Source of the DNA: a virus
Lineage: Duplodnaviria; Heunggongvirae; Uroviricota; Caudoviricetes
Direction: 5' to 3' (one strand)
IMG/VR virus record: IMGVR_UViG_2585427750_000025
Coordinates: 1 to 16,353 of that record
Length of the DNA: 16,353 bases
In this document: positions 1 through 16,353 of the stretch, piece by piece
Position numbering within the stretch: position 1 is the stretch's first letter
Layout of the letters: each line of letters starts with the position of its first letter
The notes under the pieces: model-generated
What the model was told of the DNA's origin: nothing
The model's input: the letters and a program-made list of their open reading frames with translations, nothing else
Databases searched by the model: none
Made by a program: the position numbers and the translations under genes

Positions 1-1248
1 ATGGCACTGAATATTCCATTCAGAAATGCGTACTATCGTTTTGCATCCAGTTACTCATTTCTCTTTTTTATTTCCTGGTCGCTGTGGTGGTCGTTATACG
101 CTATTTGGCTGAAAGGACATCTAGGGTTGACAGGGACGGAATTAGGTACACTTTATTCGGTCAACCAGTTTACCAGCATTCTATTTATGATGTTCTACGG
201 CATCGTTCAGGATAAACTCGGTCTGAAGAAACCGCTCATCTGGTGTATGAGTTTCATCCTGGTCTTGACCGGACCGTTTATGATTTACGTTTATGAACCG
301 TTACTGCAAAGCAATTTTTCTGTAGGTCTAATTCTGGGGGCGCTATTTTTTGGCTTGGGGTATCTGGCGGGATGCGGTTTGCTTGATAGCTTCACCGAAA
401 AAATGGCGCGAAATTTTCATTTCGAATATGGAACAGCGCGCGCCTGGGGATCTTTTGGCTATGCTATTGGCGCGTTCTTTGCCGGCATATTTTTTAGTAT
501 CAGTCCCCATATCAACTTCTGGTTGGTCTCGCTATTTGGCGCTGTATTTATGATGATCAACATGCGTTTTAAAGATAAGGATCACCAGTGCGTAGCGGCA
601 GATGCGGGAGGGGTAAAAAAAGAGGATTTTATCGCAGTTTTCAAGGATCGAAACTTCTGGGTTTTCGTCATATTTATTGTGGGGACGTGGTCTTTCTATA
701 ACATTTTTGATCAACAACTTTTTCCTGTCTTTTATGCAGGTTTATTCGAATCACACGATGTAGGAACGCGCCTGTATGGTTATCTCAACTCATTCCAGGT
801 GGTACTCGAAGCGCTGTGCATGGCGATTATTCCTTTCTTTGTGAATCGGGTAGGGCCAAAAAATGCATTACTTATCGGAGTTGTGATTATGGCGTTGCGT
901 ATCCTTTCCTGCGCGCTGTTCGTTAACCCCTGGATTATTTCATTAGTGAAGTTGTTACATGCCATTGAGGTTCCACTTTGTGTCATATCCGTCTTCAAAT
1001 ACAGCGTGGCAAACTTTGATAAGCGCCTGTCGTCGACGATCTTTCTGATTGGTTTTCAAATTGCCAGTTCGCTTGGGATTGTGCTGCTTTCAACGCCGAC
1101 TGGGATACTCTTTGACCACGCAGGCTACCAGACAGTTTTCTTCGCAATTTCGGGTATTGTCTGCCTGATGTTGCTATTTGGCATTTTCTTCTTGAGTAAA
1201 AAACGCGAGCAAATAGTTATGGAAACGCCTGTACCTTCAGCAATATAG
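1..1248 (+). CDS. LacY-family MFS transporter (oligosaccharide:H+ symporter-like), 415 aa
   Basis: ORF starts with ATG at window position 1; hydrophobic multi-helix profile; whole-length resemblance to LacY-type permeases (DKLGLKK, FEYGxAR, GxKNALL motifs). Sampled GC in first 120 nt is 48/120, i.e. AT-rich. Confidence 0.8.
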   Translation: MALNIPFRNAYYRFASSYSFLFFISWSLWWSLYAIWLKGHLGLTGTELGTLYSVNQFTSILFMMFYGIVQDKLGLKKPLIWCMSFILVLTGPFMIYVYEPLLQSNFSVGLILGALFFGLGYLAGCGLLDSFTEKMARNFHFEYGTARAWGSFGYAIGAFFAGIFFSISPHINFWLVSLFGAVFMMINMRFKDKDHQCVAADAGGVKKEDFIAVFKDRNFWVFVIFIVGTWSFYNIFDQQLFPVFYAGLFESHDVGTRLYGYLNSFQVVLEALCMAIIPFFVNRVGPKNALLIGVVIMALRILSCALFVNPWIISLVKLLHAIEVPLCVISVFKYSVANFDKRLSSTIFLIGFQIASSLGIVLLSTPTGILFDHAGYQTVFFAISGIVCLMLLFGIFFLSKKREQIVMETPVPSAI

Positions 1249-1777
1249 ACGTAAACTTTTTCCGGTTGTTGTCGATAGCTCTATATCCCTCAACCGGAAA
1301 ATAATAATAGTAAAATGCTTAGCCCTGCTAATAATCGCCTAATCCAAACGCCTCATTCATGTTCTGGTACAGTCGCTCAAATGTACTTCAGATGCGCGGT
1401 TCGCTGATTTCCAGGACATTGTCGTCATTCAGTGACCTGTCCCGTGTATCACGGTCCTGCGAATTCATCAAGGAATGCATTGCGGAGTGAAGTATCGAGT
1501 CACGCCATATTTCGCTATCAGGATTCTGTGTGATGGTTACATCGCCCGGCTCAGGGCTGTTTAGTCATCAGCGCTTTCTGACAGTGCTGAGATTTCAACC
1601 TGTTGCAGTAAAAATGAGTAGATATAAGGCAAGTGTGCTGCCAAACCCATCTTTTACGGGGTGAAGGTAGATTTCGTTTGAAGGGTATCTGGTGTCCCCT
1701 GCAGACATCTACTTGAAGCGGCAGGGGATTGATTGGAATGGAGTTTTTTAGATGTGAGAAATATTTTACCCGCTATT

Positions 1778-1978
1778 TTACCCATTGGCGCGGCTTAAGA
1801 GCTTATTTTTGAATTCACAATGGTCACGATATAACCATCTTGCTCGCCCGTGGATAACTTTGGCTTTTGGCAGGTCGCCGGACTTAATCCGGTCATAGAT
1901 GAAGGTTTTACCGAAGCCAGTATCGGCCATGATGAATTTCAAATCAACCAGTGAATCAGGTTGTAGTTCGTGTTGCAT
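1778..1978 (-). CDS. AlpA/Xis-family excisionase or DNA-binding regulator, 66 aa
   Basis: Small basic protein with the LKFIxxxTGFxxxxIYxxIKxGxxP HTH signature of AlpA/Xis proteins; ATG at 1978 preceded by GGAGA; leftmost gene of the early-left operon. Confidence 0.6.
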   Translation of the reverse strand: MQHELQPDSLVDLKFIMADTGFGKTFIYDRIKSGDLPKAKVIHGRARWLYRDHCEFKNKLLSRANG

Positions 1979-2020
1979 GAGTGCTATCTCCGAATAGGGA
2001 ATCGAACCTGCAAATCAGGC

Positions 2021-2044
2021 AAGAAAAAGCCGCATTGATGCGGC
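2021..2044 (-). terminator. Putative rho-independent terminator between the accessory genes and xis
   Basis: Plus-strand stem gccgca (2029-2034) / tgcggc (2039-2044) with loop ttga; on the minus strand the stem is followed by TTTTTCTT (plus 2021-2028). Confidence 0.4.
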
Positions 2045-2101
2045 GATGGTAGGTCTGGATATCATTGAGCAATGAACAGGCCTCATCGAGTGTGAGGTGG
2101 G

Positions 2102-2446
2102 TTAGTCCTTGCGTAGCTCGCTGATTCTTCTGTAAGTCTCTGGTGCTTTGTTCCCATACGTCTTCATTTCAGACTTCAACAGAGCAACGAGTGAATCCCA
2201 TTCGTTGAGGATTCCTTTGAATGCCGGAACGCGCTTTGCAACCTTGTCGAATGAATCTCTGATTTCTGGAATCTGCTCAACAAGTGCAACGCATCGTCGG
2301 AAATCGGCTGCGTCATGTGGAGCACCGAAGCTATGACCATAGATATTCTTTTTCAGTCCACATGCGATTGAGGCAAGAGTTGCGCTACTGATGCCTACAT
2401 CGCCAGTCGATTGCAATTTCAAAACCTTCATAGCCAAATCTGACAT
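2102..2446 (-). CDS. Hypothetical phage protein, 114 aa
   Basis: Intact ORF, ATG at 2446 preceded by GGAG about 8 nt upstream; no family recognised. Confidence 0.5.
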   Translation of the reverse strand: MSDLAMKVLKLQSTGDVGISSATLASIACGLKKNIYGHSFGAPHDAADFRRCVALVEQIPEIRDSFDKVAKRVPAFKGILNEWDSLVALLKSEMKTYGNKAPETYRRISELRKD

Positions 2447-2526
2447 TTCTTGTCTCCATAAAACAAAACTCGCCGTAGCGAGTTCAGATAAAAGAAAACC
2501 ATCAATTGGTTAGGGTTTTTGTAATT

Positions 2527-2718
2527 CTACGAATTATGTTGTTTTTTAGCTTCAGCTTTCCATTCATCAAAGGCAGTGTCTTTGTTCATGGTGCTGATAT
2601 TGATCTTACGGTCAATATCATATACACGCCACTCACCGTTAGGCCTCTCTTCGCATCTAACTAAGTATGAATTGCCATTAATATCTATGCGTCTGTCTAT
2701 TTGCATGAACATTTTCAA
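2527..2718 (-). CDS. Hypothetical small protein, 63 aa (TTG start; alternative ATG at 2712)
   Basis: ORF begins with TTG at 2718, AGAGGA 8 nt upstream; AT-rich upstream region with a TATAAT-like hexamer. Confidence 0.4.
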   Translation of the reverse strand: MKMFMQIDRRIDINGNSYLVRCEERPNGEWRVYDIDRKINISTMNKDTAFDEWKAEAKKQHNS

Positions 2719-2781
2719 TTTTCGAATCCTCTTTAATATGCATTTTTTTTGCTATTTCAGTAGTTTACTATTGATGAGGCG

Positions 2782-2787
2782 TTATTA
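2782..2787 (-). promoter_or_regulatory. Candidate internal -10 element (TATAAT on minus strand) in AT-rich intergenic region
   Basis: Minus strand reads gtgtgTATAATaacg; only a weak -35 candidate at non-ideal spacing, so low confidence. Confidence 0.25.
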
Positions 2788-2831
2788 TACACACTTCATT
2801 AATGCAAGCATCTTTATGCTATGCTACTAAT

Positions 2832-3113
2832 TTAGCAATTGATATTCACCTTTATCGCGAACACCTTTACCGGTTTATCGCCGAAGTGGGGATGTGTGAT
2901 TGTCTTGATTTCATATCCGTCATACGGAACATCAATTCTGCGACTGAAGTCGTCGCGCTTCGGATATCCCTTTGTGATAATCAGGCGGTCATACTCCCGG
3001 AACATAATTCGCTTATTCCAGTAGTCATTACACAAGCGATACTCTTCCGTTTTCTCCCCGCGAATCATGGCATCGAAGTATTCACCTTTGACGGCAAGTT
3101 GCAGGTTAGCCAC
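2832..3113 (-). CDS. ASCH/DUF3850-like small protein, 93 aa
   Basis: N-terminal pattern (LQLAVKGEYFDAMIRGEKTEEYRLCND) resembles the ASCH-fold DUF3850 family common in phage accessory regions; assignment from recall only. Confidence 0.45.
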   Translation of the reverse strand: MANLQLAVKGEYFDAMIRGEKTEEYRLCNDYWNKRIMFREYDRLIITKGYPKRDDFSRRIDVPYDGYEIKTITHPHFGDKPVKVFAIKVNINC

Positions 3114-3393
3114 GACCTTCCTCCTTTGGCTTGTGAATTTGTATCGTCATGCCGCTTTGAGTGGTGACTACAATGACAGAACCAGGCTGAAGGCTGTTAA
3201 GATTGAATGCTTCGTAAAACGAATCCAATGCCAGTGCTTTTTTATTCTTTCGGTTCCACCAACGCCATCCCTTGCTACAGGCTACACTGACAATCCACTG
3301 TCCACTCCTGTAAGCCATATAAAACCAGATGAGCAAAACCTGAAGGAATGCTATCCAGTCAATGATCGTATATTTCGCGAAGGAGTCCATCAC
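3106..3393 (-). CDS. Hypothetical protein with N-terminal hydrophobic segment, 95 aa
   Basis: ATG at 3393 preceded by GGAGGTG (5 nt spacer); start overlaps the stop of the upstream Lar-like gene (ATGA); hydrophobic stretch IIDWIAFLQVLLIWFYMAY. Confidence 0.55.
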   Translation of the reverse strand: MMDSFAKYTIIDWIAFLQVLLIWFYMAYRSGQWIVSVACSKGWRWWNRKNKKALALDSFYEAFNLNSLQPGSVIVVTTQSGMTIQIHKPKEEGRG

Positions 3394-3686
3394 TTCACCT
3401 CCTGCGGAGTAGCCTTTACAAGCACTGGTGTAAATCCATCTTCATTAAGGTTATGAATATAGACTTCTGTTCTCCTGCGCTCTTCAACGTTTAATATTGT
3501 TTCTGGATCATAAACCCATACTTTCATTCGACTATTCCATGAAGAAATCGCTTCAGATTTAGTTCGTTTTTCTGGTCCTTGGGCACCACATTTGCATGAC
3601 ACATAGCACATTTTCCCTCTGATACTGAATGAGTATCCGATGTTAAGCACAGTGGAACCACAGAATGGGCAGCGATATAGATTCAT
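3390..3686 (-). CDS. Lar-family restriction-alleviation-like protein with C-terminal extension, 98 aa
   Basis: N-terminal zinc-ribbon pattern CPFCG ... CxC ... AIxxWNSR typical of the Lar family; AGGTGG RBS upstream of ATG at 3686. Confidence 0.55.
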   Translation of the reverse strand: MNLYRCPFCGSTVLNIGYSFSIRGKMCYVSCKCGAQGPEKRTKSEAISSWNSRMKVWVYDPETILNVEERRRTEVYIHNLNEDGFTPVLVKATPQEVK

Positions 3687-4303
3687 AAATCATCCACCTT
3701 AGGCGCAGCTGAGACAGCAACATTCCAGAACTCAGAAAACATATTGTATGCACCAGATAGATTGGAAGTGGCATACCCTCCAAGCTCACTTCTAATCTGA
3801 ACGGCTCTCATCATTTCCGGGGTTAACTCCTTCGGCACCATAACCCAACCATCCGGAGTTACCGGAGAGTTGCCGGGTTCTTTAATGTGCAAGCGAGGCT
3901 CACCATCTTTTGGCTCAGGCCACTGGCGCTCCATGTTGATCTTCAATTTATCTTCCATAGCAGCGGTAATTTCAGCATCGCTGATGCCAGCACGGCGCTG
4001 TGCATCCCACAACAGAAACTGCATATCAGCCCACTCGCTAAGATCGTCTGGTTCGGCTGCGGCTTCCAGTGCCTCTTTTGAGAGATGTTTCAGCGGACCA
4101 ATGGGGCCAACGCAGCCAAATGTGGAGTCAGACCATTTGGCATGCTCGTGGCGAATCTGTTCGCGTTCCAGTGATGCCAGTGCGATACGCAGGGCATCCA
4201 GGATATTCCCCTGGTAATCATCAAGCCCGAAAGGAAGCTCATCACGAACGCTTTCATAATCGTTGATAGCCTGCTGCAGCCATTCTCTTGTGATAGTGCT
4301 CAT
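3683..4303 (-). CDS. Hypothetical phage protein, 206 aa (possibly DUF550 / MazG-like N-terminal domain)
   Basis: Strong RBS AAGGAGAGG before ATG at 4303; ATGA overlap with upstream gene; domain assignment tentative. Confidence 0.5.
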   Translation of the reverse strand: MSTITREWLQQAINDYESVRDELPFGLDDYQGNILDALRIALASLEREQIRHEHAKWSDSTFGCVGPIGPLKHLSKEALEAAAEPDDLSEWADMQFLLWDAQRRAGISDAEITAAMEDKLKINMERQWPEPKDGEPRLHIKEPGNSPVTPDGWVMVPKELTPEMMRAVQIRSELGGYATSNLSGAYNMFSEFWNVAVSAAPKVDDL

Positions 4304-4926
4304 GATGCCTCTCCTTTACCTGCTTCGGTGACGTTTATTCCAGCGTTGTGCAGTGCCTCAAGAACCTGATGCTGCCTGTAAACCATTTCAGTGTGGTAAG
4401 GCTCGTCAAAATCGACGCGATGCAACATGCTATAGCATTGCGGAAGCACAACCTCCCGCAACTCCAGCTCAGCAATGCGCTTCTCTGCGGCTTCCAGCTT
4501 CTCGCGCATATCGTCAACGTACTCGACCAGAGAACCGCCAGCAGGAATTTCGCACTCCTCGACCAGTTGGAAGTAGATATCAGCTGCGGCCCGTGTGTTG
4601 CTATGCCTAGCGTCGCCCATCTCACCTTCACGAAGAGCATCGCGTTCGGCGGTAAGATTGGCTATTTTGCTGTCTTTGCCTTCCAGCTCAACGCGCAGCT
4701 TCCCTACCGTTAGCGCAATTTCCTCGTTCTCCTGGTCACGGCGTTTGATGTATTGCTGGTTTCTTTCCAGTTCATCCAACAATGCCAGCGCGATATCTGG
4801 CGAAAAGTGCTTCATAAAATCGTTAAGCGCATTAATTCGCTGATCGAAAGGCATTACAGGTGCTTCACCAGCAATTTTTGTTTTTTCAGCGATTTCACGA
4901 AGCTTTTGATAATCAATCTTGCTCAC
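4300..4926 (-). CDS. Ead/Ea22-like family protein, 208 aa (GTG start)
   Basis: N-terminus MSKIDYQKLREIAEK and coiled-coil-like middle resemble lambda Ea22-like proteins; GTG at 4926 preceded by AAGGAGG (6 nt spacer). Confidence 0.6.
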   Translation of the reverse strand: MSKIDYQKLREIAEKTKIAGEAPVMPFDQRINALNDFMKHFSPDIALALLDELERNQQYIKRRDQENEEIALTVGKLRVELEGKDSKIANLTAERDALREGEMGDARHSNTRAAADIYFQLVEECEIPAGGSLVEYVDDMREKLEAAEKRIAELELREVVLPQCYSMLHRVDFDEPYHTEMVYRQHQVLEALHNAGINVTEAGKGEAS

Positions 4927-5060
4927 TGGTTGCCTCCTTTGCGAAGCTGGTTGGCGAACAAACGTACACTAGACGCTTCACTGCGTAGAAACTTAACGGC
5001 ATAATCAAAACCACCTCGTTCTGCGTCGTCTGCTCCGTTGTCGAGGTTATCTGCGTACAT
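4923..5060 (-). CDS. Small hypothetical ORF, 45 aa (internal ATG of the 92-aa track ORF)
   Basis: ATG at 5060 lies 14 nt inside the end of the upstream gene; its TGA stop overlaps the GTG start of the Ea22-like gene (GTGA). Fits the coupling pattern of the operon but is short. Confidence 0.3.
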   Translation of the reverse strand: MYADNLDNGADDAERGGFDYAVKFLRSEASSVRLFANQLRKGGNQ

Positions 5061-5406
5061 CTCTACCCCCCTGCGCCCGTACTTCAGCCAGGAAAGCATC
5101 GGTGGCTGGTGTTTCAACACGGATGCTGTCGCGCAAGATGAAAAATGCATCAAGCATTCCAGTCTCCGGCACTTCATCCTGATGCTTCTCATACGCATCA
5201 AGAGCCTTCATCATCTCAGGTCCGAATGGTTGAGGGTGCGCAGCCTTCAGCCCCGCATTCTCCGCCGCCAGCGCCGCGCACTTGGCCTCCGCTTCAGCAA
5301 ATTTACGCACCAGATATTCAGCGTTTGTTTCGTTAACCTTTAAATCACTTGGGATGCATTTACCTTTCAGAAAACCATCCATCTCAATTAGTGTCATTTG
5401 TTTCAT
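5047..5406 (-). CDS. Hypothetical phage protein, 119 aa
   Basis: Intact ORF, ATG at 5406 overlapping the stop of the upstream 54-aa ORF (ATGA). Confidence 0.5.
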
Positions 5407-5567
5407 TTCTTCCCACTCCGCAACATCGCATTCAGATATTTGTTGTCATTAACAGAACCGAAACTATTTCTCTTAAGCAATTCCTCTCTCGATGGCATTG
5501 GCTTTACGCGTTGGCGAATAATCATTTCTGCCGGAAGAATGCCGGGATTGTATGCAAGTCCTCTCAT
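5403..5567 (-). CDS. Small hypothetical ORF, 54 aa (below the ORF-track length cutoff)
   Basis: Hand translation: [54 protein letters not shown]; GGAGAG RBS upstream; ATGA overlaps at both ends exactly fill the gap between flanking genes. Confidence 0.35.
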
Positions 5568-5854
5568 GATTTACTCTCCACGAACTGGTCAACAGCCATG
5601 CTAAGTGACACACCTAAAGTCTCGATATGTTGCTGAATATCCTGTAGCGTCTGCGCCTGAGATAACAGGATTTCACGGTTGCATAACTCTTTAACCAGAT
5701 GCTCAAACTTGCTGTAATAACCGATACGGCTTAGTGTTTCTTTCCCTGCATTCTCGCCTTCTTTGATAATTCCTCTTTCGCTAAGAATCAGATCGTGTTT
5801 TGTTCCGGTAATAACGTATTTTCCGAGGTTGATGTTTAGCTTCATTGTTTTCAT
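5564..5854 (-). CDS. Hypothetical phage protein, 96 aa (start moved to internal ATG)
   Basis: ATG at 5854 (MKTMKLNIN...) is preceded by GAGGAA with 6-nt spacer and lies 11 nt after the stop of the upstream gene; the longer 147-aa track ORF would overlap that gene. Confidence 0.5.
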
Positions 5855-5864
5855 TGTTAATTCC

Positions 5865-6161
5865 TCAGTCATTACTGATAGCGCCATAGCGTGAGCGGTA
5901 ATTACGCAGGCGCGGGTCGATATATTCAGGGAAGTGGGTATATGTGGCTTTGCGGAATGGTCGGATTGATGTCTGGTAAATTCGCTCGCGTTCTTCTTTC
6001 TCTGCAAGCCATATGCAGTGGCGAAACTCCTTTTCCTCTTTCGTTTCCTGCGGTAGAGACATTATCCGATCGTAGTTTTTTCTGAATTTATCCAGCACCT
6101 CCGATACGGAATTGCCGGAACAGCGGCGCGCGTCGTCCGCACCATATAGAGGCGCTGGCAT
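5865..6161 (-). CDS. Hypothetical phage protein, 98 aa
   Basis: ATG at 6161 preceded by AGGAGA (5 nt spacer), 16 nt downstream of the exonuclease stop. Confidence 0.5.
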   Translation of the reverse strand: MPAPLYGADDARRCSGNSVSEVLDKFRKNYDRIMSLPQETKEEKEFRHCIWLAEKEERERIYQTSIRPFRKATYTHFPEYIDPRLRNYRSRYGAISND

Positions 6162-6177
6162 GGTTTTCTCCTGTTGA

Positions 6178-6726
6178 TTATTTAGCTAACTTTTTCCAGA
6201 TCGCTGAAACGTATTTGGCTTGGTGGATTGCATCATCAAGCGCGTTGTGGCGAGTTCCTTTGAATGGCATATCTCGCTTAGGGTCTAATCCTATTGCCTT
6301 CCCAAGTTCGACGATTGTTCTTACGTCGCGGTCATTCCACCACTGCCACGGAACTGGCTGCCCTGTCAGCGAATAAGTGTTGCGGAGAATAACGCAGTCA
6401 AATGATGCTCCATTCCCCCAAACCTGAACGAGTTTGTGGTTGGCGTTCTTTATGATGAATTCAGATAACCATGAAAGAGCCGTTGAAAGCTCTTGAGTGT
6501 TGCTGGTTAGCGATTTTCTGGCTTCTTCACTCTGTTCCATCCACCATAAAATCGTTGAAGCGTCAGGACGCGCCCGATATCGCATTGATGACTCAAGCGA
6601 GATATTTACCGAGAACTCTTCTCCTGTTTCTCCGGTATTCGGGTCAAAGAATACCGCCCCAATAGAAATAACTGGTGCGTATGGCCCGTTGCCCATTGTT
6701 TCAAGGTCAACCATCAAGTGATTCAT
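6178..6726 (-). CDS. DnaQ-like (DEDDh) 3'-5' exonuclease, 182 aa
   Basis: Exo motif I (MVDLETMG) and Exo III-like H-x4-D (HNALDDAIH) with intervening acidic residues; AAGGA RBS; immediately downstream of ssb. Confidence 0.7.
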   Translation of the reverse strand: MNHLMVDLETMGNGPYAPVISIGAVFFDPNTGETGEEFSVNISLESSMRYRARPDASTILWWMEQSEEARKSLTSNTQELSTALSWLSEFIIKNANHKLVQVWGNGASFDCVILRNTYSLTGQPVPWQWWNDRDVRTIVELGKAIGLDPKRDMPFKGTRHNALDDAIHQAKYVSAIWKKLAK

Positions 6727-6734
6727 GTAAGTCC

Positions 6735-7250
6735 TTAAATTGCGTAAATAGCGTGACGAGGGAAAGGGAGAGTTACTGGTGCAAAGGGGATATCGTCGTC
6801 AAAATCCATAGGTGGTTCGCTGTGATTTACCTGCTTCTGAGACTGCTGTTTTTGTTGCTGACCGTTATTTCGCTGAGGTGAAGACTGTTCATTGCCTCCT
6901 TGCTTGCCACCAAGCATTTGCATGGTTCCACCAACGCCCACGATAACTTCGGTAGTGAACCGATCCTGTCCACTTTGATCCTGCCATTTTCTTGTCCGCA
7001 ATTTGCCTTCAAGATAAACCTCTGAGCCTTTTCGCAGATATTCGCTGGCAATTTCTGCCAGTTTCCCGCTCATTACCACTCGGTGCCACTCCGTCTGCTC
7101 CTTTTGCTCTCCAGTTTGCTTATCACGCCATTGTTCTGACGTAGCAACTGTAAGGTTTGCAAATGCCGTTCCTGATGGTGAATATCTGATTTCTGGATCA
7201 TGCCCAAGGCGACCAATAATGATCACCTTATTTACGCCTCTGCTTGCCAT
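6735..7250 (-). CDS. ssb: Single-stranded DNA-binding protein (phage SSB), 171 aa, with a 15-residue extension after the DDDIPF motif
   Basis: N-terminal OB-fold region closely resembles E. coli SSB ([10 protein letters not shown]..., [15 protein letters not shown]); Gly/Gln-rich linker; [10 protein letters not shown] motif present but followed by [15 protein letters not shown] before the stop. Confidence 0.85.
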
Positions 7251-7958
7251 TTATGCCGCCTGTTTTAGTTCATTAACTCTGATGTTCATTACCTGAACGC
7301 ATTTAGCCTGCGCCTCCTCGTTGCCAGCCATTAATTGCCAGTCACGCTGATAACGCTCGATGAGTTTTTTCTTGTCAGTTTCTGTTGACGCATAATCGCT
7401 GAAGTCTTTCAGGATTTGTTCGCAGTCAACCGATGGAGATTTCTGGTTGGTATTTTCTGGTGATGGTTTGTTATCTGATGCTGGGATTGCCCATCCCGGC
7501 AGCGATGGAGGGAGCCAGTAAAATCCTGTTCCATCCTTCAGTTTTGCCCTGTGCCACCCCTGCTTTTTATCGAGAGATGTTTGTGCGAAACCTTCCTCAA
7601 GGTTATACAGATACCGACCGATTCCCCACTGAACGGCAGCGCGCTTCATTGCACCGGAACGACCACCTTTGACGGCTTCTACCTGCGTGTTTTCAGCAGC
7701 ATCCCATTTGGTTACCCATTCGGAATCAATCTTTATTGATATGCCGCATTCAACGCCGCCGTTGTTGGGAATATCGCGGTATTCATTGCGCCATCCTGCT
7801 TTGCCGCAAACATCGTCCAGGCGTTTCATGATTGCCCGGTTCGTGACATAAGCCAGCACCATAGCCCACACTTTGCCATCGCGTGTTTTACCGCTTTGCT
7901 GTATTCGCCATTCGATATCTTCAGGGCTGAATGGCTCATCGAATTTATTCAAATCCAT
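7251..7958 (-). CDS. Single-strand annealing protein, Rad52/Sak-like (tentative family), 235 aa
   Basis: In the bet/erf position directly upstream of ssb (stop TAA abuts the ssb ATG); N-terminal region resembles Rad52/22-family annealing proteins; GAGGTG RBS before ATG at 7958. Confidence 0.5.
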   Translation of the reverse strand: MDLNKFDEPFSPEDIEWRIQQSGKTRDGKVWAMVLAYVTNRAIMKRLDDVCGKAGWRNEYRDIPNNGGVECGISIKIDSEWVTKWDAAENTQVEAVKGGRSGAMKRAAVQWGIGRYLYNLEEGFAQTSLDKKQGWHRAKLKDGTGFYWLPPSLPGWAIPASDNKPSPENTNQKSPSVDCEQILKDFSDYASTETDKKKLIERYQRDWQLMAGNEEAQAKCVQVMNIRVNELKQAA

Positions 7959-8057
7959 AATTCACCTCAGAATGGACACGGCCCAAGGAAATAACGCTGA
8001 TTTAATACTTCGACTCGGGACAAATTAAGGCATACCCGCATTCCTTCGCGGTCACCA

Positions 8058-8216
8058 TTATGGCGATACCAGAGAGCTTTCTGCGTGTACATGCGTCTCT
8101 GTAACTTGCTCTCCTTCACTGTGGTTGCAAGTGACATGAATATCTCCTTCGTTACCGATTAATTCTTTCATCTGACGAATGAATTCTTCGTCTGACCAGT
8201 TATCTGTAAAACTCAT
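8058..8216 (-). CDS. Small hypothetical protein, 52 aa, in the kil position
   Basis: ATG at 8216 overlaps the CIII-like stop (ATGA); sits between cIII and the recombination genes as kil does in lambda; no sequence similarity to lambda Kil recognised. Confidence 0.35.
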   Translation of the reverse strand: MSFTDNWSDEEFIRQMKELIGNEGDIHVTCNHSEGEQVTETHVHAESSLVSP

Positions 8217-8383
8217 GGACGGCCTTGTTGTTTCAAAATATCCCAAAGCTTTTCGAGCAAACTTTTCATTCTTGGTTGTTTAAAGTCTGCTCCGGTTAAA
8301 ATATTTTTTCGTGAATGCTGTACCGATAAAATCGGGTTGAAAGGGCGAACCAATGCCGCCCCTGCAATAGCGAACTGTTGCAT
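8213..8383 (-). CDS. cIII: CIII-like protein (candidate FtsH/HflB inhibitor), 56 aa
   Basis: Internal ATG at 8383 with AAGGAG RBS (6 nt spacer); product MQQFAIAGAAL...LLEKLWDILKQQGRP resembles lambda CIII (MQYAIAG ... LLERI...ILNQPG) and occupies the cIII position. Confidence 0.6.
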   Translation of the reverse strand: MQQFAIAGAALVRPFNPILSVQHSRKNILTGADFKQPRMKSLLEKLWDILKQQGRP

Positions 8384-8445
8384 AGGATGCTCCTTCTGTT
8401 TGAATGCATAACGAAAACGCCTCGAGTGAAGCGTTATTGGTATGC

Positions 8446-8473
8446 ATATAAAAAGGCCCTCACACTGGAGGGC
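8446..8473 (-). terminator. Putative rho-independent terminator upstream of cIII in the pL operon
   Basis: Stem gccctc (8456-8461) / gagggc (8468-8473), loop acactg; followed on the minus strand by TTTTTATA. Confidence 0.4.
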
Positions 8474-8591
8474 AAAGAAGATTTCCAATAATCAGAACAA
8501 GTCGGCTCCTGTTTAGTTACGAGCGACATTGCTCCGTGTATTCACTCGTTGGAATGAATACACAGTGCAGTGTTTATTCTGTTGTTTATGC

Positions 8592-8617
8592 CAAAAATAA
8601 AGGCCGACTATTCGGCC
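8592..8617 (-). terminator. Putative rho-independent terminator (tL1-like position) overlapping the stop codon of the post-N gene
   Basis: Stem ggccga (8602-8607) / tcggcc (8612-8617), loop ctat; followed on the minus strand by TTTATTTTTG; the TAG stop of the 107-aa gene lies inside the hairpin. Confidence 0.45.
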
Positions 8618-8931
8618 TTATCTACATTCCTGAACCAAACGCAGATCGGACCGTCTTCTGTATCGTGAATCGAACCGACAAACCATCCTTCTCCATCTGG
8701 CATGCTTGGCTCCCATCCACTGATGTTTTGATTCCCATCTTCAAAATACGCGTCAATTACCGTTTGATTGTTGTCGTTTTCCATTTCAACAATTGATGAT
8801 TCAATGCCATGCTGCTTGCAGAAAGATCTGAACTCATCAGCTGAAATTACCTCTCTATCCCCAAACAGGTTGGCGTATTCTGGGTGCGTCCAGTAGCCAT
8901 CCTCGCTTCGCTCTACTACTAATGCTTCCAT
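8608..8931 (-). CDS. Highly acidic hypothetical protein, 107 aa, immediately downstream of N
   Basis: ATG at 8931 with GAGGTGAG RBS, 8 nt after the N stop; roughly 24 Asp/Glu against 6 Lys/Arg by manual count. Confidence 0.55.
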   Translation of the reverse strand: MEALVVERSEDGYWTHPEYANLFGDREVISADEFRSFCKQHGIESSIVEMENDNNQTVIDAYFEDGNQNISGWEPSMPDGEGWFVGSIHDTEDGPICVWFRNVDKAE

Positions 8932-8939
8932 ATCTCACC

Positions 8940-9266
8940 TCAAATAAGTGGTTTGCTGCCTAATTTCATTTTCTGGCGACCAACACAAGTCACACCCATT
9001 TCACTGCGTGGCTTGCTGTACCATGTGCGCTGATTCTTGCGCTCAATACGTTGCAGGTTGCTTTCAATCTGTTCGTGGTATTCAGCCAGCGCCGTAAGGT
9101 CTATCGGATTCAGTGCGCTTTCTACTCGTGATTTCGGTTTGCGATTCAGCGAGAGAATAGGGCGGTTAACTGGCTTTGCGCTTACCCCAACCAACAGGGG
9201 ATTTGCTGCTTTCCATTGAGCCTGTTTTTCTGCGCGACGTTCGCGGCGGCGTGTTTGTGCATCCAT
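8940..9266 (-). CDS. N: Antitermination protein N (lambda-type), 108 aa
   Basis: Product from internal ATG at 9266 begins MDAQTRRRERRAEKQAQWKAANPLLVGVSAKPVNRPILSLNRKPKSRVESALNPIDLT, matching lambda N including the arginine-rich boxB-binding motif. Confidence 0.9.
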   Translation of the reverse strand: MDAQTRRRERRAEKQAQWKAANPLLVGVSAKPVNRPILSLNRKPKSRVESALNPIDLTALAEYHEQIESNLQRIERKNQRTWYSKPRSEMGVTCVGRQKMKLGSKPLI

Positions 9267-9438
9267 CTGGATTCTCCTGTCAGTTAGCTTTGGTGGTGTG
9301 GTAGGTGGGAGACCCATTTCGACCTGCTTCGGCCGACTTCAATTCGGCAATAGTTCCGCAGGCCTCGCCGCTTTACGTGCGACATATTCCCATCCATGAA
9401 CCCTTCACCACACCCCAAAGCCTTCTGCTTTGAATGCT

Positions 9439-9469
9439 GCCCTTCTTCAGGGCTTAATTTTTAAGAGCA
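9439..9469 (-). promoter_or_regulatory. nutL site (boxA GCTCTTAA and boxB GCCCTGAAGAAGGGC)
   Basis: Minus strand reads GCTCTTAAAAATTAAGCCCTGAAGAAGGGCAGC, the lambda nutL sequence; boxB is a 5-bp stem with GAAGA loop. Confidence 0.85.
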
Positions 9470-9508
9470 TCACCTTCATGGTGGTCAGTGCGTCCTGCTG
9501 ATGGCTTA

Positions 9509-9581
9509 AAATTACAAGAAAGATTGTATGTTGTAAACAAGAAATATTGTAAAAAGGGGCGTGAAAAACAAACTCCATTGT
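9509..9581 (-). promoter_or_regulatory. pL promoter with three 434-type operators (OL, ACAA-N6-TTGT)
   Basis: 14-bp operators at 9514-9527, 9537-9550 and 9568-9581; minus-strand -35 TTTACA (9532-9537), 17-bp spacer, -10 TAATTT (9509-9514); lambda-like leader ATCAGCAGGACGCACTGACC starts near 9502. Confidence 0.65.
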
Positions 9582-9630
9582 TTTTAAATGAAAAATAGTT
9601 TGTTTTTGGTTATCGAGATTGAGGTGGGGA

Positions 9631-10983
<1,353 letters not shown>

Positions 10984-10991
10984 GACATTTC

Positions 10992-11023
10992 CGCTCTTAC
11001 ACATCCCAGCCCTGAAAAAGGGC
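10992..11023 (+). promoter_or_regulatory. nutR site (boxA CGCTCTTAC and boxB GCCCTGAAAAAGGGC)
   Basis: Lambda nutR boxA at 10992-11000 and boxB at 11009-11023; the downstream leader up to the cII ATG is near-identical to lambda (tR1 region). Confidence 0.9.
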
Positions 11024-11102
11024 ATCAAATTAAACCACACCTATGGTGTATGCATTTATTTGCATACATTCAATCAATTGTTATCTAAGGAAATACTTAC
11101 AT

Positions 11103-11381
11103 ATGCAACTTACAAGTACTCGCAAGAAAGCGAATGCAATTACAAGCAACATCCTAAATCGAATTGCTGTACGTGGTCAGCGAAAGGTTGCTGATGCATT
11201 AGGGATCAATGAATCGCAAATTTCGCGATGGAAAGACAGCTTTATCCCAAAGATGGCCATGCTTCTGGCTGTGCTGGAGTGGGGTGTTGAAGACGAGGAA
11301 TTAGCGGAGCTGGCAAAGAAAGTAGCCATGGTGCTGACAAAAGAAAAGCCTCAAGACTGCGGCAACAGTTTTGAGGCCTGA
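11103..11381 (+). CDS. cII: CII-like transcriptional activator, 92 aa
   Basis: ATG at 11103 in the lambda cII context (TAAGGAAATACTTACATATG); product shares the HTH and SQISRWK ... MLLAVLEWGV core with lambda CII but diverges at both ends. Confidence 0.75.
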   Translation: MQLTSTRKKANAITSNILNRIAVRGQRKVADALGINESQISRWKDSFIPKMAMLLAVLEWGVEDEELAELAKKVAMVLTKEKPQDCGNSFEA

Positions 11382-11415
11382 TGTAGAAAGACTGGATCAA
11401 TCCACAGGAGTAATT

Positions 11416-11577
11416 ATGACAAAACGTCGTAAGAAATACCAGGAAAAAGAAGAGATTCGACACCCTGATTCACCTGAGGGATTAGTGGTAGCCGCAGCAA
11501 ATAACAGGGCGTTCGCAGAGCGCCTTGTTGGTGTTTACAGACTAGCCAAAGCAGGAGTGAAACATGGGCGTCGTTAA
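11416..11577 (+). CDS. Small basic ORF in the lambda O start context, 53 aa (separate gene or frameshifted initiator N-terminus)
   Basis: ATG at 11416 preceded by CACAGGAGTAATT, almost the same context as the lambda O start; overlaps the initiator ORF by 14 nt in another frame. Confidence 0.3.
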   Translation: MTKRRKKYQEKEEIRHPDSPEGLVVAAANNRAFAERLVGVYRLAKAGVKHGRR

Positions 11578-12454
11578 GTTAGCTGATTACAGGCATAACC
11601 CTGTAAAACATCAGGAGGCATCCAGTATGGGGTATGTCTCTATACACCGCCAGTTTATGGACAGCAGGCTCTATAAGGACTCTCAGGCAGTACATCTTTG
11701 GCTTCACTTAATCCTCAAGGCTAATCACGAATCTACTGTCGTCAATACGGATATCGGTCCGATAACTGTTGATCGCGGTCAGATGATAACTGGACGCCCG
11801 TCGCTGGTCAGAGAAACATTCATCCCCGACAACAAAGTTCGGAGCTTATTACGGACTTTTGAGTCGAAAGGGATGCTTAATATTTCCTCGATGGGGAAGA
11901 AATTTAGCCTGTTTACAATCGTTAAATATGACGATTTTCAGGCAAAAAATTGTCCAACGGTTGTCCAACGGTTGTCCAACGCAAACACCAGTAATGGCGC
12001 GGCTCTCAGCGGAGATTGTCCAACGGTTGTCCAACGGTTGTCCATAAACAATAATATAAATAATATCTCTAATACTGACGTATTAGAGAGTGCCACAGCA
12101 GACAAAAAGTCTGACAAGAAAAAACCTTCCGTTAGCTGTCAGGATGTTGTCGATGCTTACCACGAAATCCTTCCTGAAGCGCCAAGAATCCGCGCACTGA
12201 ATGACAAGCGTAAAAACCAGATCCGAACGTTCTGGCGCAAAGCCGGAGTGATAACCCGCCAGCTTGACGGGCATGGGTTCACGATGCAGGACTGGAGAAA
12301 TTATTTGAGCTACGTAGGAGAAAATTGCCGATGGATGTTCGAAGAGCGCCCAAACCATCAACGCGGAACTGTCTGGCACAAAAAGGGATTTGATTTCCTG
12401 CTTAACGATAATACCTACCTGAAAGTTCGTGAGGGTGAACACGATGACCGATAA
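11564..12454 (+). CDS. Replication initiator (O-like), 296 aa, with origin iterons inside the gene; alternative start at 11627
   Basis: Occupies the O position after cII; N-terminal DNA-binding-like domain, low-complexity linker encoded by the iterons, C-terminal domain; stop overlaps the helicase start by 11 nt. Confidence 0.6.
   Translation: MGVVKLADYRHNPVKHQEASSMGYVSIHRQFMDSRLYKDSQAVHLWLHLILKANHESTVVNTDIGPITVDRGQMITGRPSLVRETFIPDNKVRSLLRTFESKGMLNISSMGKKFSLFTIVKYDDFQAKNCPTVVQRLSNANTSNGAALSGDCPTVVQRLSINNNINNISNTDVLESATADKKSDKKKPSVSCQDVVDAYHEILPEAPRIRALNDKRKNQIRTFWRKAGVITRQLDGHGFTMQDWRNYLSYVGENCRWMFEERPNHQRGTVWHKKGFDFLLNDNTYLKVREGEHDDR
11950..12048 (+). repeat. Origin iterons: six copies of TTGTCCAACGG in two triplets (11950-11982 and 12016-12048)
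   Basis: Direct 11-bp repeats (third copy of each set slightly degenerate) separated by about 33 bp, inside the initiator gene; encode the repeated peptide CPTVVQRLS. Confidence 0.7.
12049..12090 (+). promoter_or_regulatory. AT-rich stretch next to the iterons (candidate DNA unwinding element)
   Basis: aaacaataatataaataatatctctaatactgacgtatta immediately right of the iterons, as in lambda ori. Confidence 0.5.
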
Positions 12455-13880
12455 TTTTTATGCGCCGCCCCATAGCATCGAGGCAGAGCAGGCGGTGATT
12501 GGTGGATTGCTTCTGGATGATGACAGCAGTGAGCGCGTCCAGAAAGTTCTGGCGATGCTGAAGCCTGATTCATTTTACAGCCGACCACACAAAATCCTTT
12601 TCGAAGAAATAACCAGAATGCACCGGGAGCAAAAGCCAGTAGATGGCCTGACGCTTTTCGATGAACTGGATCGCAAATCGTTAACGGTGTCTGTTGGCGG
12701 TTTTGCTTATATCGCTGAGATCGCAAAGAACACGCCAAGCGCCGCAAACATCGTTGCCTATGCAATGCAGGTTCGCGAAACCGCAATGGAACGCTACGCC
12801 ATCAACCGCATGACTGAAGCGACGGAATTGCTCTATTCCCGCAACGGAATGACTGCAACGCAGAAGTACGAAGCTATTCAGGCGATTTTCACGCAACTGA
12901 CAGACCATGCAAAAACCGGATCGCGTCGCGGCCTTCGCTCATTTGGTGAGGTAATGGAAGACTGGGTTAGCGACCTTGAGAAGCGATTTGACCCGTCAGG
13001 CGAACAACGAGGAATGAGCACAGGGATCCCATCGCTGGACAGGATGCTGTCACCGAAAGGTCTGGTGAAAGGCTCTCTGTTTGTCATTGGCGCTCGCCCT
13101 AAGATGGGGAAAACGACGCTATACAGCCAGATGGCAATCAACTGCGCAGTGCATGAGAAAAAGCCCGCTCTGATGTTCAGCCTTGAAATGCCCGGTGACC
13201 AGATACTGGAAAAACTGGTAGGACAGAAGTCAGGTGTTAACCCGAATATTTTTTACCTTCCGGCGACAAATGACGCTGATGACGGCTATCAGGGTGATTA
13301 CGATGGTGACTTCAACAGGGCGATCGAAACAGCCAATCGCTTGAGTGAAATCGACATGCTTTACATCGACGACACGCCGGGATTATCTCTGGCTCAAATC
13401 GTCAGCGAAAGCCGTCGAATCAAGCGAGAAAAAGGATGTGTTGGCATGATTCTGGTCGATTACCTGACACTAATGACCGCTGAGAAGGCCGATCGCAACG
13501 ACCTTGCTTACGGCATGATCACCAAAGGACTGAAGAACCTTGCCAAAGAGCTTGATTGCGTTGTTGTGCTTCTGACGCAGCTTAACCGCGCACTGGAAAG
13601 CCGAACCAATAAACGCCCATTACCAAGTGACTCACGAGATACAGGGCAGATTGAACAGGATTGCGATTATTGGGTTGGGATCCATCGTGAAGGCGCTTTT
13701 GATGACAGTGTTCCACCTGGTGAAACCGAACTAATCCTTCGTCTCAATCGTCATGGCAATACCGGCACGGTGTATTGCATTCAGGCAAATGGCGCTATTT
13801 ATGACACAGACCAACAGTCTGCTGAAATGCGCCGACGTGAACGCGAGGAACCGCAGTCCAAGAAGAAAGGAGGATTCTGA
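12444..13880 (+). CDS. DnaB-family replicative DNA helicase (P22 gene 12-like), 478 aa
   Basis: N-terminal DnaB-like domain (HSIEAEQAVIGGLLLD), Walker A GARPKMGKTT, Walker B-like MILVDYLTLM; ATG at 12444 with GAGGGTG RBS. Confidence 0.85.
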   Translation: MTDNFYAPPHSIEAEQAVIGGLLLDDDSSERVQKVLAMLKPDSFYSRPHKILFEEITRMHREQKPVDGLTLFDELDRKSLTVSVGGFAYIAEIAKNTPSAANIVAYAMQVRETAMERYAINRMTEATELLYSRNGMTATQKYEAIQAIFTQLTDHAKTGSRRGLRSFGEVMEDWVSDLEKRFDPSGEQRGMSTGIPSLDRMLSPKGLVKGSLFVIGARPKMGKTTLYSQMAINCAVHEKKPALMFSLEMPGDQILEKLVGQKSGVNPNIFYLPATNDADDGYQGDYDGDFNRAIETANRLSEIDMLYIDDTPGLSLAQIVSESRRIKREKGCVGMILVDYLTLMTAEKADRNDLAYGMITKGLKNLAKELDCVVVLLTQLNRALESRTNKRPLPSDSRDTGQIEQDCDYWVGIHREGAFDDSVPPGETELILRLNRHGNTGTVYCIQANGAIYDTDQQSAEMRRREREEPQSKKKGGF

Positions 13881-13907
13881 TGACCATCTACATCACTGAG
13901 CTTGTAA

Positions 13908-13940
13908 CAGGCCTGCTGGTAATCGCAGGCCTTTTTATTT
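13908..13940 (+). terminator. Rho-independent terminator downstream of the helicase gene (tR2-like position)
   Basis: Perfect 8-bp stem aggcctgc (13909-13916) / gcaggcct (13925-13932), 8-nt loop, followed by TTTTTATTT. Confidence 0.7.
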
Positions 13941-13955
13941 GGGGGAGGGTAAATC

Positions 13956-14162
13956 GTGGTTGAGTTTATGCTCGTCGCACTCAAATTCGTTGGCGTTGGA
14001 TGGATTCTTCTGACGTTTTTTATTTTTCTGCATAGCTACATTCGCCTTGTGAATGACGGTAAAGATCCATGGTATACGTTGTTTGGCGCTGCATTTGTCT
14101 GGGTGATTATCGGTGTTATGCCTGTCGCTGTAGCAAAAATGGCGTGGCGTTTTGTGAGTTGA
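13956..14162 (+). CDS. Small predicted membrane protein, 68 aa (GTG start; alternative ATG at 13968)
   Basis: Two hydrophobic segments; GGAGGG RBS 6 nt upstream of GTG at 13956; first gene after the terminator. Confidence 0.45.
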   Translation: MVEFMLVALKFVGVGWILLTFFIFLHSYIRLVNDGKDPWYTLFGAAFVWVIIGVMPVAVAKMAWRFVS

Positions 14163-14179
14163 ACTGAGGGTAAGTATCG

Positions 14180-14446
14180 ATGGACGAATCAAGAAAGCAG
14201 TTTGAAGAATGGTTTGAAAATTACACCGGATGTGATCCTAAAAATAAAATATACGCCAATATGGTTGAGATGTATTGGCAAGCGTGGCAGGCATCGCGAG
14301 CAGCTATCGAGATTGAGTGTCCTGGAAAAAGAGAGCGTGAGGCATTTTCTACCGATTTCGAGGATGGGGTCACATTTGGTTATAACGACGCAATTAGTGA
14401 ATGCGAAGGACGGATTCGCGCTGCTGGAGTCAAAGTGAAGGGGTGA
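14180..14446 (+). CDS. Hypothetical nin-region protein, paralog A, 88 aa
   Basis: Begins MDESRKQFEE and shares WQASRAAIE and IRAAG motifs with paralog B; GAGGG RBS 9 nt upstream. Confidence 0.5.
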   Translation: MDESRKQFEEWFENYTGCDPKNKIYANMVEMYWQAWQASRAAIEIECPGKREREAFSTDFEDGVTFGYNDAISECEGRIRAAGVKVKG

Positions 14447-14448
14447 GC

Positions 14449-14634
14449 ATGAGTCGACGAAGTAGCTTTTTGGGGTTTGTAATATTCCTGTTCTGCACTG
14501 GTTACATCGTAATCTGGTCAATTTCGAACATTGACCGTGGCGGGGAATATCTCATTGTAATGTTCTTTCCTTTGTTTCTTGGGTGGTACGCCGCAAGGTT
14601 GCTGGAAGAATGGGGTTACAGGCATAAAAAATAA
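14449..14634 (+). CDS. Small predicted membrane protein, 61 aa (internal ATG of the 77-aa track ORF)
   Basis: ATG at 14449, 2 nt after the paralog A stop, preceded by GAAGGGG; two hydrophobic segments and a basic C-terminus. Confidence 0.4.
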   Translation: MSRRSSFLGFVIFLFCTGYIVIWSISNIDRGGEYLIVMFFPLFLGWYAARLLEEWGYRHKK

Positions 14635-14693
14635 AGGAGTGTTCAGTGAAGCAAACCCTTTTTTATTGGATTAAGAGCGAGTGGTAAGTACCG

Positions 14694-14876
14694 ATGGTAA
14701 ATGCATTTATTTGTAGTTTATTTCTTGTCGCGATTTTTCATGGATTCCTTCTGATGATGAGTTTTGTTCTCTGGAATAATGGATATCGCATATTGGGAGT
14801 AGGTTTTGTTTTACGGTTTTCAGTTGTCTGCGCGTTGCTACCGATAATTATGGCGACTATCAAATATTATTGGTAA
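14694..14876 (+). CDS. Small predicted membrane protein, 60 aa
   Basis: Two hydrophobic segments; start lies in the junction motif GGTAAGTACCGATGG also found before paralog A; weak RBS. Confidence 0.35.
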   Translation: MVNAFICSLFLVAIFHGFLLMMSFVLWNNGYRILGVGFVLRFSVVCALLPIIMATIKYYW

Positions 14877-14903
14877 CCCAAAAAATCATCGATGGAGAGT
14901 GAT

Positions 14904-15260
14904 ATGGACGAATCAAGAAAGCAGTTTGAGGAATACGTTGCCAAAAAATTGAGATTACCATTCGAGATGATAACCGAGGCAAGAAATGGTGATAGGTACT
15001 TCGCATTTTCAAGCATGGATATTCGTCACTCCTTAAATGAGTGGTGGACTTTATGGCAGGCATCGCGAGCAGCTATTGAACTGGATATCGACTGGCCAGA
15101 ATCGAATGACGACTTTTGGAAAGATGGTGAAGAAGGTGCTTATGCGATGGGTTATGAGGATGGGCGTGACAAAACGGTAATTGCAGTAATGAAAGCTATC
15201 AGAGCCGCTGGAATTAAAGAGAAGAATTTCGATGAAGCAAACAATCTTCCTCCGAAGTAA
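14904..15260 (+). CDS. Hypothetical nin-region protein, paralog B, 118 aa (start at second ATG)
   Basis: ATG at 14904 preceded by GGAGAG; first 26 nt identical to paralog A; the upstream in-frame ATG at 14892 lacks an RBS. Confidence 0.5.
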   Translation: MDESRKQFEEYVAKKLRLPFEMITEARNGDRYFAFSSMDIRHSLNEWWTLWQASRAAIELDIDWPESNDDFWKDGEEGAYAMGYEDGRDKTVIAVMKAIRAAGIKEKNFDEANNLPPK

Positions 15261-15642
15261 GCAACAACAGCAAGCCGCAATAAATGCCATCCTCGCAACA
15301 CCACTCGATAAAGACAAGCCAGTCACCATCCGCATTACTGACTACAAGCGCAACCTTGACCAGAACGCAAAATTTCACGCGATGCTGGCGGATATCGCTC
15401 GTCAGGTTCAATGGTGCGGCAAATGGTTAAAACCGGAACAATGGAAGGTTTTGTTGATCAGCGGTCATGCAGTGGCAACAAAACAGGAAGCTGATGTTTT
15501 GCCCGGGCTTGAAGGCGAATACGTCAACATTCGCGAAAGTAGCGCGCAGATGAGTGTGAAGCGTATGGCAAGTCTGATTGAGTACACGACAGCATGGGCT
15601 ATTGGTCAGGGTGTCAGATTTACCGACAGGAGGTACGAATGA
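15232..15642 (+). CDS. ninB: NinB (Orf-family recombination mediator), 136 aa
   Basis: Similar to lambda NinB over its length (MKxxxFxxRS ... AINAI ... RNLDQN ... QVxWxGxWL); overlaps paralog B by 29 nt. Confidence 0.8.
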
Positions 15643-15815
15643 GACGACAGCGACGAAGTTTCACCGACATCATCTGCGAAAACTGCAAATACCTTCCAAC
15701 GAAACGCTCCAGAAATAAACGCAAGCCAATCCCAAAAGAATCTGACGTAAAAACCTTCAACTACACGGCTCACCTGTGGGATATCCGGTGGCTAAGACAT
15801 CGTGCGAGGAAATGA
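15639..15815 (+). CDS. ninE: NinE-like small arginine-rich protein, 58 aa
   Basis: ATG at 15639 overlaps the ninB stop (ATGA); product [58 protein letters not shown] resembles the lambda nin-region small basic protein; NinE versus NinD naming is from memory. Confidence 0.55.
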
Positions 15816-15817
15816 CA

Positions 15818-16177
15818 ATGGATTATTCACAGTTAAGTGATTTTGAAATTAACGTGGCGGTATTCGAAGCCATTCATAACGGATCGCCGGATTACAAAGA
15901 AGGTGAGAATGGCGATATGGTGTTTGTCTCATTTGAGGGAGACATTGTAAACGGAGACGCAGTTGAAGTAGAAGTTGAGCGCGGATCCTTTAACCCATGC
16001 GCAAACCCAGCAGACTCATGGCCGATTATTGAAAAATACAGGATTAGCATTATCAATCTCGATGAAGACGAGTGGGGTGCACGCGGTGTGGCCTACTGTA
16101 AATCTAAGCGAGCTATACATGAAAATCCCCTTCGCGCCGCCATGATTGTCTTTCTCATGATGCAGAGAATCCAATAA
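15818..16177 (+). CDS. Hypothetical nin-region protein, 119 aa, acidic (start moved to ATG at 15818)
   Basis: AGGA RBS about 7 nt upstream of ATG at 15818 (MDYSQLSDFEIN...); sits between the NinE-like and NinF genes. Confidence 0.5.
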   Translation: MDYSQLSDFEINVAVFEAIHNGSPDYKEGENGDMVFVSFEGDIVNGDAVEVEVERGSFNPCANPADSWPIIEKYRISIINLDEDEWGARGVAYCKSKRAIHENPLRAAMIVFLMMQRIQ

Positions 16178-16353
16178 TGCTTAGCCCATCCCAATCCCTT
16201 CAATACCAGAAAGAAAGCGTCGAGCGAGCTTTAACGTGCGCTAACTGCGGTCAGAAGCTGCATGTGCTGGAAGTTCACGTGTGTGAGCACTGCTGTGCAG
16301 AACTGATGAGCGATCCGAATAGCTCAATGTACGAGGAAGAAGACGATGAGTGA
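16177..16353 (+). CDS. ninF: NinF-like small Cys-rich protein, 58 aa (below the ORF-track cutoff)
   Basis: Hand translation MLSPSQSLQYQKESVERALTCANCGQKLHVLEVHVCEHCCAELMSDPNSSMYEEEDDE with TGA as the last three bases of the window; matches the lambda NinF pattern; ATG overlaps the upstream TAA (TAATG). Confidence 0.6.
   Translation: MLSPSQSLQYQKESVERALTCANCGQKLHVLEVHVCEHCCAELMSDPNSSMYEEEDDE

Follow-up and report, generated by a model that had tools for sequence, protein, structure and literature searches.

The stretch between the sucrose permease gene cscB and the excisionase gene torI (1249-1777) is very probably the attR of a lambdoid prophage of the HK620/Sf6/KplE1 type, integrated in the 3' end of argW beside the csc sucrose locus of its host. 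The integrase gene, intS, is in all probability located next to argW at attL, some 25-46 kb distant, with none expected in the gap and none decayed there. Positions are those of the window, the whole 16,353-nucleotide stretch of DNA that was analysed, and the features discussed are collected in Table 1. In lambda, attP lies beyond int, so that int and xis are adjacent at one end of the prophage and are co-transcribed. An earlier note on this DNA had started from that arrangement, expecting int immediately beyond xis; the premise holds for lambda, as the textbooks have it, and fails for the KplE1/HK620/Sf6 module.

Table 1 Features at and around the cscB-torI gap (positions in the window; strand where assigned)
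Feature	Position	Strand	Description
cscB, sucrose permease	1-1248	+	Pfam LacY_symp, E 1e-193; chromosomal (csc island)
cscB-to-torI gap	1249-1777		host spacer 1249-1689 and prophage end 1690-1777
native cscB-argW intergenic spacer	1249-1689		441 bp; bacterial DNA outside the prophage
hairpin TTCCGGTTG/CAACCGGAA	1258-1268 / 1291-1301		11-bp perfect stem, 22-nt loop, just 3' of the cscB stop
decayed DUF4942 gene fragment	1337-1623	-	about residues 38-151 of 281; in-frame stop and frameshift
attR core TGGTGTCCCCTGCAG	1690-1704		reverse complement of the 3'-terminal 15 nt of tRNA-Arg argW
8-nt inverted repeat TCCCCTGC/GCAGGGGA	1695-1702 / 1721-1728		one arm in the core, the other 18 nt into the P arm
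attR P arm	1705-1802		enters the last torI codons; ends at the reverse complement of primer attR-IHF2
candidate IHF-like site AATCAATCCCCTG	1722-1734	-	one mismatch to WATCAANNNNTTR
direct repeat TATTTTACCC, two copies	1762-1771 and 1774-1783		second copy overlaps the torI stop codon (1778-1780)
torI	1778-1978	-	excisionase (recombination directionality factor), also inhibits the TorR response regulator
putative torI promoter region	1985-2023	-	homologous to the HK620 'phage integration' promoter (1664-1702, offset +321)
GGAATCGAACCTGCAA	1998-2013		identical over 16 nt to the T-arm of argW (nt 15-30 of its 3' end)
putative cII site	2010-2022		HK620 feature 1689-1701 at offset +321
terminator-like hairpin GCCGCATCAATGCGGC with T-run	2029-2044	-	pattern match only

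The largest open reading frames between the end of cscB and the 66-aa minus-strand frame of torI are of 43-44 aa, in agreement with the earlier note, which had reported none of at least 60 aa between xis and the transporter gene. One of them, a 43-aa frame at 1654-1785 on the minus strand, crosses the att core and is the integration-split counterpart of HK620 hkaB and Sf6 gene 17, which are 46 aa long and cross the attP core; with a 3' part that now comes from the host, it is unlikely to be a real gene. The Pfam and NCBIfam profiles gave no match to the 66-aa protein, and its identity was settled by comparison with the PDB and with E. coli K-12: it is matched along its entire length by PDB entry 1z4h, 'Tor inhibition protein' (E 7e-43), and is identical at 66/66 residues to TorI of the K-12 element KplE1/CPS-53. 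The homologous gene carries the name torI in RefSeq in hundreds of genomes. TorI is the recombination directionality factor (RDF) of KplE1/CPS-53, HK620 and Sf6 (PMC3509656).

The core in the window corresponds to 15/16 nt of the published KplE1 core, which is 16 nt long, CTGCAGGGGACACCAT (PMC2951348). It occurs once in the window, and a second copy is found at argW in strain TW10590. No tRNA was found in the window by ARAGORN because attR keeps just 15 nt of argW, and a search of the window against Rfam at a permissive threshold returned a chance-level match alone (RAGATH-25, E 0.84). The mismatched sixteenth position of the core is 1689, a C here and an A in K-12 and the phages. This base is host-derived, and the core is of 15 rather than 16 nt because the csc+ flank, cscB and its spacer, stands in place of the dsdC flank of K-12. 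In csc+ hosts attL and attR have 15 nt in common, not 16. The C at 1689 places the strand exchange to the right of that position, and on these sequences the exact prophage boundary can be set, to the base, at 1690.

Three independent comparisons, by alignment, with an empty site and with free phages, agree on this boundary. For the first, the window was aligned with the attP of HK620, the attP of Sf6, the attR of K-12 and the attR of TW10590. The five sequences are nearly identical from the core rightward; leftward they fall into three flanks with no relation to one another, namely the csc spacer, the phage P' arm and the dsdC side of K-12. The non-csc genome H119 matches the window from 1690 onward only, and 372 of the 5426 complete E. 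coli genomes have this very junction of cscB-side attR and torI. The junction is attR, not attL.

The comparison with an empty site that the earlier note had proposed could be made directly. In FORC_069, cscB is followed by 441 bp and an intact argW, with no prophage, and window positions 1249-1704 are identical to this unoccupied site at 456/456 positions. A synthetic attB, made by joining window 1400-1704 to the remainder of argW and the yfdC flank of TW10590, was contiguous in 1415 of the 5426 genomes, often at 100% identity. A synthetic attP, made from the phage arm of the TW10590 attL and window 1705-2100, was likewise contiguous in the free phage IME10 (100% coverage, 97.5% identity) and, at 93% coverage, in HK620, Sf6, HK633, N7 and others; the identity of the reconstructed attP to HK620, Sf6 and IME10 was 97-98%. 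The gap holds a clean att core, with the integrase in all probability elsewhere in the element, an outcome that the earlier note had named as speaking against its own reading.

The P arm differs from HK620, Sf6 and K-12 at two positions, 1720 and 1742; the G at 1720 is shared with TW10590, whereas none of the other four aligned sequences has the A at 1742. The sequence of primer attR-IHF2, CTCTTAAGCCGCGCCAATGG, and a 135-bp attR substrate that works in vitro have been published (PMC3509656). The reverse complement of the primer is found at 1783-1802, so that this substrate ends within torI. The two direct copies of TATTTTACCC, the second over the xis stop, are where the earlier note had placed them. 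They are invariant in the alignment of attP and attR, and the segment 1762-1784 that contains them corresponds, at offset +321, to 1441-1463 of HK620, annotated in GenBank as 'repeat_region attP'. The pair shares an GGGTAAAA/TAAA motif with the arm-type sites of IntS, and its reverse complement is GGGTAAAATA, a motif repeated on the P' arm between intS and argW (copies GGGTAAAAAT and GGGTAAAATT; inverted, TATTTTATCC and CTTTTTACCC). A TAAA motif common to the P' arm-type sites of IntS has been reported (PMC2951348). On the strength of the HK620 annotation, the motif shared with the P' sites and that report, the TATTTTACCC pair is best read as the putative IntS arm-type sites of the P arm, as the earlier note had guessed.

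Chance levels for the repeats were estimated by shuffling the mononucleotides of 1249-1800 in 300 rounds: 2% of the shuffles contained a direct repeat of 10 nt with its copies within 50 nt, 19% an inverted repeat of at least 8 nt and 0% one of at least 11 nt. In the same segment the repeat finder returned exactly three repeats, the TATTTTACCC pair, an 11-nt inverted repeat and an 8-nt inverted repeat, so that the description of the gap as 'repeat-rich' was overstated. Both inverted repeats had been correctly located and given too short a length: the one noted as CCCCTGC/GCAGGGG, 7 bp, is of 8 nt, and the one noted as 9 bp at 1260-1268/1291-1299 is of 11 nt. The left arm of the 8-nt repeat lies inside the att core, in the acceptor/T-stem of argW, and the repeat is kept within attP; by itself it is not beyond chance. 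Its interpretation as a pair of core-type sites is unsupported, given the 18-nt spacing and the chance frequency.

The candidate site at 1722-1734 is likely, from its match to WATCAANNNNTTR, to be an IHF site. The plus-strand T-run at 1744-1749 is a minus-strand A-tract 5' of it, and position 1742 adjoins this run. An IHF site on attR is said to have been described by Panis in Virology in 2010. The excision reaction in vitro includes purified IHF (PMC2951348).

On the host side, the same cscB and the same 441-bp downstream spacer are present in prophage-free genomes. The hairpin at 1258-1301 is stable (dG -17.3 kcal/mol, z -3.6) and is part of the csc locus. It was considered as the terminator of cscB and rejected as a canonical intrinsic one: there is no U-tract, the sequence after the stem is A-rich on both strands and a terminator scan was negative. 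The spacer also carries the fragment of a DUF4942 gene, detected by tblastn with E values of 2e-19 and 0.003 and labelled by PGAP as a partial pseudogene in some genomes. Intact paralogues, 72-77% identical at the DNA level, are the terminal genes of CP4-type islands with cbtA/yeeU toxin-antitoxin modules. As the fragment also occurs in prophage-free csc+ strains, it belongs to an earlier element at argW and not to the present prophage; it is the fossil of an older CP4-type island.

The position of the integrase follows from the gene order in the free phages. HK620 has int at 50-1207 on the minus strand, attP repeats at 1207-1253, the attP core at 1368-1383, the further attP repeat at 1441-1463 and hkaC, which is torI, at 1457-1657; the order in Sf6 is identical, and in IME10, as in these two phages, attP lies between int and torI. 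Because attP is situated between int and the RDF gene, integration parts the two genes. This is what is found in the chromosomes. TW10590 has dsdA, dsdX', a LacI-family regulator gene, cscA, a kinase gene, cscB, attR and torI, followed by about 46 kb of prophage, intS, argW and yfdC, and its IntS is 99% identical to that of K-12. In K-12 the order is argW, intS and, at the other end, torI, pawZ (a 15-nt argW fragment) and dsdC. In TW10590 and TW14425, the two junction genomes checked, and in K-12, intS is beside argW at the far prophage end, and 1893 of the 5426 complete E. coli genomes have the intS-attL-argW junction. The window itself ends inside the early region, and this evidence on the far end is that of relatives, not of the source prophage. 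The integrase 'supplied elsewhere' that had been offered as one possibility in the earlier note is thus located, in TW10590 and K-12, next to argW.

The remainder of the window is early region. The early-left genes, which begin with N (8940-9317), lie without exception on the minus strand, and torI is the last of them in the leftward direction. N, an S24/HTH CI-like repressor, CII (11043-11381), a DnaB-like helicase and NinB are encoded. Genes for Lar-like, dATP/dGTP pyrophosphohydrolase, Ead/Ea22, Rv2179c-like 3'-5' exonuclease, SSB and Rad52-like proteins are also present. The region from 2100 to 16353 is highly mosaic: none of the 5426 complete E. coli genomes covers at least 80% of the window, the best covering 75% at 96.6% identity.

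Three other readings of the gap were weighed. The reading put forward in the earlier note, that it is a degraded integrase gene or a degraded attL with the prophage stranded and perhaps excision-defective, draws on the lack of any frame of at least 60 aa across 530 bp beside an excisionase gene and on the fact that the gap does contain a decayed gene. That gene, however, is the DUF4942 fragment, outside the prophage and in DNA 100% identical to empty sites. Neither an integrase nor a remnant of one lies directly beyond xis in 1249-1777: a tblastn search with IntS, of the kind that the earlier note had called for, gave no remnant anywhere in the window, the best match (E 0.8) being outside the gap, and a six-frame translation of the gap gave the DUF4942 fragment and no integrase. 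The phage arm, moreover, is that of the functional HK620 attP and K-12 attR except at 1720 and 1742. Decay of an integrase or of attL in the gap is therefore highly improbable. Still harder to credit is the suggestion that cscB and its spacer are phage cargo, the true prophage end being to the left of the window. The transporter gene does directly abut phage genes, but cscB, spacer, argW and yfdC are contiguous without a prophage in the 1415 genomes mentioned above, the neighbours on the left of cscB are cscK, cscA, a LacI-family regulator gene, dsdX' and dsdA, and phage and K-12 homology breaks off precisely at 1690.

A normal attR is also compatible with loss or inactivation of intS or attL at the far end, which would leave the prophage unable to excise alone. 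That end is outside the window, no complete genome covering at least 80% of the window offers this exact mosaic for comparison, and prophages at argW are often decayed: KplE1 of K-12 is a 10-kb remnant, and the TW10590 prophage, the closest relative, has two IS3-family insertions and several pseudogenes (lysis protein, antirepressor), so that this copy is decaying although it keeps intact its intS, its torI and its two att sites. Against this, the K-12 remnant itself retains intS and excises (PMC2951348), intS adjoins argW in both of the junction genomes checked, and the early region of the window, with N, the repressor, CII, the helicase and NinB, looks intact. A prophage that has lost its integrase function is accordingly considered improbable, and a normal attR with intS at attL remains the preferred reading.

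The region upstream of torI has a promoter and a cII site that are putative, being assigned by homology to HK620. The leftward early operon has its last frame at 2102-2446, and the terminator-like hairpin at 2029-2044 separates this operon from the torI promoter region; because of it, torI might be expressed only with N antitermination or from the gene's own promoter. Within the promoter region is the 16-nt copy of the argW T-arm, GGAATCGAACCTGCAA. It directly adjoins the core in argW and has the core's orientation in the window, so that the phage carries the 30 3'-terminal nt of argW as two halves, nt 1-15 at 1690-1704 and nt 15-30 at 1998-2013, which bracket exactly the P arm and torI (293 bp). 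In 200 shuffles chance gave no match to the argW 3' end longer than 13 nt, as against the 16 nt seen. The 16-mer is invariant in K-12, HK620, Sf6 and TW10590 and overlaps the HK620-annotated cII half-site by 4 nt. It was not found in Klebsiella phage Chronis and, being missing from this relative, is inessential to the module. It may be the relic of a cassette of RDF gene and arm that entered a once-longer, tRNA-homologous attP, or else a site through which IntS controls torI, but an explanation of either kind is unlikely. In the second case it could be a putative IntS core-type site, resembling half of attB, in the torI promoter, and IntS could then control torI.

Excision of such a prophage would be expected to proceed as follows. 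IntS would be made at a low level, self-repressed, from its own promoter inside attL. Expression of TorI would then trigger excision, the supply of TorI, and not co-expression of intS and torI, being what matters. TorI would bind attL at five sites, IntS would bridge arm and core sites and IHF would bend attR, and recombination of attL with attR would give attP and attB. Self-repression of IntS at the attL promoter, TorI-dependent excision and the five TorI sites on attL have been described for the conserved module of attL, attR, intS and torI, together with an in vitro excision assay in which excision dependent on IntS, TorI and IHF was shown with K-12 and HK620 substrates (PMC2951348, PMC3509656). 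What the present analysis itself establishes is sequence identity and gene order; from that published KplE1 work we infer protein binding and excision competence for the present prophage.

Comparison with known systems places the window in this family. KplE1 (CPS-53) of K-12 has the same TorI, the same att core and a P arm with the same arm-site pair, and agrees in gene order, with torI at attR and, in the relatives of the window, intS at attL beside argW. It differs in retaining 10 kb without a repressor, whereas the early region of the window is fully lambdoid, and in its host flank, which is dsdC in place of cscB and the spacer. In HK620, Sf6 and IME10 (Lederbergvirus; P22-like) the reconstructed attP is contiguous, and the attP core, attP repeats, hkaC and pI promoter of HK620 map directly onto the window; unlike it, these are free phages with attP unsplit, and their early genes beyond about 2040 are mosaic and different. 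Klebsiella phage vB_Kpn_Chronis has the same order of int, arm repeats, core, arm repeats and xis at about 78% identity, but the edges of its core differ and the region upstream of its xis is unrelated and has no argW-like 16-mer. Lambda shares with the IntS/TorI module a heterobivalent tyrosine integrase acting on core and arm sites, a small winged-helix RDF and IHF (PMC2951348). In contrast to lambda, the IntS/TorI module has attP between the two genes, an autoregulated intS promoter in attL and an RDF that binds attL (PMC2951348, PMC3509656). With a TorI-type RDF, core, P arm and bacterial flank all present, the window fits, as far as sequence can tell, the argW module of the KplE1/HK620 type. 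The literature already explains the gap: it is the attR of a recombination module that has been described before.

The DUF4942 fossil in the argW-csc region agrees with argW being a hot spot of integration. The absence of an integrase gene next to an excisionase gene is no proof of prophage decay, and annotation pipelines and readers alike should seek int at the opposite, tRNA-proximal end of such a prophage. The argW-targeting HK620/Sf6/KplE1 family is widespread, and in it int and the RDF gene are apart by design.

Follow-up and report, generated by a model that had tools for sequence, protein, structure and literature searches.

The stretch between positions 2102 and 6161 of our window, a 16,353-nucleotide piece of viral DNA, very probably belongs to the leftward early (pL) operon of a lambdoid prophage of the P22/HK620/Sf6 type, of which it forms the distal part, with 11 genes on the minus strand. 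It is a variable accessory region of an ordinary and well-known type (the 'exo-xis' of lambda, the 'ea' of P22), and not a new kind of system. The whole window is 100% identical to contig JOQD01000028.1 of E. coli 3-475-03_S3_C1, where the prophage occupies the argW/dsdC-csc site. As originally predicted, we find here an early-left accessory region extending from exonuclease to xis: a recombination module (a Rad52-like protein, SSB and a DEDDh 3'-5' exonuclease) flanks one side and an excisionase of the TorI/KplE1 type the other, and everything from the Rad52-like gene and SSB through the 3'-5' exonuclease and the gene chain to torI/xis lies on the minus strand. The window also encodes an N-type antiterminator (8940-9317, PF11438) and a CI-type repressor (10032-10664, Peptidase_S24 plus HTH), with CII, a DnaB-type helicase, NinB and NinX to the right. 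Twelve minus-strand ORFs fill the region, as expected from the 'about twelve small genes' of the original prediction, but the true genes are 11, because the ORF at 4923..5060 belongs, out of frame, to the gene starting at 5406, as its C-terminus. The gene order is abc2, DUF5405, DUF2737, eaE-like (frameshifted), ead/ea22-like, eaA-type with a DUF550/MazZ domain, lar-like, DUF4752, ASCH-like and the genes of a 63-aa and a 114-aa protein.

The run of short ORFs on the minus strand is genuine and far above chance expectation. Counting the [AG]TGA junctions between pairs of ORFs of 45 aa or more, the minus strand holds seven (six between real genes and one spurious) and the plus strand none, whereas 1000 dinucleotide-preserving shuffles gave 0-3 (mean ~0.25). 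The ATGA start/stop overlaps at 3683-3686, 4300-4303, 5403-5406 and 5564-5567 and the GTGA overlap at 4923-4926 are exactly as previously claimed; another ATGA, placed at 3390-3393, was misread, the plus strand being TCAC (that is, GTGA) in a local GTGATG sequence with a 1-nt TGATG overlap as the alternative. An 8-nt overlap (GTGGCTAA, 3106-3113) joins the end of the DUF4752 gene to the start of the ASCH-like gene. From 6161 to 2832 neighbouring genes overlap or stand at most 10 nt apart. The chain as a whole is interrupted by gaps of 10 nt (5855-5864), 113 nt (2719-2831) and 80 nt (2447-2526, with a terminator). All the starts have a Shine-Dalgarno match (-5.8 to -11.6 kcal/mol, versus -2.2 ± 2.7 for other ATG/GTG codons of the region), which between 6161 and 2832 falls inside the final codons of the preceding gene and therefore shapes upstream protein tails such as ...KGGNQ, ...GKGEAS, ...PQEVK and ...KEEGRG. 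Altogether, overlap junctions, shuffles and Shine-Dalgarno sites make up an architecture that fits the tight translational coupling proposed for these genes.

The chain opens with abc2 (5865..6161), which follows the exonuclease gene after 16 nt and encodes anti-RecBCD protein 2 (98 aa; PF11043, E=4e-61, full length 1-97/97; phrog_656 'abc2 anti-RecBCD', 2e-56) behind an AGGAG Shine-Dalgarno of -7.4 kcal/mol. As a member of its family it is predicted to modify RecBCD, and Abc2 has been employed as a control whose counter-defence role was known (bioRxiv 10.1101/2023.04.06.535777). The DUF5405 protein that follows (5564..5854; PF17399, 25.7 bits, cut-off 21.6; phrog_154, 2.8e-32) is 96 aa long, with its start at the ATG of position 5854; the label 'replication initiation protein' of phrog_154 is inherited annotation for a putative function. 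A mechanical ORF with a TTG start (5564..6007) was rejected as too long, the gene call of the source contig also being 96 aa. The next ORF (5403..5567), earlier suggested as a likely gene, is a real one and encodes a 54-aa DUF2737 protein (PF10930, 4.9e-31, 1-53/53; phrog_1117, 5.8e-38); both its ends lie in ATGA overlaps and it is annotated in many phages.

The eaE-like gene (phrog_614, 4923..5406) carries a +1 frameshift and appears as two ORFs of 119 aa (5047..5406) and 45 aa (4923..5060), split in the alignment by a 1-nt insertion at a G6 homopolymer (5066..5071, C6 on the plus strand). Two near-identical E. coli prophages have the same DNA minus one G and a single 160-aa ORF, and G5 occurs in 38/38 IMG/VR contigs with flanking sequence, which makes 40/40 relatives (38 IMG/VR contigs and 2 E. 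coli genomes) with G5 and one intact ORF, most commonly of 160 aa (19 of the 38 contigs and both E. coli genomes). Once conceptually repaired, the protein covers positions 27-211 of 214 of phrog_614 (E=7.7e-51), compared to positions 27-141 only for the 119-aa fragment. The second suggested small gene, 4923..5060, does not survive this comparison, which identifies the 45-aa ORF as a by-product of an apparently lineage-specific 1-nt insertion rather than a gene. A sequencing or assembly error at G6, with an intact eaE-like gene in the real strain, is unlikely: miscounted homopolymers are a frequent artefact and G6 is confined to this strain, but the GenBank contig shares it with an independent Logan assembly, SRR1186626, identical over 5843 nt with the G6 included, and errors of the Illumina type would be unusual in a run of only 6 nt. 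Both assemblies probably derive from the same strain. That 4923..5060 could be a genuine independent small gene, coupled through a 14-nt upstream overlap and the downstream GTGA overlap, is very doubtful, as the same residues are the last 45 of the longer protein in all 40 relatives, its PHROG alignment adjoins that of the upstream fragment (phrog_492 positions 138-177 after 62-137) and its ATG is an internal Met of the longer protein; this ATG nevertheless sits behind a strong SD-like G-run (-11.5 kcal/mol), and the ORF was called by gene callers on the source contig, so a translated peptide might exist in this strain. Most improbable of all is programmed recoding at G6, through a +1 shift of the ribosome or slippage during transcription, to give both a 119-aa and a 160-aa product, a view favoured by the capacity of homopolymer runs to support slippage, by the overlap of the two frames coinciding exactly with the run and by the G6 being reproduced in two assemblies, but opposed by the single frame and G5 of 40/40 relatives, where the two-frame layout is not conserved, by the probable common strain of the assemblies and by G6 being short for transcriptional slippage.

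Downstream of the eaE-like gene disrupted by the insertion, the Ead/Ea22-like protein (4300..4926, 208 aa, GTG start) confirms the earlier assignment (PF13935, 6e-19). It is built from an Ea22 N-terminus plus coiled coil and a non-lambda C-terminal domain: identity to lambda Ea22 reaches 57% over residues 1-88 and the remainder is unrelated. In strain PCP07083 the N-terminal 154 residues are found again, fused to a DUF551 C-terminus. Such a mosaic architecture has been described before for Ea22 (PMC10834534), which is pro-lysogenic (PMC7093339, PMC10834534), and proteins of this family may accordingly be expected to bias the phage towards lysogeny.

The possible DUF550 protein of the original prediction has also found support in the EaA-type modular protein (3683..4303, 206 aa; PF04447, 3.4e-42, 1-96/97), which comprises an N-terminal module (~1-45), a DUF550/MazZ-type dATP/dGTP pyrophosphohydrolase domain (50-145, positions 3869-4156) and a C-terminal module (~144-206). 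The outer modules are common to ISHS7 and HF4s proteins with other middles, and at least 8000 homologues were found, several of them named 'Eaa' or 'DUF550 domain-containing'. The literature describes DUF550 as a pyrophosphohydrolase of dATP and dGTP (PMC12884076; PMC8342488), and annotation at the family level suggests that the domain hydrolyses dATP/dGTP to monophosphates. Like the MazZ/DUF550 proteins of Z-genome (2-aminoadenine) phages, it has the PF04447 domain (matched here with 143 bits). When aligned to S-2L MazZ (7ODY), its E77, E80, E90, D93 and R126 face acidic residues and an arginine, where they putatively map to the metal-binding positions and to R83, the acidic metal-binding residues and the transition-state-stabilising arginine being conserved in the alignment. 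On the other hand, similarity to the solved MazZ is only distant (E=0.4), the domain is set here between lambdoid EaA-type modules, and the window lacks the purZ/datZ partner, DUF550 activity being established only in purZ-carrying phages.

The following gene (3390..3686) encodes a Lar-like restriction alleviation protein of 98 aa, of the Cys-rich zinc-ribbon type (TIGR03655, 59.1 bits versus 39.6; PF14354, 35.2 versus 28.6; phrog_599), with cysteines in its translation at C6-x2-C9, C27 and C31-x-C33. Lar and Ral enhance methyltransferase activity so that DNA is protected from type I restriction (PMC2993543), and family annotation suggests that the Lar-like protein likewise alleviates it. Like Lar of the Rac prophage, it passes the TIGR03655 and PF14354 cut-offs and has a Cys-rich N-terminal zinc-ribbon region of ~55 aa, but shows an extra C-terminal extension of ~44 aa. 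The homologue in strain ISHS7 is a truncated pseudogene. The DUF4752 protein (3106..3393; PF15944, 2.8e-36; phrog_667), with a hydrophobic N-terminal segment, has two candidate starts, an ATG at 3390 (94 aa) and a GTG at 3393 (95 aa); the ATG, giving a 1-nt overlap with the lar-like gene, is favoured because phrog_667 aligns from residue 2, the contig call is 94 aa and the annotated homologue of phage HF4s agrees. For the 93-aa protein at 2832..3113 (GTG start; phrog_625, 1.9e-50) homologues are named 'ASCH domain-containing' in the source databases, but the proposed ASCH/DUF3850-like assignment stays below threshold: Pfam ASCH is matched with 14.3 bits (cut-off 21.2), weak matches occur in 8/18 homologues and the structure model is uninformative. 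The last two genes encode a small protein (2527..2718) of 63 aa (TTG start) or 61 aa (ATG start, 2712) (phrog_16329, 8.5e-49, 1-63/63), preceded by the AT-rich 113-nt gap, with GC falling to 0.35 at this locus, and an all-alpha protein of 114 aa (2102..2446), the last gene before the excisionase.

A scan for minus-strand terminators detected none within 6161-2832; the only intrinsic-terminator-like structures lie before and after the last gene, as a hairpin followed by a T-run (2466..2485) and a second hairpin, GCCGCATCAATGCGGC followed by TTTTT (2029..2044), between the 114-aa gene and torI/xis. The first hairpin belongs to a ~50-bp cassette of terminator, Shine-Dalgarno and ATG (2444-2500) conserved with phage lambda, with 89-93% identity to lambda 29283-29339, ISHS7 and HF4s, where the downstream genes differ. 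A promoter scan, too crude to exclude internal promoters, gave 4 sites against 8.8 expected and no promoter-like site ahead of the chain. From lambda and P22 biology, we infer that after induction or infection the block would be read as a single N-antiterminated pL transcript, ribosomes ending on one cistron probably re-initiating on the next. The two distal genes could be expressed separately, in a moron-like way, because the AT-rich gap and a terminator precede them.

The original statement that most genes have no recognisable family was too strong, as seven of the 11 score above curated Pfam or NCBIfam cut-offs and 11/11 are placed in PHROG families, most of these without known function. 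Two proteins of the chain are PHROG-only. The emphasis on host takeover and counter-defence, which draws on the family labels of two of the 11 genes (Abc2 and Lar-like), likewise appears overstated, and its possible extension to DUF550 draws on biochemistry that only Z-genome phages are known to display. We also consider it quite improbable that the block is mainly a lysogen-expressed 'moron' or defence island guarding the host from other phages, instead of an early lytic accessory operon. Prophage accessory loci frequently bear defence genes, and the distal genes (2527-2718 and 2102-2446) are set apart by the AT-rich gap and terminators; against this, PADLOC defence-system models gave no meaningful match in 10 of the 11 genes (all but abc2, with eaE-like as the repaired 160-aa sequence), the single hit being a marginal similarity between PbeC and the coiled coil of the Ea22-like protein (E=0.001), the genes share the orientation of the pL recombination module and adjoin it, no promoter-like site preceding the chain, and the members of known function, Abc2 and Lar, act for the phage.

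The accessory region is moreover a patchwork. Among phages and complete E. coli no record covers at least 80% of the region, the best phage coverage being 48%, and pieces at 90-99% identity occur in hundreds of records. Of 380 homology breakpoints, 194 lie no more than 30 nt from a gene boundary, versus 79 ± 8 at random (maximum 104 in 1000 trials), in a sample that is biased because loci were chosen for carrying part of the region; several are intragenic (e.g., 5100-5125, 5275-5300 and 4775-4925). As read from these alignments, the clustering at gene junctions is classic lambdoid mosaicism. The conserved junction sequences may double as homology patches for recombination, which would explain the different gene cassettes found between the same junctions in relatives.

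The closest known systems are the P22 'ea' region and the Lederbergvirus-type early-left arms of HK620 (hkaA-hkaX), Sf6 and HF4s, which share with our region the position (abc2 to xis), the strand, the start/stop-overlap style, the abc2, DUF2737, EaE, EaD/Ea22-like, EaA, Lar-like, DUF4752 and ASCH-like families and a patchy DNA identity of 93-97%. However, the exact gene combination is found in no record, the EaA slot is DUF550 and not DUF551, the eaE-like gene is frameshifted and the 63-aa and 114-aa pair replaces the 55-aa gene adjoining xis. Compared to the exo-xis region of lambda and Stx phages (orf60a, orf63, orf61, orf73, ea22, ea8.5), the family matches do not include orf60a, orf61, orf63 or ea8.5, the 63-aa gene does not resemble the 55-aa ORF of lambda, Ea22 differs by an unrelated C-terminal domain and Rad52-like/SSB/DEDDh exonuclease/Abc2 stand in place of Exo/Bet/Gam. 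Nevertheless, both occupy the slot between recombination genes and xis and would share the earliest pL transcription, lambda has in common the Ea22 N-terminus with its coiled coil and the terminator/SD cassette, and the 114-aa gene is also found in Stx phages.

The small minus-strand genes found at 2102-6161, between an exonuclease gene and xis, are members of the long-known exo-xis/ea accessory region of lambdoid phages, in the early-left part of their genomes. The E. coli 3-475-03_S3_C1 contig JOQD01000028.1 (GCA_000713895.1) is 100% identical to the window over 8303 nt. The window starts in the csc sucrose locus, with an oligosaccharide MFS transporter at 1-1248, and then enters the prophage from its right attachment side. 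The xis gene (1778-1978, minus strand, 66 aa) is labelled in RefSeq relatives as TorI, the KplE1/CPS-53-type excisionase. This torI-type gene lies ~530 nt from cscB (window 1248-1978), and the right end of the prophage (attR) must fall within 1249-1777. No integrase gene adjoins it; an int at the opposite prophage end is the normal arrangement for integration modules of the KplE1/CPS-53 type. Two relatives (loci L003 and L010) carry the same torI beside dsdC rather than csc. A tRNA scan of the window found no tRNA gene, so the argW attachment tRNA lies outside it, and no RNA family of Rfam was found in the window at gathering thresholds.

To the right of the chain, and all on the minus strand, we find a DEDDh 3'-5' exonuclease (6178-6726; PF16473, Rv2179c-like family), an SSB, a Rad52-like recombinase, cIII and an N-type antiterminator (8940-9317; PF11438), followed by a CI-type repressor (10032-10664) and, beyond it on the plus strand, cII, an O-like initiator, a DnaB-type helicase, NinB and NinX. 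The exonuclease that bounds the chain is thus of the Rv2179c-like DEDDh kind and not a homologue of lambda Exo. Together with Abc2, the Rad52-like protein, the SSB and this exonuclease make up the recombination module, and the Rad52-like gene, SSB, exonuclease, chain and torI/xis share one strand (minus). Such a layout of recombination genes, N and CI therefore makes the chain the distal part of the leftward early operon in a lambdoid prophage of the P22/HK620/Sf6 type. Directly downstream of the repressor, a 158-aa ORF (listed as 9631-10107, minus strand) shares 76 nt with the 3' end of the repressor gene; it lacks a Pfam match and belongs to phrog_2651, a family without a function label, with the match beginning at residue 39, and it occupies the position in which exclusion genes expressed by the lysogen lie, rex of lambda being an example.

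Twelve minus-strand ORFs occupy 2102-6161, in agreement with the original prediction of about twelve small genes, but two of them are halves of a single split gene and the region therefore holds 11 genes, every one with close relatives in sequenced phages. From right to left these are abc2 (5865-6161), DUF5405 (5564-5854), DUF2737 (5403-5567), a frameshifted EaE-like gene (4923-5406), an Ead/Ea22-like gene (4300-4926), an EaA-type gene (3683-4303), a Lar-family gene (3390-3686), DUF4752 (3106-3393), an ASCH-like gene (2832-3113) and the genes of a 63-aa (2527-2718) and a 114-aa protein (2102-2446). Direct reading of the sequence bore out the start/stop overlaps ATGA at 3683-3686, 4300-4303, 5403-5406 and 5564-5567, as well as GTGA at 4923-4926; the sixth, given as ATGA at 3390-3393, had been misread and is GTGA within GTGATG. 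For DUF4752 we favour the ATG at 3390 as the probable start, giving a 1-nt overlap, because the PHROG profile, the gene call of the contig and the annotated HF4s homologue (starting MDSFAKY) agree on it. A further overlap of 8 nt lies at 3106-3113, and the chain is interrupted by gaps of 10 nt (5855-5864), 113 nt (2719-2831, AT-rich with a GC of 0.35) and 80 nt (2447-2526). On the minus strand, seven ATGA or GTGA junctions join ORFs that reach 45 aa or more, and six of these junctions lie between real genes, whereas the plus strand has none; the same count gave 0-3 in 1000 dinucleotide shuffles, so the pattern is not due to chance. Shine-Dalgarno (SD) complementarity ranged from -5.8 to -11.6 kcal/mol over all the starts, against -2.2 +/- 2.7 for other ATG/GTG codons of the region. 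The ORF at 5403-5567, which had been proposed as a likely gene despite falling below the ORF-track cut-off, is a bona fide DUF2737 member (E = 5e-31, 106.8 bits vs a cut-off of 25). Four plus-strand ORFs of 115-129 aa (2802-3167, 3067-3456, 3870-4217 and 4348-4713) were rejected as antisense shadows, since every family match falls on the minus strand and the 4-nt junctions are absent from the plus strand.

The other short ORF proposed as a gene, 4923-5060 (45 aa), turned out to be the remnant of the frameshifted EaE-like gene. This ORF and the one at 5047-5406 (119 aa) match consecutive stretches of one PHROG profile, and the homologue in E. coli ISHS7 is a single protein with the end ...AEVRAQGVEMFADH...QLRKGGNQ. 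The cut comes from a run of six Gs (G6) at 5066-5071, one G more than in the 40 relatives examined. In the near-identical E. coli prophages PCP07083 and STEC346, the sole difference at this point is a GGGGG in place of the GGGGGG of the window, and the product is one 160-aa protein. Once conceptually repaired, the protein matches positions 27-211 of the 214 in phrog_614 (E = 7.7e-51). The best reading is a real, lineage-specific +1 insertion, because the GenBank contig and a Logan assembly made independently of it both show G6. An error of assembly is much less likely as the source of the extra G. Much less likely too is a programmed recoding site, for which one might point to the two-frame layout and the slippery run: neither is conserved, as a pattern scan of IMG/VR found the flanking sequence in 38 contigs, all 38 with G5 and a continuous ORF (most often of 160 aa), the same single frame as in the two E. 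coli prophages.

From 6161 to 2832 a terminator scan found no terminator-like sites, and the SD of each cistron lies within the last codons of the preceding one, so that upstream proteins finish in SD-encoded tails: ...KGGNQ from AAAGGAGGCAACCAGTGA, ...GKGEAS from GGTAAAGGAGAGGCATCATGA, ...PQEVK from CAGGAGGTGAAGTGA and ...KEEGRG from AAAGGAGGAAGGTCGTGGCTAA. Two hairpins resembling intrinsic terminators (2485-2466 and 2044-2029) stand on either side of the last gene. A promoter scan gave 4 sigma-70-like sites vs 8.8 in shuffles, fewer than random and hence uninformative. By analogy with the biology of lambda and P22, a single N-antiterminated transcript from pL would run across the chain, and its cistrons would be coupled through termination and reinitiation.

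The Abc2 protein (anti-RecBCD) matches PF11043 over its full length (1-97/97; 4e-61, 203.6 bits vs a cut-off of 25); Abc2 of P22 binds RecC and modifies the activity of RecBCD. The Lar-family restriction alleviation protein scores 59.1 bits with TIGR03655 (cut-off 39.6), the only match in the NCBIfam search, and 35.2 with PF14354 (cut-off 28.6), and its translation reads as a Cys-rich zinc-ribbon motif (C6xxC9, C27, C31xC33); the activity ascribed to this family is directed against type I (EcoKI-family) restriction. DUF4752 (123.9 bits vs 27) has a hydrophobic N-terminus, and DUF5405 (25.7 bits vs 21.6) is a 96-aa protein from the ATG at 5854, a TTG-started version of 147 aa being rejected as an over-extension. 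The PHROG family of this protein, phrog_154, bears the label 'replication initiation protein', a name that RefSeq also gives to a gene in the corresponding stretch of Sf6 and HK140; on a 96-aa early-left protein it looks like an inherited annotation. A search of the accessible literature found no functional work on DUF2737, DUF4752 or DUF5405. The 63-aa and 114-aa proteins have PHROG matches only, and the latter, all-alpha, gave only noise against PDB sequences. As for the ASCH-like call of the original prediction, it stands as a sub-threshold match limited to residues 6-28 (PF04266, 14.3 bits vs 21.2). Weak PF04266 matches occur in 8 of 18 homologues (best E = 0.002), and a G-E-K-T-E-E-Y-R stretch fits the GxKxxExR motif that we take to be that of ASCH; the protein and its profile found only noise among PDB sequences, and an AlphaFold model from an 18-sequence alignment (pLDDT 53.7) was too poor for a fold search.

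The Ea22-like call held (PF13935, 69.4 bits vs 27), with the N-terminal segment and the coiled coil present. Residues 1-88 are 57% identical to lambda Ea22, and beyond residue 88 no similarity to the lambda-type C-terminal domain of known NMR structure was found. This partial likeness agrees with the published picture of Ea22, in which the N-terminus and coiled coil are constant and the C-terminal domains swappable as CTD variants (PMC10834534). Proteins of this type have been reported as pro-lysogenic rather than anti-defence (PMC7093339, PMC10834534).

A DUF550 protein had been suspected, and the domain is indeed there, in the middle (residues 50-145) of the 206-aa EaA-type protein (PF04447, 3e-42, 143 bits vs 23), a family whose current Pfam name is dATP/dGTP pyrophosphohydrolase. 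In the alignment to the MazZ of phage S-2L (7ODY), residues E77, E80, E90, D93 and R126 face E, E, E, D and R, and would map onto its metal ligands E35, E38, E50 and residue 53 and its key R83 (PMC8342488) if a tag shifts the numbering of the PDB chain by 6 residues. Because these metal-ligand and arginine positions align, the enzyme looks competent, judging from sequence. In contrast with Z-cluster phages, where MazZ comes with purZ and datZ, the domain lacks either partner here: Pfam scans, which covered the majority of the larger ORFs in the 16.3-kb window, found no adenylosuccinate-synthetase-like or DatZ-like protein. The protein is 100% identical to a protein of the source strain, and its homologues number at least 8000, several of them named 'Eaa'; its N-terminal ~45 aa and C-terminal ~60 aa are also present in relatives, where they enclose other middles. 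Several relatives share just one part of the gene, at 97-100% identity: a 30-bp patch (3845-3874, encoding GNSPVTPDGW) whose flanking domains differ among them, and which resembles a recombination linker within the gene, placed between modules of the protein. That this protein is a host-takeover or counter-defence enzyme of a non-Z-DNA phage, with the EaA modules as a scaffold for cargo, seems to us improbable. If true, the DUF550 domain might alter the pools of dATP and dGTP, or break down purine nucleotides that host immunity uses as substrates or signals, and the conserved modules would form a swappable scaffold taking DUF550, DUF551 and other cargo to a common partner.

Among phages that are otherwise related, the region is mosaic and hypervariable. 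In ISHS7 the annotation gives the Lar-family gene as a pseudogene cut short (L001 4254-4355), and the EaA-type protein is built around another middle domain, so decay and module exchange are ongoing in the same slot. In support of a prophage of the P22/HK620/Sf6 type, Megablast retrieved 603 phage records with pieces at 80-99% identity (among them HF4s, HK140, HK022, Sf6, HK620/CUS-3, the mEp phages and many Stx phages), none covering at least 80% of the region, and 5426 complete E. coli genomes likewise shared pieces without reaching that coverage. Of 380 homology breakpoints, 194 lay no more than 30 nt from a gene boundary, vs 79 +/- 8 expected, in a sample that over-represents carriers of the eaE segment. 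The junction sequences themselves are conserved even where the phages differ in the genes on either side. In this regard, a ~50-bp cassette at 2444-2500, composed of a terminator hairpin, a T-run, a GGAG (SD) and an ATG, is 89-93% identical in lambda (29283-29339, or 484-540 of our lambda locus L005), ISHS7 and HF4s, in which the gene that follows it is an unrelated one of 55 aa; its lambda position, flanked by ea8.5 and by the 55-aa ORF that lies upstream of xis, is presumably the tL3 site. This is the classic 'linker' mosaicism of lambdoid phages, and it would explain why overlap-chained small genes persist here, a clean example of SD-bearing junctions that would double as translational-coupling signals and recombination linkers.

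Regarding the host-takeover and counter-defence functions originally proposed, a role in counter-defence is plausible for Abc2 and the Lar-like protein only, at the family level. Silas et al. used Abc2 as a known counter-defence control (bioRxiv 10.1101/2023.04.06.535777). PADLOC defence-system models, run on the ten genes other than abc2 (the eaE-like one as its repaired 160-aa sequence), gave no meaningful match, the sole hit, between PbeC and the coiled coil of the Ea22-like protein, being marginal (E = 0.001). The useful output is a corrected annotation (11 genes instead of 12, one frameshift pseudogene or fragment and one misread overlap) and a list of candidates among widespread early genes for anti-defence screens: the DUF550-EaA fusion, DUF2737, DUF4752, DUF5405 and the 114-aa protein, which is without a solved fold relative. 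As a discovery it carries little weight, the region being a textbook mosaic accessory region that would not surprise a phage specialist. Compared with the exo-xis region of lambda, orf60a, orf61, orf63 and ea8.5 are absent from the chain, with no match to the Pfam models DUF1317 (orf60a) and DUF1382 (orf63) among the eleven proteins; Ea22 is shared in its N-terminal part only, and the 55-aa ORF of lambda is unrelated to the 63-aa gene. BLASTN against that lambda locus matched just the terminator cassette and one segment of ea22. Altogether, the gene set belongs to the P22/HK620 type and not to that of lambda.

What the first reader, a model, noticed from the sequence alone, without database searches (positions are those of the whole stretch)
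8608..8931. Strongly acidic 107-aa protein as the first gene after N: candidate DNA-mimic or anti-defence factor
It is the first gene expressed after N from pL and is very acidic (about 24 Asp/Glu against 6 Lys/Arg by my count) with several aromatic residues. Early, small, acidic phage proteins are often DNA mimics or inhibitors of host nucleases and restriction systems (Ocr, ArdA, Gam-like proteins). Its stop codon sits inside a terminator-like hairpin (8592-8617), so expression beyond this gene would depend on N antitermination.
Basis: partly seen in the sequence, partly recalled or inferred. Interest (0 to 1): 0.55.

Follow-up and report, generated by a model that had tools for sequence, protein, structure and literature searches.

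The report
Acidic early phage gene, known abortive-infection trigger
The small acidic gene right after N is real and is nearly identical to a phage accessory gene ("orf184") already shown to set off a bacterial suicide defence, but nothing supports the DNA-mimic idea and what the protein does for the phage is still unknown.

Summary
Window 8608-8931 (-) encodes a 107-aa protein with 24 Asp/Glu, 6 Lys/Arg and pI 4.1. It starts 8 nt after the stop of a lambda-type N gene, and its stop codon lies in the loop of a terminator-like hairpin.

The protein differs at 4 of 107 residues from mEp213 gp45. That protein is "orf184" of Silas et al. (bioRxiv 10.1101/2023.04.06.535777). Its expression triggers cell death through the P4-satellite gop-beta-cII abortive-infection system. 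[quoted passage not shown] Here the gene replaces lambda's whole N-to-ral interval, with the junction at the stop codon.

It belongs to a large unannotated family (PHROG 1372, about 1,000 clusters at 50% identity). The family is found in phages of Proteobacteria and in 2,443 plasmids. Strong acidity is conserved across it, and no solved structure resembles the predicted fold. Members are often fused to other accessory domains, including Lar, Tad2-like and exonuclease domains.

DNA mimicry is not supported. There is no Ocr-, ArdA- or Gam-like fold, the acidic side chains are spread evenly over the model surface, and the published screen lists no counter-defence phenotype.

Most likely it is an immediate-early protein-binding effector, possibly a counter-defence factor, that gop-beta-cII senses. 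The gene is already known; its molecular target is not.

The parts
9509..9537 (-). Probable pL promoter (-35 TTTACA, 17-nt spacer, -10 TAATTT). The transcript start is about 9503, aligned with the lambda pL start ATCAGCAGGACG.
   Evidence: Read from the sequence. Homology to lambda begins at about 9503. The site scores below the consensus-scan threshold, so it is inferred, not shown.
9439..9453 (-). nutL boxB hairpin (GCCCTGAAGAAGGGC)
   Evidence: Read from the sequence. The same hairpin is flagged in lambda at the annotated Nutl feature.
8940..9266 (-). Antitermination protein N, lambda type (starts MDAQTRRRERRAEKQ...)
   Evidence: PHROG 271, E = 2e-26. The DNA is 85-97% identical to lambda N.
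8935..8941 (-). Shine-Dalgarno sequence GAGGTGA of the 107-aa gene. It overlaps the N stop codon (TGA at 8942-8940).
   Evidence: Upstream sequence. Translational coupling to N is inferred.
8608..8931 (-). 107-aa acidic protein. It is the orthologue of mEp213 gp45 = 'orf184' and belongs to the PHROG 1372 family.
   Evidence: Identity to orf184 was checked.
8592..8619 (-). Intrinsic-terminator-like hairpin plus T-run, with the gene's TAG stop in the loop. The 5' arm is made of the gene's last codons. The 3' arm and the T-run are shared with lambda DNA just downstream of ral.
8446..8611 (-). Block 97% identical to lambda 33923-34087 (the DNA following the ral stop). It marks the downstream mosaic junction and contains a second terminator-like hairpin at 8473-8456.
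8213..8383 (-). cIII, the next recognisable gene downstream. It marks the far end of the N-cIII accessory slot.
   Evidence: PHROG 550, E = 1e-21

Best explanation
The ORF is a real accessory gene of a lambdoid phage or prophage. It is the orthologue of mEp213 gp45, which Silas et al. call 'orf184'.

Its product is a compact, strongly acidic alpha/beta protein. It belongs to a large family with no Pfam entry (PHROG 1372). The family moves between accessory regions of phages and conjugative plasmids of Proteobacteria, either as a free-standing gene or fused to other accessory domains.

In this genome the gene has replaced the whole interval that in lambda runs from the N stop to the ral stop. 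It lies 8 nt after N with no terminator-like site in between. It should therefore be transcribed from pL, and probably translated in step with N, as soon as pL fires and without needing N. The hairpin at its end would then act as the first pL terminator, the one that N must override.

The one demonstrated activity of the near-identical protein (4 of 107 residues differ) is that its expression switches on the P4-satellite gop-beta-cII toxin/antitoxin-like abortive-infection system.

The role I think most likely for the phage is inferred, not shown. The protein binds and neutralises a host or rival-element protein, probably a nucleic-acid-handling immune or nuclease component. It would do so through a defined protein-protein surface, namely the conserved acidic beta-hairpin tip (D-T-E-D-G) and the neighbouring acidic patch, rather than by imitating a stretch of DNA. 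On this view gop-beta-cII detects that activity or the protein itself.
For: Identity:
- tblastn gives 97.2% identity over 106 aa to mEp213 gp45.
- The synthesized gene UDP0184 = AFM76385.1 (JQ182733.1, 30588..30265) in the Silas supplement differs at 4 of 107 residues. All four fall in non-conserved columns.
- The published ORF184 model starts MEALVVERSEDGYWT.

Phenotype: orf184 triggers cell death through gop-beta-cII of ECOR59. Transposon suppressors map to gop and beta, and the effect was rebuilt in a laboratory strain. gop-beta-cII is an anti-phage system of the P4 hotspot.

Position:
- The window matches lambda on both flanks, but the N-stop to ral-stop interval is replaced, with the junction at the stop codon.
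- No terminator-like site lies between N and the gene.
- In mEp213 the gene sits in the same N-cIII region.
- In virulent Pectobacterium phages a homologue is among the first genes at the genome end.

Family:
- PHROG 1372, E = 1e-43.
- 1,005 cluster representatives at E <= 1e-3.
- Acidity is conserved: 174 domains have a median net charge of -15, and none has pI above 5.7.

Guilt by association:
- Fusions to Lar_restr_allev (3), Tad2-like (1), Rv2179c-like exonuclease (2) and DHH/DHHA1 (1). One Lar fusion was checked as a single ORF on its contig.
- Neighbours in other phages include Lar-like, methyltransferase, DinI and exonuclease genes.

Structure:
- The model is confident (pLDDT 88).
- The most conserved residues are mostly buried. 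The exposed conserved ones include the hairpin tip T91-E92-D93.
- A natural tandem two-domain member hints at dimerisation.
Against: - No counter-defence activity has been shown. In the Silas screen orf184 is described only as a cell-death trigger, while other genes are labelled counter-defence.
- Fusion and neighbourhood evidence is circumstantial. Most fusion partners are themselves of unknown function.
- On plasmids the homologues lie inside the tra operon or between finO and repA, not where early anti-defence genes would be expected.
- Lambda and P1 are blocked by gop-beta-cII but have no detectable homologue. The system therefore does not depend on this protein alone.
- N-independent expression and terminator function are inferred from sequence only.
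- The window protein itself has not been tested. Four substitutions could matter.
Confidence: 0.5

Rival explanations
1. DNA mimic. The acidic surface imitates the phosphate backbone and titrates DNA-binding enzymes such as type I restriction enzymes or RecBCD, as Ocr, ArdA or Gam do.
For: - Extreme acidity that is conserved across the family.
- Early expression, in the slot otherwise held by the anti-restriction gene ral.
- Fusions to Lar domains.
- DNA mimics have diverse folds, so the lack of fold similarity does not exclude this.
Against: - The carboxylates are distributed isotropically on the model. The resultant is 0.167 against 0.18 for random surface sets, and the median nearest-neighbour spacing is 8.7 A. 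There is no single charged face or track.
- What the family conserves best is an aromatic/Gly/Pro/His core, not a charge pattern.
- In the published screen the known type I R-M inhibitors scored as counter-defence genes and orf184 did not. The systems triggered by the mimics Ocr and ArdA are not reported as triggered by orf184.
- The phage already carries Abc2 (anti-RecBCD) and a Lar-like gene.
Confidence: 0.12
2. Not a defence-related protein. It is a developmental or host-takeover modulator of the kind found in lambdoid early non-essential regions (Ea22, exo-xis region proteins). It would affect the lysis-lysogeny balance, host replication or cell division. Its triggering of gop-beta-cII would be a side effect of perturbing host physiology.
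For: - Distant homologues lie among ead/Ea22-like genes in D6, Rac-SA53 and P1-like phage-plasmids.
- Fusion partners share PHROGs 60, 614 and 492 with the window's own pL-operon ORFs.
- Plasmid copies sit inside tra operons, where they would be expressed in donors.
- Lambda and P1 lack the gene but are still sensed by gop-beta-cII. This fits a system that senses a host perturbation.
Against: - No homology to any characterised regulator.
- Its presence at the early end of virulent phage genomes and on plasmids argues against a role specific to lysogeny.
- Fusions to Lar and Tad2-like domains point to conflict functions.
Confidence: 0.2
3. Nuclease partner. The domain is an inhibitor (immunity protein) or a targeting adaptor for nucleases encoded by the mobile element itself. 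An acidic small protein would keep a cognate nuclease in check or direct it.
For: - In about 1,900 Klebsiella IncF plasmids the homologue overlaps by 4 nt the end of a DUF2726 (restriction-endonuclease-like) gene, and a PLD-family nuclease gene follows it.
- Fusions to Rv2179c-like 3'-5' exonuclease and DHH/DHHA1 phosphoesterase domains.
- In PY54 the gene lies between two exonuclease genes.
Against: - In this window and in mEp213 the gene has no adjacent nuclease.
- The Klebsiella arrangement is essentially one plasmid backbone, so it counts as one observation.
- Expression of orf184 alone has a phenotype.
Confidence: 0.15

Closest known systems
orf184 = mEp213 gp45 (AFM76385.1), from Silas et al., bioRxiv 10.1101/2023.04.06.535777 (published in Mol Cell 2025)
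   Same: 103 of 107 residues are identical. It lies in the same pL early accessory region between N and cIII, and the same terminator-like hairpin overlaps the stop codon.
   Different: In mEp213 a 1.7-kb insert (gp50 to gp46, including a second N-like gene) separates the first N from the gene. Here the gene abuts N directly. The four substitutions are V28A, S36Y, Q68P and E107A. The window allele itself is untested.
Lambda Ral (restriction alleviation)
   Same: It occupies the same genomic slot downstream of N and upstream of cIII. The downstream junction falls at the stop codon. Both are small early non-essential proteins.
   Different: The proteins show no detectable relationship: Ral is 66 aa and this protein is 107 aa, and only the flanking DNA aligns. 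From my own knowledge, lambda's tL1 terminator lies between N and ral; it was not found by the scan here. No terminator-like site precedes this gene. Ral did not trigger cell death in any strain of the Silas screen, whereas orf184 did.
Ocr / ArdA / Arn (acidic DNA-mimic anti-restriction proteins)
   Same: Small, very acidic, early-expressed proteins of mobile elements. Like orf184, Ocr and ArdA trigger abortive systems.
   Different: No fold or sequence similarity. The shape is compact and the charge isotropic, unlike an elongated DNA-like charge track. The published screen lists no anti-restriction phenotype.
Modular ead/Ea22-like accessory proteins of lambdoid and P1-like phages
   Same: They share genomic neighbourhoods. 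The domain occurs as an N- or C-terminal module joined to the same kinds of unknown-function modules.
   Different: The protein is not itself a Pfam Ead_Ea22 member, and none of the 60 fusion proteins scanned hit that family.

Membership tests
orf184 / PHROG 1372 family | Significant full-length sequence similarity to family members | tested here: met
   phrog_1372, E = 1.2e-43. 97% identity to mEp213 gp45. The profile search finds 1,005 representatives.
orf184 / PHROG 1372 family | Conserved motifs: R-D-x-x-G-x-W-x-H-P near the N-terminus, and W-x-P-x-x-P-x-G-x-G-W-F-x-x-S-I-H-D-T-E-D-G-P-x-C-x-W-x-R at the C-terminus | tested here: met
   All are present except that Ser replaces the usual Asp at position 9.
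orf184 / PHROG 1372 family | Location in the accessory region that also hosts ral | tested here: met
   Allelic replacement of the lambda N-to-ral interval.
orf184 / PHROG 1372 family | Triggers gop-beta-cII-dependent cell death | not testable with these tools
   Shown for the mEp213 protein, which differs at 4 of 107 residues, not for this allele.
Ocr-type DNA mimic | Ocr fold, or sequence similarity to Ocr | tested here: not met
Ocr-type DNA mimic | Surface carboxylates arranged as an elongated DNA-like track | tested here: not met
   On the published AF2 monomer model the acids are isotropic. A dimer was not modelled, so this is not absolute.
Ocr-type DNA mimic | Blocks type I restriction in vivo | not testable with these tools
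   The published screen lists orf184 only as a cell-death trigger. No direct EcoKI test of it is reported in the text I read.
ArdA anti-restriction | Match to the ArdA family, or the ArdA fold | tested here: not met
   No Pfam or NCBIfam hit and no PDB fold match.
Gam/Abc2-type RecBCD inhibitors | Sequence or fold similarity to lambda Gam or P22 Abc2 | tested here: not met
   No hits. A separate Abc2 gene lies at 5865-6161.
   No such hit in Pfam, PHROGs or NCBIfam. The window's SSB is a different gene at 6735-7250.
Known anti-phage defence proteins (PADLOC) | Match to a defence-system component model | tested here: not met
   No PADLOC hit at E <= 1.

The most novel reading that the evidence does not exclude
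The protein founds a new fold family of counter-defence proteins used by both phages and conjugative plasmids across Proteobacteria. It would neutralise a conserved nucleic-acid-handling immune or nuclease component through its acidic hairpin surface. The P4 gop-beta-cII system would be a guard that fires when this inhibitor is present. The gene's position ahead of the first pL terminator would make it the earliest anti-defence product of the phage, made before N acts.
Probability: 0.35. Interest if true: 0.65.

Novelty: already known. Interest (0 to 1): 0.38.

Why it matters
The gene itself is not new. A protein differing at 4 of 107 residues has been synthesized, screened and published as a trigger of the gop-beta-cII abortive-infection system.

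Three things remain open. What does the protein do for the phage? What does it bind? How do Gop and Beta sense it?

The family is large: about 1,000 clusters at 50% identity, 3% of sequenced plasmids, and phages of at least a dozen genera. It has no Pfam entry and no structural relative among solved structures. Finding its target would therefore annotate many genes at once and explain one trigger-sensor pair.

The arrangement here, fused to the end of N and ahead of the first terminator, gives a clean natural construct. It allows a test of whether lambdoid phages put some accessory functions into the N-independent immediate-early transcript.

Tried and rejected
Searches that found nothing:
- Pfam, NCBIfam and PADLOC scans of the protein gave nothing significant. 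The only Pfam line was DUF2303 at E = 0.12.
- Single-sequence and profile searches of PDB sequences gave nothing.
- The AlphaFold-database library (afdb50) was not available.
- A full-text search for the PHROG accession found nothing. The Mol Cell version of the Silas paper (PMC12088041) is not held. The companion Nat Commun paper does not mention the gene.
- Pfam scans of P4 Gop, Beta and cII gave only the uninformative 'Beta_protein' family. The sensor side therefore gave no clue to the mechanism.

Ideas considered and dropped:
- A metal or catalytic site formed by H16, H89 and C97. In the published AF2 model the two histidines are about 13 A apart and C97 is buried (coordinates read; burial). 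H89 and C97 are conserved in only 76-78% of members.
- A one-sided acidic face. The test showed an isotropic distribution, with only a weak, non-significant bias of the conserved acidic columns toward the hairpin tip (p about 0.1).
- Calling the largest fusion-partner cluster Ead/Ea22. No Pfam Ead_Ea22 hit was found among the 60 fusion proteins, so I describe it only through shared PHROGs.
- A chance ORF. Conservation across genera rules it out.

Full report

Yes. The ORF at 8608-8931 on the minus strand gives a 107-aa protein. It has 24 Asp/Glu, 6 Lys/Arg, 13 aromatic residues, pI 4.11 and net charge about -18. Among 28 likely genes of the window it has the lowest pI. Only a 52-aa ORF at 8058-8216 has a higher negative charge density.

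The ATG at 8931 is the first start after the upstream stop. A GAGGTGA Shine-Dalgarno sequence precedes it and overlaps the TGA stop of the upstream gene.

That upstream gene is a lambda-type N. It matches PHROG 271 and its DNA matches lambda N. The nutL boxB hairpin lies at 9439-9453, and the lambda pL transcript start sequence begins at about 9503.

The terminator-like element is also real. An 8-bp stem spans 8619-8600, the gene's TAG stop sits in the loop, and a T-run follows. The RNA fold is -15 kcal/mol, z = -3.1 against shuffles.

**2. What is it?**

Curated libraries give nothing: Pfam, NCBIfam and PADLOC have no hit. PHROGs places the protein in phrog_1372, a family of unknown function, at E = 1e-43.

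The closest phage gene is mEp213 gp45 at 97% identity. About 40 complete E. coli genomes carry a near-identical copy, and the hits listed mostly lie next to N.

The key result comes from the literature. The Silas et al. preprint (10.1101/2023.04.06.535777) synthesized 200 phage accessory genes. One of them, UDP0184 = AFM76385.1 from JQ182733.1 30588..30265, is mEp213 gp45. The authors' AlphaFold file named ORF184 starts with the same residues.

The window protein differs from it at four positions: V28A, S36Y, Q68P and E107A. All four are in non-conserved columns.

The paper reports that orf184 activates cell death through the gop-beta-cII locus of a P4-like satellite in ECOR59. Transposon suppressors mapped to gop and beta, and the effect was rebuilt in a laboratory strain. 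[quoted passage not shown] Rousset et al. (PMC9122126) showed that gop-beta-cII protects against lambda and P1.

In the Silas supplement orf184 is described only as a cell-death trigger. Other genes in the same list are labelled counter-defence.

**3. Genome context**

The window is the early region of a lambdoid phage or prophage. On the pL side the order is N, this gene, cIII, two small ORFs, an Erf-like annealing protein, SSB, an exonuclease and Abc2, then several unknown modular ORFs, a Lar-like gene and xis. On the other side lie a cI-like repressor, cro, cII, an O-like protein, DnaB and nin-region genes.

Comparison with lambda shows a clean module swap:
- Window 8446-8611 is 97% identical to lambda 33923-34087, the DNA just after the ral stop.
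- Window 8965-9503 matches the lambda N region.
- The lambda interval between them, about 950 bp including ral, is replaced by this gene plus an 8-nt spacer.
- The downstream junction falls at the stop codon.

The 5' arm of the hairpin is built from the gene's last codons. The 3' arm and the T-run are lambda-like. Lambda has only a weak 5-bp stem at that place.

The consensus scan finds no terminator-like site between pL and the hairpin at 8592-8619. I therefore infer that the N-independent pL transcript, about 0.9 kb, carries both N and this gene, and that the hairpin is the first barrier N must override. From my own knowledge, lambda's tL1 lies between N and ral. The scan did not detect it, so that contrast is not verified here.

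**4. The family**

An exhaustive profile search finds 1,005 cluster representatives (50% identity level) at E <= 1e-3. Phage hosts include Burkholderia, Pseudomonas, Vibrio, Erwinia, Klebsiella, Pectobacterium, Yersinia and Ralstonia.

The gene's position varies but is always among early or accessory genes:
- near the left end of virulent Pectobacterium phages;
- after Q, among Lar-like, exonuclease, methyltransferase and DinI genes in PY54;
- among ead/Ea22-like genes in D6, Rac-SA53 and P1-like phage-plasmids.

The family is also common on plasmids. It occurs in 2,443 of 72,556 records, of which 2,130 are conjugative. In Klebsiella IncF plasmids it lies between finO and repA, overlapping a DUF2726 gene and followed by a PLD-family nuclease gene. 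In Enterobacter IncFIB plasmids it lies inside the tra operon.

About half of the best 150 representatives are fusions. Partners with a name are Lar_restr_allev (3), Rv2179c-like exonuclease (2), Tad2-like (1), KTSC and DHH/DHHA1. Most partners have no known function. One Lar fusion was confirmed as a single ORF on its contig. One member has two tandem copies of the domain.

**5. Structure and charge**

The AlphaFold2 model is confident (pLDDT 88, pTM 0.78). It has a short N-terminal strand pair, three helices, a central strand and a long C-terminal beta-hairpin.

Acidity is a family property. Across 174 domains the median net charge is -15 and the median pI is 4.24, and none has pI above 5.7.

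The best-conserved positions are R8, G12, W14, H16, P17, W73, P75, P78, G80, G82, W83, F84, I88 and G94. I transcribed the authors' published ORF184 model and checked that all consecutive CA distances are 3.66-3.95 A. On that model these residues are mostly buried.

The exposed conserved residues include the hairpin tip T91-E92-D93. With E49, E51 and D90 it forms a modest conserved acidic patch.

The 23 carboxylates as a whole are spread isotropically. The resultant is 0.167 against 0.18 +/- 0.08 for random surface sets. That is not the pattern of a rod-like mimic.

A metal site made of H16, H89 and C97 is unlikely on geometry and conservation grounds (coordinates; conservation).

**6. How it most likely works**

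Shown:
- it is a conserved, real gene;
- a protein differing at 4 of 107 residues triggers gop-beta-cII;
- it occupies the ral slot;
- its family is a mobile accessory module of phages and plasmids.

Inferred:
- immediate-early, N-independent expression;
- a protein-binding role against a host or rival-element component, using the acidic hairpin surface;
- sensing of that activity, or of the protein itself, by gop-beta-cII.

Lambda and P1 lack any detectable homologue but are still blocked by the system. Gop/Beta therefore either recognise several triggers or sense a shared perturbation.

I put about 0.5 on the counter-defence or effector reading, 0.12 on true DNA mimicry, 0.2 on a non-defence developmental or host-takeover role, and 0.15 on a nuclease-partner role. 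The remainder goes to explanations not listed here.

**7. Verdict**

The gene is already known as orf184, with a published phenotype. Its biochemical function and target remain open.

Interest is moderate. It rests on the size of the unannotated family, the lack of any structural relative among solved structures, and the unusual placement ahead of the first pL terminator.

Noticed in passing
L003 (Rac-SA53) 3992-7019: In prophage Rac-SA53 a 43% homologue (rac22) lies about 1 kb from two genes, with an IS1 in between. One matches PADLOC 'cll' of gop-beta-cII (E = 2e-28). The other matches PD-Lambda-2_C and, weakly, 'beta' (E = 1e-41). So a relative of the abortive system that orf184 triggers sits beside an orf184 homologue.
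   Followed up: partly
L010 (Klebsiella IncFIB/FII plasmid) 4993-7955; L009 (Enterobacter IncFIB) 8983-9306: The family is abundant on conjugative plasmids: 2,443 PLSDB records, 1,896 of them Klebsiella. In Klebsiella the gene overlaps by 4 nt the end of a DUF2726 (restriction-endonuclease-like) gene and precedes a PLD-family nuclease gene, between finO and repA. In Enterobacter it lies inside the tra operon between traW and trbC.
   Followed up: partly
window 9631-10035 (-): An ORF directly downstream of the cI-like repressor, in the position of lambda rex, matches PHROG 2651 (unknown function). It starts with a hydrophobic signal-peptide or lipoprotein-like stretch ([20 protein letters not shown]). 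It is a candidate lysogen-expressed exclusion or conversion gene. PADLOC gave no hit.
   Followed up: partly
window 8058-8216 (-): A second very acidic small ORF: 52 aa, 11 D/E against 2 K/R, pI 4.4, PHROG 2123 (labelled 'recombinase'; the matching DNA in mEp213 covers the small ORFs gp41/gp40, which that record likens to Sf6 genes 30 and 29). It lies just downstream of cIII.
   Followed up: no
window 3390-3686 (-) and 5865-6161 (-): The same pL operon already carries a Lar-like restriction-alleviation gene (PHROG 599) and an Abc2 anti-RecBCD gene (PHROG 656). The phage therefore has other anti-restriction and anti-nuclease functions.
   Followed up: no
window 8929-8963; L001 (mEp213) 2908-3291 and 4969-5000: The last ~35 bp of N match two places in mEp213: the end of its first N gene, and the spacer just upstream of gp45. 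Between them mEp213 has a 1.7-kb insert with a second N-like gene. This looks like a repeated boundary sequence used for module exchange.
   Followed up: partly
P0034; P0069 / L008 139-771: One family member carries two tandem copies of the domain (residues 12-122 and 166-276). Another is a verified single-ORF fusion of a Lar zinc-ribbon domain (residues 9-88) with this domain (106-209).
   Followed up: partly
L012-L017 (P1-like phage-plasmid contigs) 4001-4312: A 46% homologue (P0020, listed in 937 blocks of the collection index) is a fixed part of an accessory gene block of D6/P1-like phage-plasmids. It lies between DUF4752 plus a small ORF and the Ppp metallophosphatase. P1 itself and lambda give no hit.
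   Followed up: partly

Follow-up and report, generated by a model that had tools for sequence, protein, structure and literature searches.

We found that three overlapping genes lie downstream of cII in the 16,353-nt stretch of DNA analyzed here (the window): a 53-codon leader of the HK97 gp53 family, a 296-aa replication initiator and a DnaB-type helicase. With a probability of roughly 90%, this region belongs to a mosaic lambdoid (P22/Sf6-like) E. coli prophage and is its early-right replication module, in which the leader, the initiator with a putative iteron origin inside its coding sequence and the helicase are separate overlapping genes. Modules of this type have already been described, and the discovery value is small, the module being common and already annotated and published.

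Gene content and setting of the replication module

Upstream of the module we found a gene for a CI-type repressor (10032-10664, minus strand), a Cro-like gene and, upstream of the leader, the cII gene (11043-11381; Pfam Phage_CII, 1.5e-44). The module itself runs on the plus strand, where the leader gene (11416-11577) and the initiator gene (11564-12454) are followed by a gene for a replicative helicase of the P22 gp12/Sf6 gp44 type (12444-13880), recognized by its Pfam DnaB_C domain (2.9e-60), its DnaB N-terminal domain (1.4e-30) and the annotation of Sf6. The helicase and initiator genes share 11 nt where they meet. Across the approximately 100 loci that we examined, a DnaB-type helicase always came after the initiator, and a lambda P-type gene was present in none of them. 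At its left end, the window holds a host MFS transporter gene (1-1248), and phage-like sequence begins near 1690.

Nucleotide comparison demonstrated that the segment 11380-12460 (1081 nt) is 99.2-99.3% identical to IME10, Huey, Sf6, mEpX2 and others, and approximately 99% identical to HK75, HK106, mEp234 and others. The segment is carried near full length by 143 of 5426 complete E. coli genomes and in part by about 1000; in the E. coli genomes that carry it near full length, the PGAP annotation shows two separate hypothetical genes. All seven named phages agree with the present module in their three genes and overlaps, in having six iterons, and in the AT-rich tract and inverted repeat. Sf6 differs from the present module by point changes only: one base is substituted in each of two iteron units (TTGTCCAACGT and CTGTCCAACGG), and its initiator differs at three residues (K15Q, S107C and V155A). 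The Sf6 record (AF547987) lists gene 42 (“HK97 53 protein homolog”), gene 43 (putative replication initiation protein) and gene 44, annotates a putative rep_origin over the same repeats, and labels the start context “boundary sequence bsq5”. An equivalent rep_origin, with different repeats, is annotated in the record of HK620. Both the putative origin and the two-gene layout are already known from GenBank annotation and the literature.

The leader gene starts within a conserved 33-nt lambdoid boundary block (ACTGGATCAATCCACAGGAGTAATTATGACAAA, 11391-11423, not assigned to a strand), which we delimited by alignment with lambda, HK620 and HK97 and which corresponds to Sf6 bsq5 and to the block described in PMC3349717. 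This block matches the start of lambda O with 3 mismatches and is also present in HK620 and HK97. On its plus strand are a Shine-Dalgarno sequence (AGGAG, 11406-11410) and the ATG at 11416, and on its minus strand are the pO promoter and the 5′ end of oop. It has been previously reported that the conserved 33 nt comprise pO and the oop 5′ end, that in 23 lambdoid phages oop occupies the interval from -90 to -10, counted from this ATG, that the same ATG starts lambda O, P22 orf48/hkaW or the HK97 gp53 homologue, depending on the phage, and that lambda “is naturally missing” the orf (Hayes et al. 2012, PMC3349717). The leader gene takes the Shine-Dalgarno sequence and ATG that serve O in lambda.

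An oop-like antisense RNA can be placed on the minus strand at 11330-11406 (ends approximate), with its 5′ end about 10 nt upstream of the 11416 ATG and a terminator hairpin at approximately 11346-11379, then a U run. Folding of this minus-strand RNA gave a strong hairpin followed by the U run (MFE -29.5 kcal/mol, z -3.4). A scan of the whole window against Rfam returned no family at the gathering score, and the oop-like RNA is not covered by it.

The leader gene and its junction with the initiator

The initial annotation had observed that the ATG at 11416, in the context of the lambda O start, opens a 53-aa ORF that is in a different frame from the long initiator ORF and overlaps it by 14 nt, and our reading of the sequence confirmed each of these points. 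It had left three explanations side by side, namely a separate small basic protein, an assembly error or natural frameshift, and a programmed frameshift. The first of these is the one borne out by the analysis. The 53-aa product (11416-11577, plus strand) matches PHROG 1331, the family of HK97 gp53 and Sf6 gp42, over its full length (positions 1-53 of the 53 profile positions, E 1.4e-37), and it agrees with this family in length (about 52-55 aa), in its position between cII and the initiator, and in its stop/start overlap. The protein is basic (pI 10.7; 14 K+R versus 6 D+E) and is predicted to be helical, the AF2 model consisting of three helices at moderate confidence (mean pLDDT 70).

The junction of the two genes (11553-11577, plus strand) provides further evidence. 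A Shine-Dalgarno sequence of the initiator's own (AGGAG, 11553-11557) lies 6 nt before the initiator ATG at 11564, the two genes share the 14-nt overlap ATGGGCGTCGTTAA, and the leader stop codon is at 11575-11577. The initiator frame, which differs from the leader frame by +1, is closed by a TGA at 11558-11560 and is open for a single codon before the ATG, so that leader and initiator could be fused only by a +1 shift inside a stretch of about 14 nt. Among 80 IMG/VR loci the 14-nt overlap was identical in all 80 and the context upstream of it in 72, and both the junction and the upstream Shine-Dalgarno sequence were conserved in 13 divergent loci. The small ORF likewise ends 14 nt after the initiator ATG (ATGG[G/C]CGTCGTTA[A/G]) in the phages HK97, Sf6 and ENT47670 (of Cronobacter) and in 11 Enterobacter, Lelliottia and metagenome loci; in each, a Shine-Dalgarno sequence stands 5-8 nt before that ATG. 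A two-gene junction in which the initiator has its own Shine-Dalgarno sequence was found in about 90 further loci.

It could be argued that the small and long ORFs are in fact one initiator gene, either split by an assembly error or natural frameshift or joined by a programmed frameshift, given that the two ORFs overlap, that the small one begins at exactly the position of the lambda O start, and that a few GenBank records show a single gene O or replication protein over this area. We give this explanation almost no credence. It is contradicted by the occurrence of the same junction in over 90 independent sequences from phages, prophages and metagenomes, by the lack of fused homologues described below, and by the presence of the leader before three unrelated kinds of initiator: the Pfam Phage_rep_O kind (270-280 aa), the present kind (296-298 aa) and a kind of 385-389 aa. 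As for a programmed frameshift, we found neither an X XXY YYZ slippery heptamer in the ORF nor a homopolymer run near the junction, so the search for slippery motifs that the initial annotation had proposed came back empty, and the downstream gene has an AGGAG and an ATG of its own, which are conserved at every locus compared. Furthermore, a fused leader-initiator protein, expected at about 345 aa, was seen neither in the best 120 of 1605 initiator homologues, which measure 264-318 aa except for two odd entries (310 and 453 aa, neither of them a leader fusion), nor in the 68 leader homologues of 29-91 aa that were retrieved from 5.8 billion proteins (0/68 fused). Cronobacter phage ENT47670, in which one replication gene is annotated, still has a separate, unannotated leader ORF. 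The alignment of homologues, which had also been suggested at the outset, recovered the two-ORF arrangement in HK97, Sf6, HK620, HK022, ST160, ENT47670, the 11 genome and metagenome loci and the 80 IMG/VR loci, and this rules out a frameshift. Family membership, conservation of the junction, unrelated downstream initiators, selection and the local sequence agree, and the small and the long ORF are therefore two genes. The small ORF deserves annotation as a real gene, separate from “O”; in some records it is absorbed or left out altogether.

We then compared leader alleles. Six divergent alleles gave dN/dS values of 0.08-0.20, with dS at or near saturation, and the differences between alleles fall mostly at third codon positions. 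Insertions and deletions in leader homologues are in frame, and 14 alignment columns are invariant among 15 homologues of 71-92% identity. Judged by this pattern of substitution, the small ORF is under purifying selection, and the leader is a conserved phage small protein.

The HK97 gp53 family is one of several leaders that occupy this position. A second, unrelated leader of 48 aa (the HK022 gp53/HK620 hkaW/ST160 orf28/P22 orf48 type) shares this start ATG and extends 8 nt into its initiator gene (ATGAGTAA), and a third, of 46 aa, in Pantoea phage PA-1 overlaps its own initiator by 4 nt (ATGA). We considered homology between the gp53-type and the 48-aa leaders and rejected it, their likeness being confined to the first 11 residues (E 0.015). 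The first 6-17 codons of the initiator go along with the leader, reading MGVVKLADYR behind gp53-type leaders and MSNISNLAEAREARRLQ behind those of the hkaW type; the gp53-type leader forms a recombining unit with the initial 6-10 codons. Because the leader travels with these first codons, the mosaic boundary lies inside the disordered N-terminus of the initiator.

One explanation of these findings is that the small ORF merely serves as a translated upstream ORF that brings ribosomes to the initiator start, its peptide having no function of its own. The occurrence of three unrelated leaders at one position, each overlapping the initiator ATG (by 14, 8 and 4 nt), and the lack of such a leader in lambda are in keeping with this explanation, as is our search of the accessible literature for a function of gp53 or orf48, which returned annotation-level statements only. 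We nonetheless consider it unlikely: conservation of the amino-acid sequence is not expected of a pure spacer ORF, and the low dN/dS with mainly third-position changes at nearly saturated synonymous sites, the in-frame indels, the 14 invariant columns and the helical model of moderate confidence all speak against it. The stop/start overlap probably couples translation of the initiator to that of the leader, as judged solely from the geometry of the junction, and the facts about the leader fit both translational coupling and a small protein with a real role. A more specific proposal can be put forward as speculation, and we regard it as doubtful: the basic leader protein of about 6 kDa might be a dedicated component of lambdoid modules that encode their own DnaB-type helicase, possibly an accessory factor or regulator of the initiator or of helicase loading, with the non-homologous P22 orf48/hkaW and PA-1 leaders playing the same role and the stop/start overlap setting the ratio of leader to initiator.

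The initiator and the putative origin within its gene

The 296-aa initiator (11564-12454, plus strand) is the equivalent of Sf6 gp43 and gave a full-length match to PHROG 345, annotated as ‘replication initiation O-like’. Its residues 22-186 match DnaD-like helicase-loader PHROGs, and the AF2 model together with a fold search predicts a winged-helix N-terminal domain (aa 26-123, nt 11639-11932), as in DnaD-like winged-helix initiators. The same model predicts a disordered linker (aa 124-188, nt 11933-12127) and a C-terminal domain (aa 189-293, nt 12128-12442), all on the plus strand. Confidence in the model is moderate (mean pLDDT 64), and the Foldseek matches were weak, the best having an E of 0.03. 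A search of PDB sequences with the initiator returned no match at E ≤ 1, and searches of Pfam and NCBIfam with the leader and initiator proteins returned no significant match (DUF7376 scored 16.7 bits against a cut-off of 27). Since neither Pfam Phage_rep_O (PF04492; no match at E ≤ 0.1) nor lambda O (no detectable similarity, BLASTP E 4.5) matched the initiator, filing it under Phage_rep_O is unwarranted despite the ‘O-like’ annotations.

Repeat searches and the GC profile confirmed the report, made in the initial annotation, of two triplets of 11-bp iterons and an AT-rich stretch inside the initiator gene. The first triplet (11950-11982) consists of TTGTCCAACGG, TTGTCCAACGG and TTGTCCAACGC, and the second (12016-12048), which starts 66 nt after the first, consists of TTGTCCAACGG, TTGTCCAACGG and TTGTCCATAAA; neither was assigned to a strand. 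Tandem Repeats Finder, with TTGTCCAACGG as the unit, called 2.9 copies at 11950-11981 (100% match, score 64) and 2.6 copies at 12016-12044 (score 58). A 30-nt block (ATTGTCCAACGGTTGTCCAACGGTTGTCCA) occurs twice, 66 nt apart, with 100% identity, and the start-to-start spacing of the six units is 11, 11, 44, 11 and 11. The heptamer TGTCCAA occurs 5 times in the 16.3-kb window, with all 5 copies in the arrays, and the sixth unit reads TGTCCAT. GC content is 28% at 11900-11949 and 28-30% at 12025-12099, and an AT-rich region of approximately 20% GC (12044-12089, likewise without a strand) has at its end an inverted repeat whose perfect 10-bp arms, TCTCTAATAC (12066-12075) and GTATTAGAGA (12080-12089), enclose a 4-nt loop. 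The iterons, the AT-rich stretch and the inverted repeat all lie inside the ORF 11564-12454, within the part that encodes the predicted linker (nt 11933-12127), so that the locus has direct repeats in the initiator coding sequence with an adjoining AT-rich region, as in lambdoid in-gene origins. DnaA boxes (TTATCCACA, at most 1 mismatch) were absent from 11400-12500, and their total in the window was at chance level. Promoter-like matches in the iterons and a terminator-like call on the inverted repeat are consensus matches generated by the repeats themselves.

Comparison with relatives supports the view that this region works as a putative in-gene iteron origin, by analogy with lambda and P22. 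The core TGTCCA was invariant in 24 of 24 units from four divergent relatives (including ST160, ENT47670 and the locus L014), while 4 spacer bases vary, and the spacing of 11, 11, 44, 11 and 11 is identical in ST160, ENT47670 and L014. In ENT47670 and L014 the inverted repeat is kept by compensating changes (CTCTCTTAC/GTAAGAGAG). In Pantoea phage PA-1 (42% identity) this position is taken by another palindrome (CTCAATATC/GATATTGAG), and the 3+3 layout is built from another repeat, TTACCAACAGA. The same layout is seen in HK620 and HK022 with the repeat TACCAGCAnAT; in these phages the N-terminal domain has diverged and the C-terminal domain is approximately 98% identical. The type of repeat changes with the N-terminal domain, from TGTCCAA here to TACCAGC in HK620/HK022 and TTACCAAC in PA-1. 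In-frame variants with 3, 6 or 9 iterons (initiators of 274, 296 and 318 aa) are common, and at loci with 5 or 7 units the initiator is frameshifted and truncated. The occurrence of units in threes follows from the reading frame, because 3 × 11 = 33 nt equals 11 codons. The invariant core, the layout and the covariation of repeat and N-terminal domain lend support to the in-gene iteron origin with lambda-like logic that the initial annotation had envisaged. The core, the spacing, the covarying palindrome and the 3/6/9 variants provide a ready design for a first biochemical test.

The repeats are also translated, and the motif CPTVVQRLSN is seen twice, so they could in principle be nothing more than a duplicated peptide motif in a low-complexity linker with no role as an origin; experiments on this exact origin or initiator, including a direct replication experiment on this sequence, were not found in the searchable literature. 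We judge this alternative very improbable. The period of 11 bp is not a multiple of 3 and successive units are read in different frames, three in all, so the repeat is a feature of the DNA and not of the peptide. The encoded peptide varies (CPTVVQRLSN, CPTDVQRMSN and CPTNVQDLSN) while the core stays constant, and in HK620/HK022 and PA-1 a different N-terminal domain goes with a different repeat sequence, whereas layout and spacing are retained. In addition, the repeats have an AT-rich tract and a covarying palindrome next to them, and the encoded segment is predicted to be disordered. Returning to the putative origin, Zaworski et al. (2020, PMC8022706) named the 11-bp repeat TGTCCAACGGA as the likely origin of phage L. 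Published support for binding of the repeats by the initiator and for replication of the fragment is indirect and concerns regions that are not of this exact type: genetic specificity has been ascribed to the replication region of phage L (Hilliker 1981, to the extent cited in PMC8022706), and phagemid replication has been described for a P22 fragment spanning cro-c1-orf48-O-P (PMC8585504).

An inverted copy of the iteron at 11653-11663 (GTTTATGGACA), which forms a pair with the final iteron, was also considered as a seventh and autoregulatory site. This candidate was rejected because TGGACA is not conserved in relatives that have the same iterons, which read GAT.

Proposed mechanism and comparison with other phages

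The arrangement suggests how the module may work. The winged-helix N-terminal domain would bind the six TGTCCA(A) sites, which form two triplets with one turn of the helix (11 bp) from site to site, and the resulting nucleoprotein complex might distort and open the adjacent AT-rich region with its inverted repeat. The C-terminal domain would then recruit the phage's own DnaB-type helicase, replacing the route through lambda P and host DnaB. Phage helicases of this kind reportedly replace host DnaB, a finding attributed to work on P22 gp12 by Wickner in 1984 (as cited in PMC8022706). The origin DNA would sit in the stretch that codes for the disordered interdomain linker, where the protein could tolerate it.

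Like ori-lambda, the putative origin lies inside the initiator gene, with repeats followed by an AT-rich region; in both cases it falls between an N-terminal origin-binding part and a C-terminal helicase-engaging part of the protein, and the cII-oop-start-site context is shared. The two systems differ in that lambda has four 18-bp sites whereas the direct repeats here number six, are 11 bp long and form two phased triplets, that the initiators show no detectable sequence similarity, as noted above, that lambda uses the loader P with host DnaB whereas the present module encodes its own DnaB-type helicase, and that the leader ORF of the present module is missing from lambda. The origin specificity had initially been described as new relative to lambda. 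It does differ from that of lambda, but it is not new, the repeats being already annotated as a putative origin in Sf6 (AF547987) and reported as a likely one in phage L (PMC8022706).

Phage L gene 18, as described in PMC8022706, has the same core (TGTCCAACGG) and six 11-bp repeats in a 3+3 layout inside the initiator gene. The initiator of the ST160/SE1 type, ST160 gp18, is 82.5% identical to the present one over residues 23-296 and is likewise followed by a DnaB-type helicase gene, but ST160 differs in having an A between the cores (ATGTCCAACGG), in its unrelated 48-aa leader with an 8-nt overlap, and in the first ~20 residues of the initiator. HK620 (hkaW-O-P) and HK022 (gp53-gp54-gp55) resemble the present module in gene layout, in the 3+3 spacing at 11 bp, in helicase type, in a nearly identical AT-rich tract and inverted repeat and in the C-terminal domain, and differ from it in the diverged N-terminal domain, the iterons and the unrelated 48-aa leader.

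A different combination is seen in HK97 (gp53-gp54-gp55). HK97 gp54 differs from the present initiator in being lambda-O-like, with related loci matching PF04492, and a search of HK97 for TGTCCA iterons found none; what gp54 shares is a distantly related C-terminal domain (23% identity), and it too is paired with a DnaB-type helicase encoded downstream. The HK97 leader protein is 100% identical to the present one, the 14-nt junction is identical as well, and the two initiators have their first 10 residues, MGVVKLADYR, in common.

The leader gene and the start of the initiator

At its start (window 11564-11593) the initiator has 6-10 residues, MGVVKLADYR, that are common to three otherwise unrelated initiator families among the compared loci (L005, L008-L018), and these residues move together with the leader gene. 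The disordered N-terminus of the initiator therefore contains a mosaic recombination boundary. A third leader ORF, encoding a basic 46-residue protein unrelated to the others, was found in Pantoea phage PA-1 (L100, 737-877), where it precedes an initiator 42% identical to that of the window, with a 4-nt overlap (ATGA) between the two. In the PA-1 record this ORF is labelled a 'tail protein', apparently in error. In the GenBank records of IME10 (JF974339), phage 2851 (FM180578), YYZ-2008 (FJ184280) and Cronobacter phage ENT47670 (NC_019927), a replication or 'O' gene is the sole feature annotated across the leader ORF; among these four, the sequence of ENT47670 was checked, and the leader ORF is present there and unannotated.

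Iteron variation at the origin

The number of iterons at the origin is polymorphic among the compared loci, with three in L032 (initiator of 274 aa), five in L047, seven in L031 and nine in L052 (initiator of 318 aa), and copy number also varies in the further entries P0069-P0090 and P0100-P0110. Loci commonly differ by a 66-nt unit, consisting of a triplet and spacer, whose insertion or deletion keeps the reading frame. When one 11-bp unit alone is added or lost, the initiator is frameshifted and truncated, and loci with such changes are either sequencing errors or defective prophages. At 11653-11663, GTTTATGGACA matches the last iteron (12039-12049) perfectly in inverted orientation. Because this copy is not kept in relatives carrying the same iterons, the match is probably due to chance.

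Flanking features of the window

The 3' end of cII is overlapped by an oop-like antisense RNA (window ~11330-11406, minus strand), whose predicted fold (MFE -29.5 kcal/mol, z -3.4) comprises a strong GC-rich hairpin followed by a U run. An Rfam scan of the window returned no family matching this RNA. Its promoter would be positioned in the conserved 33-nt block (11391-11423) and the opening codons of the leader.

In the collections searched, coverage of the window by any one E. coli genome or phage did not exceed 75%, and therefore its mosaic combination is unrepresented among them. At its left end the window carries a host oligosaccharide MFS transporter gene (1-1248) and phage-like sequence begins near 1690, so that a prophage-host junction falls within the window.

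What the first reader, a model, noticed from the sequence alone, without database searches (positions are those of the whole stretch)
13956..15260. nin-region cassette: three small two-helix membrane ORFs interleaved with two paralogous soluble genes
Between the post-helicase terminator and ninB lie five ORFs in the pattern membrane (68 aa) - paralog A (88 aa) - membrane (61 aa) - membrane (60 aa) - paralog B (118 aa). Small membrane proteins paired with soluble partners in a late-early operon are a layout seen in abortive-infection, exclusion and toxin-antitoxin-like modules, but nothing here matches a family I can name. The nin region is a known variable cargo site.
Basis: partly seen in the sequence, partly recalled or inferred. 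Interest (0 to 1): 0.6.

Follow-up and report, generated by a model that had tools for sequence, protein, structure and literature searches.

The report
Mosaic cargo genes upstream of ninB
The five small genes are real, but they are two alternative cargo cassettes of a lambda-like prophage joined end to end by recombination, made of already catalogued genes of unknown function, with no sign of being a toxin-antitoxin or defence module.

Summary
Between terminator tR2 (13909-13932) and ninB (15232-15642) lie three two-helix hydrophobic ORFs of 68, 61 and 60 aa (m1, m2, m3). They are interleaved with two related soluble acidic proteins of 88 and 118 aa (35% identity, E 2e-13).

The interpretation as membrane/soluble pairs is not supported.
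- The soluble proteins are two alleles of a widespread mosaic phage family of unknown function (Pfam PF26207 Phage_phiTE_015, phrog_343; Sf6 gp48, 933W L0091).
- m1 is phrog_1165 and stands alone before ninB in HK620.
- m2 and m3 are narrow orphan families that PGAP usually leaves unannotated.
- A 59-nt scar between m2 and m3 holds the ribosome-binding site and first 11 nt of ninB, fused to the 3' half of a tR2-type terminator. It shows the window is a head-to-tail fusion of two alternative fillings of this slot (m1-P-m2 and m3-P), both found separately elsewhere.
- In the surveyed loci the genes assort almost freely, and most distant family members have no membrane neighbour.
- There is no PADLOC hit, no internal promoter and no fold match.

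The genes are most likely independent, non-essential, N-dependent delayed-early accessory genes. m1 and m2 are clearly under coding constraint; m3 is undecided.

The parts
12429..13880 (+). DnaB-type replicative helicase (context; last replication gene of the pR operon)
   Evidence: 99% identical genes annotated as DnaB-like helicase, PF00772/PF03796
13880..13963 (+). NinA, a 27-aa hydrophobic ORF that reads through tR2. Its ATG overlaps the helicase stop (TGATG) and its stop overlaps the m1 start
   Evidence: translation is identical to the annotated HK620 NinA
13909..13942 (+). tR2 intrinsic terminator (stem-loop 13909-13932 plus T-run)
   Evidence: the same sequence is annotated as terminator tR2 in HK620
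13956..14162 (+). m1: 68-aa two-helix membrane protein, family phrog_1165, function unknown
   Evidence: PHROG E 1.6e-37 over the full length; hydropathy; constrained against a 55%-identical allele; present in 107 phage records including HK022, HK620 and H-19B; stands alone before ninB in HK620
14169..14183 (+). 15-nt linker GGTAAGTATCGATGG (ribosome-binding site plus start codon of pA), repeated in front of m3
   Evidence: two copies; none of 200 shuffles gave two
14180..14446 (+). pA: 88-aa acidic soluble protein, PF26207 / phrog_343 allele
   Evidence: PHROG E 5.4e-29; AlphaFold model pLDDT 87, three helices plus a short strand pair
14449..14634 (+). m2: 61-aa two-helix membrane protein, orphan family. 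An alternative GTG at 14443 overlaps the pA stop as GTGA
   Evidence: dN/dS 0.19 against a 72% homologue; annotated as a CDS in phage vB_EcoP-611R6
14635..14693 (+). Recombination scar: ribosome-binding site and first 11 nt of ninB (GTG at 14646, 13-codon remnant ORF 14646-14687) fused to the 3' half of an alternative tR2-type terminator and the m3 leader
   Evidence: side-by-side sequences with L005, L003 and L002; repeat D3
14683..14697 (+). Second copy of the 15-nt linker (GGTAAGTACCGATGG), ribosome-binding site plus start of m3
14694..14876 (+). m3: 60-aa two-helix hydrophobic ORF, orphan family; coding status plausible but unproven
   Evidence: intact in all 7 DNA alleles; T2 = 0.54; dN/dS 0.64-0.85; always directly upstream of a P gene
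14904..15260 (+). pB: 118-aa acidic soluble protein, PF26207 / phrog_343 allele; its last 29 nt overlap ninB
   Evidence: PHROG E 5.2e-31; 99%-identical P0001 carries PF26207; RefSeq names it 'phiTE_015 family protein'; AlphaFold model pLDDT 73.5
14180..14210 (+). Direct repeat D1 (31 nt, 30/31 identical to 14904-14934): shared 5' end of pA and pB, a mosaic joint
14285..14310 (+). Direct repeat D2 (26 nt, 25/26 identical to 15054-15079): the WQASRAAIE core of pA and pB, a mosaic joint
   Evidence: reciprocal hybrids P0024 and P0027 exist
15232..15642 (+). ninB (Orf-family recombination mediator), downstream border of the slot
   Evidence: PF05772

Best explanation
The interval is the hypervariable slot between terminator tR2 and ninB in the early-right (pR) operon of a lambdoid E. 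coli prophage. In this window it holds two alternative slot fillings joined head to tail.

Filling 1 is m1 - P(88 aa) - m2, as found directly before ninB in phage vB_EcoP-611R6. Filling 2 is m3 - P(118 aa), as found directly after a tR2-type terminator in Gally-like and other prophages. One illegitimate recombination joined codon 4 of ninB to the 3' arm of the second terminator. That left a 59-nt scar and produced the alternating membrane/soluble pattern.

The two paralogs are not an in-place duplication. They are two alleles of a mosaic gene family (PF26207 Phage_phiTE_015 / phrog_343; Sf6 gp48, 933W L0091). They share only three near-identical nucleotide islands, which act as recombination joints.

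Shown:
- anatomy, homology and the junction;
- near-free assortment of the genes;
- tight packing with overlapping stop and start codons;
- absence of internal promoter-like or terminator-like sites.

Inferred:
- All genes are co-transcribed from pR only when N antiterminates at tR2. They would then be delayed-early products made during lytic growth or induction, not in the repressed lysogen.
- m1, m2 and probably m3 insert into the inner membrane as N-in/C-in helical hairpins with almost no soluble part.
- pA and pB are small acidic cytoplasmic helical proteins.
- Each is an independent, dispensable accessory gene. My best guess for the hairpins is action on host inner-membrane proteins or on entry of competing DNA during lytic development. 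My best guess for the P proteins is small binding or inhibitor proteins. Neither guess has been tested.
For: Junction. Window 14635-14693 equals the m2-ninB joint of L005 and L003 up to 'GTGAAGCAAAC', then switches to the sequence that follows the terminator stem upstream of m3 in Gally. Repeat D3 confirms the ninB remnant.

Separate existence of both fillings:
- helicase-m1-P-m2-ninB (L005, L073, L138 and others);
- helicase-m3-P-ninB (L023, L045, L086, L116, L121);
- m3-P-m2-ninB (Gally);
- m1-ninB (HK620);
- DUF7301-m2-m3-P-ninB.

Frequency. The window-type order occurs in 3 of 80 NinB-anchored viral contigs. Only 2 of 5426 complete E. coli genomes cover at least 80% of it.

Family assignment of the paralogs.

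Mosaic alleles. N- and C-terminal halves combine freely with each other and with different neighbours. The reciprocal hybrids P0024 and P0027 exist.

No obligatory membrane partner. In 80 loci with distant P homologues, 57 upstream neighbours have no membrane segment, 14 have one and 9 loci have no upstream ORF within range. The neighbours in Hafnia, Atlantibacter and Erwinia are soluble.

m1, m2 and m3 are unrelated to one another (hhalign probability below 2%).

Regulation and composition. No plus-strand promoter-like site, and no terminator-like site beyond tR2 and one weak match inside m1, in 13700-15700. GC is 36-45% against about 50% in the flanks. The literature describes nin genes as non-essential and tightly packed with ATGA overlaps (PMC8022706).
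Against: - Function is not established for any of the five genes.
- m3 is followed by a P gene in every locus seen. Small membrane ORFs directly upstream of P recur with at least four unrelated families: m1, m3, a 47-aa family in L187/L190/L211/L233, and a 74-aa ORF in L103. Some functional link therefore cannot be excluded.
- Small two-helix upstream neighbours are more frequent next to P (9 of 80) than next to other genes in the same loci (3 of 174), although 7 of the 9 are m1.
- Promoter absence rests on a simple consensus scan, so expression from the prophage cannot be ruled out.
- Membrane insertion and topology are inferred from hydropathy and charge only.
Confidence: 0.72

Rival explanations
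1. The cassette is a functional module in which each small membrane protein works with the adjacent soluble protein. The membrane protein would be a toxin or effector and the P protein its antidote or sensor, giving abortive infection, superinfection exclusion or toxin-antitoxin behaviour.
For: - Alternating layout.
- m3 is always directly upstream of a P gene.
- P stop and m2 start overlap (GTGA).
- Unrelated two-helix ORFs sit directly upstream of distant P homologues in L103, L187, L190, L211 and L233.
- Small two-helix neighbours are enriched next to P: 9 of 80 against 3 of 174.
Against: - No PADLOC, Pfam or NCBIfam defence or toxin hit.
- m1 occurs alone (HK620). m2 occurs after DUF7301 or directly after a helicase (L002, L007).
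- P occurs most often without a membrane neighbour in the diverse sample and as DUF7301-P, ren-P and helicase-P.
- Neighbours and P allele halves assort freely.
- The alternation here comes from a single junction.
- No own promoter, and the position behind tR2 argues against expression in the lysogen.
Confidence: 0.1
2. m3, and less likely m2, is not a functional gene. It would be a hydrophobic-looking ORF created by T-rich, low-GC sequence next to a terminator: a neutral or very young proto-gene carried along with the P gene.
For: - m3 has only three protein clusters among 5.8 billion, all at least 80% identical.
- dN/dS is 0.64-0.85. The amino-acid changes are no more conservative than random ones (p 0.09-0.33). 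Polymorphism shows 8 synonymous against 18 non-synonymous changes.
- GC is 36%.
- PGAP does not call it.
- It starts right after the remnant of a terminator T-run.
Against: - The ORF is intact in all 7 DNA alleles.
- T at the second codon position is 54%, as in the proven m1.
- The ribosome-binding linker and spacing are conserved.
- It packs tightly between genes in a different context (6 nt after p106 in L009).
- Close alleles of m1 also show no synonymous excess, so the test has little power at this divergence.
- m2 itself is clearly constrained (dN/dS 0.19).
Confidence: 0.2
3. The pattern arose by tandem duplication in place of an ancestral [membrane ORF - P] unit, followed by divergence. 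The two halves would then be true paralogous units.
For: There are two P genes in one operon, each preceded by a two-helix ORF, and the same 15-nt linker precedes pA and m3.
Against: - m1 and m3 show no detectable relationship.
- pA and pB are 35% identical overall but share 96-97% identical 26-31 nt islands. That fits allele shuffling, not gradual divergence.
- Both halves exist separately at 98-100% identity in other phages.
- The ninB remnant marks a junction of two pre-existing fillings.
Confidence: 0.03

Closest known systems
Pfam PF26207 Phage_phiTE_015 / PHROG phrog_343 (Shigella phage Sf6 gene 48 protein, phage 933W L0091; RefSeq 'phiTE_015 family protein')
   Same: pA and pB match the family profile over their full length (E 5e-29 and 5e-31). 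They carry its conserved F-E, W..WQASR and G.K motifs. Like most members seen, they sit in the nin region at or just upstream of ninB.
   Different: Two alleles sit in one operon. This is uncommon but not unique: L001, L004, L061, L110, L111 and L167 have the same order, and L190 has two directly in tandem. The family has no known function and no solved or fold-matched structure.
PHROG phrog_1165 (unnamed small membrane protein of HK022, HK620, H-19B, mEp213 and Stx2 phage 86)
   Same: m1 matches over all 68 residues (E 1.6e-37) and occupies the same place right after NinA/tR2.
   Different: None of substance; this is an ordinary member. Function is unknown, and it is unannotated in HK620.
Lambdoid nin-region mosaicism (lambda ren-ninB..., P22 ninA-ninB...; module exchange at short conserved joints)
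   Same: - Non-essential, tightly packed genes with overlapping stop and start codons, downstream of tR2.
- Presence/absence variation between phages.
- Short conserved linkers at gene borders.
   Different: This slot is empty in P22 and lambda. Here it holds five genes plus a visible illegitimate-junction scar.
Phage morons
   Same: Lower GC than the flanking genes (36-45% against about 50%) and accessory, variable content.
   Different: No own promoter or terminator was detected. The genes ride on the N-antiterminated pR transcript.
Small phage inner-membrane proteins that act during infection (T4 Imm and Sp, P22 SieA) and class II holins
   Same: Small size and predicted inner-membrane location. 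Two-helix N-in/C-in topology with a basic C-terminus resembles class II holins in shape only.
   Different: No sequence or profile similarity to any of them. The genes are in the early operon, not in a lysis cassette and not in a lysogen-expressed locus. No phenotype is known.

Membership tests
PF26207 Phage_phiTE_015 / phrog_343 | Significant full-length match to the family profile | tested here: met
   phrog_343 E 5.4e-29 (pA) and 5.2e-31 (pB). Proteins 99% identical to pB and all 120 listed homologues carry precomputed PF26207. The local Pfam copy lacks this model, so there was no direct Pfam hit.
PF26207 Phage_phiTE_015 / phrog_343 | Conserved motifs (N-terminal SR.QFE, central W..WQASRAA, C-terminal AAG.K.K) | tested here: met
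   Invariant or nearly invariant columns in A1 and A2 are present in both pA and pB.
phrog_1165 | Full-length profile match | tested here: met
   m1 residues 1-68 against profile positions 1-68, E 1.6e-37.
NinA (P22/HK620) | 26-27 aa ORF overlapping the helicase stop and the tR2 hairpin | tested here: met
   Window 13880-13963 translates to the same 27 residues as the annotated HK620 NinA. Note that m1 is not NinA.
Type II toxin-antitoxin module | Conserved two-gene pairing of toxin and antitoxin | tested here: not met
   Genes assort almost freely: m1 alone, m2 after DUF7301 or a helicase, and P mostly without a membrane neighbour.
Type II toxin-antitoxin module | Own autoregulated promoter; recognisable toxin or antitoxin domains | tested here: not met
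   No plus-strand promoter-like site in 13700-15700. No Pfam, NCBIfam or PADLOC domain.
Type I toxin-antitoxin (small hydrophobic toxin plus antisense RNA) | Antisense RNA gene with its own promoter overlapping the toxin mRNA | tested here: inconclusive
   One minus-strand promoter-like site at 14876-14847 opposite m3. One site is fewer than the 3.5 expected by chance. No Rfam match.
Known anti-phage defence / abortive-infection systems (PADLOC-DB) | Profile match to a component of a described system | tested here: not met
   0 families for all five proteins at E up to 1.
Known anti-phage defence / abortive-infection systems (PADLOC-DB) | Expression from the repressed prophage and a protective phenotype | not testable with these tools
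   Only inference is available: the position downstream of tR2 without a detected promoter argues against it.
Class II holin | Two transmembrane helices, N-in/C-in, charged C-terminus | tested here: inconclusive
   Hydropathy and charge distribution are compatible for m1 and m2, but this is a shape resemblance only.
Class II holin | Location in a lysis cassette next to an endolysin; match to a holin family | tested here: not met
   The genes lie in the early operon between the helicase and ninB. No holin Pfam or PHROG hit.
Moron | Autonomous promoter and terminator flanking the inserted gene; deviant base composition | tested here: not met
   Composition is deviant, but no flanking promoter or terminator was found.
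Bacterial lipoprotein (considered for m2) | Conserved lipobox [LVI][ASTVI][GAS]C after a signal-peptide-like N-terminus | tested here: not met
   The majority allele has FLSC, but the window has FLFC and the 72% homologue has FLIC. Position -1 is not conserved.

The most novel reading that the evidence does not exclude
The tR2-ninB slot of lambdoid phages may be a dedicated hot spot for tiny inner-membrane hairpin proteins. Families seen there are NinA, m1, m2, m3, p106 and a 47-aa family. They would be produced only after N antitermination and act during lytic growth, for example by blocking entry of competing phage DNA or by inhibiting host membrane proteins or membrane-bound defences. PF26207 proteins would be their frequent functional companions. 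Alternatively, the T-rich sequence next to the terminator may be a cradle where such hydrophobic mini-genes arise de novo, with m3 as a young example.
Probability: 0.12. Interest if true: 0.55.

Novelty: new member of a known kind. Interest (0 to 1): 0.25.

Why it matters
Mostly as a clean-up. The apparent five-gene system is explained as two cassettes fused at a visible scar, built from families that are already catalogued but uncharacterised.

It has modest practical value.
- m2 and m3 are real or plausible small membrane-protein genes. Standard annotation skips them in most of the 58 complete E. coli genomes that carry the whole m2-scar-m3 block, which include O26 and O103 strains.
- PF26207 has 958 representative clusters at E no higher than 0.001 and is present in 933W, Sf6 and many Stx phages, yet has no function, no fold match and no literature.
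- If someone screens early-operon small membrane proteins of Stx and lambdoid phages for toxicity, exclusion or anti-defence activity, this slot is a compact and naturally combinatorial test set.

Tried and rejected
- **Family searches.** Pfam, NCBIfam and PADLOC scans of all five proteins gave nothing significant. The only sub-threshold hits were a T4SS pilin (E 0.042) and Acyl_transf_3 (E 0.009), both typical of hydrophobic sequence.
- **PDB sequence search.** A profile search with the P family found nothing at E up to 10.
- **Rfam.** No credible RNA family in 13700-15700.
- **Relationship among m1, m2 and m3.** Tested with hhalign and rejected.
- **m1 as NinA.** Considered and rejected. NinA is the 27-aa ORF over tR2.
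- **m2 as a lipoprotein.** Rejected, because the lipobox is not conserved.
- **Tandem duplication in place.** Rejected because of the scar, the unrelated m1 and m3, and the separate existence of both halves.
- **Literature.** Searches for phiTE_015, PF26207, DUF7301, phrog_343 and phrog_1165 found no functional study. Searches on nin-region membrane proteins found nothing specific.
- **Genome-contig scan.** It returned only 7 loci.
- **Polymorphism counts among close alleles.** They had too little power to settle m3; even m1 shows no synonymous excess at that range.
Full report
**Setting.** The window is an E. coli lambdoid prophage next to a chromosomal MFS-transporter gene. The finding lies at the 3' end of the replication module of the early-right operon.
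- The DnaB-type helicase gene ends at 13880.
- A 27-aa hydrophobic ORF identical to HK620 NinA (13880-13963) overlaps the helicase stop. It reads through the tR2 hairpin at 13909-13932.
- ninB begins at 15232.

The five ORFs have the stated coordinates and lengths.
- m1 (68 aa), m2 (61 aa) and m3 (60 aa) each have two hydrophobic stretches, with 19-residue Kyte-Doolittle maxima of 2.27-2.38.
- Their loops are short and their ends basic, which fits N-in/C-in hairpins. This topology is an inference.
- pA (88 aa) and pB (118 aa) are acidic (net charge -5 and -7). They are homologous at 35% identity, E 2e-13.
- Every ORF has a plausible Shine-Dalgarno sequence, and the genes are packed with overlaps. 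These are TGATG between helicase and NinA, an 8-nt overlap between NinA and m1, GTGA between pA and m2 if the GTG at 14443 is the start, and 29 nt between pB and ninB. The literature describes this packing as typical of nin regions (PMC8022706).

**Are the small ORFs genes?**
- m1 differs at 71 nucleotides from a roughly 57%-identical allele.
- m2 differs at 46 nucleotides from a 72%-identical homologue, with dN/dS 0.19 at dS about 1.
- In 20,000 simulations with the same number of random substitutions, over 80% introduced a stop. None gave as few or as conservative amino-acid changes as observed. Both are therefore under coding constraint.
- m3 has only three protein clusters, at 80-98% identity. 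Its dN/dS is 0.64-0.85 and the simulation p-values are 0.09-0.33. Counts across seven DNA alleles give 8 synonymous and 18 non-synonymous changes. That cannot be told from neutrality.
- Close alleles of the proven m1 show no synonymous excess either, so the test is weak at this range.
- In favour of m3: the ORF is intact in all alleles, T occupies 54% of second codon positions as in m1, the ribosome-binding linker is conserved, and it packs tightly in a second context (L009).
- I treat m3 as plausible but unproven.

**What the genes are.**
- pA and pB match phrog_343 (E 5e-29 and 5e-31). Their near-identical relatives carry Pfam PF26207 Phage_phiTE_015, and RefSeq calls pB a 'phiTE_015 family protein'.
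- The family has 958 representatives (one per cluster at 50% identity) at E no higher than 0.001. It includes Sf6 gene 48, 933W L0091 and many Stx-phage ORFs, all labelled hypothetical.
- m1 is phrog_1165. It occurs in 107 phage records, including HK022, HK620 (unannotated there), H-19B and mEp213.
- m2 and m3 match no Pfam, NCBIfam or PHROG family. They have only 4 and 3 clusters among 5.8 billion proteins.
- PGAP leaves m2 and m3 unannotated in most of the 58 complete E. coli genomes that carry the whole 461-nt block.
- m1, m2 and m3 are not related to one another.
- None of the five hits PADLOC.

**Structure.**
- AlphaFold gives pA a confident model (pLDDT 87) of three helices, 3-16, 23-42 and 61-81, with a short strand pair.
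- The pB model is similar but less confident (pLDDT 73.5).
- The family profile finds no PDB sequence.

**How the layout arose.** The 59 nt between m2 and m3 settle this.
- In phages vB_EcoP-611R6 and Gally, m2 is followed by '...TAAAGGAGTGTTCAGTGAAGCAAACAAT...', which is the ribosome-binding site and GTG start of ninB.
- In the window the same sequence runs through 'GTGAAGCAAAC'. It then switches to 'CCTTTTTTATTGGATTAAGAGCGAGTGGTAAGTACCGATG'.
- In Gally that second sequence is the 3' arm and T-run of a tR2-type terminator plus the m3 leader, lying right after the helicase gene.
- The window is therefore filling 1 (m1-P-m2, as in 611R6) fused to filling 2 (m3-P, as in L023, L045, L086, L116 and L121). 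The junction has about one nucleotide of microhomology and leaves a 13-codon ninB remnant (14646-14687).
- The same junction is shared by all loci with m2-m3, including those where DUF7301 replaces m1-P. It looks like a single historical event.

**The paralogs are shuffled alleles.** pA and pB share only three near-identical nucleotide islands:
- 31 nt at their 5' ends;
- 26 nt at the WQASRAAIE core;
- 15 nt at the ninB start and its remnant.

The family alignment shows N- and C-terminal halves recombined in many combinations, including both reciprocal pA/pB hybrids, P0024 and P0027. A 15-nt linker, GGTAAGTAYCGATGG, precedes both pA and m3.

**Is there functional pairing?** I surveyed about 270 loci:
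- 80 viral contigs anchored on pB-like proteins;
- 80 anchored on this ninB allele;
- 80 anchored on distant P homologues;
- assorted genome and metagenome contigs.

Slot contents range widely: nothing (P22), m1 alone, m1-P (the commonest order), DUF7301-P, p106-P, ren-P, m3-P, m1-P-m2, m3-P-m2, DUF7301-m2-m3-P, m1-p106-m3-P(-p54), and the window order. The window order occurs in 3 of 80 NinB-anchored contigs. Only 2 of 5426 complete E. coli genomes cover at least 80% of it.

The only invariant adjacency is m3 followed by P. Yet m3 is joined to at least four different P N-terminal variants, and m1 is joined to the same set.

In the diverse sample, the upstream neighbour of P breaks down as follows:
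- 57 of 80 have no membrane segment;
- 9 of 80 are small two-helix ORFs, of which 7 are m1;
- 5 of 80 have one predicted membrane segment (4 small, 1 large);
- 9 of 80 have no upstream ORF within range.

The matched background is 3 of 174 for small two-helix neighbours and about 8% for any small membrane neighbour.

So P does not need a membrane partner. There is a mild enrichment, and small membrane families recur in this slot (NinA, m1, m2, m3, p106, a 47-aa family). I record that as an open point.

**Regulation.**
- No plus-strand promoter-like site and no convincing terminator lie inside the interval.
- GC drops to 36-45% from about 50% in the flanks.
- By inference from established lambda biology, the genes are read only by N-modified polymerase passing tR2. 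They would be delayed-early products.
- That argues against a lysogen-expressed defence role but leaves a role during lytic growth open.

**Verdict.**
- The 'paired module' reading is not supported; the 'variable cargo' reading is.
- The best explanation is a fusion of two mosaic cassettes of independent, dispensable accessory genes of unknown function.
- Novelty is low. All parts belong to known kinds: two catalogued families and two under-annotated orphan mini-proteins.
- The residual interest lies in the concentration of tiny membrane proteins in this slot and in the complete lack of functional data for PF26207.

Noticed in passing
window 13880-13963: A 27-aa hydrophobic ORF identical to HK620/P22-type NinA is translated across the tR2 hairpin. 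Its start overlaps the helicase stop and its stop overlaps the m1 start. It is a fourth tiny hydrophobic ORF that the finding did not list.
   Followed up: partly
window 14635-14693: Recombination scar: the ninB ribosome-binding site and first 11 nt (a 13-codon remnant ORF, VKQTLFYWIKSEW) are fused to the 3' arm and T-run of an alternative tR2-type terminator. The same junction occurs in all loci that carry m2 next to m3.
   Followed up: yes
window 14169-14183 and 14683-14697: The 15-nt linker GGTAAGTAYCGATGG (ribosome-binding site plus ATG) occurs in front of two unrelated genes, pA and m3. None of 200 shuffles gave two copies. It is probably a module joint of the kind proposed for lambdoid mosaicism.
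   Followed up: partly
window 14180-14210 / 14904-14934 and 14285-14310 / 15054-15079: pA and pB are 35% identical as proteins but share 96-97% identical nucleotide islands of 31 and 26 nt. Both reciprocal hybrids (P0024, P0027) exist in databases, so recombination between the two copies would delete or reshuffle m2 and m3.
   Followed up: partly
L187 2365-2508, L190 2365-2508, L211, L233; L103 2266-2490: Other unrelated small two-helix ORFs lie directly upstream of distant PF26207 genes, sometimes overlapping them. One is a 47-aa family (MSIIMLVFIGLCF...KEEKRRG) and one is a 74-aa ORF. Most gene families seen in the tR2-ninB slot are tiny membrane proteins, against a background of about 8%.
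   Followed up: partly
L190 2501-2905 and 2898-3128: Two PF26207 genes lie directly in tandem, with no membrane ORF between them, in a contig that also carries DUF7301, DUF551 and ninB.
   Followed up: no
proteins P0070, P0133, P0138, P0156: Some PF26207 members carry an N-terminal extension of about 35 aa with CxxC...CDC spacing (MSKCQKCNNTGMCDSGG...IECDC), reminiscent of a zinc ribbon. Others carry a different 36-aa extension.
   Followed up: no
L002 (E. coli O103 ML775) 1807-2267 and many other RefSeq genomes: PGAP annotates nothing over the 461-nt m2-scar-m3 block in most of the 58 complete E. coli genomes that carry it whole (214 genomes carry at least part). Some phage submitters and metagenome gene callers do call the two ORFs.
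   Followed up: yes
L009-L018 3674-3994: A 106-aa protein (p106) with an N-terminal membrane helix and a soluble domain is another frequent occupant of the slot, between m1 and m3. It has no Pfam family.
   Followed up: no
window 14876-14847, minus strand: A single promoter-like site (TTACCA, 18-nt spacer, CATAAT) points antisense into m3. One site is fewer than the 3.5 expected by chance, so it is probably meaningless.
   Followed up: no

Follow-up and report, generated by a model that had tools for sequence, protein, structure and literature searches.

Short identical blocks in the nin region of a lambdoid prophage are probable joints for the exchange of gene segments and cassettes

The window, by which we mean the whole stretch of 16,353 nucleotides analysed here, carries a lambdoid prophage that adjoins a LacY-type permease gene and encodes a CI-like repressor, a DnaB-like helicase (12429-13880) and NinX. 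Within the prophage's nin region, the variable cassettes occupy the interval 13880-15260, between the terminator tR2 and ninB. Its order is helicase, ninA-like ORF, ORF68, paralog A, a membrane ORF of 61 aa, a membrane ORF of 60 aa, paralog B and ninB. The prophage also has genes for recombination, namely a Rad52-family recombinase, SSB, an exonuclease and NinB. The features that matter for the argument are the following (N and C are segment types, and match ends are the ends of long blastn matches to related loci, both described below).

6178-6726: exonuclease gene beside the Rad52-family gene (E = 2e-73)
6735-7250: SSB gene beside the Rad52-family gene (E = 2e-38)
7251-7958, minus strand: Rad52/22-family single-strand annealing recombinase (Pfam Rad52_Rad22, E = 5e-26)
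13880-13957, plus strand: ninA-like ORF, 26 aa, containing tR2 (hairpin 13909-13932; phrog_5907, terminator scan)
13956-14162, plus strand: ORF68, a small membrane-like protein, with motif copy 1 in its 3' flank (phrog_1165, E = 1.6e-37)
14169-14183, plus strand: junction motif copy 1, GGTAAGTATCGATGG, made up of the ORF68 3' flank, the ribosome-binding region and the ATGG of paralog A
14180-14446, plus strand: paralog A, 88 aa, allele N1-C1 (phrog_343, E = 5.4e-29, residues 1-87)
14180-14205, plus strand: block 1 copy A, 26 nt encoding MDESRKQFE (exact repeat; match ends cluster at 14180 and 14210)
14285-14307, plus strand: block 2 copy A, 23 nt encoding WQASRAA(I), the joint of the N and C segments inside the gene (exact repeat)
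14414-14453, plus strand: block 3 copy A, IRAAGVKVKG and the stop codon, together with the start of the next ORF and its ribosome-binding site (21 long-match ends)
14449-14634, plus strand: small ORF of 61 aa for a predicted two-helix membrane protein, a movable cassette (ORF list)
14642-14656, plus strand: remnant of the ninB 5' end, TTCAGTGAAGCAAAC (direct repeat with 15228-15242; nine long-match ends at 14656)
14683-14697, plus strand: junction motif copy 2, GGTAAGTACCGATGG, heading the 60-aa membrane ORF
14694-14876, plus strand: small predicted membrane ORF, 60 aa, a cassette travelling with paralog B
14904-15260, plus strand: paralog B, 118 aa, allele N2-C2 (phrog_343, E = 5.2e-31, residues 1-114)
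14904-14929, plus strand: block 1 copy B (exact repeat)
15054-15076, plus strand: block 2 copy B (exact repeat)
15198-15224, plus strand: block 3 copy B, IRAAGIKEK (15 long-match ends at 15198-15209)
15228-15242, plus strand: junction at the start of ninB, TTCGATGAAGCAAAC, where the variable region ends on the right (26 ends of long matches at 15228-15241)
15232-15642, plus strand: ninB, an Orf family recombination mediator (Pfam NinB, E = 1.1e-55)

Both paralogs match phrog_343, an uncharacterised family, over most of their length. Paralog B has an alternative in-frame ATG at 14892, while GGAGAG stands 7 nt before 14904, and its last residues come from the ninB 5' region read in another frame. 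The ninA/tR2 stretch serves as the boundary sequence to the left of the variable nin cassettes, and 25 long-match ends lie there. Its homologue in Sf6 (window 13880-13960) is annotated as 'bsq6; boundary sequence' and 'tR2', and in HK620 the homologue of the ninA-like ORF stretch is annotated as ninA and tR2. Homologues of ORF68 are HK022 gp58 and mEp213_058. An assignment of ORF68 to DUF7301 was considered and dropped; judging from positions, the RefSeq DUF7301 gene of E. coli ML775 appears to be another cassette at the equivalent place. The 61-aa membrane ORF occurs in a permuted order in one related locus (L125), where it lies downstream of the phrog_343 gene.

The two paralogs lie 724 bp apart in the same orientation, and the blocks they share are direct repeats. 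An exact-match search and a repeat finder both recover the identical 26-nt 5' end that had been reported for them, ATGGACGAATCAAGAAAGCAGTTTGA, at 14180-14205 and 14904-14929; it grows to 31 nt if one mismatch is allowed. The preliminary description also named an internal block of 23 nt, TGGCAGGCATCGCGAGCAGCTAT. This repeat is exact and copy A does begin at 14285 (14285-14307), but copy B begins at 15054 (15054-15076), three bases from the 15051 first given; with one mismatch the block grows to 26 nt. As had been noticed, the sequence between and after the blocks has diverged: outside them, identity between A and B falls to 45% for aligned DNA and 35% for protein. Where the two proteins have the same residue, the same codon is used at 13 of 13 positions inside the blocks and at 10 of 22 outside (Fisher p = 0.0009, for blocks picked post hoc). 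The repeat finder adds one direct repeat that is absent from the earlier account, 14642-14656 with 15228-15242, whose two copies flank the cassette made up of the 60-aa ORF and paralog B.

A further motif, GGTAAGTA(T/C)CGATGG, had been described before paralog A and before the third membrane ORF. Both copies are there, each starting one base away from where it had been placed (14169-14183 and 14683-14697). The sequence GGTAAGTAYCGATGG occurs at 14169 and 14683, and none of 200 shuffles had two matches. The shorter string TCGATGG, said to recur as a junction motif near paralog B, fares differently. It has four copies in the window (14177, 14889, 5489 and 11888), a chance-level number reached by at least four copies in 34 of 200 shuffles, and it is not homologous elsewhere. 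A third copy of the junction motif is ruled out at this place, the leader upstream of paralog B in other phages being GTGATGGAGAG. As for the two true copies, GGTAAGTAYCG is the 3' flank of ORF68 with the ribosome-binding region, followed by the ATGG that starts the phrog_343 gene, in 70 instances across the loci compared (some contigs being counted twice). The copy at 14683, which is the C variant, has exactly the sequence of the 'VP|MDES' form of the leader of phrog_343 genes, and the 15-nt motif stands ahead of the unrelated 60-aa membrane ORF in 19 loci. We infer that copy 2 is a captured initiation region of a phrog_343 gene, joined to another cassette right after the ATGG.

About 150 loci were compared. 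A and B, used as queries, brought up 134 of them in IMG/VR; a further 10 come from other species, and the others are stretches of named phages and E. coli genomes. Since the loci were gathered with the A and B peptides, the frequencies of types among them are biased, and many of the loci are related. The layout of a phrog_343 gene is the following: block 1 (start codon and MDESRKQFE), block 2 (WQASRAAI) and block 3 (IRAAG(I/V)K.K with the stop codon and the next ribosome-binding site), separated by two highly divergent segments, each of which comes in several discrete types. There are at least six N types, from block 1 to block 2, and four C types, after block 2; A is N1 with C1 and B is N2 with C2. 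When N1-4 are set against C1-4, the IMG/VR loci contain 14 of the 16 combinations, and E. coli SJC33 adds N3-C3, which makes 15 of 16 and leaves N4-C4 as the only one unseen. All combinations are joined at the 23-nt block 2. Within a type, DNA identity is 96-99% whatever the partner segment; between types it is 47-70%. Among 72 distinct genes, 60 carry an exact copy of block 1 and 62 an exact copy of block 2, and the variants are mostly nonsynonymous singletons. Block 1 is found behind at least five unrelated upstream contexts. The identity of the blocks is not special to the A/B pair: the blocks are near-invariant in the family throughout the enterobacterial lambdoid pool.

The positions at which related loci cease to match the window were determined by blastn of 13700-15700 against all loci, keeping matches of at least 100 nt and at least 90% identity, from 93 distinct sequences. 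Among 191 internal match ends, 172 fall within nine short blocks that make up 28% of the interval, and 15 more lie in block 3 of B (15198-15209), so that 187 of 191 are in short conserved blocks; for five of the nine, the limits were drawn from the very matches counted, and because many loci are related the ends do not represent independent events. If only the elements fixed beforehand by the preliminary description are counted, namely four blocks and two motif copies, about 14% of the interval accounts for 91 of the 191 ends. That description took the blocks for traces of homology-driven module exchange in lambdoid phages, and the blastn alignment of the loci agrees with it: in related phages the mosaic breakpoints coincide with the blocks. 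The blocks had also been placed at gene boundaries. This is true of the 15-nt motif with block 1, and block 3 and the ninB start lie at gene or module boundaries as well, block 3 copy A being the joint between the phrog_343 gene and whatever comes after it; block 2, however, lies inside the gene, between the exchangeable segments.

In several loci the overlap of adjacent matches on the subject is exactly the block: 31 nt at block 1 (L068), 26 nt at block 2 (L117), 33 nt at block 3 (L015) and exactly 10 nt, TGAAGCAAAC, at the ninB start (L040). Both deletions to be expected from recombination between the A and B copies are seen elsewhere too. For block 1, about 12 loci pass from 13879-14210 straight to 14904-15700; for block 2, the stretch up to 14310 is joined to 15054 onwards in about 10 loci, which gives an N1-C2 chimera.

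The tandem pair itself can be taken apart in the same way. The window is 98% identical to L015-like phages over 13700-14452 and 99% identical to L059-like phages over 14424-15700, and the two matches overlap at 14424-14452, in block 3. Since the L015-like part on the left and the L059-like part on the right overlap there, the pair is, on this comparison of sequences, best read as two alleles (N1-C1 and N2-C2) that would have been juxtaposed by one crossover, and not as a local duplication. The arrangement is rare: among 5426 complete E. coli genomes, of which 2001 give a match, 80% or more of 13880-15300 is covered in only 2. It does occur in two independent assemblies (L003 and L004), and SJC33 has a different tandem pair.

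In our opinion the blocks are very probably joints for homologous recombination, of the known boundary-sequence kind, which reassort gene segments and cassettes. The blocks, being identical in DNA across the enterobacterial lambdoid pool, would offer 23-31 nt of perfect homology amid DNA that cannot be aligned. Crossing over within them would reassort N segments, C segments and the neighbouring cassettes, and the A and B copies in the window, as direct repeats, would be able to delete the DNA between them. The catalyst could be host RecA or the single-strand annealing proteins of phages, for example the Rad52-family protein of this prophage, and recurrent exchange might keep the blocks uniform. 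Phage recombinases of the Rad52-like type drive the formation of mosaics on short and diverged homology, and the minimum for Red-beta is about 30 bp (PMC3945230). The blocks, 23-26 nt long, do not exceed this reported minimum for efficient Red-beta exchange, so that exchange at them is to be expected in few infections. For E. coli, Shen and Huang reportedly arrived in 1986 at a minimal efficient pairing length of about 23-27 bp for RecA-dependent exchange.

Four other explanations have to be weighed, all of them weaker than homologous exchange within the blocks. The blocks could be nothing but conserved coding sequence, kept by purifying selection on MDESRKQFE and WQASRAAI with recombination taking no part. 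Both motifs are indeed conserved as protein even in distant relatives, and they lie within predicted helices, although the model is one of low confidence. Yet selection on residues leaves synonymous sites free, and the distant relatives do vary them, whereas in the pool 60 and 62 of the 72 genes are exact and the few block variants are mostly nonsynonymous. Furthermore, 15 of 16 combinations of N and C at a within-type identity of 96-99% require exchange between segments. Coding constraint as the sole explanation is thus already contradicted, and we regard it as very improbable. Much the same low probability attaches to illegitimate recombination at random positions, after which selection would keep the intact genes, so that the joints only seem to be placed at conserved spots. 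Such a process is favoured for many phage mosaics that have no conserved boundary sequences (PMC3233612; PMC2327257). Here, however, the joint is the same to the nucleotide in all combinations, 10-33 nt of identity are shared across every joint, and random joining within a gene would seldom preserve both the frame and the motif. Least credible of all is a local tandem duplication in which A and B diverged in place while gene conversion held short patches identical. The two homologous genes do stand 724 bp apart in direct orientation, but each copy is 97-100% identical to single-copy alleles elsewhere, against 45% to the other copy outside the blocks. The assembly of the window from two kinds of phage that overlap in block 3, the rarity of the arrangement in complete E. 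coli genomes and the occurrence of the blocks throughout the family, not in this pair alone, also speak against a duplication, which is already contradicted.

The remaining explanation, that the blocks are functional nucleotide elements under selection at the RNA level (a leader for initiation or of low structure in the case of block 1 and the motif, or a regulatory RNA or a protein-binding site), is less easily put aside, but we still hold it to be quite unlikely. The preliminary description had raised a shared translational or RNA element, and in a trivial sense there is one: the motif carries a ribosome-binding site and a start codon and heads two different ORFs. Structure is another matter. 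RNA structure prediction around the shared 5' ends had been suggested as a check; in five windows of 81 nt the folding is no better than that of shuffles, with z-scores around the blocks and the motif of 0.6, 0.9, -0.3 and 1.2 and none below -0.3. An open initiation region would behave in this way as well. The sole match in a scan of Rfam is at chance level and on the other strand (E = 0.13; 19.6 bits, where the gathering score is 86). Block 2 is internal to the gene, and relatives from Erwinia, Pantoea, Buttiauxella, Pluralibacter and Pseudocitrobacter keep WQASRAAI while their codons differ (TCT/TCA/TCC, CGC/AGA, GCC/GCG, CAA). Since the residues are kept and the synonymous sites vary, it is the residues of block 2 that are selected, and the identity of its DNA reflects shared descent or exchange and not a function at the nucleotide level. 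Block 1 behaves differently: its first 18 nt are identical in three of the distant relatives (Erwinia, Pseudocitrobacter and Pluralibacter) whose block 2 differs at synonymous sites, which allows for a measure of selection on the nucleotides of the initiation region. Nevertheless, at least four different leaders stand before block 1, and an RNA element leaves the clustering of breakpoints unexplained. As to dedicated systems of variation, the ORFs scanned include no invertase and no reverse transcriptase, as a shufflon or a diversity-generating retroelement would call for, and the blocks are direct and not inverted repeats.

It remains to compare the blocks with what is known of other lambdoid phages. 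According to PMC2327257, where their work is cited, Clark et al. 2001 (HK620) proposed conserved short flanking sequences as lambdoid exchange sites; the model is also found in PMC3233612. These boundary sequences (bsq, the linker sequences of the modular theory) are short, are conserved in DNA among phages with unrelated flanks, lie at the meeting points of modules and have been put forward as places of homologous recombination. The present blocks share with them the conservation of DNA (60/72 and 62/72 exact) beside dissimilar segments (47-70%) and the coincidence with breakpoints. Unlike boundary sequences, block 2 lies inside a gene and separates segments of a protein, and block 1 is the first 26 nt of a coding sequence and not an intergenic linker. 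None of the blocks is among the annotated bsq features of Sf6 or HK620 here: Sf6 has only bsq6 in the region, and the HK620 stretch examined has no bsq feature and no gene of the phrog_343 family. The second system to be considered is relaxed recombination by Rad52-like proteins (Martinsohn et al. 2008; De Paepe et al. 2014), where the formation of lambdoid mosaics through short or diverged homology was shown experimentally, mainly with proteins of the Red-beta, Erf or RecT type. The prophage has in common with those systems its genes for a Rad52-family recombinase, SSB, an exonuclease and NinB. The homologies in those studies, however, were hundreds of bp long with 67-96% identity, whereas here they are 23-31 nt, perfect, and known from the comparison of sequences. 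Mosaicism at boundary sequences is therefore known, and the left edge of the region is an already annotated example of it. What goes beyond the records we checked is a joint inside a very small gene together with an almost complete matrix of alleles.

These observations bear on a long debate about lambdoid mosaics, in which homologous exchange at boundary sequences is set against random illegitimate joining followed by selection. For the model of homologous exchange the locus is an unusually clean natural data set, with 15 of 16 combinations at one 23-nt joint, overlaps to the single base and the predicted deletion products elsewhere, and it suggests that even a very small gene can be the site of exchange. 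In practical terms the value is modest: the mosaic explains why the annotation and clustering of small nin-region genes is confusing.

About the function of the family little can be said from similarity. RefSeq names a protein of the same type as B 'phiTE_015 family protein'. A Pfam entry, PF26207, is precomputed on homologues, while the local copy of Pfam gave no match to A or B; nor do A, B and the two small membrane ORFs match NCBIfam or PADLOC, and the 61-aa and 60-aa ORFs are without a family match. A sequence search of the PDB gave no match. An AlphaFold2 model from a 9-sequence alignment has a mean pLDDT of 55.6, and only the N-terminal helices, which include blocks 1 and 2, reach 70-79. 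The literature search found no description of the phrog_343 family or of its segmental allele structure. Named members of phrog_343 / phiTE_015 represent other allele combinations as well: Sf6 gp48 is N2-C3, HK022 gp59 is N3-C1 and mEp213_059 is N2-C2. One may speculate, although we find it rather unlikely, that the family is a deliberately modular protein under diversifying selection, its specificity being set by independent N and C modules, and that the blocks are kept partly for reshuffling among co-infecting phages or resident prophages. Such a protein may be an anti-defence, exclusion or host-targeting factor, and if so, the locus would represent a natural system of cassette exchange within a protein of 88-118 residues. 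A link to Ead/Ea22 was tried and rejected, as the profile comparison gave a probability of 1.5% and only a 17-residue resemblance at the C-terminus. One phage record labels a member of phrog_343 'similar to P22 EaD', and the window has an Ead/Ea22-like gene at 4300-4926.

The small cassettes that lie between tR2 and ninB include two candidate ORFs:

14449-14634, ORF of 61 aa, predicted membrane protein
14694-14876, ORF of 60 aa, predicted membrane protein

Neither finds a family match in Pfam, PHROG, NCBIfam or PADLOC, and at the homologous locus of E. coli O103 ML775 RefSeq has no annotation from the DUF7301 gene to the family gene (phrog_343, of which paralogs A and B are alleles). In one related locus (L125, IMG/VR UViG 651053021, about 2250-3480) the cassettes are permuted relative to the window, since the 60-aa ORF together with an N2-type family gene comes first, followed by the 61-aa ORF and then by ninB. 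The same short junctions border the cassettes in both orders.

Between the two membrane ORFs of the window there is a further short reading frame:

14647-14688, ORF of 13 codons, GTG AAG CAA ACC ..., encoding MKQTLFYWIKSEW and then a stop

The first residues of NinB (MKQTIF) recur in it. In our opinion it looks like a leftover of the ninB 5' end, which would mark the point of entry of the cassette that carries paralog B and the 60-aa ORF. Paralog B itself overlaps ninB by 29 nt (15232-15260), and its tail past ...KNFD is the ninB 5' region read in a different frame. In other phages the tail is NNLPPK or NIHASQRSNQK, or a stop follows directly after NFD or NFR. The tail variants of the family gene appear to track the ninB allele, and the switch between ninB alleles occurs immediately 3' of ATGAAGCAAAC.

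As to the family gene, a precomputed Pfam entry, PF26207, is found on every homologue of paralog A (14180-14446) listed in the large protein database; our local Pfam-A search with paralogs A and B gave no match, even at E = 0.1. Near-identical enterobacterial alleles are present in MAGs labelled Cellvibrionaceae (L137, N3-C1), Bacillota (N2-C3) and Collinsella (N2-C2), and we consider MAG contamination or mis-binning more likely than that these are the real hosts. The L137 copy of the gene is fused in frame to a cysteine-rich ORF upstream. In phage H-19B (AF034975.3, locus positions 900-968) the gene, unannotated in the record, reads MDESRKQFEEYVAKKLRLPFEI and then stops; it is a frameshifted pseudogene, or else the old record contains a sequencing error.

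Two genes lie further to the left:

4300-4926, minus strand, Ead/Ea22-like protein, ending in ...VLEALHNAGINVTEAG
1-1248, complete LacY-type sugar/proton symporter (Pfam E = 1.3e-193)

The C-terminal end of the Ead/Ea22-like protein loosely resembles the C-terminal block IRAAGIKVKE of the family, and profile comparison of the two gave a probability of just 1.5%. The symporter gene is complete and stands at the left end, ahead of the prophage early-left genes; therefore the prophage-host junction lies between about 1250 and 3400.
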